A stretch of DNA of 63,489 nucleotides, the filler included, from Kipferlia bialata (lineage: Eukaryota): NCBI GenBank assembly GCA_003568945.1. It is 6 parts of 5 records of this genome, joined end to end, with 100 filler letters (N's around TTAATTAATTAA, not from the genome) between each part and the next. Parts side by side here need not be neighbours in the genome. Positions count along the whole stretch, not along the records: positions 1 to 26,498 come from BDIP01000001.1; 5 more parts are not named here. One strand, written 5' to 3'. Every line of letters starts with the position of its first letter. Position 1 is the stretch's first letter. Made by a program: the position numbers and the translations under genes. Below are positions 1-63,489 of this stretch, piece by piece. The notes under the pieces are model-generated. The model was given only the letters and a program-made list of their open reading frames with translations. It was not told the DNA's origin and did no database searches.

Positions 1-1638
1 ACCACGGCCCTGCCCCCCCGTCCCAGAGTACTTCCTTTGCTCGACCCCCCCCCCCCTACTAGGGACCAGGCCCGTGGTGTCTGACATTGACACTGTATTC
101 TGATGTCCGAGGCTTCCTTCTTTCCTCTCTTTCTGCATCTCTCCCTGTGCACTGGACATCCACTGTGTCTGAGGACTGGGGGGTGTGGGGCCCAGTGGCC
201 GTCTGTCTGTTGTGTCTCCGCACTTCCGGTCCTTGACTTGTTCCGGCCCTCTTACCCTCTGACCTTGTGCCTAGACCGGACCCCATTGTCTAGTACCCGT
301 CCCTGGCTACTCTAGCCGAGAGGGACTGGATGGTGGGATGTCTGCCTGGGCTGGCCTCGACTCTAGCCTTGCCTTGCTTTGGATACAGACTGGTACTTGT
401 ACTGTGTGTCTGAGGTCACAGCTCTGATACAGTCTGGCCTGGACTCCATGGACCTGGCCCCGCCTGTTGCACCCCCGTAGTGTATAGTCTTCATGGACCT
501 CGTCTGCCGGTGTCTGACCCGTATCCGTATCAGCTGACCCTGATACCTGTGCCTGTCACTGGGACTGGGACCTTATGGGAACTCGAGGCGCTGACACCCT
601 CTGACACCCTATCTCTGCGCCCAATGGGGATCATCTGGGGATCTGGCTCCGCTGGGCACTCTCTGTCCAACCCCAGCCCACTAGGGACCAGGCCCCAGTG
701 TCCTCGACTCCATTAGACCATGGCTCAGCTGCACATGCGAGGCCCCAGGCCTGTCCACTCCCCACTCTACCTGCCAAAAGGTTCTGGGTCCATCCATAGT
801 TAGGGTTTTGGCACTGGGTCGGCTGCCTCTCCGCATGTCTCTGGCCTCTCACTGAGTCAGTGACTGACAGAGTATGTGACGTAAGACCTAGCGGCCCAGG
901 CTGCCTGGTATCGCAGGATGCCTTGGGATTGGGTCAGCTGCCTCCCTCTCTGCCTCTCTCCCCCTCTCTCGGTGTACCAGGGCCGAGGCTGTCTGGGATC
1001 GAAGGGTGCCCCCCATCTCTATTGGGCACGGACTCACAGGACAGGCACTCTAGCACTGGTCCTGTGGAGGGCGAGACAGGGTTGCAGGCCAGCATCCCAG
1101 TCCATGTCAGATTGACACATTGTCAATAGGGACCGTGTCCACTAGACATCTCCCTCCGTCTGCCTCTTCAACGTCTGTCCTCAGCGTATGGGGGGGGCGG
1201 TGTCTAGGGGACAGGGCCCCTGGCTGGCTGCTGTTGTGGGTGGTACCCTAAGTAGTGTTACATGAATTCATCCAAATACGTGTCTAAATAGTGTAAGTTG
1301 GAGATCTTGGTGCTGTGGCGCAGCAGAAACTTCTAGATCTGAGGAGACCAACTGAATATAGCTATGTACATGTAGACCATGCTCTTTCTCTCTGTAACAC
1401 TCTCTCTCTTATTCCAGTATATATAGATCTATACTCAATATTTGTAAACAACGCTAAACTGGGAGTCAGTGCAAGCCAAGAATTACATGGTGTCAATGTG
1501 GTGTTCATCCGTATGAAGTAGCACTTCCAGATGGACCAGCTCCCAACCTAGGCAATCAAACCACACTTAGAATCTGAGACAAACACATCCTAACCAACAA
1601 TACAATTCACCAATTTACTCTTAGGCACAGTAAACAGA

Positions 1639-2365
1639 TTAACGGTTAGAGGCAGCAACACGCTCGATCTCGTCCTTCTTCTTGATGGCGTAGGAGGTGG
1701 AGTCGTGGCGGGAAGCGTAGATGATCTCCTCAGCAAGGCACTCAGCGAGGGTCTTGACGTTACGGAAGGAGGAGTTCCTGGCACCAACAACCATAAGGTA
1801 GAGAGCCTGGTTCACACGGCGGAGGGGAGAGACATCCACAGCCTGGCGACGGACGGCTCCGGACTTGCCAACACGGGTGGAGTCCTCACGGGGGCCACCG
1901 TTCTCGCAAGCGTCAACAAGAACCTGGAGGGGGTTCCTCTTGGTCAGGAGGTGGATCACCTCAAAGGTCTGCTCGACGTGGCGAACAGCCATCATCTTCT
2001 TGCCGGTGTTACGGCCAGCGCTCATGCACATGTTGGTGAGCCTCTCCACAACGGGGCACTTAGCCTTGCGGAAACGCTTGGCAGCCCAGCGGCCAGCGGA
2101 GTGGGGAACGAATCCAGTGTTCCTCACAGCGATGTAATCGCGGAGGGACAGATCCTGGACCTCGACCTCATCGATAGACCTGATATAAGCAAAACCAGAG
2201 CCACAGAACCTTACATCACACCAGGAAACCAAGGGAACACCACAGAAACCACAATACTCGAGCCAACAACGGATCCCAGCCCTCCCCACCCAAAACCCTG
2301 CACACCACACGCCAATATTCCCTCAATCACACGTACCACTTCCCAAAGAGCTTGACAGACTCCAT
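1639..2365 (-). CDS. RPS5: 40S ribosomal protein S5 (uS7), 2 exons (2365-2337, 2179-1639), 189 aa
   Basis: Spliced product [28 protein letters not shown]...[16 protein letters not shown]...[10 protein letters not shown]...[16 protein letters not shown]...[17 protein letters not shown]. Intron 2336-2180 is GTACGT...CTTATATCAG and restores the frame. Confidence 0.97.
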
Positions 2366-2783
2366 ATTTCTAGGATATCGGCAAAACGAGGACAGCGGCA
2401 GCACTGTCACTTCTCGTCCTCATTTCTTCCGACAATTTGTCGGAAATCTCCGTTTTACAATAAATGAACACAGTTTTCAAAGAAGGTTGGCGCTCGAGAG
2501 AAAACATTGTTTTTGACTAACCGCTGAAACAATATGAATATGTTGTGATCGAGTAGGGTCACAGGTCACTGTGAAATTCTCTGACCCTCCTTGATGATCT
2601 GATGAGTTGCCTCTACTTGTATGATCATGGTGGCTCCACAGCCAAGCATGTTGCTACCACTTGGCGTTCTGGTCTACTAGAGGTCATTTGAACCCATATC
2701 GTAAGTGATGGCCTCACTGTAACAGACTGTAGAGAGGAATCATGCCCTTTGGCCTTGGCCGACGTTTTAGCAACCAAAGAGCG

Positions 2784-5421
2784 ATGTTTGTGGTCTATGC
2801 GTTGGTGCTAGCCACGCTGATTGCATCAGCTTTCTCTGTGGTGGACTCTGCTTGCCCTGTGTGCCACACATACATTGAGGGCGTTGGACCAGTGACCCCT
2901 CCTACCCCTGATGCCCATTTCTACCTTGATCAGGACACCCACAGTCTCTGCATGGACATCACCGCTGCCTACGATCCCGATGTGGCTCTTGTCGTTGGTT
3001 TCTCTCCATTCTCCCGCACAAGGTCCCTTTATCCCACCGCCTGCGAGAACAGGGACAACGAGATTCTTGATGAGGTGCGTTTAGCGTTTAATTCTCACAG
3101 ACCCAATCACCTCAGTACTGATACACTCTCTAACCCCTAGGTCGGTGCTCGTGATGCCATCTGGGGCATCTGGGATGAGCACTTCGCCGACAGCAGTGTC
3201 CTTCTTGCCTCTGACGTGGAGTCCGCCAAGTACCCCTCCAGCAAGCACGCCGGCATCTGGAACTTCAGCGTCAACAGCTGCAACACCGTGACCTACTCCA
3301 CCTGTATCAGGCTCGACGACTTCGATACCGCCTGCGTCGAGGACAGCACGAACCCCTTCAACGTGATCTCTGCCTCACCTATCCTCGCCTACTCTGGTAT
3401 GTCCGCTGTGTCCGCTGTGTCTGTGCTGATTCTCTTTGGTTTGTTCTCTGACTCCAGGTACTGTCTACGTCACATACGTGCACGAGGACCCCAGCGCCAC
3501 CAACCTTCTCTCCGCCATCGATGTCCCCATCTCCTTCGAGGTGTACGACGAGATCTCTGCCTCGGAGTGTGCCCAGAACCAGGGTGGGTATACTGTCACT
3601 CTTCTGTAGACTCTCTTCATTCTGGGACTGATACCACTGTTCTCACCCTAGGATTCGAGTTCGGCAACCTGAGTTGGATTGTCCAGGAGAGCAGCCTGCG
3701 TGCCGAGGTGTCCATGGAGTCTGTCGCTGCTGACCCCGTACGTGACTCTCTATTTGTATACACACACATACATATATGCGCCATTACTCTGGGGTCCTAG
3801 TCTGTACTTCCTTGTGATGTCTCTTATATCCTAATATTGTTCTGACATCAGAACGAGCGTCTCTGTGCATTTGACCTTGAGGGCCCCATCGAGTTCGCCT
3901 CATCCAGGTATTGTGTTATGTACCAGTATGTATGGTCCTGTATCTTCTATTGTGATTCTGTCCTCTGATCCCCAGCGAGGCATGTGACTGTCTCTACCTC
4001 TGCCCTGAGTCCTACTGCATCGAGGTGGGTGTGTGTGTCTCAAGTCTGTGGGTACCCCCCTGCCATGTGTAGGACAATCCTTCAGTATACTATACTTACT
4101 CCATCTCCTCTCACCCCAGGAGGAGGACGGAGACTGTGTCCAGAACTGGAATGCCCAGACCACTGAGCCCGTGGAGATGGGAGACCTGATCGGTGACTAC
4201 ACGGTAAGTCATTGTGTCTCTCTCTGCCATTCTGTGCGGTTGCCGTGTTCTCCTCATGCCAGGCCTTCTTCAGCAAGCAGTTCTGTCCCGACAACTTCTG
4301 GCAGACCTGCCCCGACGCCAGCCCCAACTATGTCGTGTGTGAGTTCAGCATCACCGAGGACATCTCCGTGTCCTCCACCTTCGACGATGACCAGATGAAG
4401 GCTGTCGTGACATTCGTTGACAGGTGTGTCTCTTCTCTCTACTAGTCCGTTCCGTATGACCCCGTGTCTCACCCCAGTGACATCGTCACCATCCGTGCCG
4501 TGCCCATCGGTGAGCAGTGCGCTGTCGAGGACCTTGAGTATGTCTCCTGGTGCAGGGTCACCGAGGAGTCTTCGGTACGATCCACAGTGTATATATACAT
4601 ATCAAGTGTTGTGTCGCGTCACTGTCTCTAACTTGCAGATCGGTGGCTGCCGTGCCCTCGACGAGGGGGATGTCCACGAGATCTGGGACGGCGACAGCAG
4701 GTGAGAGGCAGTGAGAGGCATTCATCAAGTGATGTGTTCTTCTTGGCTTACTTGTGCTCACCCCAGTGTCGGTGAGACTGGCATTGTGAGCTGTGCCGCC
4801 CGTGAGGTGTCCTTCGAGGGACCCGTCGGCGACGAGGAGTTCATCATTGTCGAGTATGTCGTGAGTGGATGCAGAGGCTTTGTTGCTGTGGAGGTGGGGC
4901 TGGGTCTCTATTTGCTAATGTATATGCGCATATATATATAAGTAGTTGTGTGCTCCCGAGCCGTGTCTGACCTCAGCTCTGTGGCAACCAGTACATGACT
5001 GCTGACGACATGGCTGAGAGGATGAGAGACGCCTACACCAGCGTTGGCCTCGAGTACACTGAGGGAGAGTGTGCCGAGTGGCCCGAGTGCCCCGATGGCA
5101 GCTGCTTCGGTGTCACTGATGACTGCAACTGTACCGTTGACGGATGCACCTGCCCAGGCTGTGACGAGGAGCCCACTGACGGCGACGACGACGTTGTCAT
5201 TGATGATGACCTGGACGACGACACCGGTGATGATGATGTCGTCATTGACGATGATGGTACGTGTTCTGACATTGTGTGACCAATAGTGTAGTAATTGTAT
5301 AGTCCAGTGATTTATCACACTCACCCCAGACAATGTTGGTGCCGCCTTCGTTCCCAAGCTCAGTGTTGCTGCCGGTGCAGTGGCCCTCTTCGGAGCTATG
5401 GTTCTCCTCATCATCGCATGA
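2784..5421 (+). CDS. Acidic, Cys-rich secreted/surface protein with signal peptide and GPI-like hydrophobic C-terminus, ~12 exons
   Basis: N-terminus MFVVYALVLATLIASAFS. Exons chain through GT...(CTCACCC)CAG introns, include CPDGSCFGVTDDCNCTVDGCTCPGC and a D-rich stalk, and end VAAGAVALFGAMVLLIIA*. Strong C/G third-position bias. Confidence 0.75.
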
Positions 5422-5777
5422 TGAACTCAATAGATAGTCAAGAAGTATACTTCAGATAGTGTTCTATGTTTCCAGGGCCATATTGTTCACTCCCGATTCT
5501 CCCAAAGGACTGCATGCACTTTGTCTTCTGGTGCAGCAGTAGGGAACCGGTGGGATGGGGGCAGGGCGGTACAGCATGGACCCCGTCCCTGAGGGGGGAG
5601 GCAGAGGAGGCACACCCATGTCATCATGGAGGATCTCCCTTAATGCATCCGACTGCTCCTATACATAGAAGGCTGTCTCTCCCACAGAAAATTACATATA
5701 CATCCATTGTGGTACAAACACATAGTAAGACAACATATAACAATACACTTGCAAAGAATCACTTCAATTTACTGCAT

Positions 5778-6574
5778 TCAGTTCATGGACTTGATCATCT
5801 GGTTGATGAAGTGTCCCTGGTCTCCGTGGGTTCCGCGCTTGCCGGTCATCTCAACGAATCCGTGAGTGATGGAAGCGTGGCCTCCCTTGGGGGCGGACAG
5901 CTTGAAGGGCCACATGAACCTGTTCACCTGGGTGAAGTGGGGTCCGAGGGTCACGATCTCGTGGACGAGGTCCTCCATGCAGGAGACACCGAAGCGGCCG
6001 AGGTTCTGCTCGATGACCATGTTGTCAACGATGGGGATCCTGTTGCCGTCAACCTTGGCGTATCCGCGCTTGTAGCACAGGTCACGCACAGTCTTGAGGG
6101 TGGGCTCACCGTAGGCAACGTAGGACTCGACGATCTTGAGCATGTTGAGGGTGGCCTTGTTGACACGGAGGAACACAGCGTTGTTGATCTGCCTGAGGCG
6201 GAGGAGCTGGAGCACCTTCTTGACCTTGGGGTTGACGCCGTTGATACCCTTGATGCGAACAACAAGGATCATCTTGGCCTCGGGCTCCACGAAGAAGGAA
6301 CCGTTAGCCTTAGCCTGGCGGCGGAGTCCGATCAGGGCACGCTCGGTGGCGCGGTACTCCTTGATGTACTTCTCAGCAGACTTGAAGGACTGGACGCGGT
6401 TAGCCTTCATGGCGGCACGCATGACACCAGCAGCCTCGGCACGGGCAGCAGTGTTGGCCTCGTGCCTCTTGCGGTTCTTCAGGATGGTCTCGGGGACGGG
6501 GGTACTGGGGTGAGAATGAGAAACAGGTGACACGTTCCTGTGTCGGCCACGACGAGCTCAAAAGAGCACTCCAT
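5778..6574 (-). CDS. RPL7: 60S ribosomal protein L7 (uL30), 2 exons (6574-6570, 6504-5778), 243 aa
   Basis: VPETILK...FFVEPEAK...VVRIKGINGVNPKVKKVLQLLRLRQINNAVF...EDLVHEI...FMWPFKLSAP. A 5-nt first exon ATGGA plus a 65-nt intron GTGCTC...CTCACCCCAG gives MDTPVPET. Confidence 0.96.
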
Positions 6575-6617
6575 CAACGAGCAAATGATGATCTTGAGGA
6601 AAAAAGAGTGAGTCCTA

Positions 6618-7000
6618 CTAGAGGCTCACTCCTTGATCCCAACCCTCAGTATCTTGCGACACTGGAACATCTTCATCCATGGTGGATATCAGTTTAATCG
6701 TGAAACGACATGAACTTGAAGAAGAAAGGAGCCAAAAGGCCCCCTTGATCTCAAAACCTGAACCTATGATACATAGGAACAGAGGAACCGGGATGAGAAG
6801 CAAATATGGTTCACGTACGCCATTTTGGTGTGTTAGTGTCAAGTCTATCGCACAAAGAAGACTGCGATGATCGATTGCTGCGTATCTCCTGGTTATCCAA
6901 ATGCAAATTGCAAATGAACAAAAACTCTTCAGGGGTGCAGAGCTGGAGGTTTGAAACGTCTACATCTGTCAGACTCCATTGTCACCCACAGTACCCCATG
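6618..7000 (-). CDS. Hypothetical protein, 3' exons (start not resolved, may extend to ~7300)
   Basis: Exon-like segments DVDVSNLQLCTPEEFLFICNLHLD...PKW| and SGFEIKGAFWLL...GVSL* are bounded by CTGACAG/GTACGT and ATCATAG signals. No recognisable family. Confidence 0.3.
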
Positions 7001-7485
7001 TTGGCCAGAAGAAGATAGGCCAATGTGTCATACGCTATTATACGACTCAATATTCAACCTAGGACTGTAAATTCTACCTGGCCTTATACTATTCATATAT
7101 GTACTAAGACCTTGCCTCGTACCAGTGGTCTGATGTATGAGAGGTATACTTCCGAACACTCATATCATCAGTAAATCCAGACCGTAGTAAAGACCGACAA
7201 ACCCAGCAGTATTGACTCTCTATTCAAATTGTAGTTATTAATAACTGGAAGCGACGAGGAGAGCTCACCTTCCAATAATATGTACATTTAGTGTGATCGG
7301 TCAATAGTCATCTTCAGATTCCATCGATGATACACGACTGTCAGAACCCTTACTGGCCATAACATAAATAAACTGAGCTTAAAGTCCTTAACTCATGTAA
7401 TTGTGTATCTGGCTTGGCAATGAATTGAATCCAGACTAAGTACCCGATAGAGCTTGAGTCAGTCACTGAATCAAAGGTGTACTGA

Positions 7486-8556
7486 TCAGGAGTCAGTCTC
7501 GGCCTGCTCTTCTGTGTTCTTTGGTCCCTCTTTGGCCAAGTCTCCACCCTGGAATGAGTGACCACATGTATATGCGGTAGATATATATGATACTCCGACC
7601 ACTAGACTCCCATAACAATTGAATACATGTCTCGGACACTACCTTCAATGGCTCAGCCGGATTAGACGCTGCAGCACCCTTCGACTTTTCTGGATATGAG
7701 TTATTATAATCAGAGACGCTTATAGAATCCGTAACGAATAACACTATCCAATACCGAGCAAGAGATATGGAACCAGAATACAATTGCTCAAAACAAGAAG
7801 TGACCAGAAACTCACTCTTCCCCTTCATCTGTTTCTTCTTCAGTCTACGGGCCCGCTTCTTGCTGGTCTTCAGGGCCGCCTCAGCCTATGTATAAGACGA
7901 GTATTATATAACGGGGTCAGAAGGATAGTAAATCCCAGTCATGGCGATACCTCTTGCTTCTCCTTCTTCTGTCTGAACTCAGCCTGTATCTGACTCTCCT
8001 CGGTCTCGGTCCTCATATCGTCAATACGATTGCGCTCATTCTGAAGCATCTGGATGTGAGTCTTTGTGTGCAACATCAATAGTATGTATACGAGACAAGG
8101 GATGAAGTGCATATGATTATCCAGACGATAATATAGATATGAATAGAGCGACGCTCACCTCAAGGAACACACGCTGGTCTGAAGCAGACTTCCTGGTTTC
8201 AGTTAAGGTCCATACACTTCACAACACGACATACTGACAATGTTAAGGTACCGGTACCGGTACCGGTTGACCCCCACAATCGTCACATACCTTGTGTTGA
8301 CACTCGTGAAGTTATACACATAATCTGTGGATCTGAAGACATCCCCGGTCACATCCTTAAGGGCACTGGCGTCCCTATCCCCCATGTCTCGGGATAGCCT
8401 GTAATAAGAAGACAGCAGGTTACCTGCACGAAAAACGTGATATGATGAACCCTTTCTCTCATTCAGCGTGTTCCGACAACAGCTTCCCAAGGAGGGCATG
8501 GATATCAGCCAGATAGCCCTCGTAAGCTCAATCAGCACTGAACACTCTTCGTCCAT
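7486..8556 (-). CDS. PRKRIP1/DUF1168-like protein (putative spliceosome C* factor), ~6 exons
   Basis: Spliced segment THIQMLQNERNRIDDMRTETEESQIQAEFRQKKEKQE|AEAALKTSKKRARRLKKKQMKGK matches the DUF1168 pattern (E..R...M....E.....EF........E..T.K.R..R.K.K). It ends ...EEQAETDS*. One internal junction near 8190-8290 is uncertain. Confidence 0.55.
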
Positions 8557-8576
8557 TGTACGTTGTTAAATTTAGT

Positions 8577-10333
8577 ATGAAGTTGGATCATTGGGTGGAT
8601 CGAGTGAGTATTTCTGACTCCAGCTTGACGTTGAGCCCGATTACTATGGCCAGCGGATAGCCACAGCGTCTTCTGATGGCTCTGTAAGGTACTACCGCAG
8701 CAGTTGTTTCTTAGGAAGTGTTGTGGTGAGCTATATTAGACCAATGCTGATAGAAGGGTCTTTGCCACTGGTGACGGCTCCCCGGATCTCGTGTGTCAGT
8801 TGACCCACCACAAGGTGAGACTAACCACCGTTGCTATTCCTCTCTGATGAGGAGAGATGGGTATCTGAGATGTGTGAATGTGTGGTTATCGGTGGTATGG
8901 TTCAATCAATACTCTTATAGTCCCTGGCAGTCAGTGGAGGGTGGTCTTTGCTTTGTGTTATTATGGTGTACATATGTTTCGTTTCTCTTCTGTGCTCCTT
9001 AATTGTAGGATTGAGACCAGAGTTTGTGGATGTCTCTTATCTATGACTCTGCTGTCTCTCTTGTGTCTTGGTCTACAGTTCCCGGTATCATGCACTCACT
9101 CAGGGCCCAGTCTACAGAGTAGCATTCTCACACCCATCCCATGATGGGGGTCTCCTCGCTACCGCAGGGGAGGACAATACAGTGTGCATCCTTAAGGTAA
9201 CCCAATGGCTGAATAGAGTGTATATATATCTCCATAGTGTACTGTTCCCACTCACCCCAGGAGACCAGCCCAGGCACTTTCTCTGTCCTGCACTCTGTCA
9301 CATACGGTGCCGTGACCTGCATTGCATGGCTCAAGGTTGGCCCTGTTGCAAGGTTAGTGATGTATCTAGTCTAGCCCCACTCTGTGCTTCTTGTCCCTAT
9401 ACCCACCTGTGACTGTTCTCTATCTCCTAGTGTATGATAAGCCTGACCCCAGACTGGCTGTGGCCTGTGCCTCTGGCCACGTGCATGTGCTGTCCGCTGT
9501 GCAGGACAGCCCGTCTGGCCTGGCCTTCGAGGAGACGTGCCAGTGGGTGGCAGACGTCAGGGGGTGCCTCAGGTACAGTGACAGTCAGGGTGTATCATAC
9601 TACTAGGTCGGGGCCTGGAGAGGGGTCCTGATACTCTGTTGTTATCCTAACCCCCAGTGTTGACTGGGAGCAGTCCCCACTGTCCCCAGACTTCCCTAGA
9701 CTGGTCACATCCGGTCTGGCCAGGCAGATATCAGTGTGGAAGCTTCTGCCCGAGCCCACCCTGGTGGCATCCATGGGCCCCCAGACAGCTGCCAAGCAGG
9801 TACGCCCAGCCTATGGTAGAGAGCAGTGCTATCCAGACATATCTGATAGTATGGTATACCCTCTTTCTGACCCCAGGGAGTGCCCTTCCACTCCTCTCCT
9901 GTGCACTCGGTGCGCTGGTCCCCATCGCTGACTGCAAGGTGAGGCTTGTATCGATACGTATTACTCCCCTCCAGTTCTCACCCCAGCTCCTCCGTGATTG
10001 CCTCAGCCTCAGACGACCTCCTGCTTGTGTGGAGGGCAGGCAGAGACGGTCTCACATGGACTGCAGAGAAGATGCGCTCTGTGGATGAGACAAAGGGCGG
10101 TATTCACAGAGTGGCCTGGAGCATCACAGGTGAGATTCCTAGGTTGCTGATATCTCATCATATTGTGATCAATACATGCCATAACGTGTTGCTGGGAGTG
10201 GAGGGTCTACCAACCATCTTGCCATTATTACACTCGTGTTTGTAGATGCATCCTCACCTCAGGCACTATGTTGGCTGTCACCAGGGCCATTGGGGAGGCA
10301 GAGCTCATCAGAATTGAGTTTGATGGACAATAG
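8577..10333 (+). CDS. Sec13/Seh1-family WD40 beta-propeller protein, multi-exon
   Basis: DVEPDYYGQRIATASSDGSV..., HSGPVYRVAFSHPSHDGGLLATAGEDNTVCI..., RLAVACASGHVHVL..., GGIHRVAWSITGTMLAV match Sec13/Seh1 blades. The two paralogues cannot be distinguished by eye. Confidence 0.8.
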
Positions 10334-10669
10334 ATAGGGGTGTATTCTCTGCATGAGTCATTGTAAGTTGTGACTTCTTCAAGGACACATGTTACTTGAG
10401 TGAGTCTTTACAGCGGCGAATGGTCACTGAATGTCATGCACAGTGTGAGAAGCATTATAGTCATCACAATCGTGCCGTCGGATCACACAGTAGTGTCACT
10501 GTCACAGTGACTAGTGGCACCCAACTGGACCCTCGCCTCTTTGCCAAAAAGCTGTTTCGAGTTCAAAGTCTATCTGTCTTAGGACTCCTGCGCCTGCTCC
10601 TTGCCTTTCCGAACTCTCTCACCTTCCAGCAGGCAGGGAACACCCACTTCTATAGGTATAGGTCTGGGA

Positions 10670-13628
10670 ATGGGGGGTGATTGTGCCCCACCGGAGGCCC
10701 CTGCGGCAAAGCGTCAGGTTGAGGCTATTCCAGGCTTGTCTCCTCTCGGGAACCTGGATTTCCAGTCCAACGAGCCGTTGGTAGTGGATGAGAGTGCCAG
10801 TATTGTGTCTGGGAAGTTCCACGATGGCAAGGCAAAGACGCTGAAGGAGCTTGGTGTGAGGTCAGCTTTGGGGGTCATTGGTGAGGGTACCTATGGTCGT
10901 ATCTACAAGGGCACCATGAAGGGGAAGGCCATTGCTGTCAAGCAGTACCTTAAGGTAATACTATGTTCCTCTGTCTGGCACCCACCCCTCTATCTTTACT
11001 CTCCCTTGTGTCTCACTTCAGGGGTTCCACATCACGTCTTTCCGAGAGGCTGTCATCATGCGGTATTTCACAGCCCTCCGGCGGTCTGAGCGGTACGGTA
11101 TAAGCTTCAGACTCTTGCTGGACCCCCTCATCCATCTCTCCACCCGTCGCAGTATTAGGTGTATATTTGCCCATCAGTCTCATGTCATTCTCACCCCTAG
11201 CCCTGGTCCCGATGCCCACTGGCCCCTGGCAGAGTGTCTCAAGGTGGCTCGGCCCAATGACGAGAACGAGGAGGTAGTGGGGTCTACTTGTATGTGTGAT
11301 ATCCATGTCGTGTCTCACCCCAGATCTGTGTTGTAATGCCCTTCTGCCCCTATGACCTGTACGGCCTCATCAAGAGGTAAGCAGGGATGCAGGGAGGTGG
11401 TACCACTCTGGCACCCATCTCACCTGCTACTCACTCTCCAGTGGCGATGCCGCCCAGCTGAACCTGGCTGCCATCAAGAGCATCATGCGGGACATCGTGG
11501 ACGGGGTCGATATCATGCACAGGTGGGGTTGCAGTATGGGAGAGGGGTCCTATCGGTGTCTGAATATTCATAATGTACCTCTCCTCCTGTCCTCCTATCT
11601 CACCGGCAGGTTCAAGCACCTGCACCGTGATCTGAAGAGCAGCAACATCCTGATCAACGCCAAGGGCAGGGCCATCATCACAGACTTTGGAATGACACGC
11701 AGGTCAGTCGGGGCACCTGCCTTCAGTGCATATGCATATGTTAACATATATATGTGTGTTTCTATTGTATCTTGAGCCGGCATGGATGGATCTGCCTGGA
11801 TGACATCTGCCCACCCCAGGCTCCCCCTCAACCACCCCTCCACCCCCCAGCAGATCAAGACACACGAGAACAACAAGGATGGGACCGGGGTGAGGCTGCT
11901 GTTTCTTCTATTTCTTCTATTTGTGTTTCTGCTACCTCTCCACAACTGAGGAGTTCTGTATTACTTGTATGTTATGTGGGTATTCTCACTCCAGGATGCC
12001 CGGCGAATGGGGCGGAAACCCCTGTCTCCCAAGCCCAGTACCCGTTGGTACATTGCCCCTGAGCTTCTGTTGAAGGACCAGTACTACAGGTATCAGTGTC
12101 TATGATATGATAGGGTACCTGGTGATCAGATAGTGATACTGCCTCTGTTGATGAACCAGTACAGGTATTGCCCTGTCATATGACCTGCTCTGATGTGTGT
12201 GTGTCGTACTTAGATTTGGTTATGCCTCTGGACTTCACCCCATGCTGACACCAGTCTGCCGTCTGACATATTTGCCATGGCGGCTGTGTTCATAGACCTC
12301 ATTGCCGGCAAGGCACCCTTTGTGCTGGAGAAGGTGGGTCTGTGGTGTATAGTATCAGTATGGTGTGTATGAAGGTGGGTCTGTGGTGGTGGTGTCTGTA
12401 GGAGAGTGATTAATGTGCTGTACAGACAGGTGCTCAGTATCCACTCTCCCTGCCCTCCCACTCACCCCAGCACCACGACAAGGACTCTGCCGACTACCAG
12501 TACCTGACCCAGCAGCTACAGACACTGGGCGTGGTGAGTGTGCCTGTCTCTCACAGTCATCCAGTTTCCCACTCATGTAGTCTCCGTGTAGTCTCCATAT
12601 ACACTCACTGCAACTGCTGCCCCCCCCCCCTCACCCCAGCCCACTGCCAAGGACTGGCCCAGGGGTGTGCAGCTGGTGGCGGTACGTACTGTGTTAGATA
12701 CCCCCAACTTCCATACCTAGTGGTTGCACATTCACTCCGCTATCTCTTTGTCAGGTACTTTGCCTTTGTTCTTGTCACATCAGGACCTTAACAGGGAGAA
12801 GAAGGGGACTTGGGCTGCCCCCAGTGCTGACACCTGTCTCAGCATCTCGGTACGTATGGATGTCAATACCCTGTCAGTGCTGGGATGGTGGCTGGTGGAT
12901 CACAGTGTATAACCCCCCCCCACTCCAGGTCCACGAGGCCCTGGACCGTCTCATCAGAAGGCGGTTCAGCAGTGAGTACAGCGCATACCCTGAGAGCTGC
13001 AAGGTGTGTACATGTTGCCATTGCATCTCTCTTCCCTGTCTCTCATGAATCAGTCCTCATCCACATCCCACTGACTGCAGGCCCTTGTCAATGTACTCAC
13101 CCACATGATGGCCCTCAACCCTGCCAAGCGGTACAGAACCGGCCAGCTGCTAAGGTGGGTGCTCCCTAATCACTCTCTTGCACTATACCACTACAATGCG
13201 TGGGTTGTCTCTTACCCTCCAGGCACCCCTTCTTCAATGACTCCCTGCTCCCCCGGGCCTCCCCCCCTACCAACCTCCCCGACAAGTCTGTGCTGGACAA
13301 GAGTGTTGCCAGGTTGACTGGAGGTAGGGGGTGCATGTGTTTAGTGTCAGTACTTGGTTTATGTGTTTGGTCGACTTGACCCGTGTTGTTTGAATCTGTC
13401 TCACCCCAGGTCAGGGCTCTTTTGTACTGTACGGCAACCTGTTCAAGCAGCTGCAGGAGGACAAGGACAGAGACAGGCAGAGAAGGGGACCCAAGGAGGC
13501 ATACAGGTCAAGGTGAGCCGCAGTGGTAGTATGTGTTACAGATGGTTTACTAGAACTGATTGTATTGTACTCATATTGACACCAGGTCTCATGGTGCTCC
13601 TATCAGACGACCACACCACCATAAATAG
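10670..13628 (+). CDS. Cyclin-dependent kinase-like Ser/Thr kinase (CDK9/CDK11-like), ~14 exons
   Basis: IGEGTYGRIYKG, AIAVKQY, GFHITSFRE (PITALRE/PITSLRE-like helix), HLHRDLKSSNILIN, DFGMTR, TRWYIAPELLL, SDIFAMA, MMALNPAKRYRTGQLLRHPFF. Confidence 0.9.
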
Positions 13629-14366
13629 ATAGATGGGTCATTGGTATGCAGTTCACTTTGTTGTATTGGGCTCAGTTTGTAATGGGTTCTGGGTGGCACT
13701 GTGTCTAGCCAGCACTGCAGAGGGGGAGGTACTGGGTGGACCTCTCCCCATATCTAGAAATGACATACTAACACAAACATATTGTCAGATAGTGAATATA
13801 AAGTCACTCCAACAACACAAGAGAGAGTGGGGGAGTTAGAAGCCAACCGTACATATGCAAACTCAGGTGTGGAGGTAACCACACTATATCTCCACGAGTT
13901 TATTATGACTGAGACATTCTTGACAAACCCCTGTCGACTTGAGCATCCCCCCCCCCCCACTCTCACTGGATGAGGTTAGGGCTGATGTTTGCAGCATAGT
14001 AAGTCACCACACCAATAACCCTCGGGACCCGATAGTGAATTTGCATCGTCTCTTCCATTGTCTTGTCATTGCTAGTAGATCGCATGCGCCTGGCAGGTAC
14101 ATCTTTTGCATGGGTCACCCAGGCATTATTTTTCGATTCTCTGACGTTGTGTCTACGGGGTAGCCGTTGACCCCTTGTGTGACAGAGAGACAGTGTACCC
14201 TGCAGTGTGTATGAGGGGATACAGGGATTATACACAACCAGTCACACGCGAAAAGCGAATAGATCCATTGGCACCAGATACATGCTCTCGAATACTGTTG
14301 AAATACTCTATTGCAATCTATATGATAAGCCGACGAACGGTTCTCAAAGTGTTTGAGAACAATTCA

Positions 14367-15191
14367 TCAGTGCATCAATGCATCATGGATAAACTTCTCC
14401 AGCTTCTCGACCGTCTCTGGACCGCATTCCGTGTAGAGCTTCGAGATCATGCCAGTCCTCATGTGGTACGCGAGATCCTCAGAAGGGACATGATCCCCAT
14501 TAGGGTACTGACAGCCCAATACCTTCAATTCACTAGCAGTGATGACCCCGGTGTCTTCCACCTGGTATTGGCGAAAGGAATGTAAATTCATATATACTAT
14601 ATCCATATTTATGGGGGTGGGGGCAACTATCAAGGAAATACTGAAGAATGCTCTGACACACGTTGAGGAAGACTGTCACAGGATATGCACTCCAGGACAT
14701 ACCTCCTGGAGTATTTGCGACACATCTGGAGAGAGATGGTCAACGATCCCGAGATCGTACTCCGACTGAGAGATTCCTTGGTGAGTGACTTGGAGAGACA
14801 TAATGGGGAGAGATAGAAGATATAGAGATAGAAGATATAGAGATAGAAGATATAGAGATAGAAGATACAGAGATAGAAGATATAGAGATAGAAGATATAG
14901 AGATAGAAGAGGTGTCGGAGACGCACCTGCATTGACCAGCTTGCGGACGGTCCACTCATTGTCAGGGTAGGACTCAATCAGCTGTTTGATGACTAGGAAA
15001 GACAGGTGCCTCATTGACCGTACAATGTCTGCTGCTTTCACGTGTGGTCTGTGAGAAGGAGTGGGACTTGCAGGAAGGGCTGAAAACTGAGATGACCTCT
15101 CGGCCCCTTCAGGACGCTGATCAGCATTCCGCTTGGCATCAGGCTCCAGAGGAGGCCCACAGGTACCCATACTGAGTATATTACCCATCAC
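14367..15191 (-). CDS. Hypothetical protein, multi-exon (may extend towards ~13960)
   Basis: MGNILSMGTCG...RKLVNA|GISQSEYDLGIVDHLSPDVSQILQE, with an intron GTGCGT...CTCACCAAG that contains the 15-bp repeat. Downstream exons are ambiguous. Confidence 0.4.
14811..14910. repeat. 15-bp tandem repeat (AGATAGAAGATATAG) x ~6.7, intronic
   Basis: Six full units (one with a T>C change) plus a partial unit, read directly. Confidence 0.95.
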
Positions 15192-15694
15192 TGATGGGCC
15201 ATCAGGGAATGACGATGAGTCGAAAAGGATGACTCTGAGGAAATGTTTTTGGCGGCTATCAAGCCTAGCCCCTTATGTGATGTATATGAATTATGGCGTA
15301 ACGCCATTGGCGTATCAATGGGCGTTGCTTGTAGGCACCATAGGGCCCATTGGCGAGGCTTGTTATGCTCGCCGTATGTATCACACCATTTCCTCACTCC
15401 AATCAGGTTGCTCTAATGGAAAGCAGTTCCCATACCTCAAGCTATTGTTACATTATTATTATACATATACAGTACATGCTGGCTTTTGATTAGCAGTCTG
15501 CTCTCGGGCGACCACACTACCAATTAGCACAGGATGGATATCGGGTAAATGATGTTGAGGTCATTGAGGTTACTTTAGAACAATCCCAAGACAATCTGCT
15601 GCAAATAATATATATTCTCCTTCAGTCCTCTAGACTGAGGCTAAGACGTAGCTACACGTAACACAAGCGACAAAAACGAACACACACATACTGT

Positions 15695-16874
15695 CTAGGC
15701 GGACGACTGATCGTTAAGGAATGCCTGCATCTCTGTGAGCAGCTTGTGGATGAGCTCGTTCTTGCCCTGCTCCTTGGCCCACTTCATGTACCTCTTGTAG
15801 TAGATGACAGAGTCCTTGGAGCCCGTCCTCAGCACTCTCTCGTACAGACCCATCACAGCCTCATCCGCCAGCTTGGCCTCGGCTATGTCCAGGTACTGGC
15901 TCCACACGTCAGACCGGTCCTTGTAGTCCACCACAAGCCTCTCGAACTCCTCGATGCCCTCCCTCTGCCGGGTGGAGTCCCCACACTTGCACAGGCTCCT
16001 GGCGTACAGAAGCTCGATGGTCTTGATGTTGGCTCTGCACTGCTTGCTGAGGGTCCTCTTGGTGGCACCTGCCGACAGAGACTTCTTGGCACGGACCACC
16101 ATCTTACCGGCGTCCTTGTACTTGGAGGCAGCAAACATCATCTTGATGATGGTGGTCCACAGCTTGACGTTGGCCCTGTGCCTCTTGACCCTGGCTGTCT
16201 GGCCAGTCACCAGCTCGGACATGAGGGAGAGGGCAATGGCACTGTCGGTGTCGGCAATGCCTCCGCAGAAGGACATGTAGAGGTCGGCCTCGTCGAAGGC
16301 CTGAGCCTCCTCACCCTGGGGTCAGCTACGCATACACTAGAGACAGTCACACAAGTACATGAGACGCCTCTAGACCCGTCATACGCCATACCTTGAGGAC
16401 GTTCATGAGGTTGGCAGTGTCCACCAGGTGCTCCAGGTTGAGCCATCCGACCATGACGTTGAGCCTCTCCTTCTCGGTAACTGCCTCATCAGAGGCGGCG
16501 AGGGACAGACCGCGTCTCAGCACGGAGCGGGCCTCATCAGCAGTGTGCCTCTCGGCAAGGTAGGCAGCGTACTGCAGGTATGCATAACTGGGGGTCAGAT
16601 AGAGAATAATACATAATACACTAACGACTGTACAGGAGTGTTCTCCCACCATGTTAGTACTGCCTCAGACAAATATCCAATGTAGACAATATCCAACACA
16701 TACAGACCTGGAGTCGGGGTTGCTGGCGATGAAAGCCTCGTACTCCTGGATGGACTGGGGGGTGGCGCCTGGGGGTGGGAGGGGGGATGCAGCGGCAGTG
16801 AGCATATAGAGTGACAATTACATACCCTCCAGACGGCGCTGCTCGGCCTCAATGGTAGAGTGGGACAGAAGGGC
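15695..16874 (-). CDS. RRP5: rRNA biogenesis protein RRP5, C-terminal HAT/TPR region only (5' part missing)
   Basis: YEAFIASNPDSSYAYLQYAAYLAE...DEARSVLRRGL...EKERLNVMVGWLNLE, KLWTTIIK, FERLVVDYKDRSDVWSQYLD, LYERVL, YYKRYMKWAKEQG follow the Rrp5 C-terminal HAT repeats. Confidence 0.88.
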
Positions 16875-17093
16875 CTGGGGTGAGGGGATGGGGGGGGGGG
16901 GGGGGGGGGCCCCCCACCTCTCCCCCCCCCCCCTCCCCCCCCCCCCCCCCCCCCCCCCCTTCTTTCATTATGTGTCTCTGTCTCTGTGCTTAGTCAACAT
17001 GGTATAGTCATACACCAATATGTCTTTGTATATAATCCCTAACTACATTGTACCGTTGTATACCCACAGTCCCTCTATACACACCAACACCAG

Positions 17094-19032
17094 GCAGTTG
17101 CCAGTGTGGCAGCGACGCAGAGTAGGGAGCACCTCCAGGTCACCCTGTGCCGAGAGAGACGCAGGGCCCTGATGGAGGCCCAGTCCTGTGCCGCCCAGAG
17201 GGGTGTGTACACAGCAGCCCTTAACGATAGAGAGGCAGGGCGTGAGGAGGGTCTGGATGAGCATGCGGTGCAGGAGCATGTGCAGAGACTGCTGGCCAGG
17301 GAGTCTGCCGCACTCATGTATGCCAAGCAGCTGAAGAGAGACATTGCCCGTCGGTGTCAGCCTGCCGGTCCTGCCTCTGCACCATTAGGCAATGGTACAC
17401 AGCTACCATACTCCTCAGGTGTCCAGAGTATGGGTGGGTATGGGGTGGGTACAGATATGTCCTCTACTTCTGGTCTGGAAGAGAGGGACGGTGACTATAT
17501 GGAGACTAGACGGCATGAGCGCCGGTTGAATAGGGGTGGTGCCTCTGTTCACAGTTCTGGTGGTGTTTATGTTCATAGTGGACGTGCTCCATATGGTCAG
17601 ACTTATGGTACACAGAGGGTACACACTCAGGGTGCACGTACCCAGTTTGGACAGTATCAGAGTGGAGGGATAGCTAGTGGAGATATACCTTATCGTCAGA
17701 CATATGATGAGACACATGGTGAGACACACGCTAATGGAGGTCTCGCCTCTCTGAGACAGGGGAATGATAGGACAGGAGCGACCACTACTGTTGCCAGAGA
17801 GCCTGCTGCAGACGGAGGGCCAGTGCACATGTCACCTACCATACCCAGCAGACGGTCAAGACACTATCAGTGTGTGAGGGAGAGAGAGGACTGGTGGGCC
17901 GGGTTTACTCCAGCAACTGATATCATTGCAGGGAGAGAGAAGGGGGCACCTCGGAATGACAGTGGTAAGAGTGGGGAGAGAAAGGGTTCCCACACAAGAA
18001 GAGTGGTGAAGAAGAATGCGCACCCTACTGGTACCACCTGTGGAGATGTGGAGTGTGGGGATCCTAGATGTGCCAGAGGTAAGGCATATAGAGTGGTAAT
18101 GACTACTTATATCGTAGATAGATATTCACTGATGTCACATCAGTGATGTGTGTTCATTCAAGCATTGCCTCACAGCCAGAAACCCGGCGGGAAGTAAGAA
18201 TCAAGTACCAGAGACGCCTGACAGCGGCGAGGAGGAAGTACCAGTGTCTGCAGGCCTGGGTACCGGGTACCAAGCGATCCCATGATGTTGTGGTGTGCCC
18301 CACCTCCTTGCAGAGTGGGGATGAGACTGCACACATTAGCTATCGCACACCCCCTTCCATCCGCACTGTCTGTCCTGATGCCCTGTCTGCCGTACCAACA
18401 GGGGGGCTGGTGCCGGCCATACCCAGGTAGCACTCAATATATTCAGTATCTAATACTAATCACTTCGGTTGCATTCACCATGTAAAACCGTATGTGCATA
18501 TACCACTGACGACCATATAGTTTCACCCTATATATATCTGACGCCCAGGGCCCTGCTCCCCCTGTCAGTCTTCTCCCGACACGTTGCCTGGGGTGTCCTG
18601 TCCCACCTGTTCCTATACGACATGGCTGCTCTGTCCTTCTGCCCTGTCAGAGAGTCACCCCTCGGCATCCAGAGGGTGTGCTGTACCATACCATGCGACG
18701 CAGACTATGTACCACTGCGGCAGCCTGTCACGTACCTCTCTGTGTCCATCCGTATAGGGATTGAGACTGACACACATGGTATGTATAAGAGTGGCAGAGA
18801 GTATGATAATGAGAGGAGTGGGTGGTCCACCATATGCAATGTGCCTATTCCATTTGGGAAGGCGACTGGGGAGGCTCTATTGCCGTCAGTGCGTCGCACA
18901 ACTGCTACCAGCACTGATTCGGAAGGTGATGTGTACCATTCTATACGCATTGAGTGGAGTCAAGAGGAGGAGAACGAAATTCTCGAGGCTATTCGATTCA
19001 GTTCAGTCACGTTATCGCAGTGTAACCAATAG
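17094..19032 (+). CDS. Hypothetical protein, 5'-partial, low-complexity middle, ~3 exons
   Basis: A ~1-kb open exon follows acceptor CCAACACCAG, and further exons follow CTCACAGCCAG and CTGACGCCCAG. No family recognised. Confidence 0.55.
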
Positions 19033-19207
19033 AACCTTCTGATCTCTCACTCATTCCTAAACATATCGAGTTGTTACTGAGCGAGAATTCTATACCCTTT
19101 AGTCATCTATTCAAAAACAGTTTTTGACTGCCCCTCAAATCGTCACGTGTGGAGACAAAGTAAGACCAGAGTCAACGCCATCCTTTTCTTTTGCACACCC
19201 CGCTAAC

Positions 19208-20564
19208 ATGGACATCCAGAACAAGACCGTAGGTGGGTAAATGTGGTTTAAGTTGAGTAGTCTACTCTTTTCCTTGTTATTTGGCAGTGTGGGTGTACAA
19301 CTGTTGATACGTGTTCACTTGAGTCATTCTCATGCCAGCTGAGCACAAGGCCGCTGCCCGCGAGCTTATCGCCGAGCTCCGTGAGCTTTCCAAGTCCGGA
19401 AAGGTCAACCTTTACAACTCTGACTGGCTCCGCACATGGGACCTCTCCCAGGAGGAGCTCCGTGCCACCGTCATCGTGACCCTCGTGCTCCAGCACCTCT
19501 ACGCTGCCAACGTCGACTGCCGCATGTTCGCCTCCGGCCTCGCTGTTTCTGAGTTCCGTGACAACTCCACCCGTACCCGTTTCTCCTTCATGAACGCCGC
19601 CTCCTTCCTCGGACTCACCCCCACCGAGCTCGAGCCCTCCAAGTCCCAGATCGCCCACGGTGAGACCATCCGTGAGACCGCCGCCATGATCTCCTTCATG
19701 ACCGAGGTTGTCGGCATCCGTGACGACAAGTACATCCACGAGGGACACGCCTACCAGCTGTCCATCGCTGAGGCCCTCGAGGCTGCCCACCAGGAGGGCG
19801 TGCTCAACCAGCGCCCCTGCGTGATCAACCTCCAGTGCGACGAGGACCACCCCACCCAGTCCATGTCCGACCTCGTGCACATCGGCCGCCACTTTGGCTC
19901 CCTCGAGGAGATCAAGGGCAAGAAGATCGCCATGTGCTGGGCCTACTCCCCCTCCTACGGCAAGCCCCTGTCCGTCGCCCAGTCCCTCGTGACCCTCCTC
20001 CCCAGGTTCGGCGCTGACCTCCACCTCGCCTACCCCGAGGGATACGACCTCCTCCCCGAGGTGCTCGAGGAGGCCAAGAAGCAGGCTGCCGCCCACGGTG
20101 GCAAGCTCACTGTCGGCCACTCCATGGACGAGGCCTGCGCTGACGCCGAGGTTGTGTACTGCAAGTCCTGGTGCCCATACACCATCCTTGAGAAGAAGGC
20201 CGAGCTCGTGCGCGCCGGCAAGATGGTCTCCCCCGAGATGGACCAGCTTGAGGCCGACGGCCTGTGCCGCAACAAGGACCACATGGACTGGACTGTCACT
20301 GAGGCCCTCATGGCCAACACCAAGCCCACCAAGGACCTGCCCGAGGCCCTCTACATGCACTGCCTGCCCGCTGACATCACTGACGTGTCCTGCAAGGCCG
20401 GTGAGGTCGAGGCCGCCGTCTTTGAGAGGCAGCGTGTCGGCACCTACCACGAGGCCAAGAACAAGCCCTTCGTGCAGGCCGCCATGATCGCTCTCTGCCG
20501 CAAGCCCGAGATCGCTGACACCCTGACCACCATCGTGGACAACGACAAGAAGAGGGCTATGTAA
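19208..20564 (+). CDS. ygeW: Knotted carbamoyltransferase YgeW (bacterial type), exons 19208-19232 and 19339-20564
   Basis: FRDNSTRTRFSF, KSQIAHGETIRETA, GIRDD, NLQCDEDHPTQSMSDL, KGKKIAMCWAYSPSYGKPLSV, YCKSW, ALYMHCLPADITDVSCKAGEV are YgeW-specific motifs. A probable 106-nt intron GTGGGT...TTCTCATGCCAG adds MDIQNKTVA in frame. Confidence 0.95.
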
Positions 20565-20967
20565 GACATCCCCTCAGAGACATTCCTGTCGTCCCGTCGG
20601 CCCGTCCTGCAGGCACACTCGCTATGTATGTAGCTAGGGTGAGTGTGGGAGGGGTCGTATGCCGGGGAACCCAAGCTGGCTCCGACCGTTTAGGGGCTGG
20701 TATATACTCACCACTGGAGACACTCTGCGGCTATATGCTGATGGGGTTTTGTGTAGTGGTGTAACCCGGGGAAGATGAAGATGCGATAAGTAAATAGTCT
20801 TTCGGTAGTTTGTGATTCACAATGTGAATGAGTGTTGTTGGAGGACAGATGTATAACCAGCAGAACATAGTATAGAATCTATATAGTTTTGATGATCTAT
20901 AGATCTACAAATTCATGTATTCATATTCTTATTCTACTCGATCACATAGCAATGATACATAGACCCC

Positions 20968-21832
20968 TCACACTTTATAGCTAACCATCTCTTCCTCCTC
21001 CTCCCCATGCTTGCACATCCCCATACAGCACAGACCCATCACAACCACCACAGAGAGCATCACCAGGCCCCCCACCACAGCTATCAACCCCTCCCTCACA
21101 CTCCACGATAGGATACCTGATGCTGCCTCCACCCACGCCTCATCACTCGTGGTGTACACACAGCTGAAGGACATGCCACTAGTGACCACGGCCCCTGTCT
21201 CTAGGGTGACACACATGCAGTTGGACCCACCCCCTTCAAACACAAAGGAATCAGTGGTGTCAATGATACCGGATGAGGTGGAGGAGAGAGACCACAGGTC
21301 AGACTCGCCCCCGGCAGTGCAGGTGGCCTCGTACACAGAGACATGGGAGTCAGGGTCTAGTACACCTAGGAGTGGGAAGAGGGGAGATGCCGGGGGGAGA
21401 GGGGGGAGAGAGAGAAATAGTACCTGTGCACGTGATGTTGGCCGACACCATGTCCTGTGGGTGTATGGTGAAGGTGTCATACTGGTAGGGCTCGTAGCGG
21501 GTGTTGGACACACTGCCATTGGCTGCAGTGATGTCATGGTTCACATAATCAAGGGCCTTGGGAGTACTGGAAGGTGCAGGGTCGGTAGGGACACCATTAG
21601 CACTACTAGCACTGGCAACACTAGCATTGGATACACTAGCACTGGATACACTAGCACTGGATACACTGGCACTGGATACACTAGCACTGGATACACTAGC
21701 ACTGGATACACTAGCACTGGATACACTAGCATTGGACACTGTGACTGACTGGTGGGTGTTGAGGGAACACCTCAGGGCAAGCACACACCCAGTCACAAAC
21801 ACTATGAGAGAGAGGCCGGTGCCCAGACCCAT
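20968..21832 (-). CDS. Type I membrane protein with signal peptide, (SSASV)n mucin-like stalk and C-terminal TM helix, 2 exons
   Basis: MGLGTGLSLIVFVTGCVLA; intron GTACTA...CACTCCTAG near 21423-21366; TM segment LIAVVGGLVMLSVVVVMGLCC followed by a short tail. Confidence 0.7.
21604..21738. repeat. 15-bp coding tandem repeat (ACACTAGCACTGGAT) x ~9
   Basis: Read directly. Encodes SSASV/SNASV on the minus strand. Confidence 0.93.
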
Positions 21833-22353
21833 CAGGGTCTTGGACAGTCCTGGGGTAAGGGCAAAGCAGAGGCACTCTCCCTATAGGATAGTATACATAA
21901 GGACAGAGTACAGAGTCAGACACACACTCTCCCACTATGATAAGCGGCATACCTCTACTCCCCATAATGCTGCTGTCCAGTACTTGATATTATTGGGTGA
22001 GACGGCATGGCCTCTGAGTCCGGCACTACCCTGAGACTGGGTTGGTAGTGCGTGATGTCCTAGCATATCTCTGTGGAACCCTCATATCCTGAGGTCTTCT
22101 CTCAGGGTCTGTCATTGGGTCTACAGCCAGTTACAGAACACTGACATATACCCTCATGGTCAGTCAGGACATGGGCAGCAGTGCCACGCCTCCATACAGG
22201 TGGATATGAAAGGTGAGACACTCTAGTCTGACATAGCACATGTCATTGGATCAGTGTCACCGTGTAGATCTAGTCACAATTTGATAATCATATGTTGATT
22301 CCTTGCTTCTCTATCCAACCATGATCCACAATACCAGACACCCTAACTCCCAG

Positions 22354-22718
22354 TGCCGGTTGTTCTGCTGCTTCTGCTTCTCCTGGCCTGCACCTCCCAT
22401 GTGACAGTGACCCTTGTGGAGGCACTGCCAGTCAGACTGCAGGAGAGAGAAGGTATAAGCTGACAGACAGTGTGTATACATACATACGTAGATTCACATC
22501 CTCTAACCTCAGAGCGGGCCCGTCGCCTCTTCTACGCCGAGGGATCCCTCCCCTACTACGATCCCTATGTGATTGAGGAACCAGAGGAGACTGTGTCTGC
22601 ACCCCCTGAGGTGGTAGAGGTGGTTGATGGTGGGGCTGATGAGGTAGATACCACACCTGAGTCCTTCAGCTCGGGGACAGGGGATGACACGGATGGGAAT
22701 GTCGGCAGTGATACCAAG
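22354..22718 (+). CDS. N-terminal exons of a probable secreted acidic protein (incomplete)
   Basis: Hydrophobic PVVLLLLLLLACTSHVTVTLVEALP, then ERARRLFYAEGSLPYYDPYVIEEPEE...SDTK| with normal splice signals. It stops at a poly-C tract. Confidence 0.4.
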
Positions 22719-22781
22719 GTACATACATGAATATATACATTTATACAATATATATATTTTGCGTACGCACTCCCCTTGATC

Positions 22782-22817
<36 letters not shown>

Positions 22818-22869
22818 CTTCTTTCCTTTTTAAACCCCCCCCCCCCCCCCCCCTCCCTCTGACCCCTAG

Positions 22870-23790
22870 ACCCACCCTGCTGTACCTCATGGCCTTCCTG
22901 AGGGACGTGGCTGATCAGTCAGAGGCAAACAGAATGCCAGCCAAGAACCTAGGTACATACCAATGGTAGACTGTCAATATATATGTATATATGTATATCC
23001 ATGCTATGGACTCACTAGTCACTTCCCTTCCTCATCTTTGCCAACTACACTGCTGTATACAACTATTGATTCATGTGTATACTCCCTGTATACCCTCTAG
23101 TCATGTGTACACCATGTCTGACCCCCAGGCCTTATGTTTGGTATGCACCTCCTCAAGGCCCCCATGTCCATGCTGAGGGAGTCATCACCAGCCCTGCTGA
23201 ATGAGATCAAGAACCTCAGGTGGGGATATGCATGTATATGTGTGTATGAGTATACATGTATATGTGTGTATGAGTAGTAGGTGGAGTAGCTGGAAGTCCC
23301 CCCCCCCCCTCTTTCTCTCTCACCCCTAGGGAGAACCAGTGCCGTGTGACCGAGCGCATAGTAGAGCTGTGGCCCTCCATTGCAGCCCACCCCTCCTTGA
23401 GAGAGACACCCCTACCCGACGCCCCCTTCACCCAGGGCGGGAGGGGCCCTACCCCGGCCAGGCCTGGGAAGGGTGTATCTAGAGAGGCCTCTATGGGGCC
23501 TAGTGGTGTTAGAGAGGGAGTGCACCGGGAGAGGTGTAGGGCCCTGTTCTCCTTTGAGCCAGAGGGTACCAGGGAACTGTCAATGAGGGAGGGGGACGTG
23601 TTCTATGTCATCAGGTATGGAAGTAGTATCATGGTGCCTGTATATACCCTGTGTGTGTGAATGTACATACTATTATATACCCTGCCTCACCCCCAGGAAG
23701 GACTCCTCCGGCTGGTGGAAGGCCGAGAGAGCGGTGGGTGGCAAGAAGGGGTGGATCCCAGCCACCTATGTACAGCTGATAGTGGACTGA
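22870..23790 (+). CDS. RhoGAP + SH3 domain protein, 3' part
   Basis: TLLYLMAFLRDVADQSEANRMPAKNL|GLMFGMHLL is the RhoGAP C-terminal motif. CRALFSFEPEGTRELSMREGDVFYVIR|KDSSGWWKAE...GWIPATYVQL is an SH3 domain. Confidence 0.9.
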
Positions 23791-24488
23791 TCAGTATGCA
23801 GTGTATTTAGGGGACGGTGTATACTGTGGGAAACAGAGAGGCCCATTCTCTCTCTCTCTCCACGTGTCCTCCCGTGAACTCTCTAACCCTTTAGGGGTAG
23901 GGGTCTTGGCAGAAGTGGTACCATGTTTTGTGGGTATTGTAGGGATTTATGTTGTAGTGTAGTGTAGTGTGTATAGCCTGTGTGGGTGTATATGTGAGTA
24001 TATGTATATGTGTTTGGTGGAGTGTGTATGGGGCTGTAGATTAGGTCCTGTGTTGGAGTCAGAGCCCTTAGTACTGTACTAGTGTAGATGCTAGTGGTTG
24101 ATGCTGGTACTAGTATCGACTGACTGATACTGGTATAGACCTGTGAATAGAGAGTGCAGTACCCCAACTGGGATGTGTTTCATAGTAATCGATAGTCATC
24201 CTTTTGCATGTGTGTACTCAGTCAGTATACTAACAGCGAATGGGGTGAGAGTATTCACCCAGTAAATACACATCTAACTTGCACCCTCGATCTACAGGTT
24301 GTGTTGATCTATATTCACGCCCGCCCCACCAGAACACTGTATATACACTATGTACACACTAGTCCTCAGCAGTAAAACAACGGAACACTCATCTCAAACT
24401 GAACACCCAACTCAACACAACAACACACGCACTCTCACACATACACACACTACATACATACAGGTCTCACTCCTCTCTCTCCCCTCAC

Positions 24489-26365
24489 TCAGAGGTCTGT
24501 GCCTAGCAGTGCCTCCCTATCTACCTCCACCAGGTAGGACACCCCATGCTCCCCATGCAACAGGATGTCATCACCCAGGGGACAGGCAGTGCACACGCCA
24601 ATGGGGGCTGGGGGGTGAGGGGTACTATACGGATGGCATACGGATCAGGACTAATACACACACACTACCGTACCTGGTATCCCCCCCCATGCCTCCCACT
24701 CCTGTGCTATGGTGTCATAGGCATGGACCTGGCCCTCGTGGCACATGCCTGGGGGGGTCAGATGCAGAGGGTAAGGTAGGATAGTACAGTGTGGTATAGG
24801 ATGGAGAAATACTAGGAGGGTGGGGTACAAAGGTAGGATAGAACAGTGTAGAATGGCAAGTACCATCTATAACTATGAGACATAGAGTTGTACCTCCGAA
24901 CACCACCACGTAGTGCTCCAGGGCCATGACCCCAGCTGTCATGACCTGGAAGGGGGCGGGGGGTAGTTCCTCCCACCTGCCCTGGGCCTCTCTGTCCCTC
25001 ACCCGCTGCTGCCGCCTCTGCCTCCTGGCCTCTCTCTCTCTCTCTCTCTCCTCATGCCTGGATGAGAGGGGCCTCCCCACCCCTGCTCCCTCACCCCCAC
25101 TGGTCTCTCTGGATACACACCTACACTCACCCTCACAGACGTGGATAGAGTGGGAGGAGGAGGAACCCTCAGCAGAGTGCAGCCCATTGCCCTCCCCCTC
25201 TTCCTCTGCCTCCGCCTCTGTCTCTCCCAGGGTGCAAGGGGTGGGCTCCTCTCTCTCTCTCTCTACCTTTCTCTCTCCTTCCTTCCCCCTGTTAGCGGCA
25301 CATGGACACTCACAATCCAGCCTGTGGGGTGTGTGTGTCTCTGCCCCCCCACCCTCGTGTTGTGTGTGTGGCCCTAGTGTCCCCCTCACATGCACTGCAT
25401 GCCCCTCTGCATAACCCCCCACCATGTGCATGGCGCCATCTACCACACAGCACCCAGACCCTGGGGGTGGGTATGGGGAATAGTGTATAGGGTATATAGG
25501 TAGACACAGATACATATACACTATCCATCCACTGCACAGCACCCAGAGCCTGGGGGTGAGATGTATACGGGGAGAGAGAGGGAGAGAGAGAGAGAGAGAG
25601 AGAGGCCCACATCCACGCACCCATGTTTGTGCATGGTATCCCCCCTATCCGTGTCCACTCGTGTGTCTCGTAGTCAAATGCCCAGCTGTCAGTCAGGGGT
25701 TGAGAGGCACTGCCCCCACACCCACCCACTATCACCAGCTTGGTGCCCACGGAGTAGGCCTGGGGTTGCGGAAGACATATACTCATAAAACACAAGCAAT
25801 ATACCAACAGAGTAGGTAGGCATGGGTCAGTGCATATTACACACATATACATATGAATGTGTATACTATACATAATCTCCCATACCTTGTGGTCACATCT
25901 GGGGCTGGGCCAGTCGCCATGTCTCAGAACAGGTCTGGGGTGAGGGGAAAACGTGCAGTGAAACAGGAGCACAGCATGACAAATGGATCTGATACATCAA
26001 TATACACTACGTGTACATACTATACATATACCCCGCATACCTCAACGACTGTGCGGCCATGTCAAAGAGTAAGAATAGAATAGAGTATACATATATATAT
26101 ATCTATTTATATACCACGCTTACCTCAACGAGTGTGTGGCCATATCAAAGAGTAACAGGTCATCCAAAAACAACTCATGGGTGGTGTCATACCTGGGGTG
26201 GGAGGGGGGGGTAGGTGGATGGGTGTATACCTATACTCAAATATACGCATGAGACATACCCCCCAAATAGTGCCACCACCGACCCCCCCATACAAGGTGT
26301 GGATGAGTATGCAATGACATCGGGGCCATAGAGAGTGCGCATGGGGCGATGGGTGACAGTGCCAT
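24489..26365 (-). CDS. Kelch-repeat beta-propeller protein, 5'-partial
   Basis: FLDDLLLFD, WPSPRCDH, KLVIVGG...LTDSWAFDYETHEW, MHMVGG, WEELPPAP...VVVFGG, VHAYDTIAQEW; ends ...LLGTDL*. Confidence 0.85.
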
Positions 26366-26441
26366 CTGGGGGGAGAGGGGTGTATAGACAGAGAGGGTTA
26401 GATATAGATATATATACAGAGGGAGGGAGAATGTAAAGTAT

Positions 26442-26492
<51 letters not shown>

Positions 26493-26498
26493 GAGAGA

Positions 26499-26598
26499 NN
26501 NNNNNNNNNNNNNNNNNNNNNNNNNNNNNNNNNNNNNNNNNNTTAATTAATTAANNNNNNNNNNNNNNNNNNNNNNNNNNNNNNNNNNNNNNNNNNNN
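26499..26598. other. Artificial scaffold linker
   Basis: N44 + TTAATTAATTAA (stops in all six frames) + N44. Confidence 0.98.
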
Positions 26599-26640
26599 CC
26601 TCTCTCTCTCTCTCTCTCTCTCCCCCCCCCCCTCACCCAT

Positions 26641-26838
26641 GCCGCACCGACCTTCCCATGGGCTCCCCCAGTGACATGCGTGTCAGCCTCCAGAAGCTGA
26701 TGAAGTACCCCGCCCAGATGCAGGTCTTCCCAGGCACGCTGGAACACACATGTCTCTGCCTACTGTATCCTTGTATATTCTCATCCTTCAGGACACGGTG
26801 GTTCCACCACCATCGGAGCCGAGAGGCGCTACAACTGA
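26641..26838 (+). CDS. MBL-fold metallo-hydrolase (glyoxalase II/YcbL-like), C-terminal fragment
   Basis: RTDLPMGSPSDMRVSLQKLMKYPAQMQVFPG|HGGSTTIGAERRYN* matches GRTDLP.G....V.PGHG..TTIG.E...N. It requires intron 26734-26791. Confidence 0.8.
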
Positions 26839-27076
26839 ACATCACATGAGAGTTGTTCACATTGCAGTGCAGTCACTCCCTTGAAAGGTGCATAGCACAG
26901 ATACACAGCAAGTGTCGCCTGGTTGATTGATTCATCCTGGAGACTGATGGACAAGCATTCAGAAGTCCATATTTGTTTTAGTTGTGTGATAACGGCTGGT
27001 GCTCGTCCAATAGAACGATTTTGAGTAATGCAGGTTGATATACTGGGCCTAGTGACTAGGGCTGAGTTGAGTATGA

Positions 27077-27147
27077 GCTTCTTGCGGAGGGTCGAACCCA
27101 TGCTCTATGGTTGGAAACAACAAAATTACCCATTGAACTACCGTTCA
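27077..27147 (-). pseudogene. Degenerate tRNA-Gly(TCC)-like sequence
   Basis: A-box TAGTTCAATGG, anticodon loop TTTCCAA and T-loop GGTTCGACC lie at canonical 71-nt tRNA spacing, but the acceptor, D and T stems pair poorly. Confidence 0.5.
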
Positions 27148-27323
27148 AAACCAGATTTGTTCAGTCCTATTTAAATTCGTAGCATTTAACACATAAGCAA
27201 CACTGTTATGACGAATCATCTATCACCCAGGTTTATATAGACCTCAAACTACCATTGGCTCGTGAATTGTAACCAGAACCCACTAGTTATTAACCGCCCA
27301 ACAGAATATAGTGGTAAAGGGAC

Positions 27324-29958
27324 ATGGTGCTGTACCCTGAGGTTCCCTTCTCACCGTCCCTATCAGACCCTGAGACAGAGGCCTGTCTAGAGAGAGGGGA
27401 TGTCCAAGGACTCAGGGCCATCGGTATATCCAGGTGAGTGAAGGCCCCTGCGTGCGATCTCTGTCTATCTGCTCACTCTCTCACATTTCATCCACTTGTC
27501 ATGTAATGTCAACTCACCTCTAATCAGCAGGGGATTCGGCCCTTCCCACTACTATCGGCGACAGGTGTACCCATTGGTGCTAGGCGTGACGGGACACTCG
27601 GTGCGAGGTGAGTGTATGGGAAGAGAGTATGTCTCCTTCAGTTGTATATCTTCTTTCTTGTCACACTGATCTCTCTCCCCTTCCTCTCTATTACATACCC
27701 TTACCCTCAGGTGCCCAGCAGCAGTTCAGCGACGATGAGGACCTTCCCCAGGTATGGCTCTCTCTCATACATTCCACTCATATTCCCTGTTCTCTACTCT
27801 CTGTGTTTCATGTGTCTTACTATCACATGATAGTATGTTTCTCTCTCTGCTGCAATACTCTTGTCTCTGTCTGTACAGTTCTTCTCTCTCCCCCTTCCCA
27901 TTTTGAGGCTACTTGTATTGTATGTATAGATACATATATATCCACCCCCCACCCCAGGCCGCAGTCATCGTGGGAGATGCCTCCCGCAGTCTGTGGCACC
28001 GGTTTGAGGGTGACTCTGCCCCCCAGACTGGTCTAGACAGTGCCCATACACACACACACACACAGTCCAAGGCACTGCTGGAGGCAGAGATCAAGGCAGA
28101 GCAGGCATGTTTTGGCCAGTTCCTGCTCCGTGTGTTTGAGGCAGACAGGACATTACATTACTACCAGGTGAGGGTAGCGAGAGTCTCTCACTCAATAGTG
28201 ACTTGGCCCGAGTGCTATCTCTCTCTTATCTTCCTCTTCAGTGGCCCAGATGCATATATAGATATTCTAACTATCTATATCTGCTCCCCCTGCTCATCCC
28301 AGGGCTTCCATGCCATTGCCGAGGTCATATTCTGTCTCTACAGACAGGACCTGGACACAGCGGCAGCAGTCTTAGCGGTATGTGTATATACACAACCAGA
28401 TATATTCAGGCACACACCTTGACCGTGTCAGTGTCATATACCATACCAGTCTGATGTGCACTGACCCCAGGGCATTGGTACCAAGCTCCTGCTCTGGTCA
28501 CTGCAGAACACATTCGACTCCACAATGCCTCTGGGTGGGTGATGTGGATGTATATGTATGGGTGATACATCACCTATTGTGATATCACACATATATCCTG
28601 CCTTCAGTCAAGTGTCCTATACCCCTCACCCCCCAGGGGCCATCACCGACTCCCTCCTAGCTGAGGTGGCCCCCTCCATAGCAGCATGCATGGACCACAC
28701 AGACATGGCCACAAGCATCACACTGTGCGTATTCATATACACTCATGTATACATATACATGGACAAATGCCCCCCCCCCAACCCTCACCCTCACCCCCAG
28801 CCTCCCCGCCTCCATCTCGTGGCATGTCCACCAGATCAAGGACACTGCCGCCCAGTACAGACTCATGGATAGATACATATGCGCCCAGTCCTCCTTTACA
28901 CCCTTCTACGTCAGTGCCGCAATGGTGGCCCTGGACCAGGTACTTGGGGGTGCATATTGAATTATGTATAGGGTTTTCTATATACTATATACCTCGAGAA
29001 TGATGCATCAAGTGTTCCATTTTCCTGCCCCTCACCCCTACCCCAGGCCGAACTCCTGGGTCTAGCCAGTGCCAACATATACTCCTTCATGACCGTCATC
29101 AGTAGGTGGGGTGTATGTATGTCGCTGTAGTGTTGTTCTTTGTTGAGACGTCTCACCCGTAGGTACCCCCAGATGCACGGGTCTGTCAGGGACAAGGAGA
29201 GAGAGAGAGAGAGAGAGACCCACCGCAGTGTCAGGGAGGCCAGTGACTCTGGGGTCAGTGTGTCTGTCACTGATACCGACACTGTCTCTCAGCCCACCCT
29301 CGATGACACCCCTTCCACCCCTACTGATGTGTCCCCCTACACCTTTGTGTCAGATGCCATCAGCCTGGCCAATGAGATGATGCAGGCAGTGCCCCCCCAC
29401 TCGTTCCCTGAGGTCAGGGAGTGTGTCAGTCGGTACAGGGGGATAGTCGATGCCGTCTGTCCGTCTGTGGGGGAGAGGGTAAGTCTGACCCCCGTCCTAT
29501 CTCATGCCGGTATCAGTGTCCTTCCCACTCCCCCTGCCCTGGTACAGGCCATGGCGGTCAAGGCAGCGCAGGATGCCAACAGAGAGAGTCAGGGCAGGAG
29601 ACAGGCGGCCAGGGGGATACCCTCCAGCGCCAGTCTCATAGACACTGACACCCCGACAGAGGGGGTGCCCTCCTCCCCCGTTGCTGACAGCTACCTGCCA
29701 GGCGAGGGCCCTCCCCCATCTGCCCCCTCTGGCACCAAGAGGCAGAGGCGCCAGGGTGCAAGTGCCACCCACCCCCTAGCCCTGAGTGTCAAGGGAGACA
29801 GGACACCCAGACATGGCAAGGAGGAGGGGTCTCTGCTCTACAGTGACCTCACCCCTGAGTCGGTGTGGAGGCACCCTGCTGTGAGACGCACAGCACTCTA
29901 CGCAGGGGTCATTATAGGGGTGGGGCTGCTGCTGTTCGTGGTGCGAAGGCGGCGTTAG
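27324..29958 (+). CDS. TBC1D20: TBC-domain Rab GAP, TBC1D20/Gyp8-like, with C-terminal TM anchor
   Basis: GGFGPSHYYRRQVYPLVLG, VIVGDASRSL (IxxDxxR arginine finger), LHYYQ|GFHAIAEVI (YxQ glutamine finger), ISWHVHQIKD...RLMDRYI...PFYVSAAMV; tail ALYAGVIIGVGLLLFVVRRRR*. Confidence 0.85.
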
Positions 29959-30169
29959 AGTTCATATGATTATACTAGTATTGGCAGTATGTCTGCCAGC
30001 CATAGTCTGTGAACGTCCTTAAGTAGCGCAGTGACATTGACGAAACATACAAATAGACCGTGAGAGTACATCATTTAGTGTTGTGGGTCCTCTCAGGCAA
30101 GTACTCCCTGACTGAACAGACCTACATAACACTATATATGATACCCAGTCCCTTGTCCTATACATACAC

Positions 30170-32621
30170 CTAGATGGTGGTCCCCAGGGTAGGTCCCTCA
30201 ATGGACAGGTGCTGTGCAATGGCCAGTCCATCTGGTGACTCCACTGCTGCGCCCCCACTGGTACCACCCTCCTTGACACTCTCGGATACGTCAACGGCCA
30301 CAGCCTCGTGCACATCCTCTCTCTCTCCCTCCCTCTCTGCCTCTGTCTTGGGTCTCACTTCTAGACAGGCCACAGGCACGGCCCTAGTGTGCTGCCAGTG
30401 CAGAGGGTCCCAGGTCTTCTGCCCCCCTAGCACCCTGGCCATGGCAGTCAGACACCAGTCCGGGGTGAACTTGCACTCTGTGGCATCGAAGGCCAGGGTC
30501 ACCAGGTACCAGGAGAGCAGGGTCAGGAAGCACCGTGCTAGGATGGCATAGGTGTTGCGGCTGTTCATCCACCCAACGATGTCCTCGTCCCAGAACCTCA
30601 GCATGTATGTGACTGGGCCCTCGACACAGAACTGGGGGGTGAGGGGTAGGGAGGGACATAGTGACATCATATGGCTAACAGAGTATACCAACAGGTACGC
30701 ATACCTCCAGTGCAAACACTGTGAGGGACACTGTGCTGAACCTCCTGACCCACAGGGTCTTGGCAGCCCTCCTCGCGGCAGTCTCCCTGTCCACCCGCTC
30801 AAACACACCCAGCATGAAGGTGACACCTAAGGTCTCTAGGGAGCAGAGGATGTAGTACTGGGGGACTGGGGTCAGAATAGGAAGAATGGTAGGAGAAGAG
30901 TACTATGTATACAGTCTATATACACCCCCACCTGCCATAAACTGGCATGCCGGGTCCACCTTGGTGTCAGGTGATGTGATGAGTGCATCTAGGCCGTACA
31001 CTGCAGTGGTTATGACACCCATGAGAGCATAGGGTATGGCAGACAGCCAAAGCAGCCTGTAGACCCTGGCACTGTGGGGGGACTCCACCTTGGGGCCCTC
31101 TCCCTCTCCCTCTCCCTCTCCCTCCACACCCTCCTTCGTGTCACACGCATACCTCAGCATGGCACCTATGGACACACCTTGCAGCATGGCACCGAAGAAT
31201 GGGAACACACCCATGAACCACCCTGACAGTATCTGGGGCCACTGCAGGGAGTACCAGTCCCCGAAGGAAGAGTCGATGTTGGTGAACTTGTCGGTGGCGT
31301 ACTGGTATCTGGTCCAGTCCTTGACCCTCTCCACCCACCTCCTCACAGGCTCAGTGAGCAGGGGGAACATCAGGGACAGGACGTAGAACACAGCGGCCAG
31401 GGCCAGCAGCCTGGAGCGCCTGGGGGTGTGGGAGTGATGGGCAGGGGCGGTCTCGGGGGACAGCCTCTCACACACGTATGAGACCACGGGCACAAAGAGG
31501 ATGAGGAAGACAACGACTAGGGGGAAGGCAAGGGCGAAGAAGGGGAGAGGGTTGGACTCAACCTGGCCCATCTGGTACCACCTGGGGTGGGAAGGAGGGG
31601 GGGGGAGAGGGGGCGGGTAGTAAGAGGTGATGGGGAGAGGAGGAAGCTAGAAGGTATAGTAGAGAAGGGGAATGGGACCGTTCCGTACAATCTGTATGCA
31701 AACTAGGCACACGATGGATGAATTACATTATAGTATCATTCACATGTTACCCACTCCATGATGTATCATACATTGTATGTGACTGATAGACACCCCCACC
31801 TGAACTTCCAGAACATCTGGTCGTTGGGTATGCACTGGTACCACAGACCCCTCAGCCACTGCTGCACACCTAGGGTGAGTGGGGATGATTGTAGAGATAT
31901 GCAGTGCCACTGGGAACGCCAATAGGACAGACATTGGTGGATAATAGTACTCATGAGTATACAGATCGAGTCCCCCCACCTGCGAGTACGAACATGAACA
32001 CCATGGCGGCCAGATAGCGGGTCAGGAGGGCAACACAGAAGGCCCTGTAGTGCCGGCGGCCCTTGCGCAGCATCTTGAAGGCCCTGGACACCTGGACATA
32101 GCCAAACACAGCACCAGACACCTGGGGTAAGGGTGGAGTCGTATACTATATTGTCATGGTGGTGACACAGTGCCAGGCAGTTGAGAGGCGTATCTCTAAG
32201 AAACACCCACCTGCACAAAGATGCCCCTCCAGCCGCCAAAGATGACTGCAGGCAGAAACAGCAGCACAGTGAGCTTCTTGTACAGGGTATCCATGGGGTT
32301 CTGGGGTCAGAGGGGGTCGTGGGAATAGATGTGCCGCATTGCATCAGATGATAGAGGTATATGCCATACCAGGTAGTACTCGGTGTCTGCCCCCCCACCC
32401 GCTGAGTGCACAAACAGCATGAAGAGGATGGCACAGCCCCTGATGAAGTCCCTGAGGTGAGGGGGTCAGCAGGTACAGAGGAAGAGAATGTCAGAAAAGG
32501 ATACAGTCATGGCAAGTCGGCCTCACATGGATATCAGGCGCTTAGGGCCGGCCTTCTCGGACTTGACAGTGTCATGAGACACTTCTGTCTTAGAGACGGG
32601 GCTCAGAACCTCTGTAGCCAT
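30170..32621 (-). CDS. DUF1624/HGSNAT-like multi-pass membrane acyltransferase, multi-exon
   Basis: KRLISM|DFIRGCAILFMLFVH (R..SLD..RG.AI..M..VH family signature), GGWRGIFVQVSGAVFGY, GVFPFFG, RRFSTVSLTVFALE; many TM segments. Confidence 0.75.
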
Positions 32622-32921
32622 CTAAAGCAGTGCCAACAGAAAGGGACACTGAAACTCGTCTGGACCTTGAACGGAAAATGACCGAAGGTAAAGAACACTC
32701 AACAGCTCGGTCAATACAGGTCTACAGTGATTCATAGCGTCAGTCCACTGGTACACATATACATACCGTACATCTATGCAACGTAACAACAATCATTTAG
32801 TTCACAACAAATACTTCAAACCAACCCAACACAGATACACCCAAGTTGAGAGATGTCACATGCACTTCAAACTGACATGCAGTAACCAATCTCCCAGTTT
32901 CTACACACGCACTGACCCCCC

Positions 32922-33070
32922 TCACTCGATGGGGATGTTAGTGACGTCGAGGCACAGCACCTTGCTGCTGCCTGCCAGGTCGGGCCTGTCTCCCTCCCCC
33001 CTGTGCCTGGTGACACCGGCCAGAAGGTCAGCGTACTGGTAGGTGCCCTTCTTCAGAGACACACACACAA
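32922..33070 (-). CDS. Terminal exon of an unidentified gene
   Basis: Acceptor CCACCCCAG, then IVCVSLKKGTYQYADLLAGV...LDVTNIPIE*. The rest lies beyond the scaffold end. Confidence 0.45.
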
Positions 33071-33129
33071 TCTGGGGTGGGGGGGGGGAGATAGAGAGTA
33101 TATATATACAGTCCCCCCCACACATCTAC

Positions 33130-33229
33130 NNNNNNNNNNNNNNNNNNNNNNNNNNNNNNNNNNNNNNNNNNNNTTAATTAATTAANNNNNNNNNNNNNNN
33201 NNNNNNNNNNNNNNNNNNNNNNNNNNNNN
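33130..33229. other. Artificial scaffold linker
   Basis: N44-TTAATTAATTAA-N44. Confidence 0.98.
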
Positions 33230-33509
33230 CTCCTTTTTCCCTTCCCCCCCCCCCCCCCCCCCCCCCCCTCCTTCCCATTAATTGAATATAGTATAGACGA
33301 CTCCTGTTCTCTTCTCAGTGATACTAACCATAAGCAATATGCTCCTGTCCGCTATTTACGATCATCTCTCACATATATACCTAGTCGCTCTGATGACATG
33401 TATATCCTATCCTCTTTCCCCCCTATCTTAGTGTATACTTGTCTGCTATTAGTAGACTCTCAGTGTTAGTATTATTATATATGTCATCTGCCTACCATCT
33501 CACCAATAG

Positions 33510-47215: not shown

Positions 47216-47439
47216 GTAAGGTATATATGTAACTCCCCCCCCCCCCCCCCCCCTTTCAGTCACTGCCGATGATTGAAACATCATTCCCAATATGGTACAA
47301 ATCCCATCCCTCCCGTAGATTTGGTGAGAGGGCGCCAGTACTTGCTCAAGTAGACAAAACGATGAATCTATTATATCTTAGCTCATTCAGCCAGCCCCCC
47401 CCCCCCCCCTCTCTATCTCTCTCTATCTCTCTCTACTTA

Positions 47440-50400
47440 CTCTCTCTGTTCACGCTTGAGTACAGAACTGGCCCTCTTGAGGCCTCTGCTAATCCTCGAG
47501 GACCTCCTTGGCTCTGGCTTCTCTGCAGCCTTGCTAGCCTTGCTCCGGCCCCTACTTGTCAATGGAATAGTAAAGGTACAATAGTAGCTATGGGATAAGA
47601 GAACACAATAAACTATGGGATAAGAGAACACAATAAACTATGGGATAAGAGAACACAATAAAGGACTTGGTCTTGCCCCTACTTGTTATGAAAAGGACAG
47701 AAACCAACATAAGTAATGGGATAGACAGACAAACAGGCAGGTACATAGACACAGACTATAACTGAACACACAACTACCACAGTACGTGTGTGTATACGTC
47801 ATATATGTAAAGAATACATGATGACACTTACTTCTTGGCCTTGCTGACAGTGACAGTACGTACATCTAAACGAAACAATGACTAACAGAATGTATAGACA
47901 TACGATATTAGTATGATGCATACCTCTTGGGCCTGCTCACAGTGGCAGTGACCTGGGCAGCAATCTTCCTAGGAGAGGGAGAGGGAGAGGGAGAGGGAGT
48001 GGCCACTGAGGATGAGATGTAGCTTAGAATATATACATATATATACATATAGAGAGAGAGAGCGAGAGAGAGAGCGAGAGAGAGAGAGAGAGAGAGAGAG
48101 AACTAGTTAAGAGGTACCAACCTGACGGATCAGACATAACATGGGTGGTCATATATGAGGAGAGAATCAAATAGCAAACCTTGGGTGAGAAGTGTATACA
48201 TATGTATGTGCATATTCCAGTGTATATGTATACTTCTGGAACTGACTTATATGTCACCAATACTACTCAATACTAACAAATATCCCTACTGGTGACTCAT
48301 AGTTACAATACATGAGTTGTGATTGCATATGGTTAAGTAATATAAATAGATGTACTCACCGTCCTTCTTCTCAGCCTCTGGGTTTGAGTTGCGATTGTCA
48401 AGGGCGTACAGAAACTATATATTTAAATATTATGTATCTACTAACTAATTATATTATTGAGTAATAGATGTACTCACCGTCCTTCTTCTCCGTCTCACTC
48501 TTGGGCACATGCTCAGCCTCCTCCTCAGAGGAGTCAGCCTCAGCCTGGGGTCATCACTAGTGGCAACACTACTATAATATATGTATCGGTGACATCATTG
48601 TCATTATATCCAAATATATATCATCCTTCTCAGCAGCCTCAGCCTGGGGATAATAGAGAAGTGACAGTATATATACCAATGTACTATCACCCCCTGGGGT
48701 ATTCGAAAAGTGTATATACTATAATGCATACAACTTATAGAACACACATGAGAACATTACTATTAATACAGATACATTCATTATCCCTGGTCTCCTCGGC
48801 CTCATATACAACGGGATATATTCACTAATACAATCCACACATATGTATCTAAATATCTATACATATATGATATACCTTCTTCATCTACACATATCTATAT
48901 ATTTTCTGTATATAACTCTATATATATATATATGACATACCTTCTTCTTGGCCTCCTCAGCCTCCTCCTTGGCCAGAGTCTGGGGTTAGTACAGTACGTG
49001 TAATACATGAATACATAGTGTCAATATAGTAGAAATACTACATATAATGCAATACCAGTATCGTACTTGGCCAGAGTAATGCAGTAAGAATACTGCACAT
49101 GCGATATAGTTCATATTAATATATGTATGTGTATATATAGAGTGCTTGTCCTGAGTCTGGGGATAATATAGTAAGAATATTGTGTCTCTATATACAATAC
49201 ACGTATATACATGAATGGAATAATCAATACACCTCATTGGTCTCCTCCTCCGTCATCTTCATATATATATCGTAAAATTATATATATATCGTAATAATAT
49301 ATATATCGTAAAATATATATCGTAAAATATATATCGAAAAATATATATCGTAAAATAATATAGCATGAGTAATATATACTTGGTCTACTGCCAGAGCACA
49401 TGAAAATATATATGTACATGTATATATATATATGAAAGAATACCATATTTAGCGGATCACTATGCCTGCTTTGTCTCCTCCATCCTCTGTGTGAGCACCC
49501 CCCGCTCATACATATATGAAAACATGCAGTGTATCACAAAATAAATACACTTATATACATCACCTCGGTCTCCTCCATCTTCTGACGGAGCACCTTGAAC
49601 TCCCACTGTCTCTCTCTCTCTCTCTCTCCATATATACATACTCCATATATAGTGTATAACAATACCTGCTCTGTCTCCTCCATCTTCTGCTTGAGGACCT
49701 TCGTGTCCATCCTCATCACAAAGGCGTCGAAGTCCCTTGCAGTCTGCTCCTGTGTGTAAGACTATACTATATTAGTACACACACATATATATATGTGGGA
49801 GTAGAATATATAGTTACTTAGGTATATAATGAAATGGTCGTCAAAGTCTGAACCGGTCTGTTCCTACTTGTAAGAAGATCAAGTTTCAGTAGTACATATA
49901 TACATATAGGTGGATACAATATAATGATGAATATATGGGTATATATATGTGGTCATCAAAGTCTCTAACAGTCTGCTCCTAAGCGTCGCAGGTAGAGAGA
50001 GAGAGAGAGAGAGACTGAATGTCCCCCAGGAAGGGTATGGGGGTGATGTATTGTGAGATACTAAGAAGGACAGATGTAAAGAAGACGTATGACACGTGAG
50101 GGGCCCTGAACAGAAGCACGTACGTAATCAGTGATATATATATACAGATACACTAATATATATGAGGATATGAAAGGAGCACACATATAAGTATAAACAG
50201 TCATATACTTCCAGAGTTGTATCCATTTACCAGTCCATTGATGATGGTCAGTGAGATATTAATATATATAGATATATAGATATATAGATATATATATGTA
50301 TATATTTATATGTATTGGTATATATAGGAGTACGTATGTAGTTGTATCTACATACCAGTCCATTGATGAGGTCTGTGAGTATGACTATATGTATATATAT

Positions 50401-53400
50401 GAACAAGTATATATAAGAGTATATATGTGTAGTTGTATCCACTTACCAGTCCATTGATGAGGTCTGTGAGTATATATAGATATTTATATACATATGTATT
50501 GGTATATATAGGAGTATATATGTAGTTGTTCCTACATACCAGTCCATTGATGAGGTCTGTGAGTATATATAGATATATATATACATATGTATATACATAT
50601 GTATTGGTATGTATAGGGTATATATTGCATCTACATACCATCGGCCTGTGAGTATATATAGATATATATATATATGTGTATGTGTAGGTGTATAGAGGTA
50701 TATATGTAGTTGTATCTTCTTACCAGTCCATTGATGAGGTCGGTGAGTATGACTATATGTATATACATATGTATGTGTGGGTATGTATTGGTATATTTAA
50801 GAGTATGTATGTAGTTGTATCCACTTACCAGTCCATTGATGAGGTCTGTGAGTATATATATAGATATATAGATATATGTGTGTGTGTAGAGGTATGTATA
50901 GGAGTATATATGTAGTTGCATCTACATACCANNNNNNNNNNNNNNNNNNNNNNNNNNNNNNNNNNNNNNNNNNNNNNNNNNNNNNNNNNNNNNNNNNNNN
51001 NNNNNNNNNNNNNNNNNNNNNNNNNNNNNNNNNNNNNNNNNNNNNNNNNNNNNNNNNNNNNNNNNNNNNNNNNNNNNNNNNNNNNNNNNNNNNNNNNNNN
51101 NNNNNNNNNNNNNNNNNNNNNNNNNNNNNNNNNNNNNNNNNNNNNNNNNNNNNNNNNNNNNNNNNNNNNNNNNNNNNNNNNNNNNNNNNNNNNNNNNNNN
51201 NNNNNNNNNNNNNNNNNNNNNNNNNNNNNNNNNNNNNNNNNNNNNNNNNNNNNNNNNNNNNNNNNNNNNNNNNNNNNNNNNNNNNNNNNNNNNNNNNNNN
51301 NNNNNNNNNNNNNNNNNNNNNNNNNNNNNNNNNNNNNNNNNNNNNNNNNNNNNNNNNNNNNNNNNNNNNNNNNNNNNNNNNNNNNNNNNNNNNNNNNNNN
51401 NNNNNNNNNNNNNNNNNNNNNNNNNNNNNNNNNNNNNNNNNNNNNNNNNNNNNNNNNNNNNNNNNNNNNNNNNNNNNNNNNNNNNNNNNNNNNNNNNNNN
51501 NNNNNNNNNNNNNNNNNNNNNNNNNNNNNNNNNNNNNNNNNNNNNNNNNNNNNNNNNNNNNNNNNNNNNNNNNNNNNNNNNNNNNNNNNNNNNNNNNNNN
51601 NNNNNNNNNNNNNNNNNNNNNNNNNNNNNNNNNNNNNNNNNNNNNNNNNNNNNNNNNNNNNNNNNNNNNNNNNNNNNNNNNNNNNNNNNNNNNNNNNNNN
51701 NNNNNNNNNNNNNNNNNNNNNNNNNNNNNNNNNNNNNNNNNNNNNNNNNNNNNNNNNNNNNNNNNNNNNNNNNNNNNNNNNNNNNNNNNNNNNNNNNNNN
51801 NNNNNNNNNNNNNNNNNNNNNNNNNNNNNNNNNNNNNNNNNNNNNNTTGTTCATGGCCATACCCTCATCCTCCTCAGCTCCCCCAGCAGGGCATACACAC
51901 AGGTCTGGGCATGGGATGCCTCGTCGTGGAACTCTAGGGTAAGAAAAGTATATTTAAGTATCTTGGTATCATTATCATTATAGTCACAAAGAAATGTTTC
52001 ACAATTACTATCATCATGGAACTCTAGGAAGATAATAATATCGTAAGACCGACAAGGGGGGGGGGGTAGTTTGTATATATGATAGACAAAGGGTGTGGAT
52101 ACCTCCACTGATGAGGTTCTTCTTGTTCCCGTCGTCAGATATCTCAATGGACATGAAGTGGACATTCAGAGTGAAGAGGAGGCTCTGCACGGCAGGCTCC
52201 AGCTTGAAGTCGTCACCGAGACTGTTATGAGAGAGAGAGATTATTACCTCAGTATTACTAGTATACAACTATACTAACTTTACAATACAATGTACTGACT
52301 GTACTGACAAACTTAATTCACGCACAAATATACTTATAGATATACATATGCGTGTATGTATATGATATACTGCATATCCATACCTGATGCTGTTTGTCTC
52401 CTGCAAACATACTCTATAATGACTGTATATACATAGTATGTTACATGTATACATAGTACATGTAGTATAGGTAGTAATAGTAGTATCAGACCATACCTGA
52501 TGCTGTCTGCCTCCCCCCACACCCCCACTGTTATCCCTTCACACACATATATATATATATGTGTGTACTCCTCATATCCACACCTGATGCTGTTTGTCTC
52601 CATCCCTTGAAGACAGCATTACGCACATACTGTTATATATATATATGTGTATATATCCACACCTGATCTTGTTTGTCTCCCTCCAGACCTTGTAGATGGG
52701 GTTGCCCTTGAGAGATGCAACGGCAGGACCTGGGTCATAAAGGATATAGAAATGTATAATACATATTATACAGCGCAATATAGAAATATAACAATATGGT
52801 ACTGCCTCAACAGAGTGAGAGGCAACGGCAGGGCCTGGGTAAAAGAGGAACATATCAACAATGATAGAGATACAGAAAGGTATACCATACTAGTACATAT
52901 ATTTCTACAAAGAGGCAACAGCAAGACCTGGGTTACAATGGTACAGACATATAGAGAGACAGAACGAAAGCGTCAATATATATGGAGTCTGCTTAACCGT
53001 AACAAATAGTATTCATAAAACTTATATTAGAAGAAGGTATATGCACTCACCCTGGAGAGCCTTGGCAGCCTCGACAGGGTTTCTGGGGTGAGACACTGTG
53101 AATATGTGTATATGTATATATTAGAATATAAGTATATATCTATATATGTATATACCTATATATATACATATATATATGTGTATACATATGTATATATATA
53201 TATATATGTATATAGGTTACTGGGGTGAGTAAACAATATATACCTTATTAATACTAGCTACATAATAAACACTGTAAGAGAGTAGGGGAATAGACACATG
53301 AACTCAGGGGGAAGTGGCATAGAAACAGGAGTGAATATACACATATATATATGAAGGGATATATACATAATACCATGCACCAACCTGTAGCTCATGGCCA

Positions 53401-55790
53401 CCCTGGCACTGTATAGGGTACATGTACATGGAGGAACCCGTCTATACATGTATATGTATATACATATATGCAAATATGTATATAAACATGAATACATACC
53501 TGTAGCTCATGGCCACCCAGGCACTGTATGTGGTACGCATACATTCATGTATATATGTATATGTATATACATGTATATGGGTATATATGGTGCATGTACC
53601 TGTAGCTCATGGCCACCCTGGCACTGGGACTCACAGGCCTCACTGGCATGAGTTCATATATATATATGTATAAGCATAAGTACAGGTATATATATACATA
53701 TGCAAGTTAGTGATAATACTCATATGTACACACTGGGGCTCACTGGGATGAGTTCATCTATACACATAATAGATGTACATATATATATATATACTAATAT
53801 ATACATAAATATAGATTTGTACTAGTATATATATATAATTATAGATTGTTGTACAAGTATATATATGTATAATTATAGATTTGTACTAGGGTATATATAT
53901 AAACCAATCACATACCGGCAGACATGGGGGAGGCAGCCCTAGAGCCAGACTGTCTAGCAGTGCTGGGGGTGAGAATGTGAACATACATAGTAGAACATGG
54001 GTATAGACCTAGGTACACTATATATACCACATACTGTATATAGTCCTTTGGCTCTTGCTGGTTCTCTCTCTCTCTATATATATATCTATCTATCTGTATA
54101 TACCTATCTATATATACCTATCACAGATTTTCACAACTCTATTATATACTATATATCATAAATGAACTCAATACCTGCGGCTCCTCTTGATAATCTCCAG
54201 AGATAAATTCCTGCTTTCATTCTCTGTGACAGAGACAGAGACAGAGTCTGTCTATAAATACTATATGGATTCACATGTACACACATATATATATATACCT
54301 GCGGCTCCTCTTGATCCCAGTGTTGTTGGTGCTCCTTGCTGCCCTGAGGGGTCAGAATGTACATGTATATGTATATGTATAATTCATATTATCCCCTGCA
54401 TTGGCATATATATAGATATATATGTGTGTGAATATGCCCTGAGGGGTCAGGGTGAATATATACACAAATATACTATTACATATACATACACATATATATA
54501 TACATATATAGTAATAAATATATATAGTGATTGTGTATATATGACTCCATATATACACACTCACATGTATACATATAGAGAGAGAGAAACACGGGGACAC
54601 TATTTGGGAGAGAGATGGTGAGACAAACTGGCCATATATATACTTGCATATATGTGTAGAGAGAGAGGGAGGGGGAAGGTATCTATATATGGAAGAGAGA
54701 CAACCACTTATAACCTATATATCTATATGCAAATAGATATATATAGAGAGAGAGGGGAGGGGGGGGGTAGATATATAGTACCTCTTGTCAGAGACCACTG
54801 GTGTGCCCCTGTTCTCCCTCTCCCCCTCGCCCTCGATTTATACATAGAGAGAGTAGTAGAGAAGAATATGGAGATAGATGGGGTACCTCCTGTCTGAGAC
54901 CACTGGAGTACTCCTCTCCCTACTGGGAGTGTTGGCCCTCTGTGTCTTGAGCTTCTGCTCTGGCAGGTTAGGAATAGTAGTATCTATTATAGTAGAAGTA
55001 TTATTACTAACACACATTTCTATATCAATATACGTATATACTATATATCTGGCAGGTTAGATGTAGTAGTATTAAAGCAGAAGTAATAATATTATTATAT
55101 ATATAATATATATACTAATACACATACTAATATTACATATACATATATATATATATCAGTATACAATATACCATATATATATACAATATATACATATACT
55201 ACAACGTACGTGCCATATACTCGAATACAGTACATATGTATGTATATACAGAAATTATAGTACATAGTATAATACGTACGTGTAGCCATGGCCTGGGCAT
55301 GTTATACCAATATACATATATATCAATATACAATATCAAATATCAATATTACATATATACATATATATATATATTCTACTACATATTCTACAACGTACGT
55401 GTAGCCATGGCCTGGGCTTGTCTCTCTCCGGCGGTCTTCCCCTTCTTGACAGTCTTACTCCTGAGGTTATAGGAGTGGAAATACAGATGTATATATGTAT
55501 ATAGGTATGTATATATATATATATATACATACACATAGGTAGTCTTCCCCCTTCTTGACAGTCTTACTCCTGAGGTTAAAGGAGTGTATATACATTTACA
55601 CACATATATATACAAACTCATACACATACATGAAGAGTGATAGGGGGAGATACTGAGAATGAATACACATAACAGAGAATGACAGTATACTCTACCCCAA
55701 TGCTCTTGGCGCCTATTGTGAGTATATATATACAGATAGATGACCCCTTGAGTCGGAGAGGACATGCATTTCTATGTATATACTATGATG
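47440..55790 (-). CDS. Hypothetical protein(s) with many very short exons and coiled-coil segments, spanning the gap; partial
   Basis: Exons such as LRSKTVKKGKTAGERQAQAMAT, GPAVASLKGNPIYKVWRETNKIR, LGDDFKLEPAVQSLLFTLNVHFMSIE, DFDAFVMRMDTKVLKQKMEETE are flanked by CTCACCCCAG-type acceptors and GTA donors. The full model is not resolved. Confidence 0.55.
47588..47662. repeat. 25-bp perfect tandem repeat x3 (CTATGGGATAAGAGAACACAATAAA)
   Basis: Units start at 47588, 47613 and 47638. Confidence 0.95.
50227..50931 (-). repeat. Tandem array (~85-125 bp period, >=8 units) with conserved core CTCACAG-ACCTCATCAATGGACTG-GTA(A/T)G and variable AT-rich spacers
   Basis: Cores at plus-strand 50231, 50356, 50447, 50540, 50639 (deleted form), 50724 and 50829, with another cut by the gap at 50931. 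Confidence 0.9.
50932..51846. other. Assembly gap (915 N)
   Basis: Uninterrupted N run directly after the repeat array. Confidence 0.99.
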
Positions 55791-55854
55791 GCAGTAGGTT
55801 CCTCCTGCGCATCAGATAAACAGGAGGGTAACGAGTAAGAGAGAGAGAGAGAAG

Positions 55855-55887
<33 letters not shown>

Positions 55888-55928
55888 GATGGACAGAGGG
55901 TACATCTGGGGTGAGAGGGGGGGGGGGG

Positions 55929-55959
<31 letters not shown>

Positions 55960-55968
55960 AAGAAGGGA

Positions 55969-56068
55969 NNNNNNNNNNNNNNNNNNNNNNNNNNNNNNNN
56001 NNNNNNNNNNNNTTAATTAATTAANNNNNNNNNNNNNNNNNNNNNNNNNNNNNNNNNNNNNNNNNNNN
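55969..56068. other. Artificial scaffold linker
   Basis: N44-TTAATTAATTAA-N44. Confidence 0.98.
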
Positions 56069-56687
56069 CCCGTTGGTGGCCCCCCACTCCCCCCCCCCCC
56101 CCCCCCTCTCTCTCTCTCTTACAAGACCCCAAGCTAGTTGTGTGTATGTTTGTCACCTCCCTCCTACCTTTAGATGCATGTGCCCGTGCTGGCAGGTCCC
56201 TCCCTCCGCATCGGGGCCAGGGTCAGGATAGGGCCAGGGTATAGACAGGGTGAGCACATTTGATAGGCATGGTATGATGCTTTGTACACACTCTATCATT
56301 GTCTTATTGGCATGTATGCCACAGCCTCCGACCCAGAGGACACCGTTCACTTTTAACATTCGACACCATTTGAGAATGACTGCAATTGATATATTCATGA
56401 CATGTATGTGCTACACATGGTACACGCTTTCAACACTTCTGTGGAAGACCCTATACTATATACTATATACTGTGTACTATATAGTATCCTCACCTTCAGA
56501 TAGAAACCGAATAGTTATCGGTGCTGGTGAGGGAATAGTCCTGAACCAGCACAGTAGAACTCAGGTGACAGTGAAGGTATGCTGCCAACCATGCTACATA
56601 CATATTCAAATATATATTTACAATATTATATATATATATATATAAATATGATTATGTCTCTCCCTGACATGTTAGTTTGACCACGGC

Positions 56688-58522
56688 ATGTGCTGCATCG
56701 TCCAAGCAATGCCAGGTGACTTTGGCCTTGTCTACGATCCTGCCGCGAGACTAGAGGCCGAGAGAGAGAAGGCCGAGAGAGAGGAGCGGGAGAGGCGTGC
56801 CACTGTCTCCCTGCTCCATGCCATAGGTGTGCCCGAGGGGGACATACCCCCTGGCACCCTATCCCTGTCTACCCTGCTGCCCCAGATACTAGGCTAGTAA
56901 GGTCTATACTATACTGTTCCAGTAGTTCTATATTGATACTGACACTAGCTGCCATGGCTGCGTCTACCACTGCCACTAGTGGTACGGCCTTTGATGCCTA
57001 CACCCCTGGTGACTCAACTGCTATTGACAGTCTCATGGAGAGAGTCAAGGGCCTTGACATGTCCGCCCTCCACACACACATCAAGCGTGTCAAGCAGTAT
57101 CTGCCTGTGGTTAAGGGGCATTATGAGGCTCTGTTTGCACTTGAGCAGTTTCTGACACAGTACCCAACGGATAAGGTGGAGAGACGTCTATCTATGTAGG
57201 GTTACCATCCCTCTCTCTCGCTCACTCCCACTCTCACCCCCAGCTAGTGTCAGAGGACTGCCCTTCCCTCCTGCAATCACTTAAGGAACTGCACTCTGCC
57301 TACACCCCCTTCCACAGCGCCCTGTCCCGCCTAGACTTCGACACAGCAGAGAGCCTCGCCTTCCTCCAGTCTGTCTCAGACCTACTGGACAGCATCAACA
57401 CCACCTCTCTGATACCCCTGCCCAAGGACCACGCCTCTCTCTCCCTCGGGGATAAGTACAAGTACTTTCAGGTCCCGTCTTCCTCTCTCTGGGTCTCCCT
57501 CCATCTACCCTTGTATTCTATTCTCTCACCGTATTCTGTGACAGAACTTTTAACTTAGCCGTACAATCCTAAATAGGCTCTTCTTCTCTATCGGATCTCT
57601 ATTCTACTGACTCTAGGTCAAGAGCCGGAATGCTGCAGTGGAAGCACTCTACATGGCCGCTGGTCCTGTCATCACTTGTCAGCCGGATATTGAGGTACAT
57701 AGCCTCTTCCTGACACCTACGTAGTGGGACTATTCACTCACTCCAGGCCTGTATGGCCGGTCTCAAGGGTATAGACATTGCAATCCCTGACGTGTGCGCT
57801 ATGATAGACACTAAGGCCAAGGGGGTGCTGCAGATGCTGGAGTACCTGGCACCCAGGTATACTGCTGTACATCACTCTAGACACCCGCTCGGACACGTTT
57901 ACCGACCCACTCTCTGTATGTATACTATGTATGTATACCTCTCAATACTGACACTGCTATAACCGACCCATTAGGCAGACTGAGTCCCGTGCCCTTCTCT
58001 CTGCCCTGAAGAGTGTCCCCCCTGTGACCCCCCAGGACATCGAGTGTGCTGAGTACTCTGCCTTTATGTGTGAGTGCAAGGGCAAGAACCCCAGGCTGGG
58101 GGAGGGGGAGAGGGGTGCACTTGAGTCTGAGCTTATAGTGGAGAGACAGAAGGTGCACGTGCTGAAGCAGACCCAGGTGGAGCACAAGCGTCTGAGAGAG
58201 CAACTGCATCCATACCTGTGCTTCCCAGAGGTACGGTCACATCGTATACACTCATACATATATATATAGATAGTTGTATACTAATGCTGATGACACTGAC
58301 CATACCCGTCCTTCCCAGAGTATGTTAGCACAATTACCCACATATTAATTCACAATACAAAATAGTTAAACTGGTGACCCTGAAACCCAGGTTGCCTCTG
58401 CCCTTGGTGTCTCTAGTGTGCCTGTCTCTGTGCCCGATGTGTCTGGGTCACAGTGCAACGGGGTGGTGGGCATGATGGTCAAGGGACCGGTATCAGGAGG
58501 GGAGGAAGGGGATGCAGAGTGA
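56688..58522 (+). CDS. Hypothetical helical/coiled-coil protein, multi-exon
   Basis: In-phase exons AMPGDFGLVYDPAARLEAE..., AAMAASTT...QYPTDK|LVSEDCPSLL...KYFQ|VKSRNAAVEALY...; probable stop after GEEGDAE. The start is uncertain. Confidence 0.55.
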
Positions 58523-59309
58523 AGAGAGTATGTGTAATAGATGTAGAGTATTGTGTGTACAGTATGTGGTATGGGTTGCATACATGATGGTCAAGAGACC
58601 GGTGTCAGTCACTGATCTACAATAGTGTGCACTCACTGATATATAACAGTGTGCAGGGTCATGAGTACCAGGATGGTGAAGAGACCCCTGGGAGGGGCTG
58701 GCCAGAGTGAACAACATAGCATGAGTATAGTGCAGATTATTGGAGGACAGAAAGTAGAAACACACAATGTGACACTCCAGTATGGTGTCGCTCTTCTTCT
58801 GACAGGATATATCTGTGTGAGAGTCTCGCGCGTTGGCCATATAGGTGACAACAGTCACCTACAGGGACAGTTGAATAGTGTACAGACATTCCAGCTCCCT
58901 GTACTGTGTGATCGAGTTGAAGGAGATTCCGAATCTGACCTCTTCCTTTCCGGTCTCTCTAGATAAAGAGGCACTTGCCTTTGACCACATCACATGCAGG
59001 TATATATCGATGATCTCATCCTACTTGAGATAGCTGACACACAAAATCATTTTCTTGTGCTCTGCTTCAGTTTGGACTGAATATCTAATACTCTATATCC
59101 AGATGGCATCATCAAGTATGTACTGCTCTCCCTTCCCACTATGTCCCTATATATCCCCCCCTGATAGTGGGCTTGCTTCCATGACTGTCTCTCTGTGCAG
59201 TCACTCCCTGTGTTCTCTCCTACTAGGCCTAGTGATGGCTGTGACCCCCCCCCCCAGCACCCGATGACTGTTTCCAATATTACCTCTCTCTCTTGTCTAA
59301 CACCCCCAG

Positions 59310-62300
59310 GAACATGATGCCATAACTACCATCTCGACTGACTCTACACTCGCTGTCCCTCTCTCCCCCCTGCAGCACCTGCAGTCACTTGTCGATGTCA
59401 CCTACAACCTGGCACTCAGCGAGCTTGTGCACCCATCCACGTCTCTCGACTTCCCCCTTCTGCGACTGGTCTTCATTCCCAACATATGCGGTACCGCACC
59501 AGAGGACATAGCCCACCTGGTAGCAGGTGTGTATGGACCTCTCTCTCTCTCTTTCACCCATCTGCCCATGTGTATCTACATATCTATACATACATATCTA
59601 TCTGCATCTGCCTAACCTGACAACAGAAGAGGGTCTGAGTGCTGAGATACTCTACCCCCACTGCCTAGAGGAGGTCCTGTTCCGTCTGCCTGAATGCCAC
59701 TTCCTATTGATCCCCTTCACAGTCACTGGGATGTCCCCCCCTACCTCCTCTGTCAACTCGGCCATGGACGCTCTCTCCCCCATCTCCCACACCCTCTCCA
59801 CCCACGCTGTGTCTATATCCTGTGTGTGGCAGTGGACTGTGGGTCTGGACAAGCACGGCCCACTCTACAAGGGCATGGCCAGTGCTCTATATGAGGCACT
59901 CTCTGACGCCATGAATACCAAGGCCTATACGCTGGGCCCTGCCCCCGAGGCACACATACCCACCCAGGGGGACACGGATGCTGTGCTGAGGAGGTGGAGG
60001 GAGGCAGGGGGGGGAGGGTGTGAGTCTGCTCTTGAGAGGGGGACGTGTACTACGTGGTCTACGAAGCCACACACCACAGCAGACAAGCACAAGGTATTGC
60101 CTTCATTCACACAGACCTATATGTATGTTGAGTCAGTGTTGAACCATCGAGAGTTTGTCGTTTGCTCATACTGACCCCAGGTCCACAAGGTGCAGGACAT
60201 ACGAGACCTTCTGCTCTCTAAGCACCCATATCTGCCTGCCCCCTCTGCTAGCTATGTGGCTGTGTTTGTGGAGACAGACACAGAGGCACAGGCAGTGGGT
60301 GAGGGTCTCTCTCTCTCTCTATGTCTCTCTCTATCCATAAGTTCTGTCTCAGAACCAACATTCTAGTACCCAGGGTGCTGTTGTCTGTGCTGTGCTCTTC
60401 CTTCGGTCTCTCTGCGTCTCTCTCTGCCCCCATCTCCCTATCTCCTCACTTCAGACTCTGTGCTGGGCTATGCTCCCCTCTGGGCAGTGCAGGCAGGGTT
60501 CCATGTGGTTGGGTCAGAGACACAGGTACGTGTGGGTGTGTAATTCTATTATACGATGGGATTAGAGACTTACATGTAAACAGAGTGACATTGACATTAT
60601 TTGTGTATTCTTTTGCGTGGAACGGCAGTGGTGGCCCGTGATGGTAGGGTGTGACACTCACACTGTGAATCTAATACTAGGCCGAGACCACCGGAGTGGT
60701 GGTCAGCATGGAGTACCTAGGCAGACTGAGTCCTGAGGGGGTGGTCAGAAAGGCAGCCGCTCTCAGACAGGTTCGACTAGAGACACTAGATACATACACA
60801 CATTCACACACACACACGTGTATAGCATAGCCACACTCAGACAGGTAGGGGCAAGAGTACAATCCATTTAGTTATTGCGTGAGTTTCTGCAGTCGTGTAT
60901 GTCTTGCATGTCTCCATATATATATCTCACTCAGTTCCTGCGTGGCCGTCCCTTTGACGGTGTGCTGTGCATGCACCTCTCCCCTGAGAGTGCCCAGGCC
61001 ATACCCACCCCCATCATAGATGCCCTCAGTGATAGGCTGCACTTCAAGAGGCTGAAGCACACACACGTAGTGGTAGTGTCACAAGCACAGGTATGGATGG
61101 GTTGGTATATATACATATGTCAGCGTCGACCTCCCCTCACATCTGCAGGACACCGATGCTCTCCAACACATGGCTGACACTCTGCTGGACAGGTTCAGTG
61201 CCTGGGAGTCACTCTCCATAGGACACACCGTGGACATAGTCACACAGGTCAGGGCTATATATGTAATTTGAGTATATGTTATACATTGGACATCTATACA
61301 TTATGTGTGTGAGTGTATGTATACATATATTCCGTGACCCAGGCCATCGAGGGGATTGGCGCAGATGCCACCGGAGATGGTCCGTTCCGTATGCTCAATC
61401 ACGGGGGGGACAATGGGTGGGCCAGGATAGACACAGGCACGAGTATGTTGTGTATATTGTATGAGATGCATTGAGTGTAGTGCACATACTGACTCAGGTC
61501 CTATGCACCTGCCTGGTGGCTCTGTGTATGTGCTGTACATGCCAGACCTGGTACCCGCTGCCCTCAAGCGCGTGACCTCCCTCTTCACCAGAATGGATCT
61601 GTCTGTGTGTGTGCTGGACACCATATCAAGCCCCTCTGCTGTAAGGTCAGTGACGATACTAGGCATAGTACTATAGTATATGTATATACACGCATAGATA
61701 CTGACTCAGGAAGAGGGTCTGCTCAGGTACCAAGGCAGATGTGGTGCTTGTGACATGGGGTGACGCAGATGCCAGGCAGGGCACCAAGAGACACAAGGTG
61801 ACATTGTGTAGAGTGTGGTGATATCAGTGCCAGTATCGGTGATTGCATATATATGATGATACGACTTGGTTGGCTCTGATTCAGTGTACATGTTATTGTA
61901 CATGTATACCACACACTGAGACCACATCCTTACTGATACCCATACTGACCCCAGGTCCACAGGGCACTCTGGGAGTCACTGGGCAGGGCGGGGAGGCCGG
62001 TGCACGCACTGTTCTCGGTGGATAGGGTGAGTGACCCTATATATACTGATACATATACTGATATATATATACTGACCCTGTGGCAGTACTCGTATACTTC
62101 TATACTGTCTCTTCCTAGCCTACACTAGAAGCACTACCTGCGCAACCGTGCTCTCTCCCATGTGATGGAGGCTGTGATACAGCTGGCCAACCACGTGTAC
62201 CTCCCAAAGCTTAGCCCGCCAGTCAGGGAGTTCATATGCGTCACAGGTACATCCCTATACCTGTACTCATACTGTACCTATGCCCCCCACCCCAGGTGAC

Positions 62301-62387
62301 GGTGTGTTCACCAACGGGGTCGAGGCTGTCATGTGTGCCAACTATGGGGAGGAGGGGGTGACGGGGCCAGACACCTTCAACCGCTGA
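59310..62387 (+). CDS. Hypothetical protein, multi-exon (5' exons probably ~58800-59120)
   Basis: Chain of open exons with canonical splice signals (EHDAITTIST..., FLRGRPFDGVLCMHL..., GPMHLPGGSVYVLY..., GDGVFTNGVEAVMCANYG...TFNR*). No family recognised. Confidence 0.6.
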
Positions 62388-62729
62388 GAGGGGCGGTAGG
62401 GTATGCAGTGCGTTGCAGAGTTAATAGTTAAGCTATATATCGAGTTATGCATAGTGTATCAAAGAGCTGCATACATAACATACATTGGCGACATGTCTAT
62501 TCAATAACACAAAAATACATAAAACGAATCCTGCTCCATAATCAAGTACAGACATATGAGGGTGCTTGTGCACTCAGTACACTGCCCAAGCACAGAAGTG
62601 ACAATGAGGGTAGGTTCAATCCACCCCAGGGACTACTGCTGTCTGACACCCCCATAGTCAGAGGGAAGGGTCAACTGGTCATGTGGGGACCACCTCATAT
62701 ATATAGGACACATAGTAGAGGTGTGTCTC

Positions 62730-63359
62730 TCACTTGTGGACCCCCTCGTATGATGCTGCATACATTGCATCGTACTCGGTCAGGGCGGCATCTGCCCTGA
62801 ACTCCGAGTCACCACGCACACGCTCAAAGTCAACTGAGAGGACAGCACCTGGGGGTTAAAGAGAGAGAGAGAGAGAGAGACAGAGAGACAGAGAGAGAGA
62901 GAAGACACGCTTAAAGTCGACAGAGAGCCCTGCACCTAGGGGTTTATGGGTAGGGATGTAAAAAGAGAAATAGAGAGAGAGAGAGAGAGAGAGAGGAGAC
63001 ATGTATGTAGAAATGTGAAGGGAAGATATGATCAATGGAGAAAAACCAGGCACATTGATATGGGAAGGGCAGAGAGAATTATAGAGAGCGGACCAGTAAG
63101 GTAGAGATCGATAGACAATGAAACATACACTGACATCAGGTAGCATCTAGCAGGTCACTCCTGTCCATGTTGAACCGGATGATATATCTATGAATATATA
63201 TGTATATATATGCAGAAACACAATGTCCGGCAACTACCTATACTTCTAGATACATATACCCACCTAGCAGCTCACTCCTGTCCATGTTGAACCTAGCCTC
63301 CTCGGCATCCTCAGCCTCAAAGAACCTGACGTAGCAGTGACCACGGTTCTTGTCAGTGT
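62730..63359 (-). CDS. RRM protein similar to the cyclophilin E (PPIE/Cyp33) RRM, 3' part
   Basis: TDKNRGHCYVRFFEAEDAEEARFNMDRSELL|GAVLSVDF resembles PPIE KHRGFAFVEFE.AEDA..A..NM..SEL.G. It ends CRPDRVRCNVCSIIRGVHK*. Confidence 0.7.
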
Positions 63360-63489
63360 CTGGAGGTTAGAGTAGATATAGAGACACATGGGTAACAAGG
63401 AGTGTGGTGTGTGACTCACTATGAGGGTGAGCAGGTGGTGTGTGTGTGTGGGGGGGGGGGGGGGGGGGGCTGTTCGAAACACACAAAAA

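What the first reader, a model, noticed from the sequence alone, without database searches (positions are those of the whole stretch)
19208..20564. Bacterial purine-catabolism carbamoyltransferase YgeW domesticated in a eukaryote
Seen: a full-length YgeW with family-specific motifs (FRDNSTRT, WAYSPSYGKPLSV, HCLPADI), embedded among intron-rich eukaryotic genes. It has a probable host-type 5' intron (19233-19338), C-ending codon bias like RPS5/RPL7 and an AGTAAAT signal downstream. Established: ygeW lies in the ygeW-ygeX-ygeY-hyuA-yqeA/ssnA/xdh cluster used by gut anaerobes for anaerobic urate/purine breakdown, it is distinct from ornithine transcarbamylase, and metamonads make ATP from carbamoyl phosphate via carbamate kinase. 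Inference: lateral transfer giving an anaerobic protist a highly expressed purine-to-carbamoyl-phosphate route for ATP.
Basis: partly seen in the sequence, partly recalled or inferred. Interest (0 to 1): 0.8.

Follow-up and report, generated by a model that had tools for sequence, protein, structure and literature searches.

The report
Bacterial urate-breakdown enzyme across anaerobic protists
This free-living anaerobic protist carries and splices a gene for YgeW, an enzyme that gut bacteria use to gain ATP while breaking down uric acid, and published gene tables list likely partner enzymes in most of its relatives, so a pathway described only in bacteria likely also runs in these eukaryotes.

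Summary
The gene (19208-19232 + 19339-20564, 416 aa) passes both YgeW cut-offs and keeps 19 of 19 E. coli active-site residues. It is spliced at the predicted intron and polyadenylated 13 nt after AGTAAA. The host is Kipferlia bialata, whose public model wrongly merges it with the upstream gene and calls it aspartate carbamoyltransferase. It is not a private acquisition: metamonad YgeWs group together and follow host kinship, and a Trichomonas YgeW was noted in print in 2015. A published 19-taxon orthogroup table has the YgeW group in 13, a YgeY-labelled group in 17 and an SsnA-labelled group in 16. Carbamate kinase is in 17 and a separate true OTC in 16. Kipferlia has the YgeY, SsnA and kinase groups. 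YgeW-YgeY-like and SsnA-YgeW fusions sit in the same clade. Best reading (0.6): ureido phosphorolysis in reductive purine breakdown, feeding carbamate kinase. Against: no YgeX, YgfK or XdhD by name, partner sequences not seen, no enzyme assay, mixed expression evidence, donor unresolved. The scan found eukaryotic YgeW twice before on other DNA; the partner-gene evidence is what this report adds.

The parts
19194..19207 (+). 5' UTR (first base covered by the spliced RNA contig is 19194)
   Evidence: tables 7 and 8
19208..19232 (+). YgeW coding exon 1 (MDIQNKTV plus 1 base)
19233..19338 (+). 106-nt GT..AG spliceosomal intron, phase 1
   Evidence: skipped in RNA contigs of X2 and X4
19339..20564 (+). 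YgeW coding exon 2 to the TAA stop; whole protein 416 aa, knotted carbamoyltransferase YgeW
   Evidence: TIGR03316 508.7/500 and NF005538 514.5/453; fold TM 0.89-0.90 to 3q98 and 2yfk
20789..20794 (+). AGTAAA polyadenylation signal
   Evidence: 13 nt before the poly(A) site; same motif before the RPS5 and RPL7 poly(A) sites
20565..20807 (+). 3' UTR; poly(A) added after 20807 (20802 in X7)
17043..19071 (+). separate upstream gene (introns 18079-18179 and 18427-18548, stop 19030-19032; its 5' end was not mapped). Not part of YgeW, but merged with it in public model GIQ79382.1
   Evidence: RNA contig reads 18544-19071 unbroken; mapping of P0412

Best explanation
The gene is a spliced, polyadenylated host gene for YgeW that likely cleaves a ureido group from 2,3-diureidopropionate with phosphate, handing carbamoyl phosphate to carbamate kinase to make ATP, as one step of a likely reductive purine (urate or 2,8-dioxopurine) breakdown route inherited from an early metamonad. 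Shown: gene structure, family, active-site identity, presence across metamonads. Read from a published table: partner-labelled orthogroups. Inferred: substrate, flux to ATP, bacterial origin, and the stand-ins for enzymes not found by name (the eukaryote-type dihydropyrimidine dehydrogenase for YgfK/UacX, dihydropyrimidinase for HyuA, a threonine-synthase-like PLP enzyme for YgeX).
For: Family cut-offs are passed and OTC/AOTC/ATC/PTC cut-offs are missed by wide margins. 19 of 19 residues checked are identical to E. coli YgeW in all 14 aligned sequences: the carbamoyl-phosphate motifs plus the 8 second-substrate residues named in PMC4581275, Q98, D124, Q160, S200, K203, K270, D334, E344. E. coli YgeW plus YqeA makes ATP from 2,3-diureidopropionate in vitro (bioRxiv 2025.04.24.650524; PMC12507026). 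Orthogroup table of PMC10703272, file 3, 19 taxa (tallied in 71): YgeW group 13, YgeY-labelled 17, SsnA-labelled 16, carbamate kinase 17, xanthine dehydrogenase groups 16 and 13, DPD 14, dihydropyrimidinase 9, 'threonine synthase' 14. Of the 13 YgeW-positive taxa, 13 have the YgeY group, 12 SsnA, 12 kinase and 13 the ThrC-like group. Kipferlia has YgeY (GCA61975.1), SsnA (GCA65170.1, GCA65118.1) and kinase (GCA62000.1) members. True OTC is a separate group in 16 of 19 taxa, 12 of the 13 YgeW-positive ones. Five fusion proteins fall inside the eukaryote-side YgeW clade (SH-aLRT 96, quick tree): 2 YgeW-YgeY-like and 3 SsnA-like-YgeW. A ThrC-like gene sits between ygeY and xdh in 3 of 32 prokaryotic ygeW loci (two near-identical), none of which has ygeX in the fetched stretch.
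Against: No partner gene is in the window, and no whole genome was held. I never saw the eukaryotic YgeY, SsnA, XDH, DHP or ThrC-like sequences. Their identity rests on others' labels: the YgeY group on 1 of 2 annotation rows seen (the other says M20 peptidase), and the SsnA group has rows reading '5'-deoxyadenosine deaminase'. 'Diaminopropionate', 'YgfK', 'selenate reductase' and 'hydantoinase' gave 0 hits in those supplements (file 3 was cut when stored). The metamonad DPD's best hits are eukaryotic, and the dihydropyrimidinase group is in only 8 of the 13 YgeW-positive taxa. Joint absence in Giardia and Spironucleus is weak evidence, as these parasites lose many genes. The partner halves of the fusions score below their family cut-offs (YgeY 175-190 against 321; SsnA 343-391 against 444), and their organisms are unnamed. 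PMC6759080 states that M. exilis lacks purine and pyrimidine catabolism. Bacterial ygeW often stands without the upper pathway in the fetched loci.
Confidence: 0.6

Rival explanations
1. YgeW works on ureido compounds but not in a whole purine route. It phosphorolyses beta-ureidopropionate from reductive pyrimidine breakdown (DPD, then dihydropyrimidinase), or ureido intermediates released by prey or partner bacteria, still giving ATP through carbamate kinase.
For: DPD (14 of 19) and dihydropyrimidinase (9 of 19) are labelled pyrimidine enzymes. Beta-ureidopropionase is listed for only 2 of the 5 Preaxostyla, not for the 3 oxymonads that have DPD and DHP. One study has YgeW cut a 3-ureido group, the same group as in beta-ureidopropionate. 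No YgfK, XdhD or YgeX by name.
Against: SsnA-labelled genes in 16 of 19 taxa, and SsnA-like-YgeW fusions in the same clade; SsnA opens the purine-derived ring. The second-substrate site is identical to that of the E. coli enzyme.
Confidence: 0.27
2. It is a second catabolic ornithine transcarbamylase of the arginine deiminase pathway, as the databases and the Preaxostyla annotation have it.
For: Homologues are named OTC in Hexamita and Blattamonas records and in file 5 of PMC10703272. Metamonads use the ADI pathway (PMC5052871).
Against: OTC models score 125 against a cut-off of 281 and 124 against 306. The fold is closer to YgeW (TM 0.90) than to any OTC (0.70 or less). A separate true OTC group exists in 12 of the 13 YgeW-positive taxa, and all 5 Preaxostyla list another OTC.
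Confidence: 0.07
3. On origin only: the gene is an old eukaryotic inheritance lost in most lineages, or was gained more than once, and not a single transfer from bacteria into early metamonads.
For: No bacterial sister group is resolved and the trees are unrooted. In the careful 56-row tree a long-branched Bathyarchaeia row fell among the eukaryote-side rows and the backbone was weak. 9 unnamed metagenomic proteins and 5 fusions of unknown organism lie in the clade.
Against: All named eukaryotic hits among the best 120 are metamonads. They form one side of a branch in 2 of 3 trees (SH-like 99, SH-aLRT 96), and holding them together is not rejected (p-AU 0.44). Fornicate branching follows host kinship as I recall it. 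The family is otherwise prokaryotic in what was fetched.
Confidence: 0.2
4. Bacterial contamination or a misassembly.
For: Bacterial family; the organism is grown with bacteria (recalled).
Against: Spliceosomal intron removed in RNA contigs of 2 runs, poly(A) tail, host codon bias, unbroken DNA contig to a spliced neighbour, and nearest relatives in Dysnectes and Hexamita.
Confidence: 0.01

Closest known systems
E. coli YgeW (PDB 3q98) and E. faecalis YgeW (PDB 2yfk), knotted carbamoyltransferase of the reductive urate / 2,8-dioxopurine pathway
   Same: 52% identity to E. coli YgeW over 381 aa; both family cut-offs passed; 19 of 19 active-site residues; model TM 0.89-0.90, rmsd 1.7-2.0.
   Different: Nuclear gene with an intron and poly(A); no operon and no partner in 63 kb; small insertions shared with other fornicates; activity untested.
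Trichomonas vaginalis YTCase (XP_001326968) noted by Shi et al. 2015, PMC4581275
   Same: Same family in a metamonad; TVAG_038530 and TVAG_537400 share an orthogroup with the Monocercomonoides protein I verified as YgeW.
   Different: That note predates the known function and covers one species in the passages I read; it draws no link to a pathway or to metamonad-wide distribution.
Arginine deiminase pathway of metamonads (ADI, catabolic OTC, carbamate kinase)
   Same: Same energetic logic: phosphorolysis of a ureido group, then carbamate kinase.
   Different: Different enzyme family and a separate orthogroup (q2001360 against q2001822); kept in Giardia and Spironucleus, which lack the YgeW, YgeY and SsnA groups.
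C. difficile UacX/UacY variant and ThrC-like variants of the bacterial urate cluster
   Same: They show that a DPD homologue can replace YgfK (PMC12507026) and that clusters lacking ygeX can carry a threonine-synthase-like gene.
   Different: Whether the metamonad DPD and 'threonine synthase' play these parts is untested; the DPD is of the ordinary eukaryotic type.

Membership tests
YgeW knotted carbamoyltransferase | Curated HMM cut-offs TIGR03316 and NF005538 | tested here: met
   508.7/500 and 514.5/453. Of 12 clade proteins scanned, 12 pass NF005538 and 11 pass TIGR03316 (Hexamita P0128 496/500).
YgeW knotted carbamoyltransferase | Carbamoyl-phosphate motifs SxRT, HPxQ, HxLP | tested here: met
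   S85-T-R-T-R89, R136, H179-P-T-Q182, H-C350-L-P352; motifs from PMC4581275.
YgeW knotted carbamoyltransferase | Second-substrate residues Q98, D124, Q160, S200, K203, K270, D334, E344 (E. coli numbering) | tested here: met
   Q112, D138, Q174, S214, K217, K284, D354, E364: 8 of 8 identical.
YgeW knotted carbamoyltransferase | YgeW fold with proline-rich loop and extra terminal and 240s-loop helices | tested here: met
   Model pLDDT 95.4; best matches 2yfk and 3q98, TM 0.89-0.90; next family 0.70 or less.
YgeW knotted carbamoyltransferase | 3-1 trefoil knot and homotrimer | not tested
   Knot topology was not computed and no complex was predicted; inferred from the fold match.
YgeW knotted carbamoyltransferase | Phosphorolysis of 2,3-diureidopropionate | not testable with these tools
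   Shown for the E. coli enzyme only.
Ornithine / N-acetylornithine / aspartate / putrescine carbamoyltransferase | Curated HMM cut-offs | tested here: not met
   OTC 124.8/280.85, AOTC 114.1/288, PTC 97.3/500, ATC 82.5/236.95.
Reductive urate (2,8-dioxopurine) pathway | Genes clustered in one locus | tested here: not met
   tblastn of 11 cluster proteins against the window hit only YgeW; clustering is not expected in a eukaryote.
Reductive urate (2,8-dioxopurine) pathway | SsnA, YgeY and carbamate kinase in the same organism | tested here: inconclusive
   Kipferlia members are listed in all three orthogroups, but the sequences were not seen or scored.
Reductive urate (2,8-dioxopurine) pathway | XdhD/XdhAC, YgfK or UacX, HyuA, YgeX | tested here: inconclusive
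   Only look-alike groups (XDH, DPD, DHP, ThrC-like) in relatives; Kipferlia cells are blank, but that column shows no GIQ-type accessions (0 hits), so blanks are not absences; no YgeX or YgfK by name.
Reductive urate (2,8-dioxopurine) pathway | Urate consumed to pyruvate through the known intermediates | not testable with these tools
   Needs labelling experiments.

The most novel reading that the evidence does not exclude
Metamonads, including Trichomonas vaginalis, Histomonas, termite and vertebrate gut oxymonads and free-living fornicates, have run an essentially complete anaerobic urate/purine fermentation since their common ancestor. It is built from xanthine dehydrogenase, DPD, SsnA, dihydropyrimidinase, YgeW, YgeY, a 'threonine synthase' acting as diaminopropionate lyase, and carbamate kinase. 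It would be a second carbamoyl-phosphate ATP route beside arginine breakdown, hidden under OTC, ATC and threonine-synthase labels and lost in Giardia and Spironucleus.
Probability: 0.45. Interest if true: 0.82.

Novelty: new variant of a known kind. Interest (0 to 1): 0.62.

Why it matters
A 2025 commentary says the anaerobic urate pathway is restricted to selected anaerobic bacteria (PMC12990295), and the Monocercomonoides genome paper says that protist lacks purine catabolism (PMC6759080). If the reading holds, an entire eukaryotic supergroup has an unrecognised ATP source. Gut protists would then share in urate turnover and nitrogen recycling, and axenic Trichomonas would make this directly testable. 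It also corrects annotations: 'OTC' counts in metamonads include YgeW, and the Kipferlia model GIQ79382.1 is a two-gene merge under the wrong name.

Tried and rejected
Whole-genome search: no genome held. Obtaining eukaryotic partner sequences failed: a YgeY profile over the 50% library gave 150 rows, of which 10 were looked up and none had a eukaryotic name; a search with the L007 ThrC-like protein showed no named eukaryote among the best 120; the Atlas gave prokaryote-dominated first clusters. These are not evidence of absence, since the listings are cut at close prokaryotic hits. The metagenome scan returned 7 loci at 49-52% identity, 6 with neighbours or without, none recognisably eukaryotic. 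Supplements: PMC6759080 not readable; PMC11316075 0 hits for 6 terms in 6 files, one file not searched; PMC4967989 0 hits for YgeW, SsnA and carbamoyltransferase. Contig depth as a measure of expression was rejected: the tool disallows it and the runs disagree. The 720-aa 'fused' Kipferlia protein was rejected as a gene-model error. P0127 (Aduncisulcus, 798 aa) has no second family in NCBIfam at 1e-30 and was not counted as a fusion. P0415 and P0419 look like frameshift read-throughs of bacterial neighbours and were not counted; P0419 was left out of the tree, and P0415 and P0420/P0421 fall outside the clade. The in-frame ATG at 19332 lies inside the intron, so an unspliced start is possible in principle, but the RNA contigs show the spliced form. 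Trees left out P0002, P0003 and P0005 (replaced by fuller cluster members) and L025 (partial); searches used subsets of 56 and 62 rows, with the LG+G4 model and no mixture.

Full report
1. Observation. Of 4 in-frame splice options, donor 19233 with acceptor 19338 gives a 416-aa protein with the three quoted motifs. RNA contigs from 2 runs (X2, X4) skip exactly 19233-19338. The X2 contig starts at 19194, and poly(A) follows 20807 in X2 and X3, 13 nt after AGTAAA at 20789-20794. AGTAAAT also precedes the poly(A) sites of RPS5 and RPL7, but not exactly that of the RRP5-like gene. That AGTAAA is the Giardia-type signal is recalled. Third-position usage matches RPL7 and differs from the upstream neighbour. 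One DNA contig spans 17000-21657 (that run may be the window's source). X2, X3 and X7 are only guessed to be RNA, but they show splicing and poly(A). High expression is not shown: depth was near the ribosomal protein genes in X2 and far below them in X3 and X7, and contig depth cannot rank genes.

2. Identity. The protein passes both YgeW cut-offs and misses those of OTC, AOTC, PTC and ATC. The best solved relatives are 2yfk and 3q98 by sequence and by fold (TM 0.89-0.90; next family 0.70 or less). All 19 positions checked, including the 8 second-substrate residues named in PMC4581275, equal those of E. coli YgeW in 14 of 14 aligned sequences. A search for longer proteins found a 720-aa record identical over the query: GIQ79382.1 of Kipferlia bialata, named aspartate carbamoyltransferase in NCBI and OTC in UniRef. 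It joins the upstream gene to YgeW through a predicted intron at 18925-19168. The RNA contig of that gene reads 18544-19071 unbroken through its stop at 19030-19032, so the merge is an annotation error.

3. Distribution and origin. Named eukaryotic hits among the best 120 are all metamonads: Dysnectes 67%, Hexamita 61%, Aduncisulcus 57%, Blattamonas 57%, three 'Eukaryota sp.' isolates (skoliomonads, recalled) 54-56%, Barthelona 55%, Monocercomonoides 54%. In a 147-row FastTree tree they form one side of a branch (99) with 11 unnamed proteins, mostly from contigs of 1-2 kb. In the careful 56-row tree, 33 of 34 prokaryote-side rows are split off at 96/98, but a long Bathyarchaeia row falls on the eukaryote side. 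With two more long rows added it returns to the prokaryotes (quick tree). Holding the 22 rows together is not rejected (p-AU 0.44), which does not prove a clade. The window's protein is sister to Dysnectes plus Hexamita (99/92 and 100/96), the order expected from host kinship (recalled). No donor is resolved and the sample is biased to close hits, so a single early transfer is inferred, not shown.

4. Partners. None lies in the window, and no genome was held. The orthogroup table of PMC10703272 (file 3, sheet B, 19 metamonads) gives the following (tallied). The group of MONOS_603, which I verified as YgeW, is in 13 taxa, including Trichomonas and Histomonas. A YgeY-labelled group is in 17, an SsnA-labelled group in 16, carbamate kinase in 17, two xanthine dehydrogenase groups in 16 and 13, DPD in 14, dihydropyrimidinase in 9 and 'threonine synthase' in 14. 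True OTC is a separate group in 16. Giardia and Spironucleus have OTC and kinase but none of the others in this list. Kipferlia has the YgeY, SsnA and kinase groups; its other cells are blank, including YgeW, but the file shows no GIQ-type accession, so those blanks are not absences. The authors list the YgeW-group genes as OTC. The two Monocercomonoides SsnA-group proteins have an Anaerolineae best hit at about 1e-147. Limits: I could not fetch these proteins; labels within groups are mixed; several taxa are transcriptomes; diaminopropionate lyase, YgfK and hydantoinase had 0 hits by name, in a file cut when stored; the DPD is of eukaryotic type. Separate support comes from 5 of the 12 longer proteins: P0413 and P0414 join YgeW to a YgeY-like M20 domain, and P0416-P0418 join an SsnA-like domain to YgeW. 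All 5 fall in the eukaryote-side clade (SH-aLRT 96), though their partner halves are under the cut-offs and their organisms are unnamed. A ThrC-like gene lies between ygeY and xdh in 3 of 32 prokaryotic ygeW loci (L007, L029, L030; two near-identical) that show no ygeX, while ygeX occurs in 3 others. Earlier scan notes say the same of bacteria; they are unchecked.

5. Mechanism. In E. coli, SsnA and HyuA open the reduced purine rings to 2,3-diureidopropionate. YgeW removes one ureido group as carbamoyl phosphate, YqeA turns that into ATP, and YgeY and YgeX finish at pyruvate. The two studies differ on which ureido group goes first, and C. difficile uses a DPD homologue in place of YgfK. I infer the same step for the Kipferlia enzyme, with purines from digested bacteria as the likely source (0.6). 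The chief rival is a pyrimidine or scavenged ureido substrate (0.27): beta-ureidopropionase is listed for only 2 of 5 Preaxostyla. The two readings can both hold. A second OTC is unlikely (0.07).

6. What is in print. PMC4581275 already identifies a YTCase (YgeW) in T. vaginalis, with function unknown (passages). PMC12990295 calls the anaerobic pathway restricted to bacteria (part 1 of 2 read). PMC6759080 says M. exilis lacks purine catabolism (passages; supplement unreadable). PMC4967989 reads the Trepomonas XDH, DPD and DHP as salvage (passages and supplement search). Also seen: passages of bioRxiv 2025.04.24.650524 (16), PMC12507026, PMC5052871, PMC7762791, PMC10703272 (45, plus supplement rows) and PMC11437800; supplement search only for PMC11316075. 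Searches: YgeW+metamonad 0; YgeW+protist 2, not opened (19); SsnA+Trichomonas+purine 0 (68); dioxopurine+eukaryot 2, both bacterial papers above (69); 'anaerobic uric acid degradation'+protist 0 (91); YgeW+Trichomonas 3, one opened (92). I found no paper proposing the pathway in metamonads; subscription journals and unread supplements may hold one. The scan itself noted eukaryotic YgeW twice before on other DNA.

7. Verdict. A real, domesticated YgeW, old in metamonads and mislabelled in databases. The single gene is a new member of a known family with a eukaryotic precedent. The likely eukaryotic version of the whole route is a new variant of a known pathway, supported by orthogroup labels and fusions but not by sequences I scored or by any assay. 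Interest 0.62.

Noticed in passing
window 17829-20564 (P0412, GIQ79382.1): The public 720-aa Kipferlia model merges the upstream gene with YgeW and names it aspartate carbamoyltransferase; RNA contigs show two transcripts.
   Followed up: yes
window 19194 (run X2): A 22-base loose end precedes the 5' end of the YgeW RNA contig; it was not seen at other genes in the rows shown, so it is probably a library chimera and not a spliced leader.
   Followed up: partly
P0413, P0414, P0416-P0418: YgeW-YgeY-like and SsnA-like-YgeW fusion proteins of unnamed organisms lie in the eukaryote-side clade; they may mark other anaerobic eukaryotes with the pathway. P0420/P0421 are carbamate kinase-YgeW fusions outside it.
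   Followed up: partly
PMC10703272 file 2, PAPYR_676: The Paratrimastix member of the YgeW orthogroup is named OTC in GenBank and has mitochondrial targeting predictions (TargetP 0.73, MitoFates 0.78), so YgeW may be organellar there.
   Followed up: no
L007 5943-7166 and 11189-12637; L029, L030: Bacterial ssnA-ygeY-thrC-like-xdh-ygeW clusters carry a second conserved PLP gene (weak cysteine-synthase match) after ygeW and no ygeX in the fetched stretch.
   Followed up: partly
L016, L017, L019, L021, L023: YgeW occurs in Patescibacteria-group genomes and a Bathyarchaeia genome, twice beside carbamate kinase and otherwise without fetched pathway neighbours.
   Followed up: no
window 15597-16830, - strand: Spliced gene with a HAT-repeat C-terminus (RRP5-like by recall), poly(A) at about 15597-15600 without the exact AGTAAA motif.
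   Followed up: partly
window 34992-35334, 41934-42307, 50288-50931: Tandem arrays of about 93-117 bp with an AT-rich part, probably repeated exon-intron units; the last abuts a 915-base N gap.
   Followed up: no
window 21605-21736: 15-bp tandem repeat, 8.8 copies, inside a minus-strand transcribed neighbour.
   Followed up: no
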